Below, in pieces: positions 1 through 64,000 of a DNA stretch of 64,000 nucleotides. The position numbers and the translations under genes were made by a program. How positions within the stretch are numbered: the first letter of the stretch is position 1; the number at the start of each line of letters is the position of its first letter. The notes below the pieces were generated by a model, which was not told where the DNA came from, searched no databases, and saw only the letters and a list, made by a program, of their open reading frames with translations. The stretch spans positions 2,037-66,036 of the forward strand of contig CANLUT010000007.1 of NCBI GenBank assembly GCA_947494335.1, read 5' to 3'. The stretch is from Oligoflexales bacterium (GTDB lineage Bacteria; Bdellovibrionota_B; Oligoflexia; Oligoflexales; RGVZ01).

Positions 1-243
1 GCCAAGGCAAAGGATTTTCCAAATTGGCGCGACCTGCCACTTTCCAAACGTCCGACGCCAAAGACGTCGCATACGTTGAATCCCGTACCGTTTACAGTGT
101 TTGACCCCGCAAGATCAAAGCCCTGGCGCTTAAACGCAGATGTCAAAAGCCCCAACTTAGGCAACGTCGCAAACACGATTTTGACACTCATGGACATTCC
201 AAACAGGGATTTATATTTACCAAGCCTCGTCGTGAAGGATTGA
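1..243 (+). CDS. gpmI: 2,3-bisphosphoglycerate-independent phosphoglycerate mutase, C-terminal fragment (5' truncated by window)
   Basis: Frame 1 reads ...KTSHTLNPVPF...LGNVANTILTLM...YLPSL to TGA at 241-243; TSHTxNPVP is the iPGM C-terminal metal-binding motif. Confidence 0.8.
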   Translation, partial: AKAKDFPNWRDLPLSKRPTPKTSHTLNPVPFTVFDPARSKPWRLNADVKSPNLGNVANTILTLMDIPNRDLYLPSLVVKD

Positions 244-248
244 CGTCA

Positions 249-1106
249 ATGAGCGATAATCACGGGAACGATACTGCCGAGTCATTTAAGGATTTTTGCA
301 AAACAATTGCCGCCCTTAGACATCCGGTGACCGGATGTCCCTGGGACCTCGAGCAAACTCATGCAAGCTTACGCCGATACATGATCGAGGAGGCTTACGA
401 AGCTGCGGAGGTTATGGATCCAGTGGATCCCAAAAAACTCTGCGAAGAGCTTGGTGACGTGCTTCTTCAAGTGGTGTTGAATTCACAACTCGCCAAAGAT
501 GAGGGAACATTCACTGTCGATGACGTTATCAACGGCATCAATCAAAAAATGAGAAGACGGCACCCACACGTCTTTGGAGACAAAGACACAGATACCTCAC
601 AACACTCACGCGAAGCATCAGCGATCCGTGCAAAGTGGGAAGAGATTAAAGCCTCAGAAGCCCGGGCGAAGGGCCAAAAACCAAGCGGCAAACCAGGTGT
701 TTTTGACCATTTAAAGCCAGGATCTATGTCCCCGGCATCTCAACTCGCAGTTGCCATCGGGAAAACAGCAAAAAACATCGCTTTTGATTGGGACACCAGC
801 AAAGCTGTCTTTGACCAATTTCAAAGCGAGGTGAAAGAATTAAAAGACGAAATCGACTCAGGTCGAGACAAAGCTAAAATCTATGAAGAGATGGGTGATG
901 TTATGTTCTCACTCAGCCAACTCTGCAGACATCTCGATGTCGACCCAGAAATCTGCGCCATGGATGGTAATAAGAAGTTTCTAAAACGCTTTCAAAACTT
1001 GGAACAAATTGCCAAGGCTGAAAGCATAGACGTCACAACTGCAGGAACAGCAAAACTTGAAGAGCTATGGCTTAAAGCCAAAAAATTTGAGGCGAAGCGA
1101 AAATAA
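249..1106 (+). CDS. mazG: Nucleoside triphosphate pyrophosphohydrolase MazG
   Basis: GCPWDLEQTH, EEAYE, EELGDVLLQV, KMRRRHPHVF and a second EEMGD domain; ATG 249 preferred over TTG 240. Confidence 0.93.
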   Translation: MSDNHGNDTAESFKDFCKTIAALRHPVTGCPWDLEQTHASLRRYMIEEAYEAAEVMDPVDPKKLCEELGDVLLQVVLNSQLAKDEGTFTVDDVINGINQKMRRRHPHVFGDKDTDTSQHSREASAIRAKWEEIKASEARAKGQKPSGKPGVFDHLKPGSMSPASQLAVAIGKTAKNIAFDWDTSKAVFDQFQSEVKELKDEIDSGRDKAKIYEEMGDVMFSLSQLCRHLDVDPEICAMDGNKKFLKRFQNLEQIAKAESIDVTTAGTAKLEELWLKAKKFEAKRK

Positions 1107-1556
1107 ATGACCGTCAAACCCACAGATAAAGTGACCATCACGACCGACGGTGCCTGCCTCGGAAATCCGGGACCAGGGGGATGGGCTGCCCTTCTTCAGT
1201 TTAAGGATAAGGAAAAGCTAATCTCAGGTGGCGACGCGGAAACCACCAATAATCGCATGGAACTTCAGGCTGTCATCGAGGGATTAAGTGCTTTGAAGAG
1301 ACGCTGCCACGTCACTGTGGTGACTGACAGCCAGTATGTGATGAAGGCCTTCAAGGAGGGCTGGCTTGCCAACTGGGAGCGCAACGGATGGAAGACGGCC
1401 GACCGTAAACCCGTCAAAAATCAGGATTTATGGCAGTCGCTCATGGAACTTGAGGAGAAGCACGACGTCCACTGGAAGTGGGTGAAGGGTCACGCCGGCC
1501 ACCCTGAAAACGAGCGGGTCGATGCTGAGGCGAGGAGCCAAGCCGAAAAAGCTTAA
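1107..1556 (+). CDS. rnhA: Ribonuclease HI
   Basis: [43 protein letters not shown]. Confidence 0.97.
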
Positions 1557-1594
1557 GTGCCTCTCACCATGCCCATTTCCGGGTCAGCTATCCC

Positions 1595-1623
1595 TTGACA
1601 GATGCGGGGCACATTGCTACAAC
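1595..1623 (+). promoter_or_regulatory. sigma70 promoter of rpsT
   Basis: TTGACA-N17-TACAAC with TG extension, ~80 nt upstream of rpsT. Confidence 0.65.
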
Positions 1624-1705
1624 CACCCCCTCTGTTTGGGTCATGAATGTACCAATCAGAGAAAGATAAGTCAGATTTAAACATTCGAATCAATTGGGGT
1701 TTCCT

Positions 1706-1996
1706 GTGGCCAATCATAAGTCAGCAACAAAAAGAGCTCGTTCCGCGCTTGTTAAGCGCGACCGCAATAGCCAGTACCTTGCTAGCGTTAGAACTGCCGT
1801 TAAGCGTTTCCGCTTCGCGCTCGAAGGTCTAAAAGCAGGTACCGAGAAAGACATCAAGAAAGTTGAAGGCGCATTGTCAAAAGCTCAAGAGCTATTGATG
1901 AAGGCTGCTAGCAAAGGCGTCGTTCATAAAAAAGCAGCGAGCCGCAAGGTAAGCCGCATGACCCAAGCTAAAAAAGCTGTTACTGACAAAAAGTAA
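1706..1996 (+). CDS. rpsT: 30S ribosomal protein S20
   Basis: (M)ANHKSATKRAR...RTAVKR...KGVVHKKAASRKVSR; GTG start at 1706 after GGGG. Confidence 0.95.
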   Translation: MANHKSATKRARSALVKRDRNSQYLASVRTAVKRFRFALEGLKAGTEKDIKKVEGALSKAQELLMKAASKGVVHKKAASRKVSRMTQAKKAVTDKK

Positions 1997-2018
1997 TCGC
2001 TAATTTATCGAATTCGAT

Positions 2019-2050
2019 AGCCACTGGTAGCCTCGCTACTGGTGGCTTTC
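2019..2050 (+). terminator. Probable intrinsic terminator after rpsT
   Basis: AGCCACTGGTAG-cctcg-CTACTGGTGGCT 12-bp stem (2 GU pairs) followed by TTC; sits between convergent genes. Confidence 0.55.
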
Positions 2051-3751
2051 TAATTTATCGATTGCAGTCAGGAGATTTGGGTGATCACCTAGTGACTCCC
2101 TGATAGATGTAAGAACATCCAAGGAAACTGAGTTATCAGGATTTTCAAGACAGGCTTGAACCAAAATACTGAGCGAAGGGGATTCTGGGCCACCGACGGC
2201 AACCGCCTTCTGGAGCCAAAAAACGGACTCCTCAAACATTTTTAGCCTTCGATATACAAGCCCCACACCCATTAGACACTGATAATCATTCGGGTTAACG
2301 GCAAGGCCGCGTTTAAAAAAACTGAGCGCATCTTCGTGACTATGACCATGCCACGCAAGATAGCCTAGGCCGCGCAAAGCCTGAAAGTTGGTATGGTTTA
2401 TTTTGAGAGAGTGCTCAAAAGATTGAATCGCTTCGTCGGCTCGTGAAAGAGCAACCAGCGCGTCACCGCGAATACGCATAATTTCTGAGTAATGCTCCAA
2501 TTCGCAAGTCGAGGCGAAATCACGAAGTTCCTCACATTTAACTAAAACATCACACGCATCCCGGTATGTCACCGGCACCTGATGTTGCTTGATAAATGTA
2601 TTTAGTCCTTGGCGACGAGAGATTTTAGCTTCGTTATGACAAACTTTATCTAGAGCTTTCAGAAAAATCGCAGCCGACTTTTCAGAACTAAGAATTGCCG
2701 AGGCCGACTGTGAGGTAAACCGTCGTAAATCTTGCGGCGGAGCAGCTTCAACCAGTTTTGCGAGTTCGAATGCTAAATCCGCAGAACTGAAGTCGTCAAT
2801 TTTCGTCACATCAACGCCAGTAAGCCATTCGTCTGCGACTGATCCTCGAGGCAGGATGACCTGAACACCAGCACATGCAGCAGCTAACGCGTGCCATGGC
2901 AACGGCTCAAGCTCATGCTTTTTTGTCCATCGACCTTCAATCAGCAGATCCGTCGCTGCCAAAAGATCTGACAAAAATGGAGACGTATCCTGAGCAAGAA
3001 ACAACACCTTAGAACCCAAACCCATATCAGACGCCTCATACTTGAGCTTACTTTGGGATTGGCCATCACCACAGACAAGTAAACGGACCTTTGACCTAAG
3101 ACCAGGAGCGATACGATTCATGCAAAGTCTGACACCCTGCATGATGGTCAGAGTTGGATCGATATCTTCAAGTGAAGTTTTAATTGTAATGAGCACAGCA
3201 TCATCAGGAATTCCAACGTAGCGTCGGAATTTTTGCCGCTTACTGGGGTCAAAAGCAAAGTCTGATCCCCGCATCACCGCTGGAAGTCGAACCATTCGGT
3301 CAGCCGAAACGCCTTCGATTTGGAGAAGCTGCTCAGTTTTTCTAGAAGACGTAAAAAATAAATCCGCGAATTGATGGATGTCGTACTGAATGGCTCGAAT
3401 GTTCGCATATTTCTCATATACGAAGGGCGAAAACTCGTGGGCAATACAGCAAAACTTGACGCCTAACTTGCGAGCGGCGCGCAGAGATTGAAAGGAAAAA
3501 AGACGACTTGTGTCGATCGCTACAATCAGATCGGCTCCAACCAGAAAGCGGTCTACGTCGCGCATAAAACCCGGCATATCTGGAATAAGCGGAAACATTG
3601 TAACCGGCAATGTCGTACATACCGGATGGTCAATTGATTCAAGAGCAAGTAACTCAACGCTGTGATAAGCCGCGACGGACTCCCACATGGCAAGCATCGC
3701 AGCATCTCGATGCGAGCCAATCACAACTTTAATTTTTAATGACGAGGACAT
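2036..3751 (-). CDS. Glycosyltransferase family 4-like (GT-B) protein with C-terminal TPR repeats
   Basis: GT4-like segments (LLVCGDG, VLFL..., LLAATDLLI) followed by TPRs (EAIQSFEHSLKIN, ALRGLGYL, ALSFFKRGLAVNPND). Confidence 0.7.
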   Translation of the reverse strand: MSSSLKIKVVIGSHRDAAMLAMWESVAAYHSVELLALESIDHPVCTTLPVTMFPLIPDMPGFMRDVDRFLVGADLIVAIDTSRLFSFQSLRAARKLGVKFCCIAHEFSPFVYEKYANIRAIQYDIHQFADLFFTSSRKTEQLLQIEGVSADRMVRLPAVMRGSDFAFDPSKRQKFRRYVGIPDDAVLITIKTSLEDIDPTLTIMQGVRLCMNRIAPGLRSKVRLLVCGDGQSQSKLKYEASDMGLGSKVLFLAQDTSPFLSDLLAATDLLIEGRWTKKHELEPLPWHALAAACAGVQVILPRGSVADEWLTGVDVTKIDDFSSADLAFELAKLVEAAPPQDLRRFTSQSASAILSSEKSAAIFLKALDKVCHNEAKISRRQGLNTFIKQHQVPVTYRDACDVLVKCEELRDFASTCELEHYSEIMRIRGDALVALSRADEAIQSFEHSLKINHTNFQALRGLGYLAWHGHSHEDALSFFKRGLAVNPNDYQCLMGVGLVYRRLKMFEESVFWLQKAVAVGGPESPSLSILVQACLENPDNSVSLDVLTSIRESLGDHPNLLTAIDKLESHQ

Positions 3752-3759
3752 TCTTGCTC

Positions 3760-6276
3760 CTAGTGCGACATTTTTTCGCTTGCTGACTTTGATTGGTCGG
3801 CCATATTTGTTAGGACTTCTGCCGTTGAGTTCGAAACATCGAAGCCAGATGACGTTGAAACAGTAAGCCCGACAACTACAGAGGACGACTCCAACTTCTC
3901 TTTACCATCCATCCGCACCATAATTTCGCCAGAGCTACCGCCGTCAACCTGATCCAACTTAAATTCAGTCTGCGGAATTGATATTTGAGCACCACCCAAA
4001 TTGGAAATTTTTAAAGAAACATCCTTGGCCATGACAGAGGATGGATTTGAGACTACTACCCGGAGTGAACCGGCCTCCAGAGGCTCAAGCTGCCCTGCTT
4101 TCTGACTGCGAGCCCCATCAACAAACTCAACACTAGCACTCAACGAAAATCTTTTTTCATCACTAACTTCAATTAAGAATTCACCCTGTGCATTTGGAAT
4201 TGCCTGAGCGTCAATTGCTATGCCGGCATTCACGTAATGTCGTCCTACACTGAGAGCCGCGGGGATAAATACGTTTAATTTGCCCTCTCTTGTCTGCCCA
4301 GCAGGAATTTTCCCTACCAAAAATTCCTTAGTCTCAAGTCCTGCGATCGGTGATTGAACGAAAACAGAAACGTTCTCTGCATTTTGAGATCCCAAATTAG
4401 TTATCTTCCAAGGCACTTCGAGCAAGTTACCCGTCCGCGCTTGAAGACCCTCATCTGGAGCTTTGATTTGCAACGCTAAAGCCGCCTTCTCAACCTGTCG
4501 GAATGGATCTGTCATCCAGTCGACAAGGATGTCATTTTTCAACCATTTAGCTGATTTTTCTGACATGGCTCTCAAACGATCTTTCACGTCCGGCATAGCG
4601 AGCGCTAATGCATGACTCGATCGTCTTGCACTTTCGGGAAATGTAGATCCATAAGTATCCCGCAGCTTTGCAAAAAGCGTCATAGCGACATCCATCTCAG
4701 GGTCTGCTTTATCCTCAGATTCGGGCACAGAATCCTTCAAAAAATACCCTTTTATTACAGGACGAACAGAGAATTGGGTGGACGTCACCGCACTCAAATG
4801 GTTCGGGAGAAACTGCTCATTTCGATATCTGTAAGGACCAAATAAATTATCGTTAGCCGCAGACTTGATCACGGGTTGGATCCAGATATCAGGCATGATT
4901 CCTACGTTCTGAATACTTTTTAAAGACGGTGTAAAATAGCGAGCAATCGTCAGTTTTAAGGCGCGTTTTTCCGGAAGCTCGAAAACGGTCTGCACGGAGC
5001 CCTTCCCAAAGCTCGGTTGACCAACAACAACAGCGCGACTATTATCCTGTAGCGCCCCTGCAACAATCTCACTAGCCGAGGCACTGTCCTCGTCCATCAA
5101 CACGACGAGCGGAAAATTTACCTCATTGAAATTTTTAGTGGCTCGCTCCGTCTCCTCGCGACGACCGCGCGTAGTAACAACAATCCCTTGGTCTAGGAAG
5201 ATGTCACTGACATGGACAGCCTGATCCAGAAGGCCACCTGGGTTCCCACGAAGATCCAATACGATTCCACCAATGGGGTGCTTTTTTCGAAACCGCTTAA
5301 TGTGATCTGTAATTTCCTTTGCTGTACGCGAGGCGAAATTCTCAACTTCAAGACGCAATATATGAAGACCGCCATCATGATGCTCATGGGCTTGTACCGA
5401 ATCGACCTCAATAATCTCACGCTTTAAACTGAGCAACTGTGGCGACCAACCACCCGGTCTTAGGGTAACTAAGTTGGCCACTGTCCCGGGTTCACCGCGC
5501 ATGTAGCCAACTAACTTGTCCAAACCGAGGCCAAAAGTCATTTGACCATTAATAGATATAATTTTGTCGTGCTTTTGGATGCCAAGCTTAATCGCAGGAC
5601 TTCTCGGTAATGGTTTGAGAACAGTCAGTACGTTCTCACGAACACCAACTAGGACGCCAAGGCCACCAAAGGCACCTTCAGTGTCATGTCTTAGCTCCTC
5701 GTAAGCATCCTTGGACATCAGCGAAGAATGAGCATCTAATGAACTTAGAAGGGCATTTACAACGATGGAGGACTCATCTCGTTCTCCACCCAACATTATA
5801 TTCTCACCTTTATTCATTAGCTCATTGATTTTAATTCTTTCACAAAACGCGATGAGACTCTTGAGACGTCCGAGCAGTTCTTCATAGTCCATTTCCTCGT
5901 CTACAGCGAACTCGAGAATCTCGGTGCCGTTACTGATTGAAATGGAAGAGTCTGACTCAACAAGCTTCAGTGCTGGGATCGCATAGGATAAAGACCTCAT
6001 GGTGCCAGCGATCAGTTGGCCGCCGGTGACCCGTTCAGAATCGACATAGTAGCTTTGGACCAGGCTTACGATTGAGTCCAGTAAGATGGCAGACGATGTC
6101 TCAACCTGACCAGACAGTTTTCCTAGCTTAGAGACTGTTCCCTCTCCAGCCCGACCTTTTGCGGACTGTCGACCTTCTCTCGGAGCAAAAATTACGAATA
6201 ATGATAGGGCAATCGCTGCAAATGCAACGGTATTCAAGCCCATTTGGCCGGAATTTCGTGAGCCCTTTTGGAACAT
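3760..6276 (-). CDS. S41 carboxyl-terminal protease (PDZ + peptidase + C-terminal Ig/CARDB-like domains; MXAN_5808-like)
   Basis: LDAHS, GAFGGLGV, PDZ region, DLRGNPGGLL, SASASEIVAGALQD, SFGKGSVQ, LTIARYFTP; N-terminal TM segment. Confidence 0.9.
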   Translation of the reverse strand: MFQKGSRNSGQMGLNTVAFAAIALSLFVIFAPREGRQSAKGRAGEGTVSKLGKLSGQVETSSAILLDSIVSLVQSYYVDSERVTGGQLIAGTMRSLSYAIPALKLVESDSSISISNGTEILEFAVDEEMDYEELLGRLKSLIAFCERIKINELMNKGENIMLGGERDESSIVVNALLSSLDAHSSLMSKDAYEELRHDTEGAFGGLGVLVGVRENVLTVLKPLPRSPAIKLGIQKHDKIISINGQMTFGLGLDKLVGYMRGEPGTVANLVTLRPGGWSPQLLSLKREIIEVDSVQAHEHHDGGLHILRLEVENFASRTAKEITDHIKRFRKKHPIGGIVLDLRGNPGGLLDQAVHVSDIFLDQGIVVTTRGRREETERATKNFNEVNFPLVVLMDEDSASASEIVAGALQDNSRAVVVGQPSFGKGSVQTVFELPEKRALKLTIARYFTPSLKSIQNVGIMPDIWIQPVIKSAANDNLFGPYRYRNEQFLPNHLSAVTSTQFSVRPVIKGYFLKDSVPESEDKADPEMDVAMTLFAKLRDTYGSTFPESARRSSHALALAMPDVKDRLRAMSEKSAKWLKNDILVDWMTDPFRQVEKAALALQIKAPDEGLQARTGNLLEVPWKITNLGSQNAENVSVFVQSPIAGLETKEFLVGKIPAGQTREGKLNVFIPAALSVGRHYVNAGIAIDAQAIPNAQGEFLIEVSDEKRFSLSASVEFVDGARSQKAGQLEPLEAGSLRVVVSNPSSVMAKDVSLKISNLGGAQISIPQTEFKLDQVDGGSSGEIMVRMDGKEKLESSSVVVGLTVSTSSGFDVSNSTAEVLTNMADQSKSASEKMSH

Positions 6277-6304
6277 CCTCTAGTTACCTCAATCGTTTCC
6301 AAAG

Positions 6305-6331
6305 TTATCGGCGCTGCCTCAATGGCCTTGA
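6305..6331 (-). promoter_or_regulatory. sigma28 (FliA)-type promoter for the S41 protease
   Basis: Minus strand TCAA-N15-GCCGATAA, ~30 nt upstream of ATG. Confidence 0.75.
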
Positions 6332-6434
6332 CGCTAGGTGGAAAAGAGGACTCTTTTTGAGGTTTTCTCAAAATCGTAATTACCCGTTATTATTGATATC
6401 AAATAGATTTCTTGCTTTTTCTTAAAGTTACTCC

Positions 6435-6461
6435 TCAATTTCGGCCGACACCTACCGATTC
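6435..6461 (+). promoter_or_regulatory. Possible sigma28-type promoter for the TPR protein
   Basis: TCAA-N15-ACCGATTC. Confidence 0.45.
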
Positions 6462-6514
6462 GTTCCTGTGAGGGAACTGAAGGCAACGGATATGCCTTCG
6501 AGAAGGGGCCAAGA

Positions 6515-8026
6515 ATGCCAAAGTATCAAGTGAACCTATGGAAACTCATTCGATCGATTTCATCGACGACATGGATTGTTTTTTCTGGTGCAGCCACAGC
6601 GACAGCAACTCCGAACAGCGAGTTGTCATCTGCATCCAAGGAACTTTCATCGAGTGAGTTCACGAAGATTGAGGAAGCCATTTTCGATGCGATTGAAAGC
6701 GATTTGCCTAAACTAGAAATTAGGGTCGCCCGCATGCTGCAGAACAACCCGGGAAATATCCATGCAAATTATCTGATGTCGACACTTCTTCTCAAAATGT
6801 ACACGACCGATCCTGGATCATTCATACTCATTAAGCAAAGTACAGATTTGGCCGCGCAGACCTACGACCTAAGCCGAAAGAATGAATTAGGGATCGCAGC
6901 CCTAGCAAATATTCTTGAAATTTCTGGAGAGTCTGAGAGAGGACTATCCATGCTCAACGAGGTCGAAAGACGCGGTATTCCTATTGGCTGGCGTACAAAG
7001 CTTGCTAAAGCCAAACTCCTGCAAAGTAGTCACAACCCTGAACTTGTTCTGCAAGCTTTAGAGGATGCTCTAAGCGACCCACGCGCCTCTCACCACTTGA
7101 TTTCTCCAGTATTGATCCAAGTCTTGTTGGAAAAATATGATGGAGACGAGCAAATAAATAAGCTTAAAGAATGGAAAACTCGCTGTAAATCCGTTGCAAT
7201 GGATCTGGCGCTGGCTGCATCGCATGCGATTAGTGGCGAGAATGAGGCTGCCATGAAAATATATTTTTCGATTCTGGAGCAACATCCGAACAATATCGAA
7301 GCTTTAATCAATCAAGGGATCATTGCAATGCGACTAAAAAACTACGGTTTGGCAGTCAAGCGCTTCTCATCAGCCATTGAAAATGGAACCTTGCCAGGAG
7401 ATATTACGGCTGCTCAGACAAATCTAGCCAATGCCCTGATAAGCGAAAAGCGTCAACCAGAGCTTGCAAAAAAGGCTGCGTACGATGCAATTAAGGGTGC
7501 TAGCGACACCGAGGGCGTTTTAATTGGAATCTTGGCAACATATCGTAAAGAGAGCTCCGTTGGTGCAACCTTATCTTTCCTTGACGATTTAGAAACGTCC
7601 GTCCCAGGTCTTCACTTAGGATATGCCTTAAAGGCTGAATTACTTAGCGAAAAGCTTGGACGCTACTATGATGCAATGCAATCATTTACTAACGCCATCA
7701 CGCTTGAGCCAATGCGTAGTGAGTATTATAACGGACGAGGACTTGCCTGGATGGGTATTGGTCGAATTGAGATCGCTCTAAATGATTTTGAAAGTGCCAC
7801 TTTTACAAATCCCGACGATGCCTCCGCCCGCTACAATTTTGCTTGTGCGCTAGCGAGACTGGGCCGCAAGGAAGATGCCGTCATCGCACTCGGAATGGCC
7901 TTTGAAATGGATCAAAGACTCATGATTCATGCTCAGACGGATCAGGATTTGGCATCACTGAGACCTGAGCCCTCTTTCAAAGCATTGTTCGATGGAAACT
8001 CAAAGCAATTTAGCGTGGCCCACTAA
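6515..8026 (+). CDS. Exported tetratricopeptide repeat protein
   Basis: Signal-like N-terminus; TPRs e.g. EYYNGRGLAW...ALNDFESA, ARYNFACALARLG; C-terminal AQTDQDLASLR cap. Confidence 0.8.
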   Translation: MPKYQVNLWKLIRSISSTTWIVFSGAATATATPNSELSSASKELSSSEFTKIEEAIFDAIESDLPKLEIRVARMLQNNPGNIHANYLMSTLLLKMYTTDPGSFILIKQSTDLAAQTYDLSRKNELGIAALANILEISGESERGLSMLNEVERRGIPIGWRTKLAKAKLLQSSHNPELVLQALEDALSDPRASHHLISPVLIQVLLEKYDGDEQINKLKEWKTRCKSVAMDLALAASHAISGENEAAMKIYFSILEQHPNNIEALINQGIIAMRLKNYGLAVKRFSSAIENGTLPGDITAAQTNLANALISEKRQPELAKKAAYDAIKGASDTEGVLIGILATYRKESSVGATLSFLDDLETSVPGLHLGYALKAELLSEKLGRYYDAMQSFTNAITLEPMRSEYYNGRGLAWMGIGRIEIALNDFESATFTNPDDASARYNFACALARLGRKEDAVIALGMAFEMDQRLMIHAQTDQDLASLRPEPSFKALFDGNSKQFSVAH

Positions 8027-9206
8027 GCTTTCGAGGATAAATCAGAAGTGGCGACACTTTCTCGACATATCCTTGAATTCCTTCATGCCAAAATGGATCA
8101 GACAACGAAAAGTCCTTATTAAGGAATTTTTCCGCTGACTTTTGGCTGCCGTAAATCAACTTCATAGGTAAGGTCTTATGATCATACTCATAGGGAGGAT
8201 CTTTCCAGGCAAAGCCTCCTTCACCCAACTCAATAGCAGCTCTCACAAGCGCAATTGACAAATCAAGACTTCGAACCGCTCTGTAGTCAGTTATGTGAAT
8301 CTGAATGCCTTTGCAGGTTTTGCCAGCCCATTTTTGCGATGTGGGTTCGAATTGAGCATCACGAATAAAAACACCTGGTGACTCACCACCAAGAAGGTTC
8401 ATGACTCTTTCCCGATACACGGAACCCTCGGGGATATATGGGGCTCCAATCAGCTGAAACGGCAAACCAGTTCCACGGCCTTCCGATATGTTTGTACCCT
8501 CAAATATAACTGTACCTGGATAAACATAAACTGGGTCTATGGTCGGAAGATTTGGTGATGTTAAAACCCACGGGCGACCTAAGTCACTCCAATAACTTTT
8601 TGGATCCCAGCCTTTAAGTTCGACAATTTCTAGTTCGCATCCAATGAATGAATTAAAGAATTTCGCCGATTCACCAGCAGACAATCCATGTCGCATGGGA
8701 ATGGGATACTCGCCGACAAATGAAGTACTATCCATGTCCAACACCCGCCCCTCGCACACCATACCACCGACGGGATTTGGACGATCCAGGACAACCACTT
8801 TTTTTCCATGTTTTTTTGCTGCGCGCATACACCCGGCAATCGTCGCTTTCCATGTATAAATGCGACAGCCGACAATCTGCAAGTCGATCACTATTGTATC
8901 TAGGTTTGACAGCATTTCGGCTGTTGGTTCTCTAGTCTCCGAATACAGACTAAAAAGCGGAATTCCAAATCTGGAAAACTGCCCATGACCAGTCTCGATC
9001 ATGTTGTCCTGCTTCGTACCGTAAAACCCGTGCTGAGGTCCAAAAAGCGCAGTAAGCCTTGGTCCAAGCACTGTTTTTAAAACGTCCCATGCCGGCAAAA
9101 ATTCAGAGGTGACCGATGCCTGATTACACACGAGGCCACATCGTCCCCACGATCGAGCCAAAGAGCTGTCAGCCGACACACGCTCCAAACCAACCAGACA
9201 TTTCAT
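8010..9206 (-). CDS. Exo-beta-N-acetylmuramidase NamZ family (DUF1343)
   Basis: GLVCNQAS, LFGPQHG, DLQIVGCRIYT, VLDRPNP, PMRHGLS.GE, SPNLPT, EGTNISEGRGT. Confidence 0.9.
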   Translation of the reverse strand: MKCLVGLERVSADSSLARSWGRCGLVCNQASVTSEFLPAWDVLKTVLGPRLTALFGPQHGFYGTKQDNMIETGHGQFSRFGIPLFSLYSETREPTAEMLSNLDTIVIDLQIVGCRIYTWKATIAGCMRAAKKHGKKVVVLDRPNPVGGMVCEGRVLDMDSTSFVGEYPIPMRHGLSAGESAKFFNSFIGCELEIVELKGWDPKSYWSDLGRPWVLTSPNLPTIDPVYVYPGTVIFEGTNISEGRGTGLPFQLIGAPYIPEGSVYRERVMNLLGGESPGVFIRDAQFEPTSQKWAGKTCKGIQIHITDYRAVRSLDLSIALVRAAIELGEGGFAWKDPPYEYDHKTLPMKLIYGSQKSAEKFLNKDFSLSDPFWHEGIQGYVEKVSPLLIYPRKLSGPR

Positions 9207-9223
9207 AATTGTTCCTGCAAGAG

Positions 9224-9466
9224 TTACAGACCGAGACGTTGTCCGATCCTGGACACTAAATTACCCAAGCAATCGTCTACTGACTTACCGCTGACGGACT
9301 CAACAAAGCTATTGCGATCCGTAGAATGCTCTCCGTGGCCTGTGAAGGTCCCATCACTGAATTCGTCGATTTCTAATTGATAAGTCACGCCCTTCACCAT
9401 GTAAGTGAAGTTGTGGACTTTGAATAACTTGCCCCCGGCGTGAACTTTAATATCTTTCCATGACAT
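9224..9466 (-). CDS. Hypothetical protein (80 aa)
   Basis: Clean ORF with AGGAG RBS upstream, co-oriented with the NamZ gene 17 nt downstream. Confidence 0.7.
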   Translation of the reverse strand: MSWKDIKVHAGGKLFKVHNFTYMVKGVTYQLEIDEFSDGTFTGHGEHSTDRNSFVESVSGKSVDDCLGNLVSRIGQRLGL

Positions 9467-9599
9467 GAGGATTGTCTCCTGGGAATTTTTTGCTTGTGCT
9501 GATCAAACTATTAATGACTTTTAGAACTGACCTCTAGTTTACGTTATTTGGACATATCTAGTCCATAAACCGGCAAGATTTCAGTAACATGCATCATCC

Positions 9600-9629
9600 T
9601 TGCTGTATTGAGTCGTCTTTTGGTAAGAT
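9600..9629 (+). promoter_or_regulatory. sigma70 promoter (extended -10) for candidate ncRNA
   Basis: TTGCTG-N18-TAAGAT preceded by TGn. Confidence 0.5.
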
Positions 9630-9633
9630 AGTA

Positions 9634-9820
9634 ATGAGGTCACAAAGACCTCATAGACTATACGTCTAGGAAAGGAGGTGGTGCTGTGGGTTGTTGTAAA
9701 CAAAACCCTAGTAGCGCGGAGGTGCGTGTCTCTTAGCTGAGACATCGGACCTGAAAGCTACCAACCGGCTCCCCTCCTTTCACAAATGGTTTCTTGATGG
9801 GGATGCCGGTTGCTCTTTTT
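9634..9820 (+). ncRNA. Candidate structured small RNA (or small-ORF mRNA)
   Basis: Promoter, then four hairpins, GAAAGGAGGTG, and a terminator containing CCTCCTTTC; no ORF >=60 aa in the region. Confidence 0.55.
9762..9820 (+). terminator. Intrinsic terminator of candidate ncRNA
   Basis: CAACCGGC-TCCCC...GGGGA-T-GCCGGTTG stem followed by CTCTTTTT. Confidence 0.65.
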
Positions 9821-9948
9821 CCACCCCTCCTCATCCCTATATGTCGCCCTATTAGACAGTGTGGACCTTTTAGCCATCCCAAGACCGCTTCAATTGATAT
9901 AACTATCTAATATAACTTAATAAATTTTCATAAGCTTTCCTTATTTTA

Positions 9949-9964
9949 TGGCACTGCTCTTGCA
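9949..9964 (+). promoter_or_regulatory. sigma54 (-24/-12) promoter for the M14 peptidase
   Basis: TGGCAC-TGCTC-TTGCA, exact consensus spacing, preceded by an AT-rich tract. Confidence 0.8.
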
Positions 9965-9990
9965 ATCATACAGGCAAGGAGCCTAATGCC

Positions 9991-11016
9991 GTGACCTACT
10001 TGAAGACTAAAACAACATGTCAAAGCCGCACGATTATTACCGTGCTCCTGGCTAGTCTTTTTTTGGTTTATGGCAACGCCTACGGCAAAGATGGTTTCGG
10101 ACTGGACGAATTTAAAAGGCCGGCTGAAGTTATAACCAAACCGGCTCAACCATATCGAACAAAGTTTGGTAACCCGATTCATGTCTATACGATTAAAAAT
10201 AGCGATAACAACCAAGACGCCTCAACCGTGCGCTTTTTGATCCAAGGTGGCCTACATGGAAACGAACTACTCGCAAGTGAGTACGTAGGCTGGCTAGCAA
10301 AAAGATTTGCAAAAGGAGAGAGCCTCCTCAATACGATCAACTCGGGTAATGTAGAAATCGATTTCATTCCATTTGCAAATCCGGACGGTACAATTCAATT
10401 CACGCGTTACAATGGAAATAAGATCAATCTAAATAGAAATTTTGGTGTTCTCTGGGGAACTACCAAGGAAAACCCTGGGCCAAAAGCATTTAGCGAGAGT
10501 GAGACAAGGGCTATCCGCGATCTTTTAACAACTCGTAACTATGCTGGTTCAATAGACGTCCACGGCTATGTGAATTGGGTCGTAATTCCAACTTCACCAA
10601 ACGATGGACTTCAGGGACTCCCTACCGTCAATAAAACAAGGGTTGAGGCCTATGAGAAATGGAGAAAGTCCGTTGAACGTGAAACAACTAAAACAATGCC
10701 TGGCTACCAAGTAAAAACTGCCGGTGCATTAGGTGATGGCGGTGCCTTTGAAGATTATGCATGGTGGGGCGCTGGCGTTCCCTCTGCTTGTCTTGAGGTC
10801 TTTTCGGAAGAACGTTACATCGCGAAGACATTAGCAGGAAAAGTATTTGACTGGATCACGCCGAGTATTTTTACGCGCAACAGAGCCGATGCCAGCATGA
10901 CAGACACTTTCCTGATATATGAGTCTTACATGCATGGGCTTTTTATGGAGGCTCTGAAGCTACGACCTGAAGGTTCAGGAAACAAAGAGCTGGCCGGCGA
11001 TATTTTAAAGAAATAA
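9991..11016 (+). CDS. Secreted M14 family zinc carboxypeptidase
   Basis: Signal peptide; GGLHGNE (HxxE), NPDG, RYNGNKINLNRNF, FSESET, IDVHG, CLE. Confidence 0.88.
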   Translation: MTYLKTKTTCQSRTIITVLLASLFLVYGNAYGKDGFGLDEFKRPAEVITKPAQPYRTKFGNPIHVYTIKNSDNNQDASTVRFLIQGGLHGNELLASEYVGWLAKRFAKGESLLNTINSGNVEIDFIPFANPDGTIQFTRYNGNKINLNRNFGVLWGTTKENPGPKAFSESETRAIRDLLTTRNYAGSIDVHGYVNWVVIPTSPNDGLQGLPTVNKTRVEAYEKWRKSVERETTKTMPGYQVKTAGALGDGGAFEDYAWWGAGVPSACLEVFSEERYIAKTLAGKVFDWITPSIFTRNRADASMTDTFLIYESYMHGLFMEALKLRPEGSGNKELAGDILKK

Positions 11017-11017
11017 T

Positions 11018-11875
11018 TCAGTTAAAATTTCCGTCAATTTTACTAGCGTAAAATTTCGGCAACGCAAACGCACCCGTCATCAAATCCAAGCTCAGATACT
11101 CAAGGCCTTTTTCAACTCGGCTAAAACGCGCTTTATCGAAGGACGCAGGCTCGATCGGCGACTGAGACGCCACTGTCCACGACCAACTTCCGCGGGGATA
11201 CGTCGGTATCGGAGCTACGTAGCTTTTTCTGTGTTTAAAACCGCCGCTGATGTTTCTATGGATACGCCCCAGTGCATCTTTAGTAAACCACGGGGATTCA
11301 CTTTGAGCAGCCATTAGACCTCCAGGGCGAAGTGCCGTAGCGACGTCGCGGTAAAACTCCCGGCTAAACAGTCCTTCTCCTGGCCCAATAGGATCGGTGG
11401 AATCCACCAATATGACGTCAATCTCCTCTTTCAGCTCTTTGATAAATGCAATTCCGTCACCGACACGTACCTTTACGCGCTTGTCGACACCTGGATTCAA
11501 ACAATTTGCCACATGCGGGAAAAACTTTTTGCTTGCATCAATGACCATGGCATCGATCTCGCAAAGAATCACTTCTTCTACTTCTGGATGTTTTAATATC
11601 TCTCTGACCGTACCACCATCGCCGCCACCAATAACGACCACGCGACGTGGATTGTTGTGAAGACACAAAGGGATGTGGGAAATCATCTCATGATAGATAA
11701 ATTCATCGGCATCGGTAATCATGACCAAGCCGTCAAGAAGTAACATCGTTCCGTAGGCCTTGGTTTCAACAACGTCGACACGTTGAAACTCGCTTTTTCC
11801 ACTGAAAAGAACTTCCGTTACAGCCCATCCAGTTCGGATATGATCACTCTCTTGCTCGGTTACCCACAGATCCAT
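11018..11875 (-). CDS. speE: Spermidine synthase (polyamine aminopropyltransferase)
   Basis: LLLDG, DEFIYHEM, VVIGGGDGG, DSTDPIGP, PTYP. Confidence 0.95.
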   Translation of the reverse strand: MDLWVTEQESDHIRTGWAVTEVLFSGKSEFQRVDVVETKAYGTMLLLDGLVMITDADEFIYHEMISHIPLCLHNNPRRVVVIGGGDGGTVREILKHPEVEEVILCEIDAMVIDASKKFFPHVANCLNPGVDKRVKVRVGDGIAFIKELKEEIDVILVDSTDPIGPGEGLFSREFYRDVATALRPGGLMAAQSESPWFTKDALGRIHRNISGGFKHRKSYVAPIPTYPRGSWSWTVASQSPIEPASFDKARFSRVEKGLEYLSLDLMTGAFALPKFYASKIDGNFN

Positions 11876-11908
11876 GAATTAATCCCTCAAATCAGACCAC
11901 AAACTTAA

Positions 11909-12439
11909 TTAACGACGCTTTTTTTCCTGATTGCGGACATATTCAAGGAATGCCGCCTTATCTTGCAGAAGGTCCATAGCATTAGCATGCTGGCGAGCCT
12001 GTCTCTGAAGTTTTTTCTGAGCCTGGCGATTTCCACCCTGCTGAAATTGGCTACGGTGTTGCTGATGACCCTGCTGGGAGTTCCCACTGGCGACATTGCC
12101 ATTAACATTGCCATTTTGGGGATTCCTATTGAAGTTACCCTGATTGCCGCCGCGCATTGTATGCTTCCGCTCCACGATCTCCCAAGCGCGTAACACGACT
12201 CCCTCGGCTAGAAGTTCGGAGATAAGCTCATCAATGGTCACACCCTCTTCGCGAGCGTTATCCCGAAGCTTCCTGTGCAGATTCTTCGAAATACGAATCG
12301 TCAGGTTCTCTGGCAGCGGCTCTGGCGCCTCATCAAGAACCTCTTCGAGCTCCTCGTCCTGCACATCGCGAGTAACCTGATGATTAGATGTATCAATGCG
12401 GTTTCCGCGATTATCAGCGTCCTGATTAAACTTAGCCAT
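11909..12439 (-). CDS. Ribbon-helix-helix (HicB C-terminal-like) protein with Q/N/G-rich tail
   Basis: LTIRISKNLHRKLRDNAREEGVTIDELISELL matches the RHH pattern; low-complexity NQGNFNRNPQNGNVNG...QQ. Confidence 0.65.
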   Translation of the reverse strand: MAKFNQDADNRGNRIDTSNHQVTRDVQDEELEEVLDEAPEPLPENLTIRISKNLHRKLRDNAREEGVTIDELISELLAEGVVLRAWEIVERKHTMRGGNQGNFNRNPQNGNVNGNVASGNSQQGHQQHRSQFQQGGNRQAQKKLQRQARQHANAMDLLQDKAAFLEYVRNQEKKRR

Positions 12440-12554
12440 AATGGATCCTTAAGATTTGGGCCGAATCTGGCCCGTTTGTTCCGAGCCTACGCTCGATCAC
12501 GTGTGGTGTCGTTCAGCTTAAACTGAAACCTGAGTTAAAATTTTGACTCTTAAA

Positions 12555-13892
12555 TCAATTTGTTATTGGGTCATGCCAATGGGCCGAAACGGCTTGAAAA
12601 TCCGTGAACCCATCATGTGCCTGATTTGACAGGGCTACGTCAAGCGCAAAATCATAAAGTCCCCGCTTAATCCCGGATATATCAATAAAAACAGCCACGC
12701 TTCCCGGACCATACTTTAACCACGGCCAACGACCACTCAGCTCCTGGTTTGAAAAGTCCTTCTCTAAAGCCAGATAAGGCGGAGGGGACTGTTTAAGCGC
12801 CTTTTCATCAACACGAACATTGGCCATAAAACTGCCAATTTTGCTGTGCCCTTTCACTGAAAAAACTCCGGAGGGACTGTGATCGAACGCCGTTTTCTTG
12901 AAGCCCTCATAACCTGGTCCAGATGCTGGCAAAAATTCTAAATTCGCATCAAGCGACCATGCGGCATCTTTTGAATACCTCAATATATAGGCCATTCCTG
13001 ATCCACGACTCAGGTAAGAGGATGGATCAAAAACAAATTCGATTTTTGTCGGGATTTGAAAATAGTCGTCATAAAACACGAGCTCACTGAATAGATGTAA
13101 GTTCAATGCTCCAAAAAATCGTCTTAGCTTTGCGCCGACCGCAACGATACTGCGCACTGGACCAGAGCGCCAAGACTCAACCTCTGATGTAAAATCTTTT
13201 TCACCAAAGTAAAAGGACGGCAGAACGAAGATTCGAGGGATCAGCGGCATTACAAACGAGCTACCTGCGAAGACCTGCTTTGGCCCGTCAGACGTTTTCA
13301 CCATAACGTCGCCAATCAACATCGGCTGCCCCGATCTAAACACATATTTATATTTTGAGGTTTCTACCTTTGATAAGGTTGGATCAAAAAGTGGCTGAAA
13401 AACGTCTTGCGTGGTAATACTTCTGACTTCTCCGATTAGGACTGAGCCCAAGTATGCGTCGCGCTCGCCGCAAAAATCAACACGTGCAAAATCGATTAGT
13501 GATGCTTTAAGATCTTTGGACAACTTCTTGCCATTGAATGGTTCACCTAAACTAGTCCCTTTGATGCTGAGCTCATCATTGTTGTCAAAAATCTCATCAT
13601 CAGTTCCACTCGTGAATGGTATCCCTCCCTCAAGAACATAGTTTTCATCAGCATTCACTTCATCGATCTGAATCGGTATCTTTGACCATTTTCCGGACCT
13701 AAATGTCCATCCCTGAATAGAATGGATAGATCGCCCCCGTAACCAAGACGCTCCTTTGATCACAACAGGAAATCGGAAGGTTTTTTGGGGTACACTGGTC
13801 GCCACGCAACCATCAGACTTGGCTAAAATCGGCATCGCATTGACTAGCGACACTATGTGAATCCATAAAACAGCAACCAGAAAGGTCTTCAT
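12555..13892 (-). CDS. Hypothetical exported protein
   Basis: 445-aa ORF with signal peptide; start overlaps the pepP stop (ATGA). Confidence 0.75.
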   Translation of the reverse strand: MKTFLVAVLWIHIVSLVNAMPILAKSDGCVATSVPQKTFRFPVVIKGASWLRGRSIHSIQGWTFRSGKWSKIPIQIDEVNADENYVLEGGIPFTSGTDDEIFDNNDELSIKGTSLGEPFNGKKLSKDLKASLIDFARVDFCGERDAYLGSVLIGEVRSITTQDVFQPLFDPTLSKVETSKYKYVFRSGQPMLIGDVMVKTSDGPKQVFAGSSFVMPLIPRIFVLPSFYFGEKDFTSEVESWRSGPVRSIVAVGAKLRRFFGALNLHLFSELVFYDDYFQIPTKIEFVFDPSSYLSRGSGMAYILRYSKDAAWSLDANLEFLPASGPGYEGFKKTAFDHSPSGVFSVKGHSKIGSFMANVRVDEKALKQSPPPYLALEKDFSNQELSGRWPWLKYGPGSVAVFIDISGIKRGLYDFALDVALSNQAHDGFTDFQAVSAHWHDPITN

Positions 13893-15199
13893 AGCCGTTC
13901 AACGTCAGCTATTTCTTTTGGAATAGACGCTGTTAGCACCTCGTTGCCAGTTGTGGTGATTAGAACGTCATCTTCGATACGAATGCCAATTCCTCGAAAT
14001 TCCTCCGGGACGGATTGATCAGTGGAATTGATGTAAATACCCGGCTCCACACTAAAATACATTCCAGGTTCAAACGGGATTGGGGTTTCGCCTTCTTTGT
14101 ACATACCTGCATCATGCACATCGAGGCCAATCCAGTGACTGATACCATGCGGGCAAAAATGCTTATGAATATTTTTCTGCAAAGCTTCGTCCACGGACTC
14201 TTTGATTAGACCGATATCAATTAGTCCCTTAGTTAAGGTCTTGAAAGCTGCGTCTTGTACATCAACCCAACTCGCTCCCGGTTTAGCCGCGGCGATAGCG
14301 TCCTTTTGTGACTGAAGGCAGATTGAGTAAAGAGACTTCTGAGCGGCACTAAACTTACCATTTATCGGAAAGGTTCTGGTGACGTCGGATGCATAGTTAT
14401 CGACTTGGCAACCGGCGTCGATCAGCAACAGTTCTCCGTCGCGCAAGGTCGCATTGTTATCACGATAGTGAAGAACACAGGCATTATTTCCGCCTGCTAC
14501 GATGGAGCCATAGGCCTCCATTTCTGCCCCGCCTTTTAAAAACTCGTGCAAAAGAGTGGCATGGACATCCCGCTCAGATTGACCGGGCTTCAACTCCTTC
14601 AACACGCGCGCGAAGGCACCTGACGTAATTTTTGCGGCAGCTTTCATACGCGCGACCTCGTCAGGACCTTTGCGAACACGGAGACTCCCACCAATGAGTG
14701 AAGGATCGGAAATGGTCAGCATTCCGGCTGCATTGCGAGCAGCCGTCGCACGATGTCGACGAAGTGCTTCTATAACTTTACGGTCAAAATCATGCCAAAG
14801 GCCTAAGGAATAAAATAAGCCCTGCGCACCGTTTAACAAGTTCGGTAATTTTTGCCACAAATCGTCCCAGGAGAAAGCCTCATCGATCGGCAGTTTTTCC
14901 TTGGCAGCGGCCACACCCAAGCGAAGACCATTCCAGAGTTCTGCATGAGGATCTTTGTCACGAAGAAATAAAATCACCCTTGGTTCCGAGGGTCCACGGT
15001 GAGAAAGAACTAATAGTGCTGCGTCTGTTTCACTAAATCCCGTCAGATAATAAAAAAGACCGTCCTGACGCCAAGGAGCTTCCACCGTGCTATTTCTATA
15101 CGCTTGGGGCTGAGCCATGATCAGCATAGCCTGGCCGTTAAGTTTTGAAATGACTTGATCAAGACGACGACGAAAGTTGATTTCCGGAAGAGACAGCAT
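13889..15199 (-). CDS. pepP: Xaa-Pro aminopeptidase
   Basis: FYYLTGF, LLIDAG, YASDVTRTFP, HGISHWIGLDVHD, VEPGIY, GIRIEDD; ATG 15199 has a GAGGA RBS. Confidence 0.93.
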   Translation of the reverse strand: MLSLPEINFRRRLDQVISKLNGQAMLIMAQPQAYRNSTVEAPWRQDGLFYYLTGFSETDAALLVLSHRGPSEPRVILFLRDKDPHAELWNGLRLGVAAAKEKLPIDEAFSWDDLWQKLPNLLNGAQGLFYSLGLWHDFDRKVIEALRRHRATAARNAAGMLTISDPSLIGGSLRVRKGPDEVARMKAAAKITSGAFARVLKELKPGQSERDVHATLLHEFLKGGAEMEAYGSIVAGGNNACVLHYRDNNATLRDGELLLIDAGCQVDNYASDVTRTFPINGKFSAAQKSLYSICLQSQKDAIAAAKPGASWVDVQDAAFKTLTKGLIDIGLIKESVDEALQKNIHKHFCPHGISHWIGLDVHDAGMYKEGETPIPFEPGMYFSVEPGIYINSTDQSVPEEFRGIGIRIEDDVLITTTGNEVLTASIPKEIADVERL

Positions 15200-15281
15200 A
15201 AAGGTCCTCGAAACTTTATTTAGAGACCTATTCAATCATCCAGGTCACTTTAGATCAACTAGGTAAGGCGGACTTAAGAGC

Positions 15282-15317
15282 AAAAGAAAGAGGGTACGCG
15301 GTGAACGCGTACCCTCT
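15282..15317 (-). terminator. Intrinsic terminator after the HU gene
   Basis: AGAGGGTACGCG-5nt-CGCGTACCCTCT perfect 12-bp stem, then TTCTTTT on the minus strand. Confidence 0.85.
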
Positions 15318-15348
15318 GCAATATACCTAAGAGTTCAAAAGGATGGAA

Positions 15349-15756
15349 TTATACCATTTCCTTAAGAGCTTTAAGAGCGCGAACCTTCACAACGTTGCGA
15401 GCAGGCTTAGCTTTGAAAACTTGCTCTTCGCCGGTGAATGGGTTGATGCCCTTGCGAGCCTTAGTAGCAGGCTTGTTAACGCGTGTGATCTTCATAAGGC
15501 CTGGAACTGTGAAGATACCTGGACCTTTCTTGCCCACATCGAGACCGATGACTTCGCCAAGAGCGTTGAAAAGTGCGCCAACGTCTTTGCGTGTCAAACC
15601 TGTGTTTTCAGCAAGAGCAGTCATGATTTCGCTCTTGGTGCGTGGCTTGTTAACAGCCTTCAACGCAACAGGTGATTTGTTGGTGTGTGCAGCAGCCTTT
15701 GCTTTTGGAGCTTTAGCTTTTGCGGTCTTCTTTGCGGTTGTTTTCTTCTTAGCCAT
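15349..15756 (-). CDS. HU/IHF-family DNA-binding protein with Lys/Ala-rich N-terminal tail
   Basis: TKSEIMTALAENTGLTRKDV, FTVPGL, KPATKARKGINPFTGE...KAKPA. Confidence 0.9.
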   Translation of the reverse strand: MAKKKTTAKKTAKAKAPKAKAAAHTNKSPVALKAVNKPRTKSEIMTALAENTGLTRKDVGALFNALGEVIGLDVGKKGPGIFTVPGLMKITRVNKPATKARKGINPFTGEEQVFKAKPARNVVKVRALKALKEMV

Positions 15757-15808
15757 TTAATGGGCCTCCCTGAAAATTTCATTCCGGAACAAATCGTTCC
15801 GACAAAAA

Positions 15809-15837
15809 ATCATAAAAGGCTGTATTTGAAAAATCAA
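15809..15837 (-). promoter_or_regulatory. sigma70 promoter of the HU gene
   Basis: Minus strand TTGATT-N17-TATGAT. Confidence 0.65.
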
Positions 15838-15883
15838 GTGTGTTCCCTCAAAAAAATGCATTTTTTTCGAGAAAAATGAATAT

Positions 15884-17659
15884 TCAGCTCGGAAGGGACA
15901 AAGAAACTGAATTCCAGCTCGCCGGATGTTCCACCATGAAGTGCACCAAACGAATTCGCAGATGGCGATCAAAAGTCTTGGAACCCAGTCTGCGCTGGAC
16001 GTCCATGACGAGCGCCTTGGTGTCTTCGTCCAAAGAGGAAATGTATTTCTGCTTGAGCTCTGTGTACGTGCTTGGGGATTGCCGGATCATTTTATCCAGT
16101 TCGTCCTGAGCCAAACGGCGCAAATTTTGAGCCAAAGTGACTTGTTTCTGCGATTTTGGGGGTTCAGGCTTGACAGTTAAGCTGTTTGCGGGCACCGATT
16201 CCGGAGTCTTTAACTCGTTTTTCGGCCATTTTTCCGCTGATTCAACAAACACTGATTCTTTTCTCGAGCGGTAGTCCATGACAGATTTTTTACAGACTGT
16301 CTCGATATCAGCCCGCAAAACCCCGGAGGCCAGCGAAAATTGCCCGTCATTCTTAACTGTGTAACGCAATTCCTCAGACCGTCCTGCCAAGGACAAAAAC
16401 TCGCGGTAACGCTGGGTGACGTTTGCCAAAGAAACACTCGAAACCACGTTGAAAATCGGATTTTTCATGATCACATCAGGAAGGGGGGCAAGGCAGCCAG
16501 GTTGGGATCTTGCAACCCACTCAATAAATAGCATCGGCGCCTGAGTCATTAAACCAGGACCCATAATAAAAGCGCCAGCGGACTCATCGGAAATCCGAGT
16601 CCAAATTCCCTCGAGAAGTTCGGAAACCTGCTTGGACTTTGCCGGACAAAGTCGAGCGAACGTTGATAAAAGCATACCCATCTGCGGTGTAAGGCCGTTT
16701 TTGACCACCTTAGTAGATGCTAAACCAAAATACTCCGATTCTGCACGCGATCTCAGTCTTTCCGATGATGCCTGCCACACCAAAAGAGGCGATTGCGACG
16801 AGATCCCATTTTCAAGGGCAACAAATCCGTTATCAGGCTCTCGCTGAATAACGCCATGGGCCGTCAGTCTTCGACCCAATTTTCCCACTAAACGCAAGCG
16901 ATCCATTAACAAAGTTGATGCCGTCTCCTGAGTTTTCTTGCCAAGTTTTACACCGGCCGTCAGCTCATCTAAAGGCGCTCCAACCAGTCCGTCGAGACCA
17001 AGCCATGCAGACTCATTTTGCATGGCTGATTCCATACGGGCATAAACCAACTGCTCAGACAACGACAGCTCCAGCCAAACCGGAGTCCAGAGAACCAGAG
17101 GAGATATACCTTTGTTTACTGAGGCCAAACTTGGCCCACCTGTAAGTCGCCTTATAAAATCAAGGTGAACATCTGTAAACCCAGTCAACAACTCCAGCGC
17201 GATAGACGTGGGTTTTAGCCTCAAATGGCTGAGCTCTGAACCGTTGGCATTGCCACTCCATGTTTCACTCTCAAAAAGTGGAAACACTCGAAATAACCCG
17301 GATTGATCTTGAATTGGAAATCGTAATTGAGCGAAAGATTCAAAGACTCCCGCCAACCGCTCTCTCGCTTGATAATCGATTCCATTCAACTGTTTTTGCG
17401 ATCTGCTCCAGTCCAACTCAACAAAGCCAGACATATTCTCATCCAAAAGTTGGCGCTGAACATCACCTAACAAGACCGCCAGGAGACTTAGCTCCTGAGA
17501 GCTAAATCGAGGCAGCACTCCTCCAGCACATAAGCGAACATCCGTCGACAAAGGATCAGCCGGAGAAAAAAGTGACTCAAACGCATGGAACCACCAACCA
17601 GGAACAAACGTTCTGGCAGTCTCAAGTTTTAGGGACGGACTGCTGTTTGGTGGGACCAC
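15884..17659 (-). CDS. Hypothetical protein, possibly with a Rep/TrfA-like tandem winged-helix N-terminal half
   Basis: 591-aa ORF with GTG start and GGAG upstream; fold assignment is pattern-based only. Confidence 0.6.
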   Translation of the reverse strand: MVPPNSSPSLKLETARTFVPGWWFHAFESLFSPADPLSTDVRLCAGGVLPRFSSQELSLLAVLLGDVQRQLLDENMSGFVELDWSRSQKQLNGIDYQARERLAGVFESFAQLRFPIQDQSGLFRVFPLFESETWSGNANGSELSHLRLKPTSIALELLTGFTDVHLDFIRRLTGGPSLASVNKGISPLVLWTPVWLELSLSEQLVYARMESAMQNESAWLGLDGLVGAPLDELTAGVKLGKKTQETASTLLMDRLRLVGKLGRRLTAHGVIQREPDNGFVALENGISSQSPLLVWQASSERLRSRAESEYFGLASTKVVKNGLTPQMGMLLSTFARLCPAKSKQVSELLEGIWTRISDESAGAFIMGPGLMTQAPMLFIEWVARSQPGCLAPLPDVIMKNPIFNVVSSVSLANVTQRYREFLSLAGRSEELRYTVKNDGQFSLASGVLRADIETVCKKSVMDYRSRKESVFVESAEKWPKNELKTPESVPANSLTVKPEPPKSQKQVTLAQNLRRLAQDELDKMIRQSPSTYTELKQKYISSLDEDTKALVMDVQRRLGSKTFDRHLRIRLVHFMVEHPASWNSVSLSLPS

Positions 17660-17868
17660 GGGACCCAGTCACTCCAAGGCTTTTGACAGTTTTGCGGTTA
17701 AATCGAACATCTTTGGTACTAATTTTGACTCTCGCTGTCGATTAAATTCGACCTAGCAGAGAGGGCAAAATTAGACGCGTAAACCGCTAAAATTTCAGAA
17801 AAAAACGCTCGTAGCCCGCGCAACCCCAAGATTGGCTGGCTATCTGTGATCCCGCGAAGAAGAGTTGC

Positions 17869-18471
17869 TCAATGGTGTCCGTGTCGAACCAACGAATGAA
17901 TCTCTGCCTCTTTAGCGTGCGGCTTGTCGGTGATCGGATGTTTTTCATTTTCATCCTTAACACTCGAAATGCCTCCGTGAAGCGTCGAACGCTGGGCCAG
18001 ATAATCCTTAGTGTAGACCCACTTTTCTTCAGCTAATCCAGCCATCACGTATTCGGGGCCAAGGCGAATGGCATCTACTGGACAGGCCTCTTCGCAGTAT
18101 CCACAAAAAACACAGCGAAGAATATCGATCTCAAAGCGTACGGGATATTTCTCAATTTCGTTTGTTGGGTGCTGGCCGGCTTCAATATGAATACATTGGG
18201 CTGGACAATTAGTCGCACACAGAAAGCAGGCAGTACAACGAACATTACCATCATCACGAAGGGTTAGAAAATGCTTGCCCTTAAAACGGTCGCTGTAAGT
18301 CGCCTCCTGCTCGGGCCACTCAAGTGTTTCCGTTTTCTCCCGACCAGTTATTTGAAGGACGAAAGTCTTCATGGTGAACTTCATACCAGTCATAATACTT
18401 GTGAAATAACCCCAAGCCGCGGCAAAGGGATTTGCATCAACAGGCGGTGGAGCAACTTTTTTTACTGCCAT
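17869..18471 (-). CDS. nuoI: NADH-quinone oxidoreductase subunit I
   Basis: RCTACFLCATNCP and RCVFCGYCEEACPVDAI; ATG 18471 after AAAGGGGG. Confidence 0.95.
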   Translation of the reverse strand: MAVKKVAPPPVDANPFAAAWGYFTSIMTGMKFTMKTFVLQITGREKTETLEWPEQEATYSDRFKGKHFLTLRDDGNVRCTACFLCATNCPAQCIHIEAGQHPTNEIEKYPVRFEIDILRCVFCGYCEEACPVDAIRLGPEYVMAGLAEEKWVYTKDYLAQRSTLHGGISSVKDENEKHPITDKPHAKEAEIHSLVRHGHH

Positions 18472-18487
18472 ATCTAAAATCCCCCTT

Positions 18488-19981
18488 TTAGTGCGCCGTT
18501 TTATAAGCTTCGGAAAGAGCGGCCACTGTGCCACCAACACATTGCGCGCCTGCTACAGGACACGCGTATGGCGTCGTTAAGTGACCTTCTTTTCCTTGAT
18601 GGTTCATGAAGGTCCCGCGTTTTTCAGCAAATCCCTTAAGTGGGATAATGTGCTTAGCGGATTTAACCTCATCGACCATTCCATTAACTGTCCAGAACGA
18701 AACAAAATCCAACTCAGACAGAGCGATCAAATGAGATTTAAGGCTTGGAAACCCGGATGGAAGCTCAGGCACTAACGCTACAACAACCTTCGCACCAGAT
18801 TTTGCCAATTCTTCGTGCTGATTTCTGGCTTTATCAGCGGTCACTCCATGCCTGTGAAGTGATGCCATCAGACCGGCTGTATTTGCATTGCGGTCGCCGC
18901 GTAGCAATAGACCATCGAAGTCTTCGACTTTTTCTGTTGGTTCACGCCATTGATAGACTTTTTTGACACCAAGTTTACTGACAAAGAAATCAAAAAGTGC
19001 GTCGTACTCTTCATTTGTATATTGGGCAGAAACCAGCAGTGCAATTTCCTCGGGCTTGTGTGTTTTTAGCTTGTGGGCCAAAACCTTTACTGCCTCCGAA
19101 ACCTCTGCATCCCTTCGTTTACCATGATCAACAATGACGGCGACACGCTGGCGTTCCTCGGCATTCAAATGACGATAGGTTCCACGTCCATAGTCACACA
19201 TCCAATGACCATTTTGTTCACCCTCGCGTGGTTTAACACGGTAATAGGTACCAGTTTGTTCCTTACCAAACACATCAACCTGACATCCTGTCGAACAACC
19301 AGGACAGGTGGCCGGTTTTTCTTTCAAAAACCAAACGCGTTGTTTGAATCTAAAGTCTTTGGAGGTAAAGGCACCTACCGGACAAATATCAACTAGGTTG
19401 GTCGTATAACCGTGACTAATTTTCTTTCCGGGATACGTTCCAATGATAGCGTGATCGCCCCGATCAAAGATTCCCAGTGCACCGGTTTTGGTAACTTCTT
19501 TTTCAAACCGCACGCACCGGCTGCAAAGAATACAGCGTTCCGTATCAAGAACCAAATCACCACCAATGTCCAGAGCCTTGGGCTTTAGCACCTTGGGACG
19601 ATCCATTTGGCTCTGATATTTACCTACTGACATATAATAGTTTTGGAGTCCACACTCACCAGCCTGGTCGCAGATTGGACAATCCAGTGGGTGGTTGATC
19701 AGGTGGAATTCAAGAGCCCACTTGTGAGCATCTTTGACTTCATCCGTATCGGTCCTTACCTCCATCCCCTCAGTTGCTTGCAAATTACAAGCGATCTCAA
19801 GCTTAGGGCGACCTTCAATTTTAACTAAACAAAACCGGCACACGCCAGCGACAGAAAGACCCGGATGCCAACAGAAATGCGGAATGGCGATCTTCATCTG
19901 CTGAGCAGCCTGCATTACAGTCGTACCTTTGGGTACAGAAACCGCCTGACCGTTTATTTTGAATGAGACTGTATCGCTCAC
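18488..19981 (-). CDS. nuoG: NADH-quinone oxidoreductase subunit G (short form)
   Basis: IPHFCWH, GVCRFC, NHPLDCPICDQAGEC, CILCSRC, CPGCSTGC. Confidence 0.92.
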   Translation of the reverse strand: MSDTVSFKINGQAVSVPKGTTVMQAAQQMKIAIPHFCWHPGLSVAGVCRFCLVKIEGRPKLEIACNLQATEGMEVRTDTDEVKDAHKWALEFHLINHPLDCPICDQAGECGLQNYYMSVGKYQSQMDRPKVLKPKALDIGGDLVLDTERCILCSRCVRFEKEVTKTGALGIFDRGDHAIIGTYPGKKISHGYTTNLVDICPVGAFTSKDFRFKQRVWFLKEKPATCPGCSTGCQVDVFGKEQTGTYYRVKPREGEQNGHWMCDYGRGTYRHLNAEERQRVAVIVDHGKRRDAEVSEAVKVLAHKLKTHKPEEIALLVSAQYTNEEYDALFDFFVSKLGVKKVYQWREPTEKVEDFDGLLLRGDRNANTAGLMASLHRHGVTADKARNQHEELAKSGAKVVVALVPELPSGFPSLKSHLIALSELDFVSFWTVNGMVDEVKSAKHIIPLKGFAEKRGTFMNHQGKEGHLTTPYACPVAGAQCVGGTVAALSEAYKTAH

Positions 19982-21252
19982 GCCGAAGTACCTCTCTTAA
20001 TATAGTCTCGGATTTCGTCTCCGAATTTTTTTGTTATGGCCATTGTAGGCATCGCAGCGGCATCAGAAAGAGCGCAGATCGTTCGTCCACCCATCTGTTT
20101 TGCCACTGTCCACATTCTATCGACATCAGACTCATGACCAGCCTTGTCGTAAATTCCGCCCATAATGTTTGCAAGCCATCCCGTTCCCTCACGGCAAGGA
20201 GTGCACTGACCACAACTTTCGTGATGATAGAAGTCTGCAATCACCTTCATGATCTTCACCATGCTGACACGGTCATCAATGATCATGATAGCGCCTGAGC
20301 CAAGCATTGAGCCTTTTGCCGCAATGGCCTCGTAATCCATAGTCAGGCCTTTTAATTCTTCTGGAGTTAGAACTGGGGCCGACGCTCCACCTGGAATGCA
20401 GGCCTTCAAAGTCCTTCCAGGAAGCATTCCACCGCAGTCTTCATTCAGAAGCTTTTCAAAAGAGTAGCCTAGAGGAAGCTCATAGACTCCTGGCTTTTTG
20501 ATGGCGCCGGCAATTGAAAATAATTTTGTACCGGGAGACTTCTCGGTACCGATAGCTTTATAAGCGGAGGCGCCATTATTGATAATCCAAGGGACCGCTG
20601 CGAAAGTCTCAGTGTTGTTTACTACAGTTGGCTTACCGAGGTAGCCACTTACAGCTGGGAAAGGAGGCTTTAACTTCGGCTGCCCTTTCTTTCCTTCGAG
20701 TGACGATATCAACCCAGTTTCTTCACCACAAATGTAAGCGCCGGCTCCAGTGTAGTGATCCAAGTCAAAATCAAAACCAGATCCCATGATATTTTTTCCG
20801 AGTAACCCAGCCGCATAGGCTTCCTTGATCGCCGTCTCTAGCCAGCTTATTTCCTCGAAAAACTCGTATCTTGTATAGATATAGCCCTTCGTTGCACCAA
20901 TTGCCTTGGCAGCAATAATCATTCCCTCAACGATCATGTGGGGGCTTAGTTCAGCGATGTAACGATCTTTGAAAGTTCCCGGCTCACCTTCATCGTTATT
21001 GCAAATGAGATAGCGAGGCCCAGGAATATTTTGCGGAACAAAGCTCCATTTCAGACCCGTCGGAAATCCCGCTCCACCTCGACCACGAAGACCAGATTGC
21101 TTCACCTCTTCGATGACCTGAGCAGGCTGCATGGATAATACTTTCTTTAAAGCGGAGTATCCACCCTTTGACTGGTACGTTGACAGCGCGCGACTGTTCG
21201 GCACGCCTTCAAACGCAGTGAGGATTTTTACTTTATCGGTGGAATTTGCCAT
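19978..21252 (-). CDS. nuoF: NADH-quinone oxidoreductase subunit F
   Basis: GLRGRGGAGFPTGLKW, GAGAYICGEET, HESCGQCTPCREG. Confidence 0.97.
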   Translation of the reverse strand: MANSTDKVKILTAFEGVPNSRALSTYQSKGGYSALKKVLSMQPAQVIEEVKQSGLRGRGGAGFPTGLKWSFVPQNIPGPRYLICNNDEGEPGTFKDRYIAELSPHMIVEGMIIAAKAIGATKGYIYTRYEFFEEISWLETAIKEAYAAGLLGKNIMGSGFDFDLDHYTGAGAYICGEETGLISSLEGKKGQPKLKPPFPAVSGYLGKPTVVNNTETFAAVPWIINNGASAYKAIGTEKSPGTKLFSIAGAIKKPGVYELPLGYSFEKLLNEDCGGMLPGRTLKACIPGGASAPVLTPEELKGLTMDYEAIAAKGSMLGSGAIMIIDDRVSMVKIMKVIADFYHHESCGQCTPCREGTGWLANIMGGIYDKAGHESDVDRMWTVAKQMGGRTICALSDAAAMPTMAITKKFGDEIRDYIKRGTSA

Positions 21253-21261
21253 CTAATCACC

Positions 21262-21750
21262 TCACTTCAATGGGGCATATTTTTCGAGAATTTGATCAAC
21301 ATTATCAACAGTCACCTTGTGATGACGGTCTTTATTTACAATGATCGCCGGTGCTTGGTCACAAACCCCTAAACACGGAACGCCGATAACTTCAAACGGA
21401 GCATTGTCTCCATGCTTTTCTTCAAGACGCTTCACATGACCTTCTATCTTCTCAATCAACTCATCTGCACCCATCATGCAGCAAACAATGTTGTCGCAAA
21501 CTTGGATCGGATGTTTACGAGGTTTTTTCTGATAGTAGGCTTTGTAAAAAGTCAAAACTTCTTTCACCTGAACGCGATCAAGGCCGTACGAATTGTTAAG
21601 AGCCTCGATGTGCTTTTCTTCAACCCATCCACACTCATCTTGAATGGCGTGCAAAACAGGCAAAATAGATGTCCGCTTTGTCTCATAGCGCGTGAGTTCT
21701 TTTTTGATTTTTTCCTGAAGACCAGATGAAAACACGTTGCTGTCACTCAT
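21262..21750 (-). CDS. nuoE: NADH-quinone oxidoreductase subunit E
   Basis: LPVLHAIQ, EVLTFY, VCDNIVC, CLGVCDQAP. Confidence 0.93.
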   Translation of the reverse strand: MSDSNVFSSGLQEKIKKELTRYETKRTSILPVLHAIQDECGWVEEKHIEALNNSYGLDRVQVKEVLTFYKAYYQKKPRKHPIQVCDNIVCCMMGADELIEKIEGHVKRLEEKHGDNAPFEVIGVPCLGVCDQAPAIIVNKDRHHKVTVDNVDQILEKYAPLK

Positions 21751-21767
21751 AGTAACTACGTCCTCTA

Positions 21768-23483
21768 TTAACGGTCCAATTCACCGGCGATAATGTTGAT
21801 TGTACCCAAGGTCGCCGCAATATCTGCAATCATGTCTCCTTGAACCAACTCGGAGACTGCCTGGAATATAGCAAAGCAAGGTGGACGACATTTGACGCGG
21901 TAAGGAACACCGCTACCGTCTGAAACAACATAAAAGCCCAACTCACCGTTGGCAGCCTCATAGCCTTGGTATATCTCCCCAGCAGGAACCTTGACACCAT
22001 TGATCACTTGCATGAACTGGTTCATGAGGCCTTCGATATTGCCGTAAACATCTTGCTTGTTCGGCAACACAATCGCTGGATCTTCGACGTCGATCGGACC
22101 GCTTGGAATATTATTTAAACATTGATCAAGGATCCGGCAACTTTCCAAAATCTCTGCCATGCGCACCTGATAACGGTCGTAGCAGTCACCACGATCACCA
22201 ACCGGAACGTCAAACTCCAACTGATCATAGCCATAGTAGGGAGCATACACACGCATATCAAGCGGAACACCTGATCCGCGCAAGCTCGGCCCTGTCCAAC
22301 CCCAGTTAATCGCATTTTCAGCCGACATTTTCCCAACGCCAACCATTCGTTTCACGAAGACGCGGTTTTTTGTACACAGCAAATCAATCTCGCGGTGTGC
22401 CTGACGGATAGCCTTGATAACGTCGCGCGCTTCATCAAACCACCCATCTGGGAAGTCAAAACCCATGCCACCGATTCTTGAAAGAGACACCGTCAAACGG
22501 GCGCCGCAAAGCTTCTCAAACAGAGTGTAAACTCGCTCACGAGCAGAAAATCCAAGCCAGAAGTTGGTGAGTCCACCCAAGTCAACCAAGTTGGTTGTGA
22601 TACAGACGAGGTGATCAATACAACGGCTAAACTCGTCCAAGATTACACGCATGGTTTGGGCTCGTGCAGGAATCGTAATCCCTAGCTGTTTTTCAATCGC
22701 GCGGCACCAAGCGTTGTTATTTATCGGAGCAGAGCAGTAGTTGAGACGGTCAGTGTAAGGAATGATCTGATTGTAGTTGTGATTTTCACACATCTTCTCA
22801 AAGCAGCGGTGGAGATAACCGATTTCAACATCGCACTTTTCTATCGTCTCACCAGATAGCACGGCCATGAATCGAAGAGTTCCATGCGTTGCAGGATGAG
22901 CTGGGCCAATGTTGATCCAAACACGGTCTTCAAGAAAATCGTCTTGAGTTTTAAGCATGCGTTCGCGATCTTTCTCGAACGTGTGATGCATCGGAGTCTT
23001 CAGCTCTTGATTTCGATCTGCAGGGTAGTCTTTTCTAAGAGGGTGTCCGACGAAATCTTCGTGACACAAAATGCGTCGAAGATTCGGGTGACCACTGAAT
23101 TTCAAACCAAATAAGTCAAAGGCCTCGCGTTCAAACCAGTTGGCTGATTTATAAACGGGAGTCAGAGAGGGAATTTCGTCTGTCTCACCAACGCGCGACT
23201 TCATGCGAAGGCGCTGATTGTTATCTGGATTTACAAAGTGGTAAACAACTTCAAAACGCTTGTCACGGTTTTGATAATCGACACCACAGACATCAAGCAA
23301 ATATGGGAACTGCTTTTTAAGGTCACGCGCGACTTCAAGAACATTACTGTGATTTACATAGATGGTATCTTCGTCGGTGAAGCGCTCGTTCTTCACATAC
23401 TCAATTCCAGCTTGAGGAAATTTTGTCTTGAGCTCTTGGCTGAGAGTATCAACATACCGAAGTTGACCAGATGAGTCGTACAT
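21768..23483 (-). CDS. nuoCD: Fused NADH-quinone oxidoreductase subunit C/D
   Basis: NuoC WFEREAFDLFG...GHPLRKDYP fused to NuoD NIGPAHPATHG, GYLHR, GELDR; ATG 23483 has an AGGAG RBS. Confidence 0.95.
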   Translation of the reverse strand: MYDSSGQLRYVDTLSQELKTKFPQAGIEYVKNERFTDEDTIYVNHSNVLEVARDLKKQFPYLLDVCGVDYQNRDKRFEVVYHFVNPDNNQRLRMKSRVGETDEIPSLTPVYKSANWFEREAFDLFGLKFSGHPNLRRILCHEDFVGHPLRKDYPADRNQELKTPMHHTFEKDRERMLKTQDDFLEDRVWINIGPAHPATHGTLRFMAVLSGETIEKCDVEIGYLHRCFEKMCENHNYNQIIPYTDRLNYCSAPINNNAWCRAIEKQLGITIPARAQTMRVILDEFSRCIDHLVCITTNLVDLGGLTNFWLGFSARERVYTLFEKLCGARLTVSLSRIGGMGFDFPDGWFDEARDVIKAIRQAHREIDLLCTKNRVFVKRMVGVGKMSAENAINWGWTGPSLRGSGVPLDMRVYAPYYGYDQLEFDVPVGDRGDCYDRYQVRMAEILESCRILDQCLNNIPSGPIDVEDPAIVLPNKQDVYGNIEGLMNQFMQVINGVKVPAGEIYQGYEAANGELGFYVVSDGSGVPYRVKCRPPCFAIFQAVSELVQGDMIADIAATLGTINIIAGELDR

Positions 23484-23800
23484 GCCTGCTAAGCTCCTTA
23501 AAAAATTCCAAGCCGCGTTGTCTCGACTTGACCTCAATTTAGAGAGGACTCACAAACCTGACAAATGTCAGAATTCAGTGGTGTTTTTGCCAAAAACTAA
23601 CGCTAATACCCTACCACCGGCAGCCGGCATGGGCAAGCAAAGGGATCACCTCCTGGGCGAGCCTATTTTTTAATCAAACGCATTGCTAAAACAACACGTA
23701 TGCGTTTAAGTGTTTCCCGCGGCTTCACGCTGCTATAAAACGTTACCCTTAATGCGACTTCGGGCGCGTGAAAAACCTGCAAACCAAGGATCACACGGTC

Positions 23801-25624
23801 ATGACACAAGCAGCATCAATGTGGCACCGCACCCACACTTTGGGCGAATTAAACAAATCTCATGCGGGGCAGGACGTAATTCTAACCGGATGGATCAATC
23901 GTCACCGAGACCACGGGCAATTTATTTTTCTAGATCTTCGAGACAGATATGGCATCACTCAAGCAGTCGTAGACCCCGAAAAAGCTCCAGCGGCCTACGA
24001 AATCGCGCGCTCACTTAGAGCAGAGTTCGTGGTGGCCATTAAAGGCAAGGTCAATCTACGCCCTGAGGGGATGATCAATAAAAACATGGTCACCGGCGAG
24101 GTAGACATCCTTGTGTCTGACATTCGCATTTTAAACAAATGTGATGTGTTGCCATTTACTGTTCATGATGAATCCGAGGCGTCCGAAACTTTACGTCTAA
24201 AATACAGATACTTGGATCTTCGTCGCCCCACCCTCAAAAGTAACATGATAAGTCGCAGCAAGTTTGTCCGCGAGATGCGTCGAGCCCTTGACGATCGCGG
24301 ATTTATGGACATCGAAACTCCATTTCTCTACAAGTCAACTCCAGAGGGCGCCAGGGAGTTTCTTGTCCCTTCGAGGATTCACACTGGACACTTCTACGCA
24401 CTTCCGCAAAGCCCACAGTTATTCAAGCAAGTTCTGATGATCAGCGGATTCGACCGCTACTATCAGATTGTAAAATGCTTTCGTGATGAAGACCTTCGTG
24501 CCGACCGGCAGCCCGAGTTCACTCAAGTTGATATTGAGATGAGCTTCGTTGACGAAGCTCTGGTGACCAACACTCTCGAAGCCGTCACAAAACAAACCGT
24601 CACAAAATTTTATGATGGGAACGTAAAACTTCCGGAAAAATTTCCTCGACACACGTATGCACAAGTTATGGAAGATTACGGCGTCGACAAACCAGACATG
24701 CGATTCGATTTGAAGCTTAAAAATATCACTGATCTCGCAGCGCAAACTAAGTTCACCATATTTAAAGACGCAGTGGGATCTGGCGGCATTGTGAACTGCA
24801 TCGTCGTCCCGGGCGCAAGTGAGAAATTCAGCCGCAAAGATCTCGATGAACTATCTGAGCTGGCAAAACAGCATGGCGGCAAAGGCCTCGCATGGATCAA
24901 AAAGGCTGCAGGCGCTGGAGTTGCAAGCTGGAGCGGACCGATTGCCAAATTTTTTACAGATGAAAACTGTGCTGCGATTGAGGAGCGGGCCAATATTAAG
25001 CCCAATGACCTAATTCTCTTCGGAGCGGGAGACTACGACTCCACCAAAGCGATGTTAGGTGCTGTGAGAAATAATCTCGGGGCAAAGCTTAAACTCTATG
25101 ACCCGAAAGAGCTTTGTTTCCTTTGGGTCACCGAGTTCCCTCTTCTGGAAAAAGACAAAGAATCAAATCGTTGGCTTGCAAGACACCATCCTTTTACCTC
25201 GCCACGACCCGATGATCTCCACTTAATGAAATCAGATCCTGGGAAGGTTCGCGCCTCGGCCTACGATTTGGTGTTAAACGGTTACGAGATCGCTGGTGGG
25301 TCGATTCGTATTCACGATCCCGATGTGCAGAAACTCCTGTTTGAAACCATCGGACTAACAGAGCAAGAGGCGCAAAGTAAATTTGGATTTCTTTTGGACG
25401 CACTCAAATTCGGAGCGCCTCCCCATGGCGGCATGGCTTTTGGCGTTGACCGAATGGTCATGTGTCTCACAGGTGCAGAAGCGATTCGAGATGTTATCGC
25501 GTTTCCAAAAACCCAAAAAGGCACTTGCCTCATGACAGGTGCCCCGAGCCTTGTATCGAATAACCAACTTAAGGACCTCCATGTCAAAGTTGATGGAGTG
25601 ATCGAAGGAGCCGAACACTTATGA
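23801..25624 (+). CDS. aspS: Aspartate--tRNA ligase
   Basis: RTHTLGEL, RLKYRYLDLRR, STPEGAREF, LPQSPQLFKQ, FRDEDLRADRQPEFTQ, GAPPHGG. Confidence 0.97.
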   Translation: MTQAASMWHRTHTLGELNKSHAGQDVILTGWINRHRDHGQFIFLDLRDRYGITQAVVDPEKAPAAYEIARSLRAEFVVAIKGKVNLRPEGMINKNMVTGEVDILVSDIRILNKCDVLPFTVHDESEASETLRLKYRYLDLRRPTLKSNMISRSKFVREMRRALDDRGFMDIETPFLYKSTPEGAREFLVPSRIHTGHFYALPQSPQLFKQVLMISGFDRYYQIVKCFRDEDLRADRQPEFTQVDIEMSFVDEALVTNTLEAVTKQTVTKFYDGNVKLPEKFPRHTYAQVMEDYGVDKPDMRFDLKLKNITDLAAQTKFTIFKDAVGSGGIVNCIVVPGASEKFSRKDLDELSELAKQHGGKGLAWIKKAAGAGVASWSGPIAKFFTDENCAAIEERANIKPNDLILFGAGDYDSTKAMLGAVRNNLGAKLKLYDPKELCFLWVTEFPLLEKDKESNRWLARHHPFTSPRPDDLHLMKSDPGKVRASAYDLVLNGYEIAGGSIRIHDPDVQKLLFETIGLTEQEAQSKFGFLLDALKFGAPPHGGMAFGVDRMVMCLTGAEAIRDVIAFPKTQKGTCLMTGAPSLVSNNQLKDLHVKVDGVIEGAEHL

Positions 25625-26586
25625 TGTCAACGACACTCAAAACGTCTCTGACTTCATTCCCGATGGGACCACACATCCAGAAATGGATGAATGTGGGTCA
25701 TGACCAGTACAAGGGCCATGGAAACACCAACCCCTCTGCAGAAGAGGTTGCTGTTTTCACGGAAGCATTTCTTGCGCGTCTTGAGGATGGTTCTCCCGAT
25801 CACCGCGATCACCTTGTGGATCTTCTTGAAGAACTGGTGGCAATGAATTTGCCTTTGCTTGCCATCAAATTGGTAGATGCATATCCCGATCTTTTTCCTC
25901 AAGACGATTTTCGTGCACTGCTCCACCTCGGCAATGCCGCAATGCTTGTCAGCGATCTCGCGCGCGCCGAGTCGGCCTTCATCGATGCTCAAAGACTTGT
26001 TCCAGAAGAACCAGCACCCTACGTCAATCTAGTTCAAATCTATTGCCATGACGGACTGATGGATCAAGCGGAGCGCTGGTGCCAAGCAGGTCTTGATGCA
26101 GAGAGTGATAACACGCGACTTTGGGAGTTAATTGCGTGGATTGAGCAACAAAAAACAGGAACAGACGAATTGGACGCAAAAGCTGTTGCTCAGCGCATTC
26201 GCTCTTTAGCGCTCTCCAAAAACTCATGGGCCGGACTATCGTTAGCTAGTGAACTAGAAAATCCGGAAGACGCGCTTTCAAAAGTGGCTGTTCTAGAACC
26301 ATTTTGGAGTGAGGGCTGCAGGGACGATGCGTTTTTAATCGAGTACACAGCGGCACTCGGCATGGCTGGTAAGTACGATAAAATTCCTGCGATTATTTGG
26401 CAGGCTGAAAAGCAAGAAACTAATAAAAAGTTGGCTTGGCAACTTTACCTGCATCTCATTCAATCATTCATGGGACTTGGGCGAGACGACGACGCGAGAG
26501 AAACCTTGAAAAAATTGGAACAACGAAACGACCTGCCAGATGCCGCTGTTAACGTGATCTCCGCTCTCAAAAGCGAGCTAGGCTGA
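25621..26586 (+). CDS. TPR-containing hypothetical protein
   Basis: ALLHLGNAAM...AESAF...PEEPAPYVNL TPR pattern; ATGA overlap with the aspS stop. Confidence 0.7.
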   Translation: MMSTTLKTSLTSFPMGPHIQKWMNVGHDQYKGHGNTNPSAEEVAVFTEAFLARLEDGSPDHRDHLVDLLEELVAMNLPLLAIKLVDAYPDLFPQDDFRALLHLGNAAMLVSDLARAESAFIDAQRLVPEEPAPYVNLVQIYCHDGLMDQAERWCQAGLDAESDNTRLWELIAWIEQQKTGTDELDAKAVAQRIRSLALSKNSWAGLSLASELENPEDALSKVAVLEPFWSEGCRDDAFLIEYTAALGMAGKYDKIPAIIWQAEKQETNKKLAWQLYLHLIQSFMGLGRDDDARETLKKLEQRNDLPDAAVNVISALKSELG

Positions 26587-26826
26587 TCGTCAAAAGCAAA
26601 CCGGCGGCTAGCTGCTGGCCTAAAATATTTCTCAATAAATACAGGTGTTTATTTTTCCTTCACGTATCAATACTTAGGAAGCGAACCAGCACCTGACCGT
26701 TAATATATTTAATTATATCAATGATTTTATGCAAAGTGGTTGACATTTGATACCAAACGCGCTAACTCAGCGCTTGAAAGCGACATAATTCTATTGATTT
26801 TATAGAATCCACCTGGAGCCCCGCCC

Positions 26827-28320
26827 ATGAAAGCTTTAGTCGTCGATGATGATAGCACTCTGCGTCTCGTACTTCGCACCGTACTTGAGAAAAGAGGCTT
26901 TAAGGTTCTAGAGGCAGAAGATGGGCAAATGGGGCTTGAGCTCGTCCAGCGCCATCCCGATATCGGAGTCGCAATTCTTGATGTGAACATGCCGCGTATG
27001 AACGGTCTTGAGGCACTAGCCAAAATAAAGGCTATCAACGCCTCGATTTTTTGTTTGATCGCTACCGCATACTCCAACATGAACGATGCGATCACCGCAA
27101 TTAAACACGGCGCCTATGATTATCTTCAAAAGCCAGTGGATCCGGATCGACTGGCAAAGCTACTCGACAAGGCCACATCAGCAAACAACATGATCCTAGA
27201 GGCTAGCTTTTCCGCGCCTAAACTAGACTTTGATGAAGGTCGAAGCATCATCGGTGGAAGTTCTCAACTGAAACAAGTGTTCGACGTTATCTACAAGCTA
27301 GCTCGCGTCGACACATCGGTATTGATTCGAGGCGAGAGCGGGACGGGCAAAGAACTCGTGGCTCGCGCTTTACACTTCAACAGTCATCGTAAACATGGTC
27401 CATTCGTTGCCATCAACTGTGCGGCAATTCCAGAGTCTTTGCTGGAGAGTGAACTATTTGGACACGAAAAGGGCGCATTTACAGGAGCGGACAAACGAAA
27501 AGTTGGTAAATTCGGTCTGGCCGAAGGCGGAACATTGTTCCTTGACGAGATTGGAGACATCAGTCCCGCCACTCAGGTGAAGTTGTTACGAGTTTTACAA
27601 GAACGAACATATACACCAGTAGGTAGCGGCCAGGAAATCAAAGCAGATGTCCGAATCGTGGCAGCCACACACAAACCATTAGAAAAAATGGTTGAAAAAG
27701 GGGAGTTCAGATCAGACCTTTTCTTCCGTTTAAATGTGCTACCCATTACTTTGCCTCCACTTCGCGATCGTAAAGAAGACATCCATTTGTTGTGTCAATA
27801 TTTGATCAAGAAGTTTAACAAGTCACATAAACGCAAAGTTACCTCAATAAGCGAACAAGCGATGAAGTTACTGATGGCTCATCAGTGGCCCGGAAATATT
27901 CGCGAGCTTGAAAACGCCATCGAACGCGCCTTCATTATGGAGTCTGGTGATACGCTTCAAGCAGAGGCCTTCGACTTGCAAGCATCATCACAAGGAATGT
28001 TGATACCTGCATCATCCCCAAGCGCAATGAAGCAATTACAATTCGTGACGTCTACGAGCTCAACTCCGAAATTGGAATTACCAGCTCAAATTGAACCGAT
28101 TACAAAAATCAACGATAAGAGCAGCCTTATACCCGATGGTCAGGAATTGAATTTCCCAATATTAAGAGAGCGTTTTGAGAGGGAATTTATCATCAAAGCT
28201 CTAACTGCGTACCGTGGCAGGATCAATCAGACGGCTGAGGCGACCCAGATGACCAAGGTTACGCTCCTTAGGAAACTGGAAAAATATGGCATAGATGCCA
28301 AAGATTACTTCAAGATTTAA
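26827..28320 (+). CDS. sigma54-dependent response regulator (NtrC/AtoC family enhancer-binding protein)
   Basis: REC domain (VVDDD, LDVNMP), [29 protein letters not shown]-terminal Fis-type HTH. Confidence 0.95.
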
Positions 28321-28354
28321 TGGTTACCATAATTTTCGCGAAGCACGCCCTAGC

Positions 28355-28363
28355 ATGCTATAA
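28355..28363 (+). promoter_or_regulatory. Extended -10 sigma70 promoter
   Basis: TGC-TATAAT ~50 nt upstream of ATG 28415. Confidence 0.5.
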
Positions 28364-28414
28364 TTAAGAGATAAAATCTCAAAAATTTGTGCATGTTGGA
28401 AGCCTGGTTCGCTC

Positions 28415-30880
28415 ATGTCACTCTCTGAAACAAAAAAGTCATCTGGCGCAATAAGTTCGACGACCCTAGCCCTCGTCAGACTCAGTCGATGGCACCATCT
28501 TACCCCTGAAACCTTAGCATTGGTTAAGGCAGAGGTTGCTAAATCTTTGGGGCTGGAAGACAGCTCAACAAACGCTGGCATGCGAGAATCTGCTAGACCA
28601 TACGGTGAGCAAGACCCCGCAAAATTGACACCGCAGATGCGACACCTGATTGGAGCCGGGGCTCCGTGGCACGTGATTTCGGATGTGTTGTGGCAGGATT
28701 ATAACTCTGGGCCTAGTCCAATCAAGGCTGCTCGAATCCTGGAGACAGCGTTTGTACAGGCATCACCCTCGGAGACGTTGGATATTTTCACGCGCATCAT
28801 GTCCTCGGGGCTAAAAGGCTTTTATTGGTACCTCCACCCAAAATTACGCGACTTCATCGTTGAACACGCACCAGAACAGCACCTTGATCATCTTTATTGG
28901 GTAATCGCTCGAGAAACCGATGAATCAAAACTTAGCGGTATCGAGATGAATTACATCTTCCTACGCGTTGCCATGACCTCTGACAAAACAGCCGCTTGGA
29001 TGTATTTCCGTAGGCATAAGAATAAAATTCTCGACGCATTCGGTAGCTCTAGACATTTTGGTTTAACCAAAAACCAGCTAGTCATGAAAGCTGGCGAGTT
29101 AGCTTTGAGCCTTGGATACAATGAAGATGCGAAGAATCTTTTCCAACTATTCCCGCAGGATTCTAATGAGCGTGAAACCGCGGTTCAAATGCTACTTCGC
29201 TTCGAAAGTAATGTCGTAGATAGAGGCAAGAACAGTTATCTCGCGACTATCGACGATACACCAGAGTGGAAAGATCGCCTGAAGCTTCTCTCTAATTTCT
29301 GTGACAACCATCGAAAACTGGGATCGGTCCGTGACCCAAACAGGTCGTCTTTAGATCTGCTTTTGAAATCTGTTCTTCAGTGGGTTCCAAAAAATCCCGA
29401 AGGCTGGCGAATGGTTGGCGACCTCATTATCCATCATCGCGATCTCGCAAACTCCCTTCCTGGACTTTTAAAACCTCTATTCGATAACGCTGTCATATAC
29501 CATGGACCGGATATTGATGCTGCTCTTTGGCACGCTTCGGGAAACATCGAGCCCAGAAATTTCTTGGAACAGTATCTTGTGGCCACTGGCCTACTTCATA
29601 AGTATGTAACCAATCCCCGCTTGGGAGAATCGTTGCTCTGGGATGCGCAAAGGCTAATGATGCACCCCGACGCCGTTTCCTCAAACACACCATGGACATG
29701 GCGTGATTTACTAAAAACGGGATCTCAATGGCTAAATAATACTACTTTACTTCTAGATCGTGACAGAAAGCGCGGGTTGGCTGCTCTTCGTCTCGCTCAG
29801 GACGGCGTCCTCGCGTCACAGGATACCGTTGAAACATACCTCTCCCATTGTAGAAACATACCCGACGGCCTTCTGCAATCGATTGCAAAGAATGCCACCG
29901 CCTCAGGAAACTTTGATTTCGCAAAAAATCTGATAGTAAAAAGCGGACATTCCCGTGCATTCACAAATAAAGACTTACTAAACCTCTGGAACATGGCTGT
30001 GCGGGGTGACAATCCTGATTTCTCATGGCGGGTTGCGACGATTCTGAGTTCACGCGACTCGCTACCTGATTTGATCAAAAACTCCTGGGAAATAAGTGGC
30101 GAACGAAGAACAACCTACGTCCCGATCACGATCACCCAACAGGATATAGAATGCGCTTTGGCGCAGATAAGTCCCGTGACGAAAAAGATCTGCCTAGCTC
30201 TGTGCATCATTGGTGGGCGTATTAATGATTTAGCCCAAATTAATGGAGCTTCGAGCCATCACTCTCCACCTATGACGGGAAGCTCCGGTGCCGAGCTAGC
30301 GATTATCAATGCCCTAAAAACCTGCCCAGTGTTACCAAAACCAACCAAGTCAGTTGTAGAAGCACGCGGCGTACACATGGTGCCAGAGATTTCTGCTCCC
30401 TTGGCTCAATCAATCATAAATGGCCCATGGCTTTTTGCCTTGCGCCTCTTAGCTGAGCGTTTATCCATCCCCGCATGGGGTTGGAGTGTCAGCGTACTTC
30501 AGGAAATCACAAAATCAGTACTCCCTCTTATTGGAACGGAATCCTCGCAACGAAGCTCTCCGAAGCTTTCAAAATGGGTCTTAAGCCTGACATCACAGGA
30601 GCGGGCGGCCTGGGCTGAGGTTGCCAATTCCGCATCAGGGGAATCCACTGAACAAATTTCTGCTGAAATGACGAAATTCATATGCAGATTGGCACTACTT
30701 GTTTATCCAAGCCATCTCCATGCCCTAAAAACACTTCAGCAATTACGGATGCCTTTGGAAGTTCTTCGAGACTTAGAATGGTTTGTACTTTGTGATGAAA
30801 TATCTTCGTTCAGACTTCGCCACAACATTGCAAATCGAGTCGTAATTCCAGAAACATTGAAAAGCCATATTCAAATTTGA
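28415..30880 (+). CDS. Large hypothetical (likely alpha-helical) protein
   Basis: 821-aa uninterrupted ORF; no motif recognised. Confidence 0.75.
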   Translation: MSLSETKKSSGAISSTTLALVRLSRWHHLTPETLALVKAEVAKSLGLEDSSTNAGMRESARPYGEQDPAKLTPQMRHLIGAGAPWHVISDVLWQDYNSGPSPIKAARILETAFVQASPSETLDIFTRIMSSGLKGFYWYLHPKLRDFIVEHAPEQHLDHLYWVIARETDESKLSGIEMNYIFLRVAMTSDKTAAWMYFRRHKNKILDAFGSSRHFGLTKNQLVMKAGELALSLGYNEDAKNLFQLFPQDSNERETAVQMLLRFESNVVDRGKNSYLATIDDTPEWKDRLKLLSNFCDNHRKLGSVRDPNRSSLDLLLKSVLQWVPKNPEGWRMVGDLIIHHRDLANSLPGLLKPLFDNAVIYHGPDIDAALWHASGNIEPRNFLEQYLVATGLLHKYVTNPRLGESLLWDAQRLMMHPDAVSSNTPWTWRDLLKTGSQWLNNTTLLLDRDRKRGLAALRLAQDGVLASQDTVETYLSHCRNIPDGLLQSIAKNATASGNFDFAKNLIVKSGHSRAFTNKDLLNLWNMAVRGDNPDFSWRVATILSSRDSLPDLIKNSWEISGERRTTYVPITITQQDIECALAQISPVTKKICLALCIIGGRINDLAQINGASSHHSPPMTGSSGAELAIINALKTCPVLPKPTKSVVEARGVHMVPEISAPLAQSIINGPWLFALRLLAERLSIPAWGWSVSVLQEITKSVLPLIGTESSQRSSPKLSKWVLSLTSQERAAWAEVANSASGESTEQISAEMTKFICRLALLVYPSHLHALKTLQQLRMPLEVLRDLEWFVLCDEISSFRLRHNIANRVVIPETLKSHIQI

Positions 30881-31824
30881 TCTTTTGGCTCTGTACTTTT
30901 AGCAGGCCTAAACCGCAAGTCTTGTAAAAGACCCTCGGACTCTTCACGCCCAAAAATATTAAGTGCAAAGTCAACTGTTCCACTTGATGCGAGACCAACC
31001 ACGGAGACAGCAAGCATCGATTTGAAGGTTTTCTGATGATCTCTGGATGTGAATGGATCGACTCCAAGAGCTGATCTTGCAAACATACTTGGACCTTGAG
31101 CGTCATCATGAGTCGCGTTAGGAACGCTGATTTCTAGAATATCGCCGGCAGCGTGCTTCCAAAACTTATCTCTGCCCCTTGACGTAAAGACAAGTTTATC
31201 AGCGCCCAGCAAAATAATAGGCAGATCTATATCCTGAAGATCTTTCAAAACAGTTTTATGAACAACGGCTGGATCAAGTAAAACTAAACCTAATACGGGA
31301 GAACCTTGACGCGCTGCAATCACAGAAGCACTGCCACCGAACGAATGGCCAACTAAAATCATCCTTGATGTATCAGCATTTCGACCAAGGATATCCGGTC
31401 GTCGGTAGATAAGCTCCGTCAATGCTTTTAAACGCGAACCATTATCAAGCCACTGATTCCGATTAGGCAAGTCACTAACTACGACATGAAAGCCCCATGA
31501 TGCCAAATAGCGAGCCTGAGCGTTATGAGCATCTCGGCTTGAATAATTACCATGTGTTATAAAAATCACTGGGATCTTCTCGATCGTCTGCGGATAAAAG
31601 TGATCAATAACTAATGTGTTATTAAAGTCGATCGCCAACTCTCGACCTCGTTTTTCAGAGACGGAAAACGGGCCGTTGCCGTGAAAGCTTCTTAATCTCG
31701 GCTCCTTAAGTATCACGCGTGAATGCAGTTCATCCACGCCTAGGCGAGTATCCGAGAAACTCTGCAAAGAAACGCAGGCATTGCCCAAGAGACTGAATAC
31801 CAGCAATATTTTTGAAAGCATCAT
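30871..31824 (-). CDS. Alpha/beta-hydrolase lipoprotein (chlorophyllase/lipase-like)
   Basis: Lipobox-like LGNAC; ITHG, YLASWGFHVV, GHSFGG nucleophile elbow, LLDP, NATH; start estimated at 31824/31821. Confidence 0.8.
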   Translation of the reverse strand: MMLSKILLVFSLLGNACVSLQSFSDTRLGVDELHSRVILKEPRLRSFHGNGPFSVSEKRGRELAIDFNNTLVIDHFYPQTIEKIPVIFITHGNYSSRDAHNAQARYLASWGFHVVVSDLPNRNQWLDNGSRLKALTELIYRRPDILGRNADTSRMILVGHSFGGSASVIAARQGSPVLGLVLLDPAVVHKTVLKDLQDIDLPIILLGADKLVFTSRGRDKFWKHAAGDILEISVPNATHDDAQGPSMFARSALGVDPFTSRDHQKTFKSMLAVSVVGLASSGTVDFALNIFGREESEGLLQDLRFRPAKSTEPKDQI

Positions 31825-31859
31825 TAACAACTCAAACTCCACCAGAAAATCTGCTAAAA

Positions 31860-31886
31860 TAATCGGTACATCTCGCAAAAAATTGA
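31860..31886 (-). promoter_or_regulatory. sigma28-type promoter for the hydrolase
   Basis: Minus strand TCAA-N15-ACCGATTA. Confidence 0.55.
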
Positions 31887-31921
31887 CAAAGACGCTCAGC
31901 GGCAATCTGGAGCCAAGCATA

Positions 31922-32482
31922 ATGCAACGACAACACTTGTTTTTTTTAAATTTTTTGATGTCTATCCAAATTTTGGGATGTAAAAGCCTTTATGACTTCA
32001 AAAACTACTCCAAGTCTAATGTCAAAGGAAACATCTCAGGCACAGAGTGGACCTATGCTTATGCCTATACAAATCCCGAGGCTAAACTCGCCGACGGACA
32101 GGAAATTATGATTGTTTTAGTTACGGCTAAGCCCAAAAACGCATGTCCGGACGTTAACGATAAACTCGCAGACCAGAGAGAGGTGGCCATTGCCATCGAC
32201 GGCAAAATCGGAGAGATGAAAATTGGGGCTGCTTCAGATCGTCTTGAAACTAGTGACGACATGTTTACTTATAGAAAATTAGACCGCCAGGCGTCTGTAG
32301 CCTTTTTTGATCCTTCAAAGCCTAACGATGAGCAGTATAAATTTGCCACATCAGGAAAGGTCAAAATTACAAAAATTAGTAAAGAAACGATTGAAGGTGC
32401 AATTCTCGCAAAGATCAATCGATCAATTTTTGTAAACGGACGCTTTAAAGCGAAGGTTTGTAAATACGGACAGCTTAATTAG
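31922..32482 (+). CDS. Hypothetical lipoprotein
   Basis: MQRQHLFFLNFLMSIQILGC lipobox; beta-rich body (ATSGKVKIT...IEG...VNGRFKAKVC). Confidence 0.7.
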   Translation: MQRQHLFFLNFLMSIQILGCKSLYDFKNYSKSNVKGNISGTEWTYAYAYTNPEAKLADGQEIMIVLVTAKPKNACPDVNDKLADQREVAIAIDGKIGEMKIGAASDRLETSDDMFTYRKLDRQASVAFFDPSKPNDEQYKFATSGKVKITKISKETIEGAILAKINRSIFVNGRFKAKVCKYGQLN

Positions 32483-32763
32483 TCGCAGATTTCATGCTCT
32501 ATTTTACGTGGCGCATCCTGCCAGGGCCTGTATGCCCATGCCTCCGATAGCGGTAATAGAAAAAGAAGACCACCAAGAGCGCAAGCCAAAAGCTCAATAT
32601 TGATTGGAGCAGCACGATGAGACTGCAGTGAATTCCAGGCGATCGCCGATGTGATAAGCGCCACAGCCAGAAATGTTGCCGCAAAGTTTATGAAACGCTG
32701 CTTCGGATTCACAAGCAATGTCACGACCTTTGCAGATACCACATTGTCAACTTGCTTTGCCAT
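32479..32763 (-). CDS. Small 2-TM membrane protein
   Basis: Two hydrophobic helices; GGGGG RBS upstream. Confidence 0.65.
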   Translation of the reverse strand: MAKQVDNVVSAKVVTLLVNPKQRFINFAATFLAVALITSAIAWNSLQSHRAAPINIELLACALGGLLFLLPLSEAWAYRPWQDAPRKIEHEICD

Positions 32764-32789
32764 CTTTTACCCCCAATAATTTAGTCGTC

Positions 32790-33143
32790 CTACTTTTTTG
32801 TTTCTTGCGATTTTTGACTGGTAAACTTAAGGGTGCTTGCCTGACCGTGAACACCCCATCGAAGCCATGCAATAATCGTTGTTGTGCCACCAACAAAAAT
32901 GAAATTCCAAACCGAAATCTGAGACATTGTAGCCAGATCAGTGGCTGCATACATGCACACCCCGATCGCCATCAATGTGATTGAATAGGTTAAATGTGCG
33001 AGGTCATCTCGGCGATCCACACCTTTGAGGCTAGTTAACAAAATCACCACCCAGAAGGCGCATAAAAGCAAAGACCACGGAGCAAAAGGTATAACCCCAT
33101 CCCACCACTCACGCAGACTACCGCTAAATAGACTGGTCGACAT
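32790..33143 (-). CDS. Small 3-TM membrane protein
   Basis: Three hydrophobic helices; AGGAGG RBS upstream. Confidence 0.65.
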   Translation of the reverse strand: MSTSLFSGSLREWWDGVIPFAPWSLLLCAFWVVILLTSLKGVDRRDDLAHLTYSITLMAIGVCMYAATDLATMSQISVWNFIFVGGTTTIIAWLRWGVHGQASTLKFTSQKSQETKK

Positions 33144-33171
33144 ACTGCCCAATCCTCCTTCGCAGTCCTAA

Positions 33172-33198
33172 AGATCGGCAGTTAAACCTGCGACTTAA
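33172..33198 (-). promoter_or_regulatory. sigma28-type promoter for the two membrane proteins
   Basis: Minus strand TTAA(G)-N15-GCCGATCT. Confidence 0.65.
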
Positions 33199-33208
33199 CA
33201 GGCAATAC

Positions 33209-33237
33209 TTGCCCAGTAGGGACTCCTAGGTTACCAT
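33209..33237 (+). promoter_or_regulatory. sigma70 promoter for the DUF1573 gene
   Basis: TTGCCC-N17-TACCAT. Confidence 0.5.
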
Positions 33238-33268
33238 TAGGACACTTCCCCGCGTACTGGAGATAAAC

Positions 33269-34333
33269 ATGCCGACCAAGGTCCTGCCATTTTTGGCTAT
33301 TGTGATGATCCTCGCCACAATTGAGACTGCGCCAGCAGCAAGCCGCTCTGCAGAAGCTCGGTCTGTAACTAAAAACAATCGTCTAACCAACGAGCCATCA
33401 GGTGTGATCTCCTTTGACAAACCAGTTATCGACTTTGGACTGGTTAAAAGAGGACAAAAACTACCAGCAAAATTTCCGTTCAAAAACATCGGAAAAGGAA
33501 CATTATCCGTTCAAGGGGTTCAGGCGTCTTGCAACTGTGCAACAGTGGACGCTGCGAAAGGCAAAGCATTTGCGCCGGGGGAAAGTGGTCTCATTGAAGT
33601 TTTGTTTGATACTACCGACTATTCCGGCAAAGTCTCAAAAGCAATCACAGTCATCACAAATGAACGATCAATGCCAGATCGCACCCTGACAATCACCGCT
33701 CTGGTAAATAGCGAGCTCGACGCAACACCGCCATTAGTAGACTTCGGCGACGTCGTACTCAACCAAACACCCCAACAGACCATAAGACTCAAAAACAATA
33801 TGAAAACCGAACTTAAAATTGAGCGTATTCGCTTCAATGAAGAGTTTCTTGATGTTGGCTATACTAAGGATGGCCGTGAGTTCACCATTTACGTTAAATT
33901 GAAGCCGACGGTACCAATTGGTTTTTTCAAAGATACTATATGGGTAAAAAATAATTCTGCATCGCTCCCCGAGATGCCAATTCCAATTCGCGCGTCAATT
34001 CGAGGTCAGATCTCTGCTAGCCCGGCCTACATTGAGTTTGGATCAGTGTCCGCGAATGAAACAGCTGCCAGACAAATCGCGCTTCGAGCCTCGAAAGAGT
34101 TTGAGATTACGGATAACTCTGTTGAATTGAATGTCAACGGCAGCAAAGCCGATGATGGTCAGAAGCTCATAAAGATCAGTGTGCAGCAGGTAGATAAGAC
34201 CGGCAAAAACATATCACTCGAACTAAAAAATCCAGGAAACAAATCCGGAAGCGTTCACGGTAAAATCACCCTTCAGACCAATAATCCCCAGCAGAAGAAT
34301 TTGGTAGTAGACTTTTACGCGTTCTTCCGCTGA
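33269..34333 (+). CDS. Exported DUF1573 (Ig-like repeat) protein
   Basis: Signal peptide; FPFKNIG...VQASCNCA...PGESG; repeated 'DFG' Ig-like modules. Confidence 0.85.
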   Translation: MPTKVLPFLAIVMILATIETAPAASRSAEARSVTKNNRLTNEPSGVISFDKPVIDFGLVKRGQKLPAKFPFKNIGKGTLSVQGVQASCNCATVDAAKGKAFAPGESGLIEVLFDTTDYSGKVSKAITVITNERSMPDRTLTITALVNSELDATPPLVDFGDVVLNQTPQQTIRLKNNMKTELKIERIRFNEEFLDVGYTKDGREFTIYVKLKPTVPIGFFKDTIWVKNNSASLPEMPIPIRASIRGQISASPAYIEFGSVSANETAARQIALRASKEFEITDNSVELNVNGSKADDGQKLIKISVQQVDKTGKNISLELKNPGNKSGSVHGKITLQTNNPQQKNLVVDFYAFFR

Positions 34334-34334
34334 T

Positions 34335-35762
34335 TTAGTGTACTAGCTCGCCGACCAAAGCCGTCTTATTTCCTCCCATAATTTTAACAGGGAGAGTCTT
34401 GCCCGCAAGATCAGCCGAACTATGAACGCGTACAACCCGAAACTCTGGAGTTTTGCCAATCCAAACTCCGGGTTCTTTTTTACTGTTGAATACAAAGAGT
34501 ACATGTTTAACTGATCCAACATCTGCCAGAGCCAGTTCCAGGGTAATCTTGTCCTGAAGCTGATTTAAAGCCGCAAGGCGGCGCTCTTTGATGTCCTCAG
34601 GTATCTGATCCAAAAATCTGGTCGCAGCAGTACCCTTACGCGGTGAGTATTTGAACGAGTAGATAAAGCTAAAACGCACAGCTTCTATAAGCCTCAATGT
34701 CCCTTCAAATTCTTCCTCGGTTTCACCGGGAAAGCCCACAATCAGGTCGGTGCTTATCGCAATTCCAGGGACGGCGTCTCGCAGCCATTTAATGCGCTGC
34801 ATATATTCTTCGACAGTCACCTTGCGTTTCATTCTTTCAAGGGTTCTATCGTGTCCAGCTTGAACAGGAAGATGGATGTATCGTCCAAGCTTAGGATGAC
34901 TTGAAAATAGCTCGGCCAATGGCTTGGTAAAGTCATGAGGATTTGATGTCGTAAAACGAACCCGATCTACTCCCGGCAAATCAGACACCGCCTTAAGAAG
35001 CTCAACAAACGGGCCTCCATCAGCCGGTACATCATCACGACCCAACAGGTCTAGACCGTAACTATTCACGTTCTGTCCAAGCAATGTGATTTCCTTGGCT
35101 CCTTGCGAAACCATGTATTCAACTTCTTTGACTATCTCTGGAATTGGCCTGCTGATCTCACGGCCGCGGGTAAACGGGACCACACAAAACGTACAGAAGT
35201 TATTGCAGCCTTGGATGATATTCACGAAGCGATTCACTTCTGGTTTACCAGAAATTGATGGAATATGGATCATCGGCTCATCACTAATAGTCGAATGCTC
35301 CGCCCCCCGATCACCATGTTCATCTTTATGACGATCAAAGCCCGTCGCGACTGCAGACACCCCGGTCTGCTCACGTTCCTCAAGAAGACGCGGCAACTCA
35401 TCAATTTTTCCAGGTCCAATAAGAACATCGATCTGAGGAGCCAGCTCAATCAATTTTTTACCGTCAGCCTGAGCCACACAGCCAGTAACCGCAATTTTTA
35501 AACCTGGCTTTTTTGACTTGATGCGATCAAGAACTCCCAGCCGACTGAGAACCTTGTGTCTTGCTTTCTCCCGAATATGGCAGGTATTTAAAAGGATCAA
35601 ATCTGCTGCTTCCGGGCCTGAAGCCGTCAGCTCATAATTGTTTGCCTCCAGAAGAGAGAGCATACGCTCACTATCCGCCACATTCATCTGGCAGCCCCAA
35701 GTCTCAATGTGAACTTTACGCCTAAGCACCAGATTGTCAGCTTTTGTCGGCTCTACATTCAT
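34335..35762 (-). CDS. miaB: tRNA-2-methylthio-N6-dimethylallyladenosine synthase
   Basis: TWGCQMNVADSE, NTCHIRE, GCNNFCTFCVVP, LLGQNVNSYG, IVGFPGET, TRAM domain. Confidence 0.95.
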   Translation of the reverse strand: MNVEPTKADNLVLRRKVHIETWGCQMNVADSERMLSLLEANNYELTASGPEAADLILLNTCHIREKARHKVLSRLGVLDRIKSKKPGLKIAVTGCVAQADGKKLIELAPQIDVLIGPGKIDELPRLLEEREQTGVSAVATGFDRHKDEHGDRGAEHSTISDEPMIHIPSISGKPEVNRFVNIIQGCNNFCTFCVVPFTRGREISRPIPEIVKEVEYMVSQGAKEITLLGQNVNSYGLDLLGRDDVPADGGPFVELLKAVSDLPGVDRVRFTTSNPHDFTKPLAELFSSHPKLGRYIHLPVQAGHDRTLERMKRKVTVEEYMQRIKWLRDAVPGIAISTDLIVGFPGETEEEFEGTLRLIEAVRFSFIYSFKYSPRKGTAATRFLDQIPEDIKERRLAALNQLQDKITLELALADVGSVKHVLFVFNSKKEPGVWIGKTPEFRVVRVHSSADLAGKTLPVKIMGGNKTALVGELVH

Positions 35763-35780
35763 AAACTTTGTCCCAAATAA

Positions 35781-37325
35781 TTATCGGCGATTTTTTTTGC
35801 GAGCGTCTTTGGCGGCCTTGCGCATTTTCTTTAACTTTTCACGATCAACTTTCTTGGGAGTCGCAGCGCCCAGACCACCACCAAAAAGATCACCCATTCC
35901 ACCCATTCCACCAGGTAATCCACCCTGGCTCATCATGTTTTGTGCCATTTTCCGCATATTATTGAGCTGACCTAGGCCACCCATTCCTGGAATTTTACCA
36001 AGCATGCCACCAAAACCTTTGCCCATCATCCCCATCATTTGCCGCATGGATTTGAAACGCTTAATCACATCATGAACGTCATTGGGCTTTGTTCCGCTGC
36101 CTTTGGCAATACGACGAATGCGGTTATCATTGAAAACTGCTGGATTTACTCGCTCTTGCTCAGTCATGGAGTCAATCATGGCCTTAACCTTGACAAGCTC
36201 ACGATCATCCAAATTAGCTTCCTTAGGCAGCATGCCCTGCATCGGCAGCTTTGCCATAATATCTTTCAAAGAGCCCATCTGCTGAATCATGGACAGCTGA
36301 TTGTAAAAATCTTTGAAATTAAATTGCCCTTCGAGCATTTTGAGCATCTCGGCTTCTTTGTCGCCTGTGTGAACACGCTCAAAGTCCTCCATGAGGCCAA
36401 TGACATCTCCCATGCCTAAAATTCGGCTGGCAAGACCCTCCGGTCTAAACTCCTCAAGGCGCGCGAGATCTTCTCCCATACCGAGAAATTTCAGAGGCTT
36501 TCCCGTCACGCGTCGAATACTAAGCGCCGCGCCACCTCGGGTATCACCATCGAGTTTCGTCATGACGACGCCTGAGATATCCAAGCGATCATTGAATGAT
36601 TTGGCAGTTGTTACTGCATCCTGGCCCATCATCGCATCACAGACAAAAAAGATGTTGTCGGGTTTTGCCAGAGCCTTAATATCGTCAAGCTCCTGCATCA
36701 ACTCGCTGTCAATTGTCAGTCGACCAGCCGTATCCAACAGCACGACATCACATCCGAGCTCAAACGCTTTCTGAATGGATTTTTCGCAAATTTCTTGGGG
36801 CTTAGCGCCGTCAACGTGGAAAACAGGAATTTCCAGCTTTCGACCAAGGACTCTCAATTGTTCAACGGCCGCTGGACGATAGACGTCAGCTGCAACCAAT
36901 AATGGCTTTCGCTTAAACTTTGTCATCAAATAGTTTGCAAGCTTACCAGTTGTCGTCGTCTTACCACTTCCCTGTAAGCCCACCATCATAATGGTTGTGG
37001 GACGATTGACGGCAAAACGAATAGACGCGTCGGGTTCACCCATCAGAGCTTCGAGCTCTTTTTTACATATCTGTACGAAATGATCGGCAGGTGTGACGCG
37101 AACCCGTTCAGATCCTGATCCAGCGCGAACTTGAACAGTCTGACCCAACGCCTCAGACTTCACTTTGCTCAAGAAGTCCTTGGCGACCCCATACTCAACA
37201 TCGGCTTCAAGAAGACTCTTACGAATCTCTCCTATTGCCTCATTAATGTTTTCTTCCGTCAGAGTTGCTTTGCCAGTGAACTTTTCGCGAGCGACACGAA
37301 AGCCATCACTCAAAATATCAAGCAT
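35781..37325 (-). CDS. ffh: Signal recognition particle protein
   Basis: LLEADV, GLQGSGKTTT, DTAGR, TKLDGDTRGG, RILGMGD, RRIAKGSG. Confidence 0.97.
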   Translation of the reverse strand: MLDILSDGFRVAREKFTGKATLTEENINEAIGEIRKSLLEADVEYGVAKDFLSKVKSEALGQTVQVRAGSGSERVRVTPADHFVQICKKELEALMGEPDASIRFAVNRPTTIMMVGLQGSGKTTTTGKLANYLMTKFKRKPLLVAADVYRPAAVEQLRVLGRKLEIPVFHVDGAKPQEICEKSIQKAFELGCDVVLLDTAGRLTIDSELMQELDDIKALAKPDNIFFVCDAMMGQDAVTTAKSFNDRLDISGVVMTKLDGDTRGGAALSIRRVTGKPLKFLGMGEDLARLEEFRPEGLASRILGMGDVIGLMEDFERVHTGDKEAEMLKMLEGQFNFKDFYNQLSMIQQMGSLKDIMAKLPMQGMLPKEANLDDRELVKVKAMIDSMTEQERVNPAVFNDNRIRRIAKGSGTKPNDVHDVIKRFKSMRQMMGMMGKGFGGMLGKIPGMGGLGQLNNMRKMAQNMMSQGGLPGGMGGMGDLFGGGLGAATPKKVDREKLKKMRKAAKDARKKNRR

Positions 37326-37400
37326 TCAAGGCTCCTTTAGTTCAGCCAGACTATGCCACCTAAAAATCTCAAAAATCCCAGTAATGTCCGAGATTAGGAC

Positions 37401-37429
37401 CGTATAATGGGATTCGTTTGTAACGTCAA
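37401..37429 (-). promoter_or_regulatory. sigma70 promoter of ffh-miaB
   Basis: Minus strand TTGACG-N17-TATACG. Confidence 0.55.
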
Positions 37430-37473
37430 TAAAAAGGGTCAAAAGGGGGGCGTTTTGCGCCTCCTCGAGCTCA

Positions 37474-38598
37474 CTAAAATCCTGAATTTAACACCTTAAA
37501 AAACAGCCCAGATGCGTCAGCCAGGATTTTTTGGCGCCACCGGCTATCTTGCGGAAAAAAAAGATTTTTAAGGTGCCTCGACGCCTTGGAATCAGGTCCA
37601 ATTTTACCCCTTAGCCAAGCGCCGCGCTCAGATCTCAAACCACGTAACACTCTAAAATCATTATAGGTACCAAATTCCTGTAAAATATAGCGAACTTTCG
37701 ACTTTGGAAAGGCCTGGTAAATGAGGTTTGAAAAGCTACCAAAAGACCTATAAGTCGAGCGGCCCTCGATCTCGTCCAAGGTCAGCTTCACGTTCAGTTG
37801 CCGCTGCATCAGCTGAAGATCACCTTGTTCCGCGACTTCCGTCGAAAAAAGTGCCTCAAACCCATAGGGTCCAAGTCCCGTGTGAATGTCGACGGCGAAC
37901 ACTCGTTGAACATCAGAAAAATTTTGCTCAAAGAAATTTTTGAGTCGTGACAACTCCGGTTGCCATTTATCTCCGCCGTAGAAAAAACCATCGGCATAAT
38001 GATACTGGCCACCTGAAAGCCCCTGCATCAAAAATTGCTTTCCTCGCCGAATAGTCATTGCCGCTAAACGCAACCAGCAAAGCCAGCGGCGCCAGGACTC
38101 GTCGGTTAGGATCTGATGCACCTGATGGTAGGCCCTACCATCAGGCAAATTGTCTCCGGTTAGAAACGCATTACGATTTAAATCAACATTATCTGCATTG
38201 TTTCGTCGAAGCCAACTCATGCCATAAGCGTTCACGGTATGAACGAACACGACGCGAATCCGCGGTAATGCGTCAATTCGCCCCGACTTTTTTAGTGCAG
38301 AGAGCTCCCTAAGAATTTGCAGCTGAGCTGCACTCCCAGCAAAGCCTTCCACTCCATGCACACCGGACACATGTAAAAAAAGATCAGATGGAGAGTTTTT
38401 AGACGAATGTCCCAGCAAAACTGTCCCAATACCAATTGAGAGACTTTCACCGCCTGGACCTTTTTGTCCAAGGTCGAGGCTTTGAAACTCGCCACCAATT
38501 TCACCAATACTTAATATGAAAGCTTTGCGTGCGTCCGACCATGAGTCAAAACACACACCACCCGTCTTTTCATTCATCAGAGAAAACCTTCTCACCAC
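37474..38598 (-). CDS. DUF2817 / M14-like metallopeptidase
   Basis: SGVHGVEGFAGS, HTVNAYG, RRNNADNVDLNRN, DIHTGLG, EFGT; start 38598 or 38577. Confidence 0.85.
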   Translation of the reverse strand: MVRRFSLMNEKTGGVCFDSWSDARKAFILSIGEIGGEFQSLDLGQKGPGGESLSIGIGTVLLGHSSKNSPSDLFLHVSGVHGVEGFAGSAAQLQILRELSALKKSGRIDALPRIRVVFVHTVNAYGMSWLRRNNADNVDLNRNAFLTGDNLPDGRAYHQVHQILTDESWRRWLCWLRLAAMTIRRGKQFLMQGLSGGQYHYADGFFYGGDKWQPELSRLKNFFEQNFSDVQRVFAVDIHTGLGPYGFEALFSTEVAEQGDLQLMQRQLNVKLTLDEIEGRSTYRSFGSFSNLIYQAFPKSKVRYILQEFGTYNDFRVLRGLRSERGAWLRGKIGPDSKASRHLKNLFFPQDSRWRQKILADASGLFFKVLNSGF

Positions 38599-40172
38599 TG
38601 CTTAATGGAGAGATTACGCGACGATCCCCACGCAATCTCACCCGAAGTTGTAGGCGTGTTTTCCTCATCTACATCTTCAGAGTCAAGCGGATTCGGAGGC
38701 AGAACATGAACTTTGTATTGATATTTTCCATGGGGCAAACGAAGAAGCTTGGATTGGCCATTGTCTAACACAAACTCAGTCTCTGAACTAAGTGACTGCT
38801 GCAAATAGCGTGACAAGGACGCCACTTCCTTATTCTCATCATCTTCGTGCTCATAAATAAAACCACACTCAAAATTGAATCCCTCACCGGTGAGTTTCAT
38901 ACCATCTGCGATTCTCATCAGGCCCCAAGATTCAGCAAACAACGGATGCCAACACATGTCGGAACGCGCTGCAGCAACAATCGGCGCGACTGTAACGTGT
39001 TTAGGCTTCACATCAGTTTGCCGGTGTCCCTTTTTTCGAGCCACTCGTCGCGCCAGACGCTTTGGCTGATCGTCACGGTCTGAGCGACCAAGATATTTTC
39101 GCGCCTCGGCAACCAGGCGGTCAGAAACCTCATTATCTGGCGAGATCGTGACGCGAAGAGGCTGACGTGACGTGTCTTCAGCACGTCCAGGAATGACATC
39201 CGAGGGAATCCTCACACTTAATACGCCGACACGACTGATTCCCTCATAGAGCTCACGTAACATCGCTAATTCCTGGGTACCTTTAGCCAATCCGTATAAT
39301 GCAGCCTGACGTCGCAAATCACCTTGACCTGAGCACAAAGCATTCTGCCATCGCCTTGAGGTCATCACTACTGGAAGCTCTTCGGGAAGACTAAACTGGA
39401 GGATCTTGCAAAACTTTGCGAAGCCTTCATCGTTGGACATGTAGGTCGCCGTTTTTGCAAGCGTGGCGACGACTCCGGTACGTCTCGCTAAAATGTAGGG
39501 CTGTCTGCTCCATTTCCTGATCATTGATTTTTGAAAATCTTCTGTTTTAACAAGCGCTGGCTGGGGAAGTAAAGAATCCAATGTACACTTTGCTGTTTGT
39601 CCCACGACTTCAATAGCCTGGCAGTCCGGGATCATCTTCACCATCACATCTTTGACAACAGCTCGAAGAGGGGCTAACGATTCTTCACTTACAACTAAAA
39701 AATTGCCCCGATAACCTCGCATGCTCTCACATGCCGTTTGTTTGATTTCTTGTGGCATTACGAAGCCTGTGACTTTAGATTCGGAGTCTTCAATAGTCAC
39801 AACAGAAATATGACCAGCGTCCTCCTCGAGGACCATGTCATATCCGACACCCAAAACATGAAGGGTTGTTCGGAATGAAAACTTCTGATCAATGCAAGAC
39901 CGCGCATTCATCAGCACAAAAGCAGAAGCAGATGGATTATTCGAGGAGCGGATTTCGATCCAATTTTCTTTGACCGGGTCAACAATTGATATCAACTTGG
40001 ATTTTTTTTCAGCTTCCGGAGACGTTGACTCGCGCGTCACCATCCCAGGATCAGTGGAGTTAGGCATATGACTCGAGCATGACGCTCCGGTCATCATCAT
40101 GAATAGTAGAAATGGGGAAATAGAATGCTTAGCGGCGCTCAATCTTTTGAACGGCGAAAATGACTTTTTCAT
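38592..40172 (-). CDS. Hypothetical Cys-rich lipoprotein
   Basis: GGAGG RBS; MKKSF...LLFMMMTGASC lipobox-like; several Cys residues in the mature part. Confidence 0.75.
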   Translation of the reverse strand: MKKSFSPFKRLSAAKHSISPFLLFMMMTGASCSSHMPNSTDPGMVTRESTSPEAEKKSKLISIVDPVKENWIEIRSSNNPSASAFVLMNARSCIDQKFSFRTTLHVLGVGYDMVLEEDAGHISVVTIEDSESKVTGFVMPQEIKQTACESMRGYRGNFLVVSEESLAPLRAVVKDVMVKMIPDCQAIEVVGQTAKCTLDSLLPQPALVKTEDFQKSMIRKWSRQPYILARRTGVVATLAKTATYMSNDEGFAKFCKILQFSLPEELPVVMTSRRWQNALCSGQGDLRRQAALYGLAKGTQELAMLRELYEGISRVGVLSVRIPSDVIPGRAEDTSRQPLRVTISPDNEVSDRLVAEARKYLGRSDRDDQPKRLARRVARKKGHRQTDVKPKHVTVAPIVAAARSDMCWHPLFAESWGLMRIADGMKLTGEGFNFECGFIYEHEDDENKEVASLSRYLQQSLSSETEFVLDNGQSKLLRLPHGKYQYKVHVLPPNPLDSEDVDEENTPTTSGEIAWGSSRNLSIKQW

Positions 40173-40623
40173 GAAGACCTCCAACCTCTGGATTGCCGGC
40201 TTCTACAGTCCACGCAACAGGCTGCGACATGCGCAACGTGTGACGAGCAACTTCAACACCCTCAGCATTTTCAGAGATCAGAGTGACATCTTTCAAACCA
40301 GTATTTCCTCTCATCAGAGAGTTGGCCCAAAGATACAACGAAGGATCCGTTACAAAATCGCGACTGAGCTCAACGCGAGCGTGCTCGGAAGAACCTATCG
40401 ACGCTCCTAAGCCGTCGATGTCCGCGACTGGACTAAACGCACCGTAATTTACGCCCTCAATCTCCACCACCATTCGTGATGCTTTGCCGGAGAAACTAGC
40501 GGGCAATCGCTGAGTCGCTGCGATTGGAACCAATAACATGGCAAGTAACAATAAGTTCGCAATTCTGACTTTGCGACTTGAAGAGGTGTCTAAATTGAAT
40601 TGGCGCAAGAGGCGCACTTTCAT
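40129..40623 (-). CDS. Phage tail-tube (T4 gp19 / eCIS Afp1-5-like) homologue with N-terminal signal/TM segment
   Basis: VVEIEG...GAF...VELSR...DPSLYLW...LKDVTL...EGVEVARHTL...PVAW...EKVIFAV follows the gp19-family pattern; hydrophobic IANLLLLAMLLVPIAA after basic residues. Confidence 0.72.
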   Translation of the reverse strand: MKVRLLRQFNLDTSSSRKVRIANLLLLAMLLVPIAATQRLPASFSGKASRMVVEIEGVNYGAFSPVADIDGLGASIGSSEHARVELSRDFVTDPSLYLWANSLMRGNTGLKDVTLISENAEGVEVARHTLRMSQPVAWTVEAGNPEVGGLHEKVIFAVQKIERR

Positions 40624-40755
40624 CCCCTGATTGAATTCTGTTACTGATAACTGAGGTTACAAATAAATTCTAACACCCACTATCAAAAAACACCAGATCC
40701 CCACTCAAAAAAACTTGACAGCCCATTTTTTAAACCTTCCAGGATCTTGACTGGG

Positions 40756-40782
40756 TTATCGACAAGATCTCAAGAAAGTTTA
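40756..40782 (-). promoter_or_regulatory. sigma28-type promoter for the tail-tube-like operon
   Basis: Minus strand TAAA-N15-GTCGATAA overlapping the ridA stop. Confidence 0.65.
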
Positions 40783-41153
40783 GCTATCACATCAATTTCC
40801 ACGTTTACATCGCGCGGCAATCTGGCCACTTCCACCGTAGCTCTGGCCGGAAACGGTTGTGGGAAGAAGCTTCCGTAGACTTCATTGACCACCGAAAAAT
40901 TATTCATGTCTTTGAGAAAAATGGTGGTTTTTACAACGTCACCAAAACCTCCACCAGCAGCCTCAAGTATGGCTTTGAGGTTTTCCAGGACTTTTTTGGT
41001 TTCGTCAGCAACTCCTGACTTAACGAGCTCGCCCGTCTTTGGATCCAAAGGGATTTGACCCGAAACAAATAGGAGATCCCCGGCGCGAACAGCTTGGGAA
41101 TAGGGACCTATAGCGGCTGGAGCATTTGCGGTTTGAATGACTTGTTTTTTCAC
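40770..41153 (-). CDS. ridA: RidA family reactive intermediate deaminase
   Basis: [43 protein letters not shown]. Confidence 0.93.
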
Positions 41154-41268
41154 GTCTCACCTCACGGTTTTAACTTGGCACTTTGCTCAAAAAACAACGT
41201 ATTTGGAGTCCATTCATAGTGACTTTAACAAAAACAAAAAACAATACATTTATTCAATAGATTCAAGG

Positions 41269-41297
41269 TTGTAATCCCGAAGGCTTGTTCCTATAAT
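41269..41297 (+). promoter_or_regulatory. sigma70 promoter of lgt
   Basis: TTGTAA-N17-TATAAT. Confidence 0.7.
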
Positions 41298-41369
41298 AGG
41301 CAGCCAAGTGATCAACAAAAAGCTGCACTCTTTCACTAATTGGGCCAAAAAACGGGGGCTCGGCTTACT

Positions 41370-42135
41370 ATGACGTTTCCTCAAATCAATCCGGTTTTCT
41401 TCTCCATCGGTCCCTTTGAACTTCGATGGTATAGCCTAATGTACGTCATCGGGCTGCTAGCCGTTTATTTCTTCTTCAGATATGCATCTCGCAAAGGCAC
41501 ATTGAAATTAACGCACCAGGAAATTGAATCCGTCATGCTTGTTGGCATGATAGGCATGATTCTTGGCGCGCGATTGGTCTATGTGTTTGTCTACAACTTC
41601 GACTTCTATATTGAACGTCCCAATGAAATATTCGCCACGTGGCGTGGGGGCCTATCGTTTCATGGCGCAATCCTTGGCATCGCCATTGCCTTACTGATCT
41701 ATTCAAAACAAAAAAACAAAAGCTTCTTCAACATCACTGATCACATGGTGACTATTGCCCCCGTAGGTCTCGGTTTTGGAAGAATAGGAAACTTCATTAA
41801 TGGCGAACTCTGGGGGCGCGTGACCGACGCTCCTATCGGAATCATCTTTCCAGACGCAGGGCCGTCACCGAGACATCCCTCTCAGCTTTACGAGTCCATG
41901 TTTGAAGGCTGGATTCTTTTAGCCATCATGTTTCTTTTCTATAGCAGAAGGCCTCGAACTGGAGTGCTGTCTGCAGTCTTTCTGATTGGTTACTCTACGT
42001 TTCGCTTCTTTATAGAGTTCTTCCGAGAGCCTGACAAACAGCTTGGAGAAGTACTGGGTCCGTTTAGTATGGGACAGGTCCTTTGTGCGATCATGTGGGT
42101 CATCGGCGCGATGATTCTGACCTATTCCCTAAATT

Positions 42136-42161
<26 letters not shown>
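41370..42161 (+). CDS. lgt: Prolipoprotein diacylglyceryl transferase
   Basis: RWYSLMY, GARLVYV, GGLSFHG, GRIGNFINGELWGR, RHPSQLYE, RFFIEFFREPD. Confidence 0.97.
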
Positions 42162-44568
<2,407 letters not shown>

Positions 44569-44569
<1 letters not shown>

Positions 44570-45000
44570 TGTTTACTAATGTCAGCGTCTTCAATCTTCT
44601 TATCGCCGCCATCGGCGGAGCCTCATTTGGCATCGTCTTCAGAATTCCTTATCGCTATTTTTTGCACGTCGTTTTACTGGCGATGGTGGCAAAACTTGGC
44701 GTTGACGTCATATCTCAAAAGGCAAATGTCGGTTTTGCAACCTTCGTATCCACATTTATTGTGGGTGCTATTAGTCACGTGTTTGCACGCGCAACGGGAA
44801 AGCCAGCTCAGGCATTTTTAATACCGGGTGTGATGTTTTTGGTTCCCGGAACAAGCTTATACAAATCATTTGCAGGAGCCATGACAGCCGACTACCAGGC
44901 TGCAATGGCACTTTTGGTCCAAGCCATCATCGTGACGGTATCTATTTCATTTGCTCTGCTACTTGCAAACTGGGTCGTACCCAGCAAAAAAACGCTTTAA
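44569..45000 (+). CDS. ThrE family small subunit (DUF3815-like)
   Basis: FGIVFRIP...IPGVMFLVPG; 4-5 TMs; TGATG translational coupling. Confidence 0.85.
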
Positions 45001-45684
45001 TTAAAATCTAATTCCGTAAGAAACGCTGACCTCGCGCTCAAACGGTGACTTTTCCGGAAACTTATATAGAAACAAGCTGTATTCGGCCAAGAAGTACATC
45101 GCTCGCCCCAATTTGACACCGGCACCGGCACCACAGGTAGGCTTGTAGGTAATAGGACTCTCAAAGCTAATTGGCTCTTGACCATCAGCTTCCTTGGAGA
45201 ATAGACGCTGCGTTGCAATGACGCCAGCCTTTGCCCGCAATATGAAAATTGAAAAGCTTGGATCGATTGCAAGCACGGCTGAGGCTTTGCGCTGAGTTTC
45301 TTTAATTGTGACTTCCTTTTCTGGATCTGACGTATCCATATCCAGATCTTTTTCAAAGTCGATTTCACCATAGTCGTCAACAGCAGCACTCGTCTTTGAG
45401 GTAGTCGTTAGCTCGTTTTGTCCAACTCCAAGTTGGAATTTAAAAAGCTTTGACAAACCGACTGTTGCACGTAGGCCGTATGTCGTACGCTGTTTGATTG
45501 TTTCTGTCTCGGTGGCAGCACCAGAAGTCGAATCAGACTTGTTACTTCCTGCCTTATCCGGCTTGATCTGCTTCGTCGAACTAATGCTTACGAACGGCTC
45601 GATACTGATACGTGCGAATGCGACCGACTGCTGGAACAATAATCCAGCGCAAAGTATCCACTTGAATTGGCTAAACCTCGACAT
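45001..45684 (-). CDS. Outer-membrane beta-barrel protein
   Basis: Signal peptide (VAFA), alternating beta strands, C-terminal VSYGIRF beta-signal. Confidence 0.75.
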   Translation of the reverse strand: MSRFSQFKWILCAGLLFQQSVAFARISIEPFVSISSTKQIKPDKAGSNKSDSTSGAATETETIKQRTTYGLRATVGLSKLFKFQLGVGQNELTTTSKTSAAVDDYGEIDFEKDLDMDTSDPEKEVTIKETQRKASAVLAIDPSFSIFILRAKAGVIATQRLFSKEADGQEPISFESPITYKPTCGAGAGVKLGRAMYFLAEYSLFLYKFPEKSPFEREVSVSYGIRF

Positions 45685-45714
45685 GATGTTGACCCTCCCG
45701 AGTTTCTGGCGAAG

Positions 45715-45741
45715 GGATCGGAATGATTGACTTAAAACTTA
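45715..45741 (-). promoter_or_regulatory. Possible sigma28-type promoter for the OMP
   Basis: Minus strand TAAG-N15-TCCGATCC. Confidence 0.45.
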
Positions 45742-45872
45742 AAATTTCAAAACCGCCACGCTAAATTAGGCATTGGTAAAACGAAAAAAAACAGCGAAAA
45801 TAGGTTCATTCTTAATGGTTTAGAATTCAATTGATCAGGCCACGTGAGCCTTAGTTTGATCGGGAGTGTTTT

Positions 45873-46328
45873 ATGACTGCGACCGCCCAAGGCGCTTCAC
45901 CCGCTATTATCACTTGTTCACATCTTGTCGTAACGTCGAAACACGTGCCGACTATGACGAAGTTTATGGAAACTTTTTTTGAGGTAAAACCTCACTATGC
46001 AAATCGACAATTTGCCGATTTTGTCCTACCTAGCGGATTTCGAATTGCATTCTTTGCCGCGATTGGCAAGACCGTGGAATATTTCTCCGCTGATGGAGAG
46101 CGACACTTTACATCCATTGGAGTCACAACAAAAAACATCGATCAGCTCTATGAAAAAAGCCAAGCCAAAGAGTTTTTAGACCTTGGAGTTCGGGTTAGTG
46201 GACCACCGAAAGAACATCCTTGGGGAGAAAAAAGTTTTTTAATGATGGACCCTGATGGTAACCGCTGGGAGATCACAGAATCGCCAAGCGAATCAGGGAT
46301 GCTGGTCAACAAAGACTTTGAGCCATAA
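45873..46328 (+). CDS. VOC/glyoxalase family protein
   Basis: PKEHPWGEKSFLMMDPDGNRWEI. Confidence 0.88.
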   Translation: MTATAQGASPAIITCSHLVVTSKHVPTMTKFMETFFEVKPHYANRQFADFVLPSGFRIAFFAAIGKTVEYFSADGERHFTSIGVTTKNIDQLYEKSQAKEFLDLGVRVSGPPKEHPWGEKSFLMMDPDGNRWEITESPSESGMLVNKDFEP

Positions 46329-46356
46329 AAAAGGAGTCCCCGTGGGGACTCCTTTT
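46327..46356. terminator. Bidirectional intrinsic terminator
   Basis: AAAAGGAGTCCC-cgtg-GGGACTCCTTTT between convergent genes. Confidence 0.88.
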
Positions 46357-46376
46357 GTTCAAACATCAGAGAAAAC

Positions 46377-47915
46377 TCAAATATCAAACTTGATGCCCTG
46401 CGCAAGCGGCAGTTGCGTTGAATAATTGATGGTGTTGGTTTGACGACGCATGTAGGCCTTCCACGAATCAGAACCAGACTCACGTCCGCCGCCTGTTTCC
46501 TTTTCGCCACCAAAAGCTCCGCCAATTTCTGCACCGGACGTACCAATGTTGACGTTCGCAATACCACAATCAGATCCAGCTGCTGACAAAAAGGCTTCTG
46601 CTTGGCGCAAGCTATCCGTAAATATCGCCGAACTTAGACCCTGCTTCACATCGTTTTGCATGTGAATCGCATCATCGACACTGCCGCTGTATTTCATGAG
46701 GTAAAGAATCGGAGCAAATGTCTCTTCTTGGACAACTGACATTGAGTTCTTGGCCTCGACTATCGCGGGCTTCACGTAGCAACCAGATTCAAAACCATCT
46801 AGTACTTCGCCTCCGAAGATGACCTTGCCGCCCTCCGCTTTTGCCTGAGTGAGAGCTTTTTGCATCATTGTGACAGCACCTTTATCGATCAACGGTCCTA
46901 CATGATTTTTCTCATCTAATGGCGACCCAATCCTCAAACCCGCATAAGCCTTCAAAAGCATTTCTTTAACTTTGTCATACATCGATTCATGAACGATCAG
47001 ACGGCGAGTCGTAGTGCAACGCTGACCGCAGGTACCAACGGCACCGAAAACAATACCAGGCGCAGCAAGCTGAAGATTGGCGTTTTCAGTCAAGATGATC
47101 GCATTGTTTCCACCTAGCTCGAGAAGGGAACGTCCTAGGCGTTTGCCAACAACCTCTGCCACACGCTTACCCATGCGACACGATCCGGTGGCTGATACCA
47201 ATGGCACGCGTTCGTCAGCAAGCATTGGCTCACCAACTTCTGCGACATCTCCAACAATCATCGCCAATGTGCCTTCAGGAACATTGTTCGCAATCAGCAC
47301 ATCTTTAATGATGTTGAAGCAGGCGACTGCCGACAGAGGAGTTTTTTCACTTGGTTTCCAAATGGAAACATCACCGCACACCATGGCGATGAAGCTGTTC
47401 CAGGACCATACAGCCACTGGGAAATTGAACGCTGAAATAATTCCCACAACTCCCAATGGATGCCATTGCTCATACATTCGGTGCGAAGGGCGCTCGGAGT
47501 GCATTGTCAATCCATAGAGTTGACGCGCGAGACCAACAGCGAAATCTGCGATATCGATCATCTCCTGAACTTCACCCAAGCCCTCTTGAAGAGATTTTCC
47601 CATTTCATAGCTGACGAGTTTACCAAGGGGCTCTTTGAATTCGCGTAGCTTCATTCCGATTTGACGCACAACTTCACCCCGTTTGGGGGCTGGCACCTTG
47701 CGCCATTCAGCAAAAGCCGATTGCGAAAGCTTTACCAAAGAATCGTAATCAGACTTGGAGGCCTTAAAGACCTTACCAATCAACTTACCGTCAACAGGAC
47801 TATAACTTTCAAAGGCTCCTTTATTGCGTGAGCCAGATGCTTTGTTGCCCGTATGAATGGCATCCACGTCACCGCGAATCCCAAGCTGATCCAAAAAATC
47901 CATAGATATTGTCAT
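46377..47915 (-). CDS. Aldehyde dehydrogenase, ALDH7/antiquitin (piperideine-6-carboxylate dehydrogenase-like)
   Basis: PAPKRGE, GEVQEMIDI, SAFNFPVAVWSWN, LELGGNNA, GQRCTT, GAEIGGAFGGEKETGGGRESGSDSWKAY. Confidence 0.92.
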   Translation of the reverse strand: MTISMDFLDQLGIRGDVDAIHTGNKASGSRNKGAFESYSPVDGKLIGKVFKASKSDYDSLVKLSQSAFAEWRKVPAPKRGEVVRQIGMKLREFKEPLGKLVSYEMGKSLQEGLGEVQEMIDIADFAVGLARQLYGLTMHSERPSHRMYEQWHPLGVVGIISAFNFPVAVWSWNSFIAMVCGDVSIWKPSEKTPLSAVACFNIIKDVLIANNVPEGTLAMIVGDVAEVGEPMLADERVPLVSATGSCRMGKRVAEVVGKRLGRSLLELGGNNAIILTENANLQLAAPGIVFGAVGTCGQRCTTTRRLIVHESMYDKVKEMLLKAYAGLRIGSPLDEKNHVGPLIDKGAVTMMQKALTQAKAEGGKVIFGGEVLDGFESGCYVKPAIVEAKNSMSVVQEETFAPILYLMKYSGSVDDAIHMQNDVKQGLSSAIFTDSLRQAEAFLSAAGSDCGIANVNIGTSGAEIGGAFGGEKETGGGRESGSDSWKAYMRRQTNTINYSTQLPLAQGIKFDI

Positions 47916-48060
47916 TACAAACCCCCGGGGATTGTCACAAAAAGTTTCGAGGCGGCAGTCTATCCCTAAATTCCCTTCTATTTCTACAAACTTCCCGATA
48001 TCATCTGTGTTTTCAGGACTATTTCCACCTTATCTCTTGTTCCGGAGCCTTAGTTCGACC

Positions 48061-49290
48061 ATGTCAGCCGCATCCCTCATCGCTAAGCGTTATCTGGTCG
48101 CCTCTCGAGGTAGCCGATTTCTACGCTGGATGACGGGTCTATCCATTGCCGGAATCAGCATTGGCATTGCAGCGATGATCGTCGTTCTTTCGGTTATCAA
48201 TGGATTTGAATCACAACTTCGTGAACGATTTTTGGCTGCAAATGCCCACATTTTGGCCTTTCAATTCCCCGCAGGCGTCGAAGACATCGAAACTTGGAGC
48301 AAGCAAATTGCAGAAGACTTTGGTAGCGAGATCAAGGGAATGAGTCCATTCGTGCATTCGGAAACCATGGCCACCAAAGATGGACTGATGCACAACATTT
48401 TGATTCGAGGTATTCATCCGAGCAAACGCAAAGAAGCTCAGGACTTGACCCCGCTCATCCGTCCTGCAGGAGCTATGGACGAACTACAGAAAAGCTTTGA
48501 GGCGCCTGACAAGTATCCAGCGCCCAAACCAATTATTGTTGGCAGTGGTCTGCTGTCCATTCTTCAAGCTGAAATTGGCGGTAACATCAAACTTGTTGCT
48601 CCGGAGTCATCGTCCATTGGAGAGCTTCGCGAGTACAAAGTTGTCGGCGTGTATGACTCTGGCCTCAAGCACTACGATAATCGAATTGGCATCATGGCGA
48701 TCAACGATAGCCAGGAATTCTTTAAAATGAAAAAGAGGGTTCACGGCCTGGAAATCGGATTGAAAAATCCTCGTGAGTCAAAGTCTATTGCATTGCAGAT
48801 GAGTCGAAAATACTCGCTCACGATCAAAGAGTGGCAATCATTTAATAAGCAAATGTTTGAATCTCTGCAAATGGAGCGGGCCGTTATTGCGCTGATTGTC
48901 GCCCTAGTCGCGATTGTTGCCAGCTTTAATATTTTGACAACACTTCTCATCACCGTAACTCAGAAACAAAAGTCTATTTCAGTTCTAAAAGCCCTGGGCG
49001 CCTCCAATTGGCAAATTCAACGAATTTTTCTGCTTCAAAGTTTTCTCATTGGAACCCTTGGCGCTGCTGTGGGAATGGTTTTCGCACTGGGAATCAGTAA
49101 AGTACTTGAGACTTTTAAAATCGTGGATTTGCCGGATCTCTACCTTCTCGCCCGACTGCCTGTGACTTATGACCCTATGGTCTATATCTCCATGGCTGCG
49201 GCGGGCTGCCTAATTTGTGTGCTGGCTGGTGCCTATCCAGCGTGGGCAGCCAGTAGGGTTAATATAGTAGATGGTTTCAGAGGACGTTGA
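48061..49290 (+). CDS. Lipoprotein-releasing ABC permease LolC/E family
   Basis: GIAAMIVVLSVINGF, VASFNILTTL, ISVLKALGA, YPAWAASR; ATG 48061 chosen. Confidence 0.9.
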   Translation: MSAASLIAKRYLVASRGSRFLRWMTGLSIAGISIGIAAMIVVLSVINGFESQLRERFLAANAHILAFQFPAGVEDIETWSKQIAEDFGSEIKGMSPFVHSETMATKDGLMHNILIRGIHPSKRKEAQDLTPLIRPAGAMDELQKSFEAPDKYPAPKPIIVGSGLLSILQAEIGGNIKLVAPESSSIGELREYKVVGVYDSGLKHYDNRIGIMAINDSQEFFKMKKRVHGLEIGLKNPRESKSIALQMSRKYSLTIKEWQSFNKQMFESLQMERAVIALIVALVAIVASFNILTTLLITVTQKQKSISVLKALGASNWQIQRIFLLQSFLIGTLGAAVGMVFALGISKVLETFKIVDLPDLYLLARLPVTYDPMVYISMAAAGCLICVLAGAYPAWAASRVNIVDGFRGR

Positions 49291-49419
49291 GTGGCGCGGG
49301 TTTCGCGTAAGCCTCTGAAATTTATATTTAATTGAAACAATAAACTATGCTAGGCTTACCAGTGGCCCTGGGTTCATGAGGAATGCTGGCCAAAAGTCCA
49401 CACGTGATGAGTTTAGACC

Positions 49420-50211
49420 TTGGCAAAGTATAAGAAAAAAAAATCACCTGTTGAAACCAAAACTCAGGCTCCGAAGACTTCCTCTGCGCCAAAAACCGCA
49501 CCGCTTCAGATTTCTGCACCTAATATCCAAGACGACAAAAAGCTCAAAAAACTCGCCGCGGGATCATTGAAGCTTCAATTCGCAGGTGATCTTATTCTCG
49601 TAAAGAATCCTCAGAAGTCCCTTAGTGGGCTGTTTAAGCGCTATGCGGCTCTATTTGAAGCTTTAGCCAACCTACCCAAAGACCAGCGCGGTCTCGCGTA
49701 CAAGATCATGACCGGGCTTATGCTGACGAGTCACGCAAAGAAATCTACAAATAGCGATGAAAAACGGCGACTGTTCGAAATGAAAAATCAGCTATTCTTA
49801 GCTATTGCTAACGATCGCGCCTTGAGACGCCAGGTTGAATTCAAATATCTTGTTAGCAAGAACTTCCGCGTCAGCCAGTATTGTCAGACCTGTCAAAAGT
49901 CAAACTCGGAACTTGGTCTTGATCGTCACAAATGGAAATACTGCAAGGCTTGTGACGTCGATCATAATTTCTATAACTTGCTTTCGTTGGAAGCGAGATT
50001 CCCTCAAGGTTTTGCGAGAATTTTTATCTCAAACGATCAACTTCCGAAAATAGAACACTTTAAAATGCCAAGAAAGATCAAAGCCGACCTTCTAAAAGAA
50101 GAAGCCATGATTGATCAGTTTCACTACAACACCAGAAATTTGGATGCCATCGATCTGGAGTCCATTACAAAACTCCACGATAGACTCGTGATAAAAGGCG
50201 CGACGCCCTAA
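49420..50211 (+). CDS. Hypothetical basic protein with two CxxC pairs
   Basis: 263-aa ORF with TTG start; YCQTC-x15-CKAC. Confidence 0.7.
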   Translation: MAKYKKKKSPVETKTQAPKTSSAPKTAPLQISAPNIQDDKKLKKLAAGSLKLQFAGDLILVKNPQKSLSGLFKRYAALFEALANLPKDQRGLAYKIMTGLMLTSHAKKSTNSDEKRRLFEMKNQLFLAIANDRALRRQVEFKYLVSKNFRVSQYCQTCQKSNSELGLDRHKWKYCKACDVDHNFYNLLSLEARFPQGFARIFISNDQLPKIEHFKMPRKIKADLLKEEAMIDQFHYNTRNLDAIDLESITKLHDRLVIKGATP

Positions 50212-50250
50212 ATTATTCTTAACTCTCAACATCAATTTAAGTCTAGACGA

Positions 50251-51351
50251 TCAGTCTTGACTGAAGATTCTATGGAAGAAACCACCTGACGTATTAATGG
50301 TTGTCTCTTCCTTGGAAATTTCGGCGTATTTTTGCAAAAGCTCTTTTTGTTCTTTGCTGAGTTTTTTCGGAACCACAACACGCAACTGAATGTGCATATC
50401 GCCACGACCAACACCTTTTAAGTGAGGCACTCCCGCGCCGGCCAGAGTCACGCGATCACCGGATTGCGAGCCTGCGGGAATCGAAATATCGGATTCACCA
50501 TCCAGTGTTTTGATTTTAAGATCGCAACCCAGAGATGCTTGAGCAATACCAATCGGCTGCTCAACGATCAAATCAAGACCATCACGAACAAAACGCTCGC
50601 TCTCTTTTACATGGAGAACAACGTATAAGTCACCGTTCGGTCCACCGGCCGGTCCTGGTTCTCCCTCTCCTGACAGGCGAAGTCGCACACCTGAATCAAC
50701 TCCAGCAGGGACCTTTACAGTCAGTGTACGCTTTTTGTTGACCCGCCCCTGACCACGGCAGTCGTCACACGGTTTCTCAACAATTGTTCCTTCACCACCA
50801 CACGCGTGACAGGTCGTTCGAATGGCAAAAAAACCTTGGGTACGATTAACCTGACCTTGACCACCACAAGTACGGCAAGTGATTCTGCCACTTCCTTTTT
50901 TCGCACCGGATCCATCACAGGTTTCACAACGGATCGGGCGCTCTAGCTCAACCTGACGCTCAACTCCGAAAACGGCCTCTTCAAACTCAATGGCCATATC
51001 ATATCGCAGGTCCGCTCCACGTCGAACGCGTCCTCGACCCTGACCAGCTCCGGTGAATCCAAAGAAATCCTCAAAAATGGATCCAAAACTTGAAAAGATA
51101 TCATTTACATCTTGAAAACCTTGGCTTCCGACACCTTGATGACCAAAACGATCATATCGAGCGCGTTTATCCGAATCCGAGAGGACTTCGTAAGCTTCGC
51201 TGGCTTCTTTAAATTTTTCCTCGGCAGCTTTGTCGTCGGGATTTCTGTCAGGATGATATTTTAGAGCAAGCTTGCGGTAAGCTGCCTTAATGTCACTTGC
51301 GCTTGCACTGTTGGCAACGCCCAAAACTTCATAATAATCACGCTTGGCCAT
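50251..51351 (-). CDS. dnaJ: Molecular chaperone DnaJ
   Basis: [13 protein letters not shown] region, four CxxCxGxG repeats. Confidence 0.97.
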
Positions 51352-51407
51352 GAGCCCCGTTTCCTCAAAATAGTCAAAATCCCTAAGCCCGCAGACTCTA
51401 TAACAGT

Positions 51408-52229
51408 TTAGGAACCAAAGCTATGTTCCGCTGCGGGAAACTTCTTAGATTTAACGTCTTTATTGAAACTGACAAGGGCATCCCCAACGATTTTATTTAA
51501 GTCTGCATATTTCTTTAGAAATTTTGGTTTAAATGACTCATCGAAACCCAAAAGATCCTGAAGTACGAGCACCTGCCCATCACAGCCAGCCCCCGCACCA
51601 ATACCGATCGTAGGAATGGAGAGCGATTTAGATACAGACGCTCCGAGGGCAGCCGGGATCATCTCCAGCACCAAGCAAAAGACTCCGGCATCTTGCAACG
51701 CTTTGGCATCCGCTAAAAGTTTTTTCTGGGCCGCCTTTTCCTTTGCCTGAACCTTGTAACCGCTTAACGCATGAACACTTTGCGGCGTTAACCCTAAATG
51801 ACCGATCACAGGAATGCCATTAGCGACAAGCGCTTCGATCTGAGGGCAAATCACCTCTCCACCTTCAAGCTTGACAGCATGAGCTCCACCTTTTTGAACG
51901 AGCTTTGCAGCATTTCTAAGTGCGTCGTCCTTCGTCGCGTAAGTCATAAACGGCATATCTGTACCCACGAAAGGACGTCGAACCACGCGAGTGACTGCAG
52001 CTGTGTGATGCACCATGTCATCGATTGTTACAGGAATCGTGGAATCATGACCCAGCATGACGTTGCCAAGACTATCGCCAACGAGAACCATATCAATGGG
52101 AGACGCCTCCACAATTCGGCCAAAGGCCGAGTCATAGCACGTCACCATGGAAATCGGCTCACCCGCATCTTTCTTAGCCTGAATAGCCGCAACAGTGATC
52201 GGCTGAACTTTACTTGCTGCATGACTCAT
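51408..52229 (-). CDS. panB: 3-methyl-2-oxobutanoate hydroxymethyltransferase
   Basis: [39 protein letters not shown]. Confidence 0.97.
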
Positions 52230-52314
52230 AGTGACGCCCTCCAAAGGACTCCCGTATACTAGGGAAAGTATTCATATTACAATAAAAACTCTCCAATTCG
52301 GAGCTAACTTCATC

Positions 52315-52992
52315 ATGGATCTTTTTGCTCCCCTAGACTTGTATTGTGAACGAACAGAGGCTCACCTCCTCAGTGAACCTCTAAATCTCATATCAAATCT
52401 AGCGTTTATCATCGCTGGAGCCCTAATATTGCGAAAATTAGGACGACCGGGCTCGTCTCAAAGAGATTCAGTAGCAAGACTTTTAGGCTGGCAAATTGTA
52501 GCGGTCGGTATTGGCAGTGCACTTTTCCACAGTTTTGCCACAGGGTGGGCTCAGCTCTGCGATATTATTCCCATTGGGATTCTTATTCTGACCTATTTGT
52601 GGTTGTTTTACCGAAAGCTTGTTGATTTGACTAGGCTTCAAAGTTTTTTAGGGCTGATAGCATTTCTCCTCGTATCCGTCGTAATGGCTTGGTTGTCGGA
52701 CCCCATTAAGGCAAATGGCGGGCAGTTTTATTTTGGGACTTGGTTAACCCTTACATGCTTATGCACCTACGTCGCGGGGCGTCAGAATTTGCTTCAATTC
52801 AAACCCATGTTCATGGCGAGTGTTCTGTTTTCATTTTCAATTTTGATGCGCACGATTGACTTAAAGTTTTGCGAAGAGTGGCCTTTCGGAACGCATTTGT
52901 TCTGGCATTTAACAAACGCAACTGTGCTTTATCTGGTGGTCAACGTACTGATCAATTCTATACCCGAAGACGCACGAACCCGTGAGGGTTAG
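52315..52992 (+). CDS. Ceramidase-like (CREST superfamily) membrane hydrolase
   Basis: YCER...EPLN..SN, GIGSALFH, GTHLFWH; ~7 TMs. Confidence 0.85.
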   Translation: MDLFAPLDLYCERTEAHLLSEPLNLISNLAFIIAGALILRKLGRPGSSQRDSVARLLGWQIVAVGIGSALFHSFATGWAQLCDIIPIGILILTYLWLFYRKLVDLTRLQSFLGLIAFLLVSVVMAWLSDPIKANGGQFYFGTWLTLTCLCTYVAGRQNLLQFKPMFMASVLFSFSILMRTIDLKFCEEWPFGTHLFWHLTNATVLYLVVNVLINSIPEDARTREG

Positions 52993-53102
52993 GACCGTTG
53001 AGAAGAGAGTAAGCAGAAAAACAAGGAAGAGATTAAGGTGGGCTTCAGACGTGCGACGCGCTTGTGGAGGGATGGTCCCGTGCGATGCGTCATAATTACA
53101 TA

Positions 53103-53118
53103 AGCAAGCAGCGTGCCA
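53103..53118 (-). promoter_or_regulatory. sigma54 promoter with no annotated downstream gene
   Basis: Minus strand TGGCAC-GCTGC-TTGCT, exact spacing, intergenic. Confidence 0.7.
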
Positions 53119-53266
53119 AGATGATCAGTGATGTTTCGCACAAAAATTGTTCAAAATTAGACTGCTCAAGGGTTTGGCGGTATCATTAATGTACCAGTAG
53201 CGCAAAGACATGGTATCAAGACGAATCAGTACGCGAATCTAACCAGCCATGACAGGCCTCTAAACG

Positions 53267-54328
53267 ATGATCTCGATCAAACAAAATGTGCCGTTAAAAA
53301 ACCTCTCAACGATTCACACCGGTGGGAACGCTCAATTTTTCGCCACGTGTAAGAATGAACGCGACATCATCGATGCCCTGCAACACGCTGCATCGCATTC
53401 GATACCTGTTACAGTGCTTGGCGGGGGAAGTAATAGCTTGATCTCTGACAATGGAATCAGGGGTCTAGTTCTAAGAATCGAATTGGATGGGTTCAGCATT
53501 AGCAGCTCGGGACTTACTACATCTGGCGCGGGCGTATCATGGGACCTATTGGTTGCCGAAACCTGCCGCCAAGGCATGACAGGAGTCGAAGCCTTGTCTG
53601 GAATACCGGGACTTGTTGGCGCAACCCCCATTCAAAACGTCGGAGCTTATGGTCAGGAGGTTGCAGAAACCATTAAATCTCTGCGTGCAATCAATAGAAA
53701 GACTCTCGAAACAAGAATTTTCTCTAACGCTGAATGCAGCTTCTCTTACCGAAATAGCCGCTTCAAAGAAACTGATAAAGACTCATGGATCATCACTGAG
53801 GTCTCATTTCAACTTGACGCGAAAGAGGAACCAAAACCGCGGTATGACGAGTTGCAAAAGTCTTTACTGAACGACAAGCGATGGAGCCTCTCTAACCGAG
53901 AAGAAAAACTACTTCTGGTCCGTGAGCACGTACTTAAAATTCGTGCTCAAAAAGGAATGGTTCTAGATCCATCTGATCATGACACAGTCAGCCTCGGTAG
54001 TTTTTTTACAAATCCTTTGATCGACCAAAATACCAAACAAGCCATTGAAGAACGTGCAGCATCTCTAAACACTAAAGCAGTACCCATCTTTCACAGATCT
54101 GGGGACAACCTCTGGAAGATATCTGCCGCATGGCTTATCGAAAGCGCTGGTGTTACAAAAGGGTTTACGATGGGTAATGCAAGAATTTCATCCAAACATG
54201 TACTTGCCATTACAAATCCTGGAGAGGCCACAACACTGGATATCCTGCAGTTACAGAGACACGTCGAATCCCAGGTACTCAAGGTATTTAACGTGAAATT
54301 ACAGCGTGAACCGGTATTTCTTGATTAA
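53267..54328 (+). CDS. murB: UDP-N-acetylenolpyruvoylglucosamine reductase
   Basis: LGGGSN, LSGIPG, PIQNVGAYG, FSYRNSRFK, GSFFTNP, SAAWLIE, KHVLAITN, REP. Confidence 0.95.
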   Translation: MISIKQNVPLKNLSTIHTGGNAQFFATCKNERDIIDALQHAASHSIPVTVLGGGSNSLISDNGIRGLVLRIELDGFSISSSGLTTSGAGVSWDLLVAETCRQGMTGVEALSGIPGLVGATPIQNVGAYGQEVAETIKSLRAINRKTLETRIFSNAECSFSYRNSRFKETDKDSWIITEVSFQLDAKEEPKPRYDELQKSLLNDKRWSLSNREEKLLLVREHVLKIRAQKGMVLDPSDHDTVSLGSFFTNPLIDQNTKQAIEERAASLNTKAVPIFHRSGDNLWKISAAWLIESAGVTKGFTMGNARISSKHVLAITNPGEATTLDILQLQRHVESQVLKVFNVKLQREPVFLD

Positions 54329-54420
54329 CTCTCGCATCACTGCTTTTTGATTTAGACAGCGGCTTGCCTGGATTCAGCGGGACCGAGTAGCCTTGTGTAA
54401 AAAATAATCCCCTGTAATTC

Positions 54421-54443
54421 TTTGGCATTTTTAGTTGCCAAAA
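54421..54443. promoter_or_regulatory. Palindromic operator candidate upstream of the puuD-like gene
   Basis: TTTGGCA-N9-TGCCAAA inverted repeat ~75 nt before ATG. Confidence 0.35.
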
Positions 54444-54517
54444 TTACTCAACATTTGGGATAGTAGTGCCGTGACGTCAATTCACTCGACGCCAACATCA
54501 ATGGAGGAACTCGCTGC

Positions 54518-55222
54518 ATGGAATCATCAGAGGTCATTTATTATTTAATGAAGTGGTTTCACTATGTTTTTGGAATTATCTGGATTGGGCATCTCTACTA
54601 CTTCAACTTCACCCAAGTTCCATTTTTCGGTGAAACGGATGCAGCGACAAAATCGAACGCTATTCAAAAACTGGTGCCGAGAGCTTTATGGTGGTTTCGT
54701 TGGGGCGCGATGTTTACCTTCATCACCGGCGTGATTATGCTTTATATGTGGGGTGAAAAAAGCGGTCACGCTGCATTCATGTCCACAAGCTTTGGTTTGT
54801 TTATTTCTGTGGGTGCTCTCCTTGGAACAGTTATGTTCCTCAACGTTTGGCTTATCATTTGGCCATCGCAGAAAGTTGTCATCGAGTCTACGACTAATGT
54901 TGCGCAAGGTAAGGCTGCACTGCCTGAAGCTGCAGCCAAGGGTGCTGCTGCACTGCTCGCTTCCCGCTCAAACACCATGTTCTCATTGCCAATGTTGTTT
55001 TTTATGGGTGCGGCATCCCACTTACCAATACTGCAACCTCCCGCAGACGGATCGACGGCTAATTACTCCACAGCCTTCTTGGCTGCGCTGGTGGTCATCG
55101 TACTACTTGAAGCGAATGCCATCAAAGGAAAGCTCGGTCCCTTGGCAAGTGTCAAAGGCGTGATCCATGCTGGCGTTGGTCTGACAGCGGTGCTCTTTGG
55201 ACTTCTTTACGCAATGGCCTAA
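54518..55222 (+). CDS. PuuD/DUF989-like membrane protein (no fused cytochrome c)
   Basis: WFHYVFGIIWIGHLYYFNF, ALWWFRWGAMFTFITG, LGTVMFLNVWLIIWPSQK; GGAGG RBS. Confidence 0.85.
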   Translation: MESSEVIYYLMKWFHYVFGIIWIGHLYYFNFTQVPFFGETDAATKSNAIQKLVPRALWWFRWGAMFTFITGVIMLYMWGEKSGHAAFMSTSFGLFISVGALLGTVMFLNVWLIIWPSQKVVIESTTNVAQGKAALPEAAAKGAAALLASRSNTMFSLPMLFFMGAASHLPILQPPADGSTANYSTAFLAALVVIVLLEANAIKGKLGPLASVKGVIHAGVGLTAVLFGLLYAMA

Positions 55223-55246
55223 TCACAATCCGAAAGAACGCTTTCT

Positions 55247-55600
55247 GTGATTTTTAAACTTTTGTCATCAGTACCTTTATTACTGGCTCTGACGAGCTGC
55301 CGCTGCCAAAGCGGTGGCTCATCAGAAGCCAGTAAAGCTTCGCCAGAGGCTCAGCTGATTGCCCGTGGGCGAGCCGTCTATGTCTCAAACTGCACAGCCT
55401 GCCATGCTACAAACCCCAAGCTTCATGGTAGTCAGGGTCCAGATGTATACGGTTCATCTAAGGAGCTACTGACAGCTCGTATCCTTGAAGCAAAGTATCC
55501 TGAAGGATACAAACCCAAGCGCGAGAGTGCCGCCATGCCAGCCTTGCCTCATTTGAAAAATGACATCGATGCTCTCCACGCATATTTAAACGCTCCATAA
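55247..55600 (+). CDS. Monoheme c-type cytochrome lipoprotein
   Basis: LALTSC lipobox, CTACH, distal AMP Met ligand. Confidence 0.88.
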   Translation: MIFKLLSSVPLLLALTSCRCQSGGSSEASKASPEAQLIARGRAVYVSNCTACHATNPKLHGSQGPDVYGSSKELLTARILEAKYPEGYKPKRESAAMPALPHLKNDIDALHAYLNAP

Positions 55601-55695
55601 GATCAGCCAAGCAATCTGCGCGACCCCAGGTGGACTGTTTAGGGCCCTTGGGCTACCATGTTGAAATATTCAACAAACTCATAAGGCTTTTCGAC

Positions 55696-56625
55696 ATGTC
55701 TCTGCATCTAAACCAGGAACGTTCAGATGTATCCCTAGCCGACCTTGCAAAGTTCTACCCGGAACTTTGGCAGGAGGTCATGGGCAGCATCAAACTTGCT
55801 GTCGAAAAAAAGCAAATGTCAGAACTAGCGACCATGAGTCAACGTGCGGGTGCTACCATTAGTCGATGGAGTGGCGCAGGTGACAGCCCAATTGCACAAA
55901 CGCAGCATGCAAAGCGAGAACTACTAAAAGCTCAGATGACAGCGTTAGCTATTGAACAATTCGTTGCAGCTTTCACAAATCTGGACCACAGGCCTTCACT
56001 TCGCGATCAAGTTCTTCTCAAGTGGGGAATCACGAGACATTTACAGTCTGGGCGTCTATTGAGTCTAACAAGCTTCCAAAAAGGTTGGTCGAGACTTACG
56101 GATAAAGGTGCCGCTGCGTCGGGCGTGCAATCAGCAGGATTTTGGTCCATACCTACGAGGGAGCTCTGTCTTGGTTTGAAAGAATATATCAAAGACCGTG
56201 AGGTTCTTGAGGTGGGAGCTGGCAGGGGATTATTTGTTTCTGCCCTTCGCGAAGTCGGGGTACGAGTCACGGGAATCGACGACTGTAGCTGGTCCATGGC
56301 AAAAAATGTTATTGCTGGCGCCAAATCATTCATGAAGGTCGAATCGGCCGAGACCGCACTAAAGACCATTAATCCCTCAGTCGTTCTTTCCGTTTATCCA
56401 CCACCAGGCAATCAGTTTGAACGAACTATTTTCGCTACAAAATCCGTGGATCTATATTTAGCAGTCGTGAGCTCTCATCAATTTGCCAGCGGCAACTGGC
56501 AAGACTATAAAGCTCAGGACGCACGAAACAGCCCGTTTTCGTGTGTTATGAATGAGTCTTTAAACAAAATGCTGAGGCCCATTGAATCGGATCAACGACT
56601 ACTCATTTTTCGTCGCAATAAATAA
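55696..56625 (+). CDS. Class I SAM-dependent methyltransferase-like protein
   Basis: VLEVGAGRG motif I, VTGIDD motif II; N-terminal domain unknown. Confidence 0.7.
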   Translation: MSLHLNQERSDVSLADLAKFYPELWQEVMGSIKLAVEKKQMSELATMSQRAGATISRWSGAGDSPIAQTQHAKRELLKAQMTALAIEQFVAAFTNLDHRPSLRDQVLLKWGITRHLQSGRLLSLTSFQKGWSRLTDKGAAASGVQSAGFWSIPTRELCLGLKEYIKDREVLEVGAGRGLFVSALREVGVRVTGIDDCSWSMAKNVIAGAKSFMKVESAETALKTINPSVVLSVYPPPGNQFERTIFATKSVDLYLAVVSSHQFASGNWQDYKAQDARNSPFSCVMNESLNKMLRPIESDQRLLIFRRNK

Positions 56626-56645
56626 CCCAAAGAAAATCTTGAATT

Positions 56646-57779
56646 GTGATTATCCAAGTAGCAAAATTGTCCGCCATTGTAATCATCACCTCAGCCTTTT
56701 TGGCTATAGGCGAAACCGTGATTGCTCAGAAAGCCAGTCATGCTTCTGAACTTGAATACATTGTACTCCCAGGCGTATTTCGCGCTCCAGAGACAGGCTT
56801 TGGTGCTGGGCTGGGCTTGTTTATATTAAGCCCGCCTCCTCAGGGATCTCGAGGCTCCCAGGGTGACGCGTTTAAAATTGGCGCTATATATACTGAAAAA
56901 AAACAATTTGTGATGCGAACGTTGCTGGAGAAATATGTCAATGACCACCGCGATCACCTGAGCTTTTCAGCAAATGCACAAAAGTATCCAGACTCATTTT
57001 TCGGCGTTGGCGGCAACACTCAAGTCAAAGATGAAGAAAAATACACGTCATACGCCTGGGACGCACAACTCCGCTATCTACATGAGTTTGCGTCGACATT
57101 TTATATTGGCGGCCAAGGAGTCCTCTATAATGAACGCATTACAGACTTGAATCCGCGTGGTTTTTTAACCAAAAAAACAGATCAAAACGGCCAACACATT
57201 TACGGCACTGAACCCGTGCGACACGCGGGATTTGGAATTCTTTCCCGTATTGATACCCGCGATGATCTCCAAGATCCCGATCGAGGACATTTCATAGAGA
57301 TGGGAACTATCGCTCGAAATAAATTGTTGGGAAGTGATTTTGATTTCAACACAGCACAGATTGATGCTCGAGGATTTATCCCCCTCTCCGATAACAAGCG
57401 CCCCATAAGGCTTGCATGGCAAACCGTCGTGATCTCACACGATGGCAACCCTCCATTTCAGGCACTAGCGCCCCTTGGGGGACGTGACCTTCTCAGGGGA
57501 TATTTTCTAGGACGATACCGGGATAGAAAGCTTCTATCATCGCAACTTGAAATTCGAATTCCCCACGGAGAAAAGTGGGGAACAGCCCTCTACGTGGGCG
57601 CTGGTAACGTTGCTCGCAACTGGAAGGCTATGACTCTTAAATCATTTAAGCCAGCTTGGGGTGCGGGTGCACGGTACCGGATCTCAAGCACTCAAAAAGT
57701 AAACATACGCCTTGATCTGGCCTGGGGTAAAGTCACCCCTAATCCCAGTGCATATCTTAGCCTTGCGGAAGCGTTCTAG
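56646..57779 (+). CDS. Omp85 (BamA/TamA) family barrel-only protein
   Basis: Signal peptide, PETGFGAG, LGGRDLLRGYFLGRYRD, IRLDLAWG, C-terminal EAF; no POTRA domains. Confidence 0.88.
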   Translation: MIIQVAKLSAIVIITSAFLAIGETVIAQKASHASELEYIVLPGVFRAPETGFGAGLGLFILSPPPQGSRGSQGDAFKIGAIYTEKKQFVMRTLLEKYVNDHRDHLSFSANAQKYPDSFFGVGGNTQVKDEEKYTSYAWDAQLRYLHEFASTFYIGGQGVLYNERITDLNPRGFLTKKTDQNGQHIYGTEPVRHAGFGILSRIDTRDDLQDPDRGHFIEMGTIARNKLLGSDFDFNTAQIDARGFIPLSDNKRPIRLAWQTVVISHDGNPPFQALAPLGGRDLLRGYFLGRYRDRKLLSSQLEIRIPHGEKWGTALYVGAGNVARNWKAMTLKSFKPAWGAGARYRISSTQKVNIRLDLAWGKVTPNPSAYLSLAEAF

Positions 57780-57782
57780 CCG

Positions 57783-60548
57783 CTAATGAAATAAAAATTT
57801 CTGAGTGATACTGATCTTATTGTCTTTTAGTCCAGTCGGCTTCCCGCAATAGACAACCTCTCCGCCTCGAGCCGCCGCATCAGGTCCCATTTCAATCAGC
57901 CAATCAGCCTGCCGAAGAACATCGAGGTGATGCTCAATGACAATGACCGTATGACCAGATTTCGCCAGATCCTTGAACTGCGAAAGTAGGCTTGCCACAT
58001 CAACATCACTCAATCCAGTAGTCGGCTCATCAAAAATCAAAATTCCTGGCTTACCCTTCTTAGCGTCACGCATGATCTGCACCAGCTTTAAACGCTGCGC
58101 TTCACCGCCACTAAATGAGCTAGTTGACTGCCCAAGCGTGACGTAACCCATGCCAACCTTCAAGACAGCATCCAAACATTCCGAGATGGCTCTGTGATCA
58201 AAAAAGAATGTTCGTGCTTCATCTGCGGTCATAGCCAAAACATCGATCAAATTTTTTCCCTTGTGCTGAACAGAGAGAACAGACTCCTGAAATCTGGCGC
58301 CATTACAGGCCGGGCAAATGATCTCCATTTCTCCGAGAAACGATAGATCTTCCACCACGGTTCCAAGACCCCTACAGGTTTCACAACGAGCACCAGGACT
58401 ATTAAAACTAAAAGAACCTGGAGTCAGGCCAAGATTTTTTGCCGTCTCCTGGGATGCAAATATTTTACGAATATGATCCATCACATCCAAGTACGTCGCA
58501 ATCGTGCTGCGACTACTGCGCCCAAGAGCCACCTGTGACACCATGAGCACATTGTCATGAAGTTTGATAAGGCTTTCTGGACCAATAGACCCAGTCACCT
58601 CTTTTGGGATTTCTTTTTCCGGACCTCCGGAGAGTTTTGCAAAACTTAGCTCCAAAAGAGGAAACAATGTATGTCTAATCAGACTTGTTTTCCCGCTGCC
58701 GGACACACCACACACAGCAGTGACCTTCCCGACAGGGATCTTCACCTCTGCATTTTTAAGATTATGAATCGTTGCGTTCTTTAGATGCAGAAACTTCGCC
58801 GCCTTATCATCGAGCCCAATCGCTGACTCGACTATTGGTGACTTCTGAGTCTTTCGATCACTAGGACGGCCTGCGTAAACGAGATGACCACCTTCGTGAC
58901 CAGCTTTGGGACCAATTTCTATGAAATGATCTGATCCATTAATGATGGTTCTCTCATGTTCAACAACAACCACCGTATTACCCTGCTGCTGAAGCTCCCG
59001 AATAACACCGAGTAGATTCTCACTGTCTCTAGCATGTAGTCCTGCCGTCGGCTCATCCAAACAAAAAAGTGTCTCTGTCAAAATAGAACCCAGACAGCGG
59101 GACATATTGATTCGCTGCAACTCTCCACCACTCAGTGTTTTGGCGCTTCGATCCATGGAAAGATATGAAAGCCCCATCTTCATGAGGTAACCTAGTCTAG
59201 ATTTCGCCTCCAAAAGCGCCTCAGCGAGCCCTTGCCCTCCAGACTCCCGCCCCTCGATGGCTTTAAGATTTGCCGCTTCAATACCGTCAAACCATGTTTG
59301 AAGCTCCTTAATACTAATTTTTGCAGTTTCGTTGATGGATTTACCAAGTACCCGAATTGACCGCGCCTTAAGGTTTAACCTTTGGCTATCACATTCTGGA
59401 CATGTCACATATTTGCGAAAACGTGCCGCATGAATCCGGTAGTGAGTTTTGTAGCGTTTTGTGTCAAGCCAGCGGAAGTATCCATTGATACCACCAAAAT
59501 ACTTTTTGTCGCCCTTCCAAAGCCATTCAATCTCCTCTTTGGTGTAATCCGAAAATTTCTTCTTTTTGATATCCCACTTTTTGGCTGTTGCAGATTTAAG
59601 AGCGTCTTTATAGCAAACGACGTGTTCTCCAAAGTTCCATGCAACAACACCCTGCTCTGCAAGAGTAGATGACTTATCAGGAATGATTTTTAATGGATCA
59701 AGCTCGGTACTGCTCCCGAAACCTTGACAGGTACCACACGCCCCAATGGGGTGATTGAATGAAAACAGCGCCATCGTTGGCTCTTGGTATTGGACACCAC
59801 AACAAACTAGACGCTTTGAAAATTCCACAATTTTTCCGTCTGACCCAATCACGCCGGCCCGTCCACGACCAAGCTTAAGTATGAGACTGGATGCCTCGGC
59901 AAGACGTTTTCGCGCGTCAGGGCTGACTGAGATCCTATCCACGACGACCCAAGATTTTTCCCGGTCAATTTTCTTGAGATCTTCAAGACGAACCACATCT
60001 TTATTGACCCAAATTCTAGTAAAGCCCTGGCCCTGTAGAAGTGATTTCAATTCTTTATCTGAGATACTTTCCCAGGCATCCACAGGAGCAACCATTAAGA
60101 CTTTGTCATCTGACATTTCTTTCAGAATGCTCGAAGCCATTCGATCAGGATCAGCCTTCTCCACGTTACGACCACAAGACGAGCAAACGATAACGCCCGC
60201 AAGGGAGTAAACGACGCGCAAGATGTCGTGAAGCTCTGTTAGCGTTCCAACTGTTGAGCGATTATTAGCTCCCGAGCGAGACTGCTGCACAGCGATCGCT
60301 GGTGGAAGTTGCCGAACGCCAGAGATTTTTGGCTTTGGCATTGCCTTCAAATACTGACGAGCGAAGCTACTTAAACTTTCCACGTATCGGCGATACGCTT
60401 CCGCGTAGATCGTATCAAAGACAAGAGAGCTCTTGCCGCTGCCCGAAACTCCTGTCACCGACGTAAGCTCGTAAAGGGGGATTTTTACGTTTATTCCCTT
60501 GAGGTTATTCGTCTCAACGCCATCAATTTCAATAAAGTTTCGAGTCAT
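57783..60548 (-). CDS. uvrA: Excinuclease ABC subunit A
   Basis: Two GVSGSGKS/T Walker A motifs, LSGGELQR / FSGGEAQR, DEPT, FSFN..GAC; start estimated (ORF open to 60617). Confidence 0.93.
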   Translation of the reverse strand: MTRNFIEIDGVETNNLKGINVKIPLYELTSVTGVSGSGKSSLVFDTIYAEAYRRYVESLSSFARQYLKAMPKPKISGVRQLPPAIAVQQSRSGANNRSTVGTLTELHDILRVVYSLAGVIVCSSCGRNVEKADPDRMASSILKEMSDDKVLMVAPVDAWESISDKELKSLLQGQGFTRIWVNKDVVRLEDLKKIDREKSWVVVDRISVSPDARKRLAEASSLILKLGRGRAGVIGSDGKIVEFSKRLVCCGVQYQEPTMALFSFNHPIGACGTCQGFGSSTELDPLKIIPDKSSTLAEQGVVAWNFGEHVVCYKDALKSATAKKWDIKKKKFSDYTKEEIEWLWKGDKKYFGGINGYFRWLDTKRYKTHYRIHAARFRKYVTCPECDSQRLNLKARSIRVLGKSINETAKISIKELQTWFDGIEAANLKAIEGRESGGQGLAEALLEAKSRLGYLMKMGLSYLSMDRSAKTLSGGELQRINMSRCLGSILTETLFCLDEPTAGLHARDSENLLGVIRELQQQGNTVVVVEHERTIINGSDHFIEIGPKAGHEGGHLVYAGRPSDRKTQKSPIVESAIGLDDKAAKFLHLKNATIHNLKNAEVKIPVGKVTAVCGVSGSGKTSLIRHTLFPLLELSFAKLSGGPEKEIPKEVTGSIGPESLIKLHDNVLMVSQVALGRSSRSTIATYLDVMDHIRKIFASQETAKNLGLTPGSFSFNSPGARCETCRGLGTVVEDLSFLGEMEIICPACNGARFQESVLSVQHKGKNLIDVLAMTADEARTFFFDHRAISECLDAVLKVGMGYVTLGQSTSSFSGGEAQRLKLVQIMRDAKKGKPGILIFDEPTTGLSDVDVASLLSQFKDLAKSGHTVIVIEHHLDVLRQADWLIEMGPDAAARGGEVVYCGKPTGLKDNKISITQKFLFH

Positions 60549-60631
60549 GGGGACTGGAACTCCGGCCTTGTAGAAATGTCTATTTGTCGCCATAATTAAG
60601 CCAAGATCAGACGACACTATATAGGTACATC

Positions 60632-61099
60632 ATGCAGAAGACTATTGCCATCGTGGCCACTCTACTTTTGGGTATTTTTATTGGAGTCTTTTCGGTCTCT
60701 GCATTGAACAAAAAGGTTAAACATAAATCCGAGACCCAAGCCGAAACTAATGCTGAGAATCCGGCTATAAAATCCAAAGCATCTGAAGATCAGGCCGTCT
60801 TTTATACAAGTGTGGGTGGATCCTCTCCGTCAAGCGATAATGCGCCCAGTTCTGGACGAGTTGCCACTAGGTATACGATCGAGCTCGGCACCGTCAACTC
60901 TCAGGCAGATGCTGAGTCACTGCTGTTAAAGTTGAAAGATCGCGGTATCGATGGTTTTTATACGCCCATGCGCCGCGGAGGTCGGGTGATCTTTCATGTG
61001 AGAATTGGGCTTTTTGCAAGCGCTGACGACGCAGAGCAAAATTTAAAAAAGATTGCAGCTCGCGCAAATGTCAAAGGACGCGTCACGAGGCTCCACTAA
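60632..61099 (+). CDS. Membrane-anchored SPOR domain protein
   Basis: N-terminal TM; YTIELG...A..L..KL..RG...FHVRIGLFASADDA. Confidence 0.85.
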   Translation: MQKTIAIVATLLLGIFIGVFSVSALNKKVKHKSETQAETNAENPAIKSKASEDQAVFYTSVGGSSPSSDNAPSSGRVATRYTIELGTVNSQADAESLLLKLKDRGIDGFYTPMRRGGRVIFHVRIGLFASADDAEQNLKKIAARANVKGRVTRLH

Positions 61100-61132
61100 C
61101 ATTTAGACTAATTGATGTCTAAGAAAACTGGG

Positions 61133-61516
61133 CTAATTCTTGGGGGATGACTGAGTTAAACGCTCTTTCGCAGGCCCACCCGTAACGGCGTCAATGACAC
61201 CATTTCCATCAAAGTCATACGCCCACATATAAGGCTTGCCCTCTGAGTCCAAGGCCTCAAGCATGTCAAAACTTCCATCGCGATCAATATCCCAACCGCG
61301 AAATCCTTCCTGCGAGCTTTTTCCGCCATCCGAGTACGTCCAATTTACGAATATCTTCGTCAGATTTGGTAGCGGGGCTCGGTGCTCTATGGCGGTACCC
61401 TCTTTAAGGGTGTAGAAGGCCGGCGAGGCCACATTAACCTCAGCCATCTCGGGTGATTGAATGGTTGAACAACCAACCAATCCTAGCGCAATTGCCAGAG
61501 TCCAAACGTTCTTCAT
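61133..61516 (-). CDS. Hypothetical lipoprotein with DxDxDG motifs
   Basis: LGLVGC lipobox; [10 protein letters not shown] and [10 protein letters not shown]; GGAGG RBS. Confidence 0.75.
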
Positions 61517-61632
61517 GGATAGCCCTCCCACATAGACACGACAAAACAGCCACTTTCAGAGGGTTTTCGGTTGCAGTAAGCCAAAGCTTTAAGCACAATA
61601 GGGCCCTTCAAGACTGGGGAGATCGGAAATCC

Positions 61633-63435
61633 GTGCAAGATCCTAAATATATTAGAAATTTTTGTATCGTGGCTCATATTGACCATGGAAAATCGACTCT
61701 TGCCGACCGCCTGATCGAATATACCGGCACGCTATCCAACCGCGAGATGACCAATCAGGTCCTCGACTCCATGGATTTGGAGCGCGAGCGGGGCATAACC
61801 ATCAAGGCCCAAACCTGCTGCATGCGCTACAAAGCTAAAGACGGCAAAGTGTATCAGCTAAACCTGATCGACACCCCAGGTCACGTTGATTTCTCGTATG
61901 AAGTATCGCGAAGCTTATCAGCCTGTGAGGGCGCTCTTGTCATTGTTGACGCTAGTCAAGGCGTGGAAGCTCAGACAGTGGCTAACGTCCAACTTGCCAT
62001 GCGCAACAATCTGGCGTTGATTCCTGTCATCAATAAAATTGATTTACCATCTGCCGACCCTGATCGTGTAGCCCAAGAAATTGAAGACGAACTAGCTATC
62101 GATGCTCTTGAGGCGGTGAAATGTTCTGCTAAAGCTGGAATTGGTATTCAAGACGTGCTTGAAGCTGTAGTTACAAGAATTCCTCCGCCAGCAGACAATA
62201 ATAACGAACGCCTGCGGGCATTGATTTTTGATAGTTGGTTTGACCCTTATTTGGGAGCTGTCTCGCTTATACGAGTGAAGGACGGCGTCATCAAAAAAGG
62301 CCAGAGGATGCAGATGATGTCCACTGGCAAGTCTTACGAAGTCCTAAAAATCGGAAAACTCATGCCGAAAGGCGTCGAAGTCGAGTCACTTTCTTGCGGC
62401 GAGGTAGGATTTGTTGCTGGCTCCATTAAAGCTGTTGCTGACACCCGCGTCGGTGACTCCATTACTGATTCCGTGAAACCTGCTTCATCACCACTAGCTG
62501 GATTTCAACCGGCAAAACAAATGGTCTTTGGTGGTATCTTCCCTGTGGAGTCTAGTGATTACCCAGTTTTAAAAGATAGCCTAGAGAAGCTCACCCTCAA
62601 TGATTCCAGTTTGACCTATGAAGTGGAAAGCTCTAATGCCCTCGGCTTTGGTTTCCGCGTCGGGTTTTTGGGTCTTTTACATATGGATATTATTCAGGAG
62701 CGTCTTGAGCGGGAATACAATCTTGACCTCATTTTTACGGCACCGACGGTGGTTTACAAAGTTCACACGCTAGAGGGCGAGATGCTGGAAATCGAAAATC
62801 CAGCTAAGCTTCCCGACCCGACAAAGATTGCAACCTTCGAAGAACCATATGTAACGATGACCATTCATACGCCCGAAGAATATCTCGGCGTATTACTGAA
62901 ACTGTTGCAAGAGCGTCGTGGCGTACAAAAAGCGATGGACTATACGACGTCAAAGAGAGTTCGATTGACTTATGAAATTCCAATGAACGAAATGATCTTT
63001 GACTTTCACGACAAGCTTAAATCCATGTCGCGCGGCTATGCTTCGATGGACTATGAACTTCTAGATTACCGCGAAGGTGATCTGGTCAAGCTTGATATTC
63101 TTGTTAACGCTGAGCCAGTTGATGCTCTTTCATGTATTGTACACCGTAGCTACGCAGCGAACCGCGGACGTCAGCTTTGCGAAAAATTGAAAGAATTACT
63201 GCCAAGGCAGATGTTCCAAATTGCCATTCAAGCTGCCATAGGTAGTAAAGTTGTGGCACGCGAAACAATTTCTGCTCTTAGAAAAGACGTGACGGCCAAA
63301 TGTTACGGTGGTGACATTTCCCGTAAACGCAAGCTTCTTGAAAAACAAAAAGAAGGTAAAAAACGCATGAAGCAGATTGGGTCTGTAGAGATTCCGCAAT
63401 CTGCATTTACGGCGATCTTAAAGCTTGATAGCTAG
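61633..63435 (+). CDS. lepA: Translation elongation factor 4
   Basis: [53 protein letters not shown]; GTG 61633. Confidence 0.97.
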
Positions 63436-63437
63436 GG

Positions 63438-64000
63438 TTATTTGCAAGGAATCCCGCTGTTTTCAATCGTAAACTTGATGTTAGGACGGTTCGTAGGTGG
63501 CTTTATCCTGAGATACGTATCATGCCACTTTGCATCCGTATTATCATTTGTTTCAACCGTAAAACTTCCATCAGCCGCGTTGGGAATTATGTGCATTCCT
63601 TTACCGTTGATACCACTGTTGTGCTTACTCGAGTTACCACTAGAAATTAAATTCGCTGACTGAGTCGTGAAATTTTGACTGCCGTTTGTTGTCAGGGTGA
63701 GACGTAACGTATTGCAAGTATTCGTCAGGAGCTTCATTTTAACATTGGTTGGAATTACACCTTTGTTGCACCCCAAGTGAACATTTTGACCGCCCCCAAC
63801 AAGCTCCGCAGAAAGGCAGTTTGTCCAAGCGGCACTGTCACCCAATCTATCGATTGTCAACTCCGCATCAACCAACTCCACTTTCCCACCATCGTCAGTA
63901 TTTAATCCGCTACCATTCGGCTTGGTTGCATCACCACCTGTTGGGTTATTAGACGTATTTGGTTTACCTGGCTTACCTTTTTTATATGTACCCGCCGAAC
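63438..64000 (-). CDS. Hypothetical protein, 5' end outside the window
   Basis: Frame of ORF 63438-63881 stays open to the window edge through a G/P/N/K-rich linker. Confidence 0.65.
   Translation of the reverse strand, partial: SAGTYKKGKPGKPNTSNNPTGGDATKPNGSGLNTDDGGKVELVDAELTIDRLGDSAAWTNCLSAELVGGGQNVHLGCNKGVIPTNVKMKLLTNTCNTLRLTLTTNGSQNFTTQSANLISSGNSSKHNSGINGKGMHIIPNAADGSFTVETNDNTDAKWHDTYLRIKPPTNRPNIKFTIENSGIPCK

Follow-up and report, generated by a model that had tools for sequence, protein, structure and literature searches.

The window analyzed here (a stretch of 64,000 nucleotides from an Oligoflexales bacterium) raises the question of what a tail-tube-like protein could be doing behind a predicted export signal. 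Tail-tube and Hcp proteins are parts of contractile machines, are assembled in the cytoplasm, and carry no export signal. The gene in question and the elements of its product are as follows:

40129..40623, minus strand: tube-like gene, 164 aa from the ATG at 40623, stop codon 40129-40131
40498..40623, minus strand: predicted Sec signal peptide (residues 1-42), whose n-region is basic and is followed by LLLLAMLLVPIAA as h-region and TQRLPA as c-region
40132..40497, minus strand: tail-tube/Hcp-fold domain (residues 43-164; hhalign, Foldseek, VIA-align)
40381..40434, minus strand: short loop and small helix (H69-75) replacing the canonical long β-hairpin (residues 64-81)
40324..40362, minus strand: invariant or near-invariant segment RDFVTDPSLYLWA (residues 88-100), the longest such stretch in the family

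The open reading frame is a conserved gene and not spurious. The homologue search retrieved 69 homologues, and comparison with L004 gave a dN/dS of 0.069, which indicates purifying selection (in pairs more distant than this one, dS was saturated or undefined and the ratio unusable). Where the source annotation names the protein at all, it is called "hypothetical protein" only. The more likely start, judged by its context, is the GTG at 40617, because GGGG (40624-40627) sits 6 nt upstream of it and because many orthologues are 162 aa long, the length that would result; the remaining results are unaffected by the choice between the two starts. The segment RDFVTDPSLYLWA spans the end of a strand (82-91) and the start of a helix (95-106) in the AF2 secondary structure; R88, F90-D93, S95, L96, W99, and A100 are invariant columns of the family alignment, and P94, Y97, and L98 are nearly so.

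The similarity to gp19/eCIS tubes that had been read from the sequence was borne out by both profile and structure comparisons. The match of the window protein to Pfam PF06841 was below the cut-off (E 2e-4; 21.6 versus 28.2 bits), and 27 of the 31 family members matched this profile at E<=0.01 (best 2.7e-9). Profile–profile alignment of the C-terminal ∼120 residues with 18 canonical tubes was clear (hhalign; 99.1%, E 7.7e-19, 119 columns). With the AF2 model (pLDDT 86.6) as the query, Foldseek returned 20 matches in the PDB at E<=1e-3, with eCIS tube chains at the top, and in a wide, unbiased VIA-align search the best 50 matches listed were all Hcp or tail-tube chains, with Z about 10 to Hcp5 (7yw0: Z 10.4, 102 aligned, rmsd 2.9), the Pvc tube (6j0b: Z 10.2, 123 aligned, rmsd 3.5), and Afp1. 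In both comparisons, the model displayed the tail-tube β-sandwich with one flanking helix. The C-terminal domain is thus homologous to CIS inner tubes. Other sequence searches were weak or silent: the protein scored 16 bits against NCBIfam CIS5_fam (cut-off 260), did not match TIGR02241, reached E>=0.17 at best in PHROGs, and found only weak tube matches among PDB sequences, whether searched as a single protein or as a profile (9qgl, E 0.07-0.23; Afp1, E 0.95). Oxidoreductase and Cys-loop channel matches in the same PDB search were dismissed as chance. The "LPA" of the family also resembles "YLPA/YLPT/HLPT" near the N terminus of some canonical tubes; the resemblance is superficial, and no inference was drawn from it because the two motifs lie at distances from the first strand that are unequal by about 6 residues.

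In canonical tubes, a long β-hairpin (EY.eGG...kxPG) extends the inner barrel toward the next ring and has a role in ring stacking. Exactly opposite the canonical "VIEYQ.GDD...RK.PG", hhalign placed a 14-residue gap in the window protein, and the AF2 model shows a short helix at this position. The conserved "GL" is followed by 10 residues in the window protein, by about 17 in deep family members, and by 27 in spirochaete CIS tubes. Of the claim that a stacking hairpin had been deleted, the deletion therefore stands; the loss of stacking does not follow, since the compact Bacteroidota Hcps (120-123 aa), which are among the best structural matches, likewise have no such hairpin. The deletion does not prove that stacking was lost and is compatible with rings that still stack.

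The N terminus was evaluated by the rule for Sec export and SPase I cleavage (a positively charged n-region, then a hydrophobic h-region about 7-18 residues long, with a small residue at −1 and a small or aliphatic one at −3), with which the family (31 relatives) agrees. In each of the 31 aligned relatives, 14-18 uncharged residues follow a basic n-region or a short N terminus, with net positive charge ahead of this run in 29. Ala42, at the putative position −1, is invariant (31/31), which fits the residue expected before a signal-peptidase cut, and only L, I, S, or T occurs at position −3 (Leu in 23). Cleavage is proposed between A42 and S43, with A37|T38 as the alternative candidate. Residues 2-49 gave a dN/dS of 0.039 against L004, and the N terminus is therefore translated; Met51 is not kept as Met in deeper relatives. 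The export-type N terminus contained in the original prediction is thus conserved, and the possibility raised with it, that translation begins only at the downstream Met, is refuted by purifying selection on the upstream part. Recognition of RxPAS as a motif of exported proteins, in contrast, had to be abandoned: RxPAS/LPAS occurs in only 6 of 2131 candidate frames of the genome, and on inspection the other five had no signal-peptide-like context, so that it does not serve as a general post-signal motif.

Absence of injection machinery, first noted for the 64 kb, extended to the whole genome (3.34 Mb, 97.3% complete). Neither sheath (PF04984), Baseplate_J (PF04865), nor TssC (PF05943) was matched anywhere in it, and the best hit for gp25 (PF04965) had an E of 0.25. 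PF06841 matched the tube-like gene alone; PF05638 (Hcp) did not match it and hit one other place in the genome, at E 0.0175. Sheath, gp25-like, and Baseplate_J-like genes, with which a CIS tube gene is expected to be co-encoded, were accordingly not found with it genome-wide, nor was the combination of PF05638 and T6SS core genes that marks Hcp/TssD, despite the high fold similarity. The rest of the genome contained no CIS to which the gene could belong.

The neighborhood of the gene consists of the following features:

40770..41153, minus strand: RidA gene (PF01042, E 9.7e-46), conserved upstream neighbor
40129..40182, minus strand: coupling region, in which the 3′ end of the tube gene contains the Shine-Dalgarno sequence GGAGG (40178-40182) and the start codon of the lipoprotein gene (ATG, 40172)
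38592..40172, minus strand: lipoprotein precursor of 526 aa, ATG at 40172, lipobox Cys codon 40077-40079, no known family
35781..37325, minus strand: ffh/SRP54 gene (Pfam and synteny), conserved downstream neighbor

Across the order, the tube-like gene was present in 90 of 95 genomes, and in 57 of the 58 of high quality, as a single copy. One genome (G040) gave two tube-family hits, both in one frame. Only 1 of 29 genomes of the same class outside the order gave a hit, which was weak (E 1.7e-6) and corresponded to a canonical 142-aa tube adjoining a sheath gene. The gene order RidA-tube-lipoprotein-Ffh is kept across loci L003-L056; RidA was hit in 49 loci and lies upstream of the tube gene in all loci listed, and in the genus of the window a DUF2817 gene (37474-38598) is inserted between ffh and the lipoprotein gene. 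Outside the family, the proteins most closely related to it are ordinary CIS tubes, whose genes have gp25, Baseplate_J, and sheath genes as neighbors; among the canonical relatives, L064, L083, L085, and L166 have sheath genes alongside. Because the gene is conserved order-wide, in single copy and in synteny, its domestication, as originally proposed, is strongly supported.

The gene had been called an orphan, which is correct with regard to injection genes but overlooked the conserved gene coupled to it (38592-40172). New here is an overlap of 44 nt between the tube-like gene and a conserved gene for a Cys-rich lipoprotein without known family or fold; with the Shine-Dalgarno sequence and start codon of the latter inside the former, the two are predicted to be translationally coupled. 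The lipobox Cys is present in the window protein and in all 38 orthologues examined (L006 corrected by hand), with its codon 34-109 nt past the tube stop codon in 38 loci, and it follows a small residue at the end of a hydrophobic stretch, as in bacterial lipoproteins. This Cys and seven further Cys are invariant in the alignment, a set that would fit a disulfide-forming, extracytoplasmic lipoprotein, and lgt is encoded within the window. In E. coli, a lipoprotein without Asp at +2 is directed to the outer membrane; Asp is absent from this position in the lipoprotein N termini listed, so by this rule the protein would be directed there. The lipoprotein was matched in 82 of the 95 genomes of the order and in none of the other 13, being absent from the contiguous syntenic site of L164 (RidA-tube-Ffh) and from L162. 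Its absence from some lineages means that the tube domain is able to function without this lipoprotein.

The fold of the lipoprotein was not recognized by any search. Pfam gave no match to the window protein and no family common to more than one of the 39 members, and a PDB profile search returned talin only (E 0.27). The AF2 model (pLDDT 84, pTM 0.81) found nothing at E<=1e-3 in Foldseek, and the ESM Atlas held no usable match to the whole protein or to residues 385-495. A wide VIA-align search aligned only the helical segment 170-282, at best with a Z of 9.6 to a designed cage, a score too low to be meaningful among helical bundles and therefore rejected. A complex prediction for lipoprotein residues 33-495 and tube residues 38-164, run without controls, scored 0.01 and speaks neither for nor against an interaction. 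Promoter and terminator scans of 37300-41400 stayed at chance level and did not define an operon.

An explanation has to start from what was observed directly: the protein is homologous to tubes and shares their fold, its hairpin is deleted, its signal-like N terminus is conserved, the gene is under purifying selection and coupled to its neighbor, and the genome lacks CIS and T6SS genes. The explanation we favor, at a probability of roughly 0.6, is that the protein is a domesticated CIS inner tube that is exported by Sec and works in the envelope, usually together with the Cys-rich lipoprotein; the tube fold seems to have been reused there, given that a signal was gained, the hairpin was lost, and a lipoprotein gene instead of injection machinery lies alongside. 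An ancestor of the Oligoflexales would have captured a PF06841-type tube gene, which would then have acquired a Sec signal peptide at its N terminus, shed 10-17 hairpin residues, and settled as a single-copy core gene between ridA and ffh. We infer that the precursor is exported by Sec and cut by signal peptidase I, probably after the invariant Ala42, and that a compact Hcp-like domain of ∼122 residues folds outside the cytoplasm. There, it would act without sheath, baseplate, or spike, as a ring or as a monomer, and in most lineages together with the coupled lipoprotein, which, being of the outer-membrane type, might tether the tube domain or be bound by it; the strand-helix segment RDFVTDPSLYLWA would be the likeliest partner-binding surface of such a complex. 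A role of the domain as a ring, conduit, or carrier, as first suggested, is purely conjectural.

Were this instead an ordinary tube gene that had become separated from a CIS or prophage lying elsewhere in the genome, or were its start mis-called so that no signal existed, the weak Pfam match to PF06841 and the sheath matches in 12 of the 95 genomes of the order would find a simple explanation. However, 83 of these genomes are without a sheath match, the tube-like gene occurs in all 13 genomes of the window's genus and a sheath in none of the 13, the window's genome itself lacks sheath, baseplate, and TssC matches, and Oligoflexales that do carry a CIS have one family hit each (G040 apart), whereas a mis-called start is at odds with the constrained N terminus and the unconserved Met51. 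These data largely refute this reading, which is barely credible. A mature protein that keeps its N-terminal segment as an uncleaved signal anchor, N-in and C-out, so that the tube domain sits on the outer side of the inner membrane, is unlikely in our view, but it accounts for the single long helix (13-37) of the AF2 model and for the length of the uncharged run, which in some members reaches 18 residues. The context before Ala42, with Leu at −3 and Pro at −2, is moreover not the commonest one for signal peptidase, and the segment might therefore remain as an anchor. Against this, a transmembrane helix would usually be longer than these runs, which comprise 14-18 residues and contain an internal Pro, an invariant Ala42 with L, I, S, or T always at −3 is the pattern that a cleavage site would conserve, and a second small-residue site (AA, SS, or VA) lies at the end of the run.

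Export might also continue beyond the periplasm. That the protein crosses the outer membrane after Sec and is secreted or displayed, for instance as a ring on the surface, as the scaffold of an adhesin, or as vesicle cargo, with the lipoprotein as its outer-membrane dock, agrees with the predicted signal, with the outer-membrane type of the lipoprotein N termini, and with the fact that CIS and T6SS tube proteins normally finish outside the cell; yet none of the loci surveyed links the pair to a secretion-system gene, and nothing separates this reading from a periplasmic location, so we consider it quite improbable. A function as an envelope decoy or sensor, in which an exported tube fragment disturbs the incoming tail tubes of phages or CIS, would make sense of the recurrence of exported tube-like proteins across unrelated lineages, but it is very improbable for a single-copy gene at a fixed housekeeping site, inherited vertically throughout the order under a dN/dS of about 0.07, given that defence genes are patchy and mobile; nor do any defence genes flank it.

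If the Sec-exported, envelope-side tube is accepted and the ring or conduit reading is true, a structure derived from a tail tube would be assembled outside the cytoplasm and would dispense with both sheath and contraction. A clear tube homologue that was kept throughout the history of the order, with an export signal and no machine, would imply a second, envelope-side use of the fold, of which no description was found in the full-text literature. Two genes would gain a defined role, the tube-like gene and that for a lipoprotein family of ∼500 residues without known fold, and the pair would serve as a marker gene pair for Oligoflexales. Oligoflexus tunisiensis (L054), which is in culture, carries the pair, making the question directly testable. 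More tentatively, and with considerable doubt, the protein might belong to an unrecognised class of Sec-exported envelope components with the tube fold, which in Oligoflexales would have become core to the envelope and lineage-defining, perhaps as a periplasmic ring or short conduit docked to an outer-membrane lipoprotein of new fold, and which would have arisen by repeated exaptation in other phyla.

Compared with the tubes of eCIS and other CIS (Pvc1 6j0b, Afp1 6rao, those of Algoriphagus and Streptomyces; PF06841, CIS1_fam/CIS5_fam, TIGR02241), the domain of the window protein is homologous and has the same fold, and the motifs VEIDG...G.F, L.R...D..L..W, P..W, and E.I are common to both. 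Unlike CIS tubes, for which the lack of an export signal is typical, the family has a signal-like N terminus in all 31 relatives and lacks 10-17 hairpin residues, and the gene, paired by coupling with that of a lipoprotein, occupies a housekeeping locus in a genome without sheath, baseplate, or spike. In structure, the best or tied-best match is Hcp5 of the Bacteroides fragilis T6SS (7yw0), followed closely by Hcp1 of the Flavobacterium johnsoniae T6SS (6bdc; Z 10.3, 106 aligned, rmsd 3.1). These compact Hcp/TssD proteins of Bacteroidota are, minus the signal, similar in size to the window protein, and neither has the long hairpin; identity is only 8-9%, however, and they are cytoplasmic and without a signal, whereas the window protein has a signal-like N terminus and no TssC in its genome. 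Searches of full-text literature turned up no account of tail-tube or Hcp proteins that are exported or bear a signal, nor of this family; PMC11937823 deals with canonical eCIS tubes of Myxococcota.

Further parallels are PF06841 proteins with a signal in unrelated metagenome lineages (L086, L082, L090, P0183, P0182, P0175, P0172, and others; "phage tail-like protein" in the source for 3 of 10 such clusters looked up). Like that of the window protein, their tube domain stands behind an export-type sequence, either a Sec-type signal or a lipobox, and L086 and L082 likewise stand alone, with no sheath genes nearby. They differ in that they kept the full hairpin, pass the Pfam cut-off (97.7-115.1 bits), share only 21% identity with the window protein, and were not seen beside a Cys-rich (LIPO530-type) lipoprotein. 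With 78% identity to L083, which is linked to a sheath gene and carries no signal, L086 is a recent offshoot of a sheath-linked tube. Because signal-bearing tubes arose elsewhere, as in this pair, gain of a signal seems evolutionarily easy, and together with the Oligoflexales protein they suggest that parts of phage tails have been recruited into the envelope more often than recognised.

The tube-like ORF (40129..40623, minus strand) encodes 164 residues. A GGGG stretch adjoins its ATG directly and lies 6 nt ahead of a GTG two codons downstream; because of this spacing, and because many orthologues of the window protein are 162 aa long, the GTG at 40617 is the likelier start, which leaves the other results unaffected. 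Antisense ORFs over the gene, e.g. 40099..40410 on the plus strand, received no support. A word-indexed search yielded 69 relatives at E≤0.01 from 147 candidates; 10 of the 69 carried a precomputed PF06841 match, and their source name, where given, was "hypothetical protein." Taken alone, the window protein was below threshold for PF06841 (E 2e-4, residues 77-141; 21.6 bits, the Pfam cut-off being 28.2) and for NCBIfam (16 bits versus a 260-bit cut-off), and PDB sequence searches gave weak matches. Its identity as a tube protein is settled at the level of the family, 27 of 31 aligned members of which matched PF06841 at E≤0.01 (best 2.7e-9). Profile-profile comparison with 18 canonical tubes from contractile injection system (CIS) loci gave 99.1% probability (E 7.7e-19, 119 columns). 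When the AF2 model (pLDDT 86.6, pTM 0.70) was compared with the PDB by Foldseek, extracellular CIS (eCIS) tube chains ranked at the top (7aeb_Y, 1.8e-5, followed by 9qgl and 6rao; 20 matches at E≤1e-3), and the BFVD matches were phage tail-tube proteins (28 at E≤1e-3). In a structural search of 48,161 PDB representatives made independently of Foldseek, the best 50 matches listed all belonged to Hcp, CIS tubes, or phage tail tubes (including two Hcp1 fusion constructs), headed by Bacteroides fragilis Hcp5 (Z 10.4, 102 aligned, rmsd 2.9) and the Pvc tube 6j0b (Z 10.2, 123 aligned, rmsd 3.5). The tube fold and the homology to tube proteins, originally predicted as gp19/eCIS-like, are thus established.

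The lack of injection genes, at first noticed for 64 kb, extends to the whole genome of the host (3.34 Mb on 8 contigs, 97.3% complete, 1% contaminated). Whole-genome searches found no sheath (PF04984), Baseplate_J (PF04865), or TssC (PF05943) and, for gp25 (PF04965), nothing better than E 0.25; the sole Hcp (PF05638) match, at E 0.0175, lies elsewhere in the genome and is not the tube-like gene, which in turn is the only PF06841 match. Across the order, the family profile matched 90 of 95 genomes (57/58 of high quality; 40 of 44 genera) with one gene per genome, the two matches in G040 falling in one frame. Sheath genes were present in 12 of the 95, and in none of the 13 genomes of the window's genus. 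Outside the order, 1 of 29 genomes of the same class matched (E 1.7e-6), the match being an ordinary 142-aa tube with a sheath gene and another tube gene alongside. Among reference genomes, the next relatives are spirochaete tubes (141-142 aa, 25-31% identical); in the one spirochaete cluster examined, L064, the tube is flanked by gp25, Baseplate_J, and two sheath genes. This cluster (L064:2813-16144), which holds the nearest canonical tube, also encodes DUF1257, a P2 gpI-like tail protein, and FHA-domain and VWA-domain proteins. Database labels assigned 54 family loci to Oligoflexales, Oligoflexus, or Pseudobacteriovorax, some evidently wrongly. Because a single gene is kept order-wide, sheaths are rare, the genome is free of machinery, and the nearest relatives are of CIS type, the tube-like gene is a lineage-specific, vertically kept CIS-tube derivative, and the notion of a stray part of a machine was rejected.

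An uncharged run of 14-18 residues, usually with a proline within, was present in 31 of 31 aligned relatives, and in 29 of them the residues ahead of it carry a net positive charge. A start at the downstream Met, which would remove this leader, fails because position 51 is not Met in deeper relatives; the N-terminal signal first proposed therefore survives. Ala42 is the sole invariant column ahead of the first strand, and the residue three before it is L (23), I (3), S (4), or T (1); conservation of this kind would be expected of a signal-peptidase I site (−3, −1). Relative to the closest usable orthologue locus, L004, the only pair not saturated, dN/dS was 0.069 for the whole gene, 0.039 over residues 2-49, and 0.083 over the domain; the tube-fold domain is under strong purifying selection. 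The suggested RxPAS motif is not a general mark of export: R.PA[SG] or LPA[SG] followed the leader in 6 of 2131 stop-to-stop frames with a basic-plus-uncharged N-terminal pattern across the genome, and by inspection a true signal context was apparent in the tube-like gene only, the other five lacking it.

The gene order RidA, tube, an ORF of ∼450-570 aa, Ffh, and radical-SAM methylthiotransferase recurred throughout the family loci when these were compared by BLAST with the window's genes (tube, 66 loci including canonical relatives; large ORF, 49; RidA, 49; Ffh, 33; methylthiotransferase, 31). In the window, the large ORF is as follows.

38592..40172, minus strand: lipoprotein gene (526 aa); its ATG lies 5 nt after a GGAGG, both inside the tube-like gene, with a 44-nt overlap

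By this arrangement, the two genes are translationally coupled. In 38 loci the lipobox Cys codon lies 34-109 nt past the tube stop, so that the lipoprotein's signal peptide starts either inside the tube gene or just at its end. In each of the 38 orthologues examined, a hydrophobic leader runs up to a small residue followed by Cys, and Asp follows that Cys in none of the N-termini listed; seven further cysteines are invariant and would suit an oxidising compartment. The lipoprotein has no Pfam family and no PDB sequence relative, its model is confident (pLDDT 84, pTM 0.81) yet matched no fold, and an ESM Atlas search gave no lead; it forms a family without known relative. Its profile matched 82 of the order's 95 genomes, adjoining the tube-like gene in each placed case compared. 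It is not obligatory, since three loci keep the tube-like gene without the 500-aa lipoprotein: L164 (genome G011; RidA-tube-Ffh, too closely spaced to hold it), L162 (G046; tube between mutL and a MurD-like gene), and L165 (G048; followed by an unrelated 247-aa lipoprotein-like ORF of no Pfam family). A DUF2817 (M14 carboxypeptidase-like) gene at 37474-38598 (minus strand) separates the lipoprotein gene from ffh and has the same place in only two related loci (L003, L004). A DUF1573/HYDIN-type Ig-like gene at 33269-34333 (plus strand) is kept beside the methylthiotransferase gene in 24 related loci.

We favor, with a probability of roughly 0.6, the reading of the window protein as an exported, domesticated tube-fold module. 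It would be exported by Sec and cleaved at Ala42, and its ∼122-residue Hcp-like domain would act at the outer membrane or in the periplasm, where in most lineages the lipoprotein would bind or tether it. The domain may form hexameric rings or short stacks, or may stay monomeric. An obvious candidate interface is the family-specific invariant stretch R88-A100 (RDFVTDPSLYLWA), which spans the last part of strand 82-91 and the first part of helix 95-106. The original observation is borne out, and the prediction drawn from it, a domesticated tube fold exported to or anchored in the envelope, was largely right; it was incomplete because the partner lipoprotein had been overlooked, and it erred on RxPAS.

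As to the fate of the signal, other signal-peptidase contexts are commoner than Leu at −3 combined with Pro at −2, and A37|T38 is an alternative candidate cleavage site; an uncleaved signal anchor, set beside the invariance of Ala42, appears doubtful. Onward secretion or surface display is unlikely. An anti-phage decoy is quite improbable for a single gene kept across the order, and mundane readings are scarcely credible given the conserved leader. A CIS tube fold appears to have been turned into a conserved protein with predicted export, and its function can be tested in an existing cultured relative of the host.

Tubes with leaders also occur in other lineages. When 1.84 billion representatives were searched exhaustively with the family profile, 248 matched at E≤1e-3, of which 97 reached E≤1e-10; outside the family itself, numerous weaker matches involved the tube domain only and likewise started with a signal peptide or lipobox (e.g. 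P0183, P0182, P0175, P0172, P0197, and P0210, with the full hairpin kept). The protein set P0166-P0210 includes PF06841 tubes combining the full hairpin with a Sec-type signal or lipobox. Longer proteins (P0151, P0165, P0168, P0174, P0186, P0196, and P0205; 335-991 aa), several with an N-terminal signal peptide, match the family profile in an internal or C-terminal tube domain and may combine the tube fold with other exported domains. Among 80 metagenome loci gathered by a hairpin-motif pattern, three had a leader (Sec-type signal peptide or lipobox) on the tube protein.

L086:7905-8414, plus strand: leader-bearing PF06841 tube with full hairpin, apart from sheath genes
L082:2796-3305, plus strand: leader-bearing PF06841 tube with full hairpin, apart from sheath genes
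L090:571-1131, plus strand: leader-bearing PF06841 tube with full hairpin, apart from sheath genes

No sheath gene was seen near the L086 tube (surrounded by feoB, two ankyrin lipoprotein genes, and a histidine-kinase gene) or the L082 tube (near an FG-GAP protein gene). The L086 tube is 21% identical to the window protein and 78% identical to the leaderless tube of L083, which adjoins a sheath gene; this indicates that tube proteins have gained export signals recurrently and recently. Full-text literature searches found no paper on exported tail-tube or Hcp proteins or on this tube-lipoprotein gene pair; the only paper found there to name PF06841 together with Oligoflexales, PMC11937823, has the canonical eCIS of Myxococcota as its subject.

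The canonical hairpin, described as missing from the outset, is indeed deleted. The profile-profile alignment has a gap at the canonical "VIEYQ.GDD...RK.PG" segment (of 14 residues for the window protein and of 12 for the family consensus), and in direct alignment the number of residues after the conserved "GL" is 10 for the window protein, ∼17 for family members that branch deeply, and 27 for the CIS tubes of spirochaetes; the AF2 model has a short helix (69-75) at this site. The deletion is real, family-wide, and most extreme in the window's clade. In canonical tubes this hairpin mediates ring-to-ring contacts. Loss of stacking through its deletion is no more than plausible, because the compact Hcps of Bacteroidota that head the structural list likewise lack the hairpin, yet build T6SS tubes.
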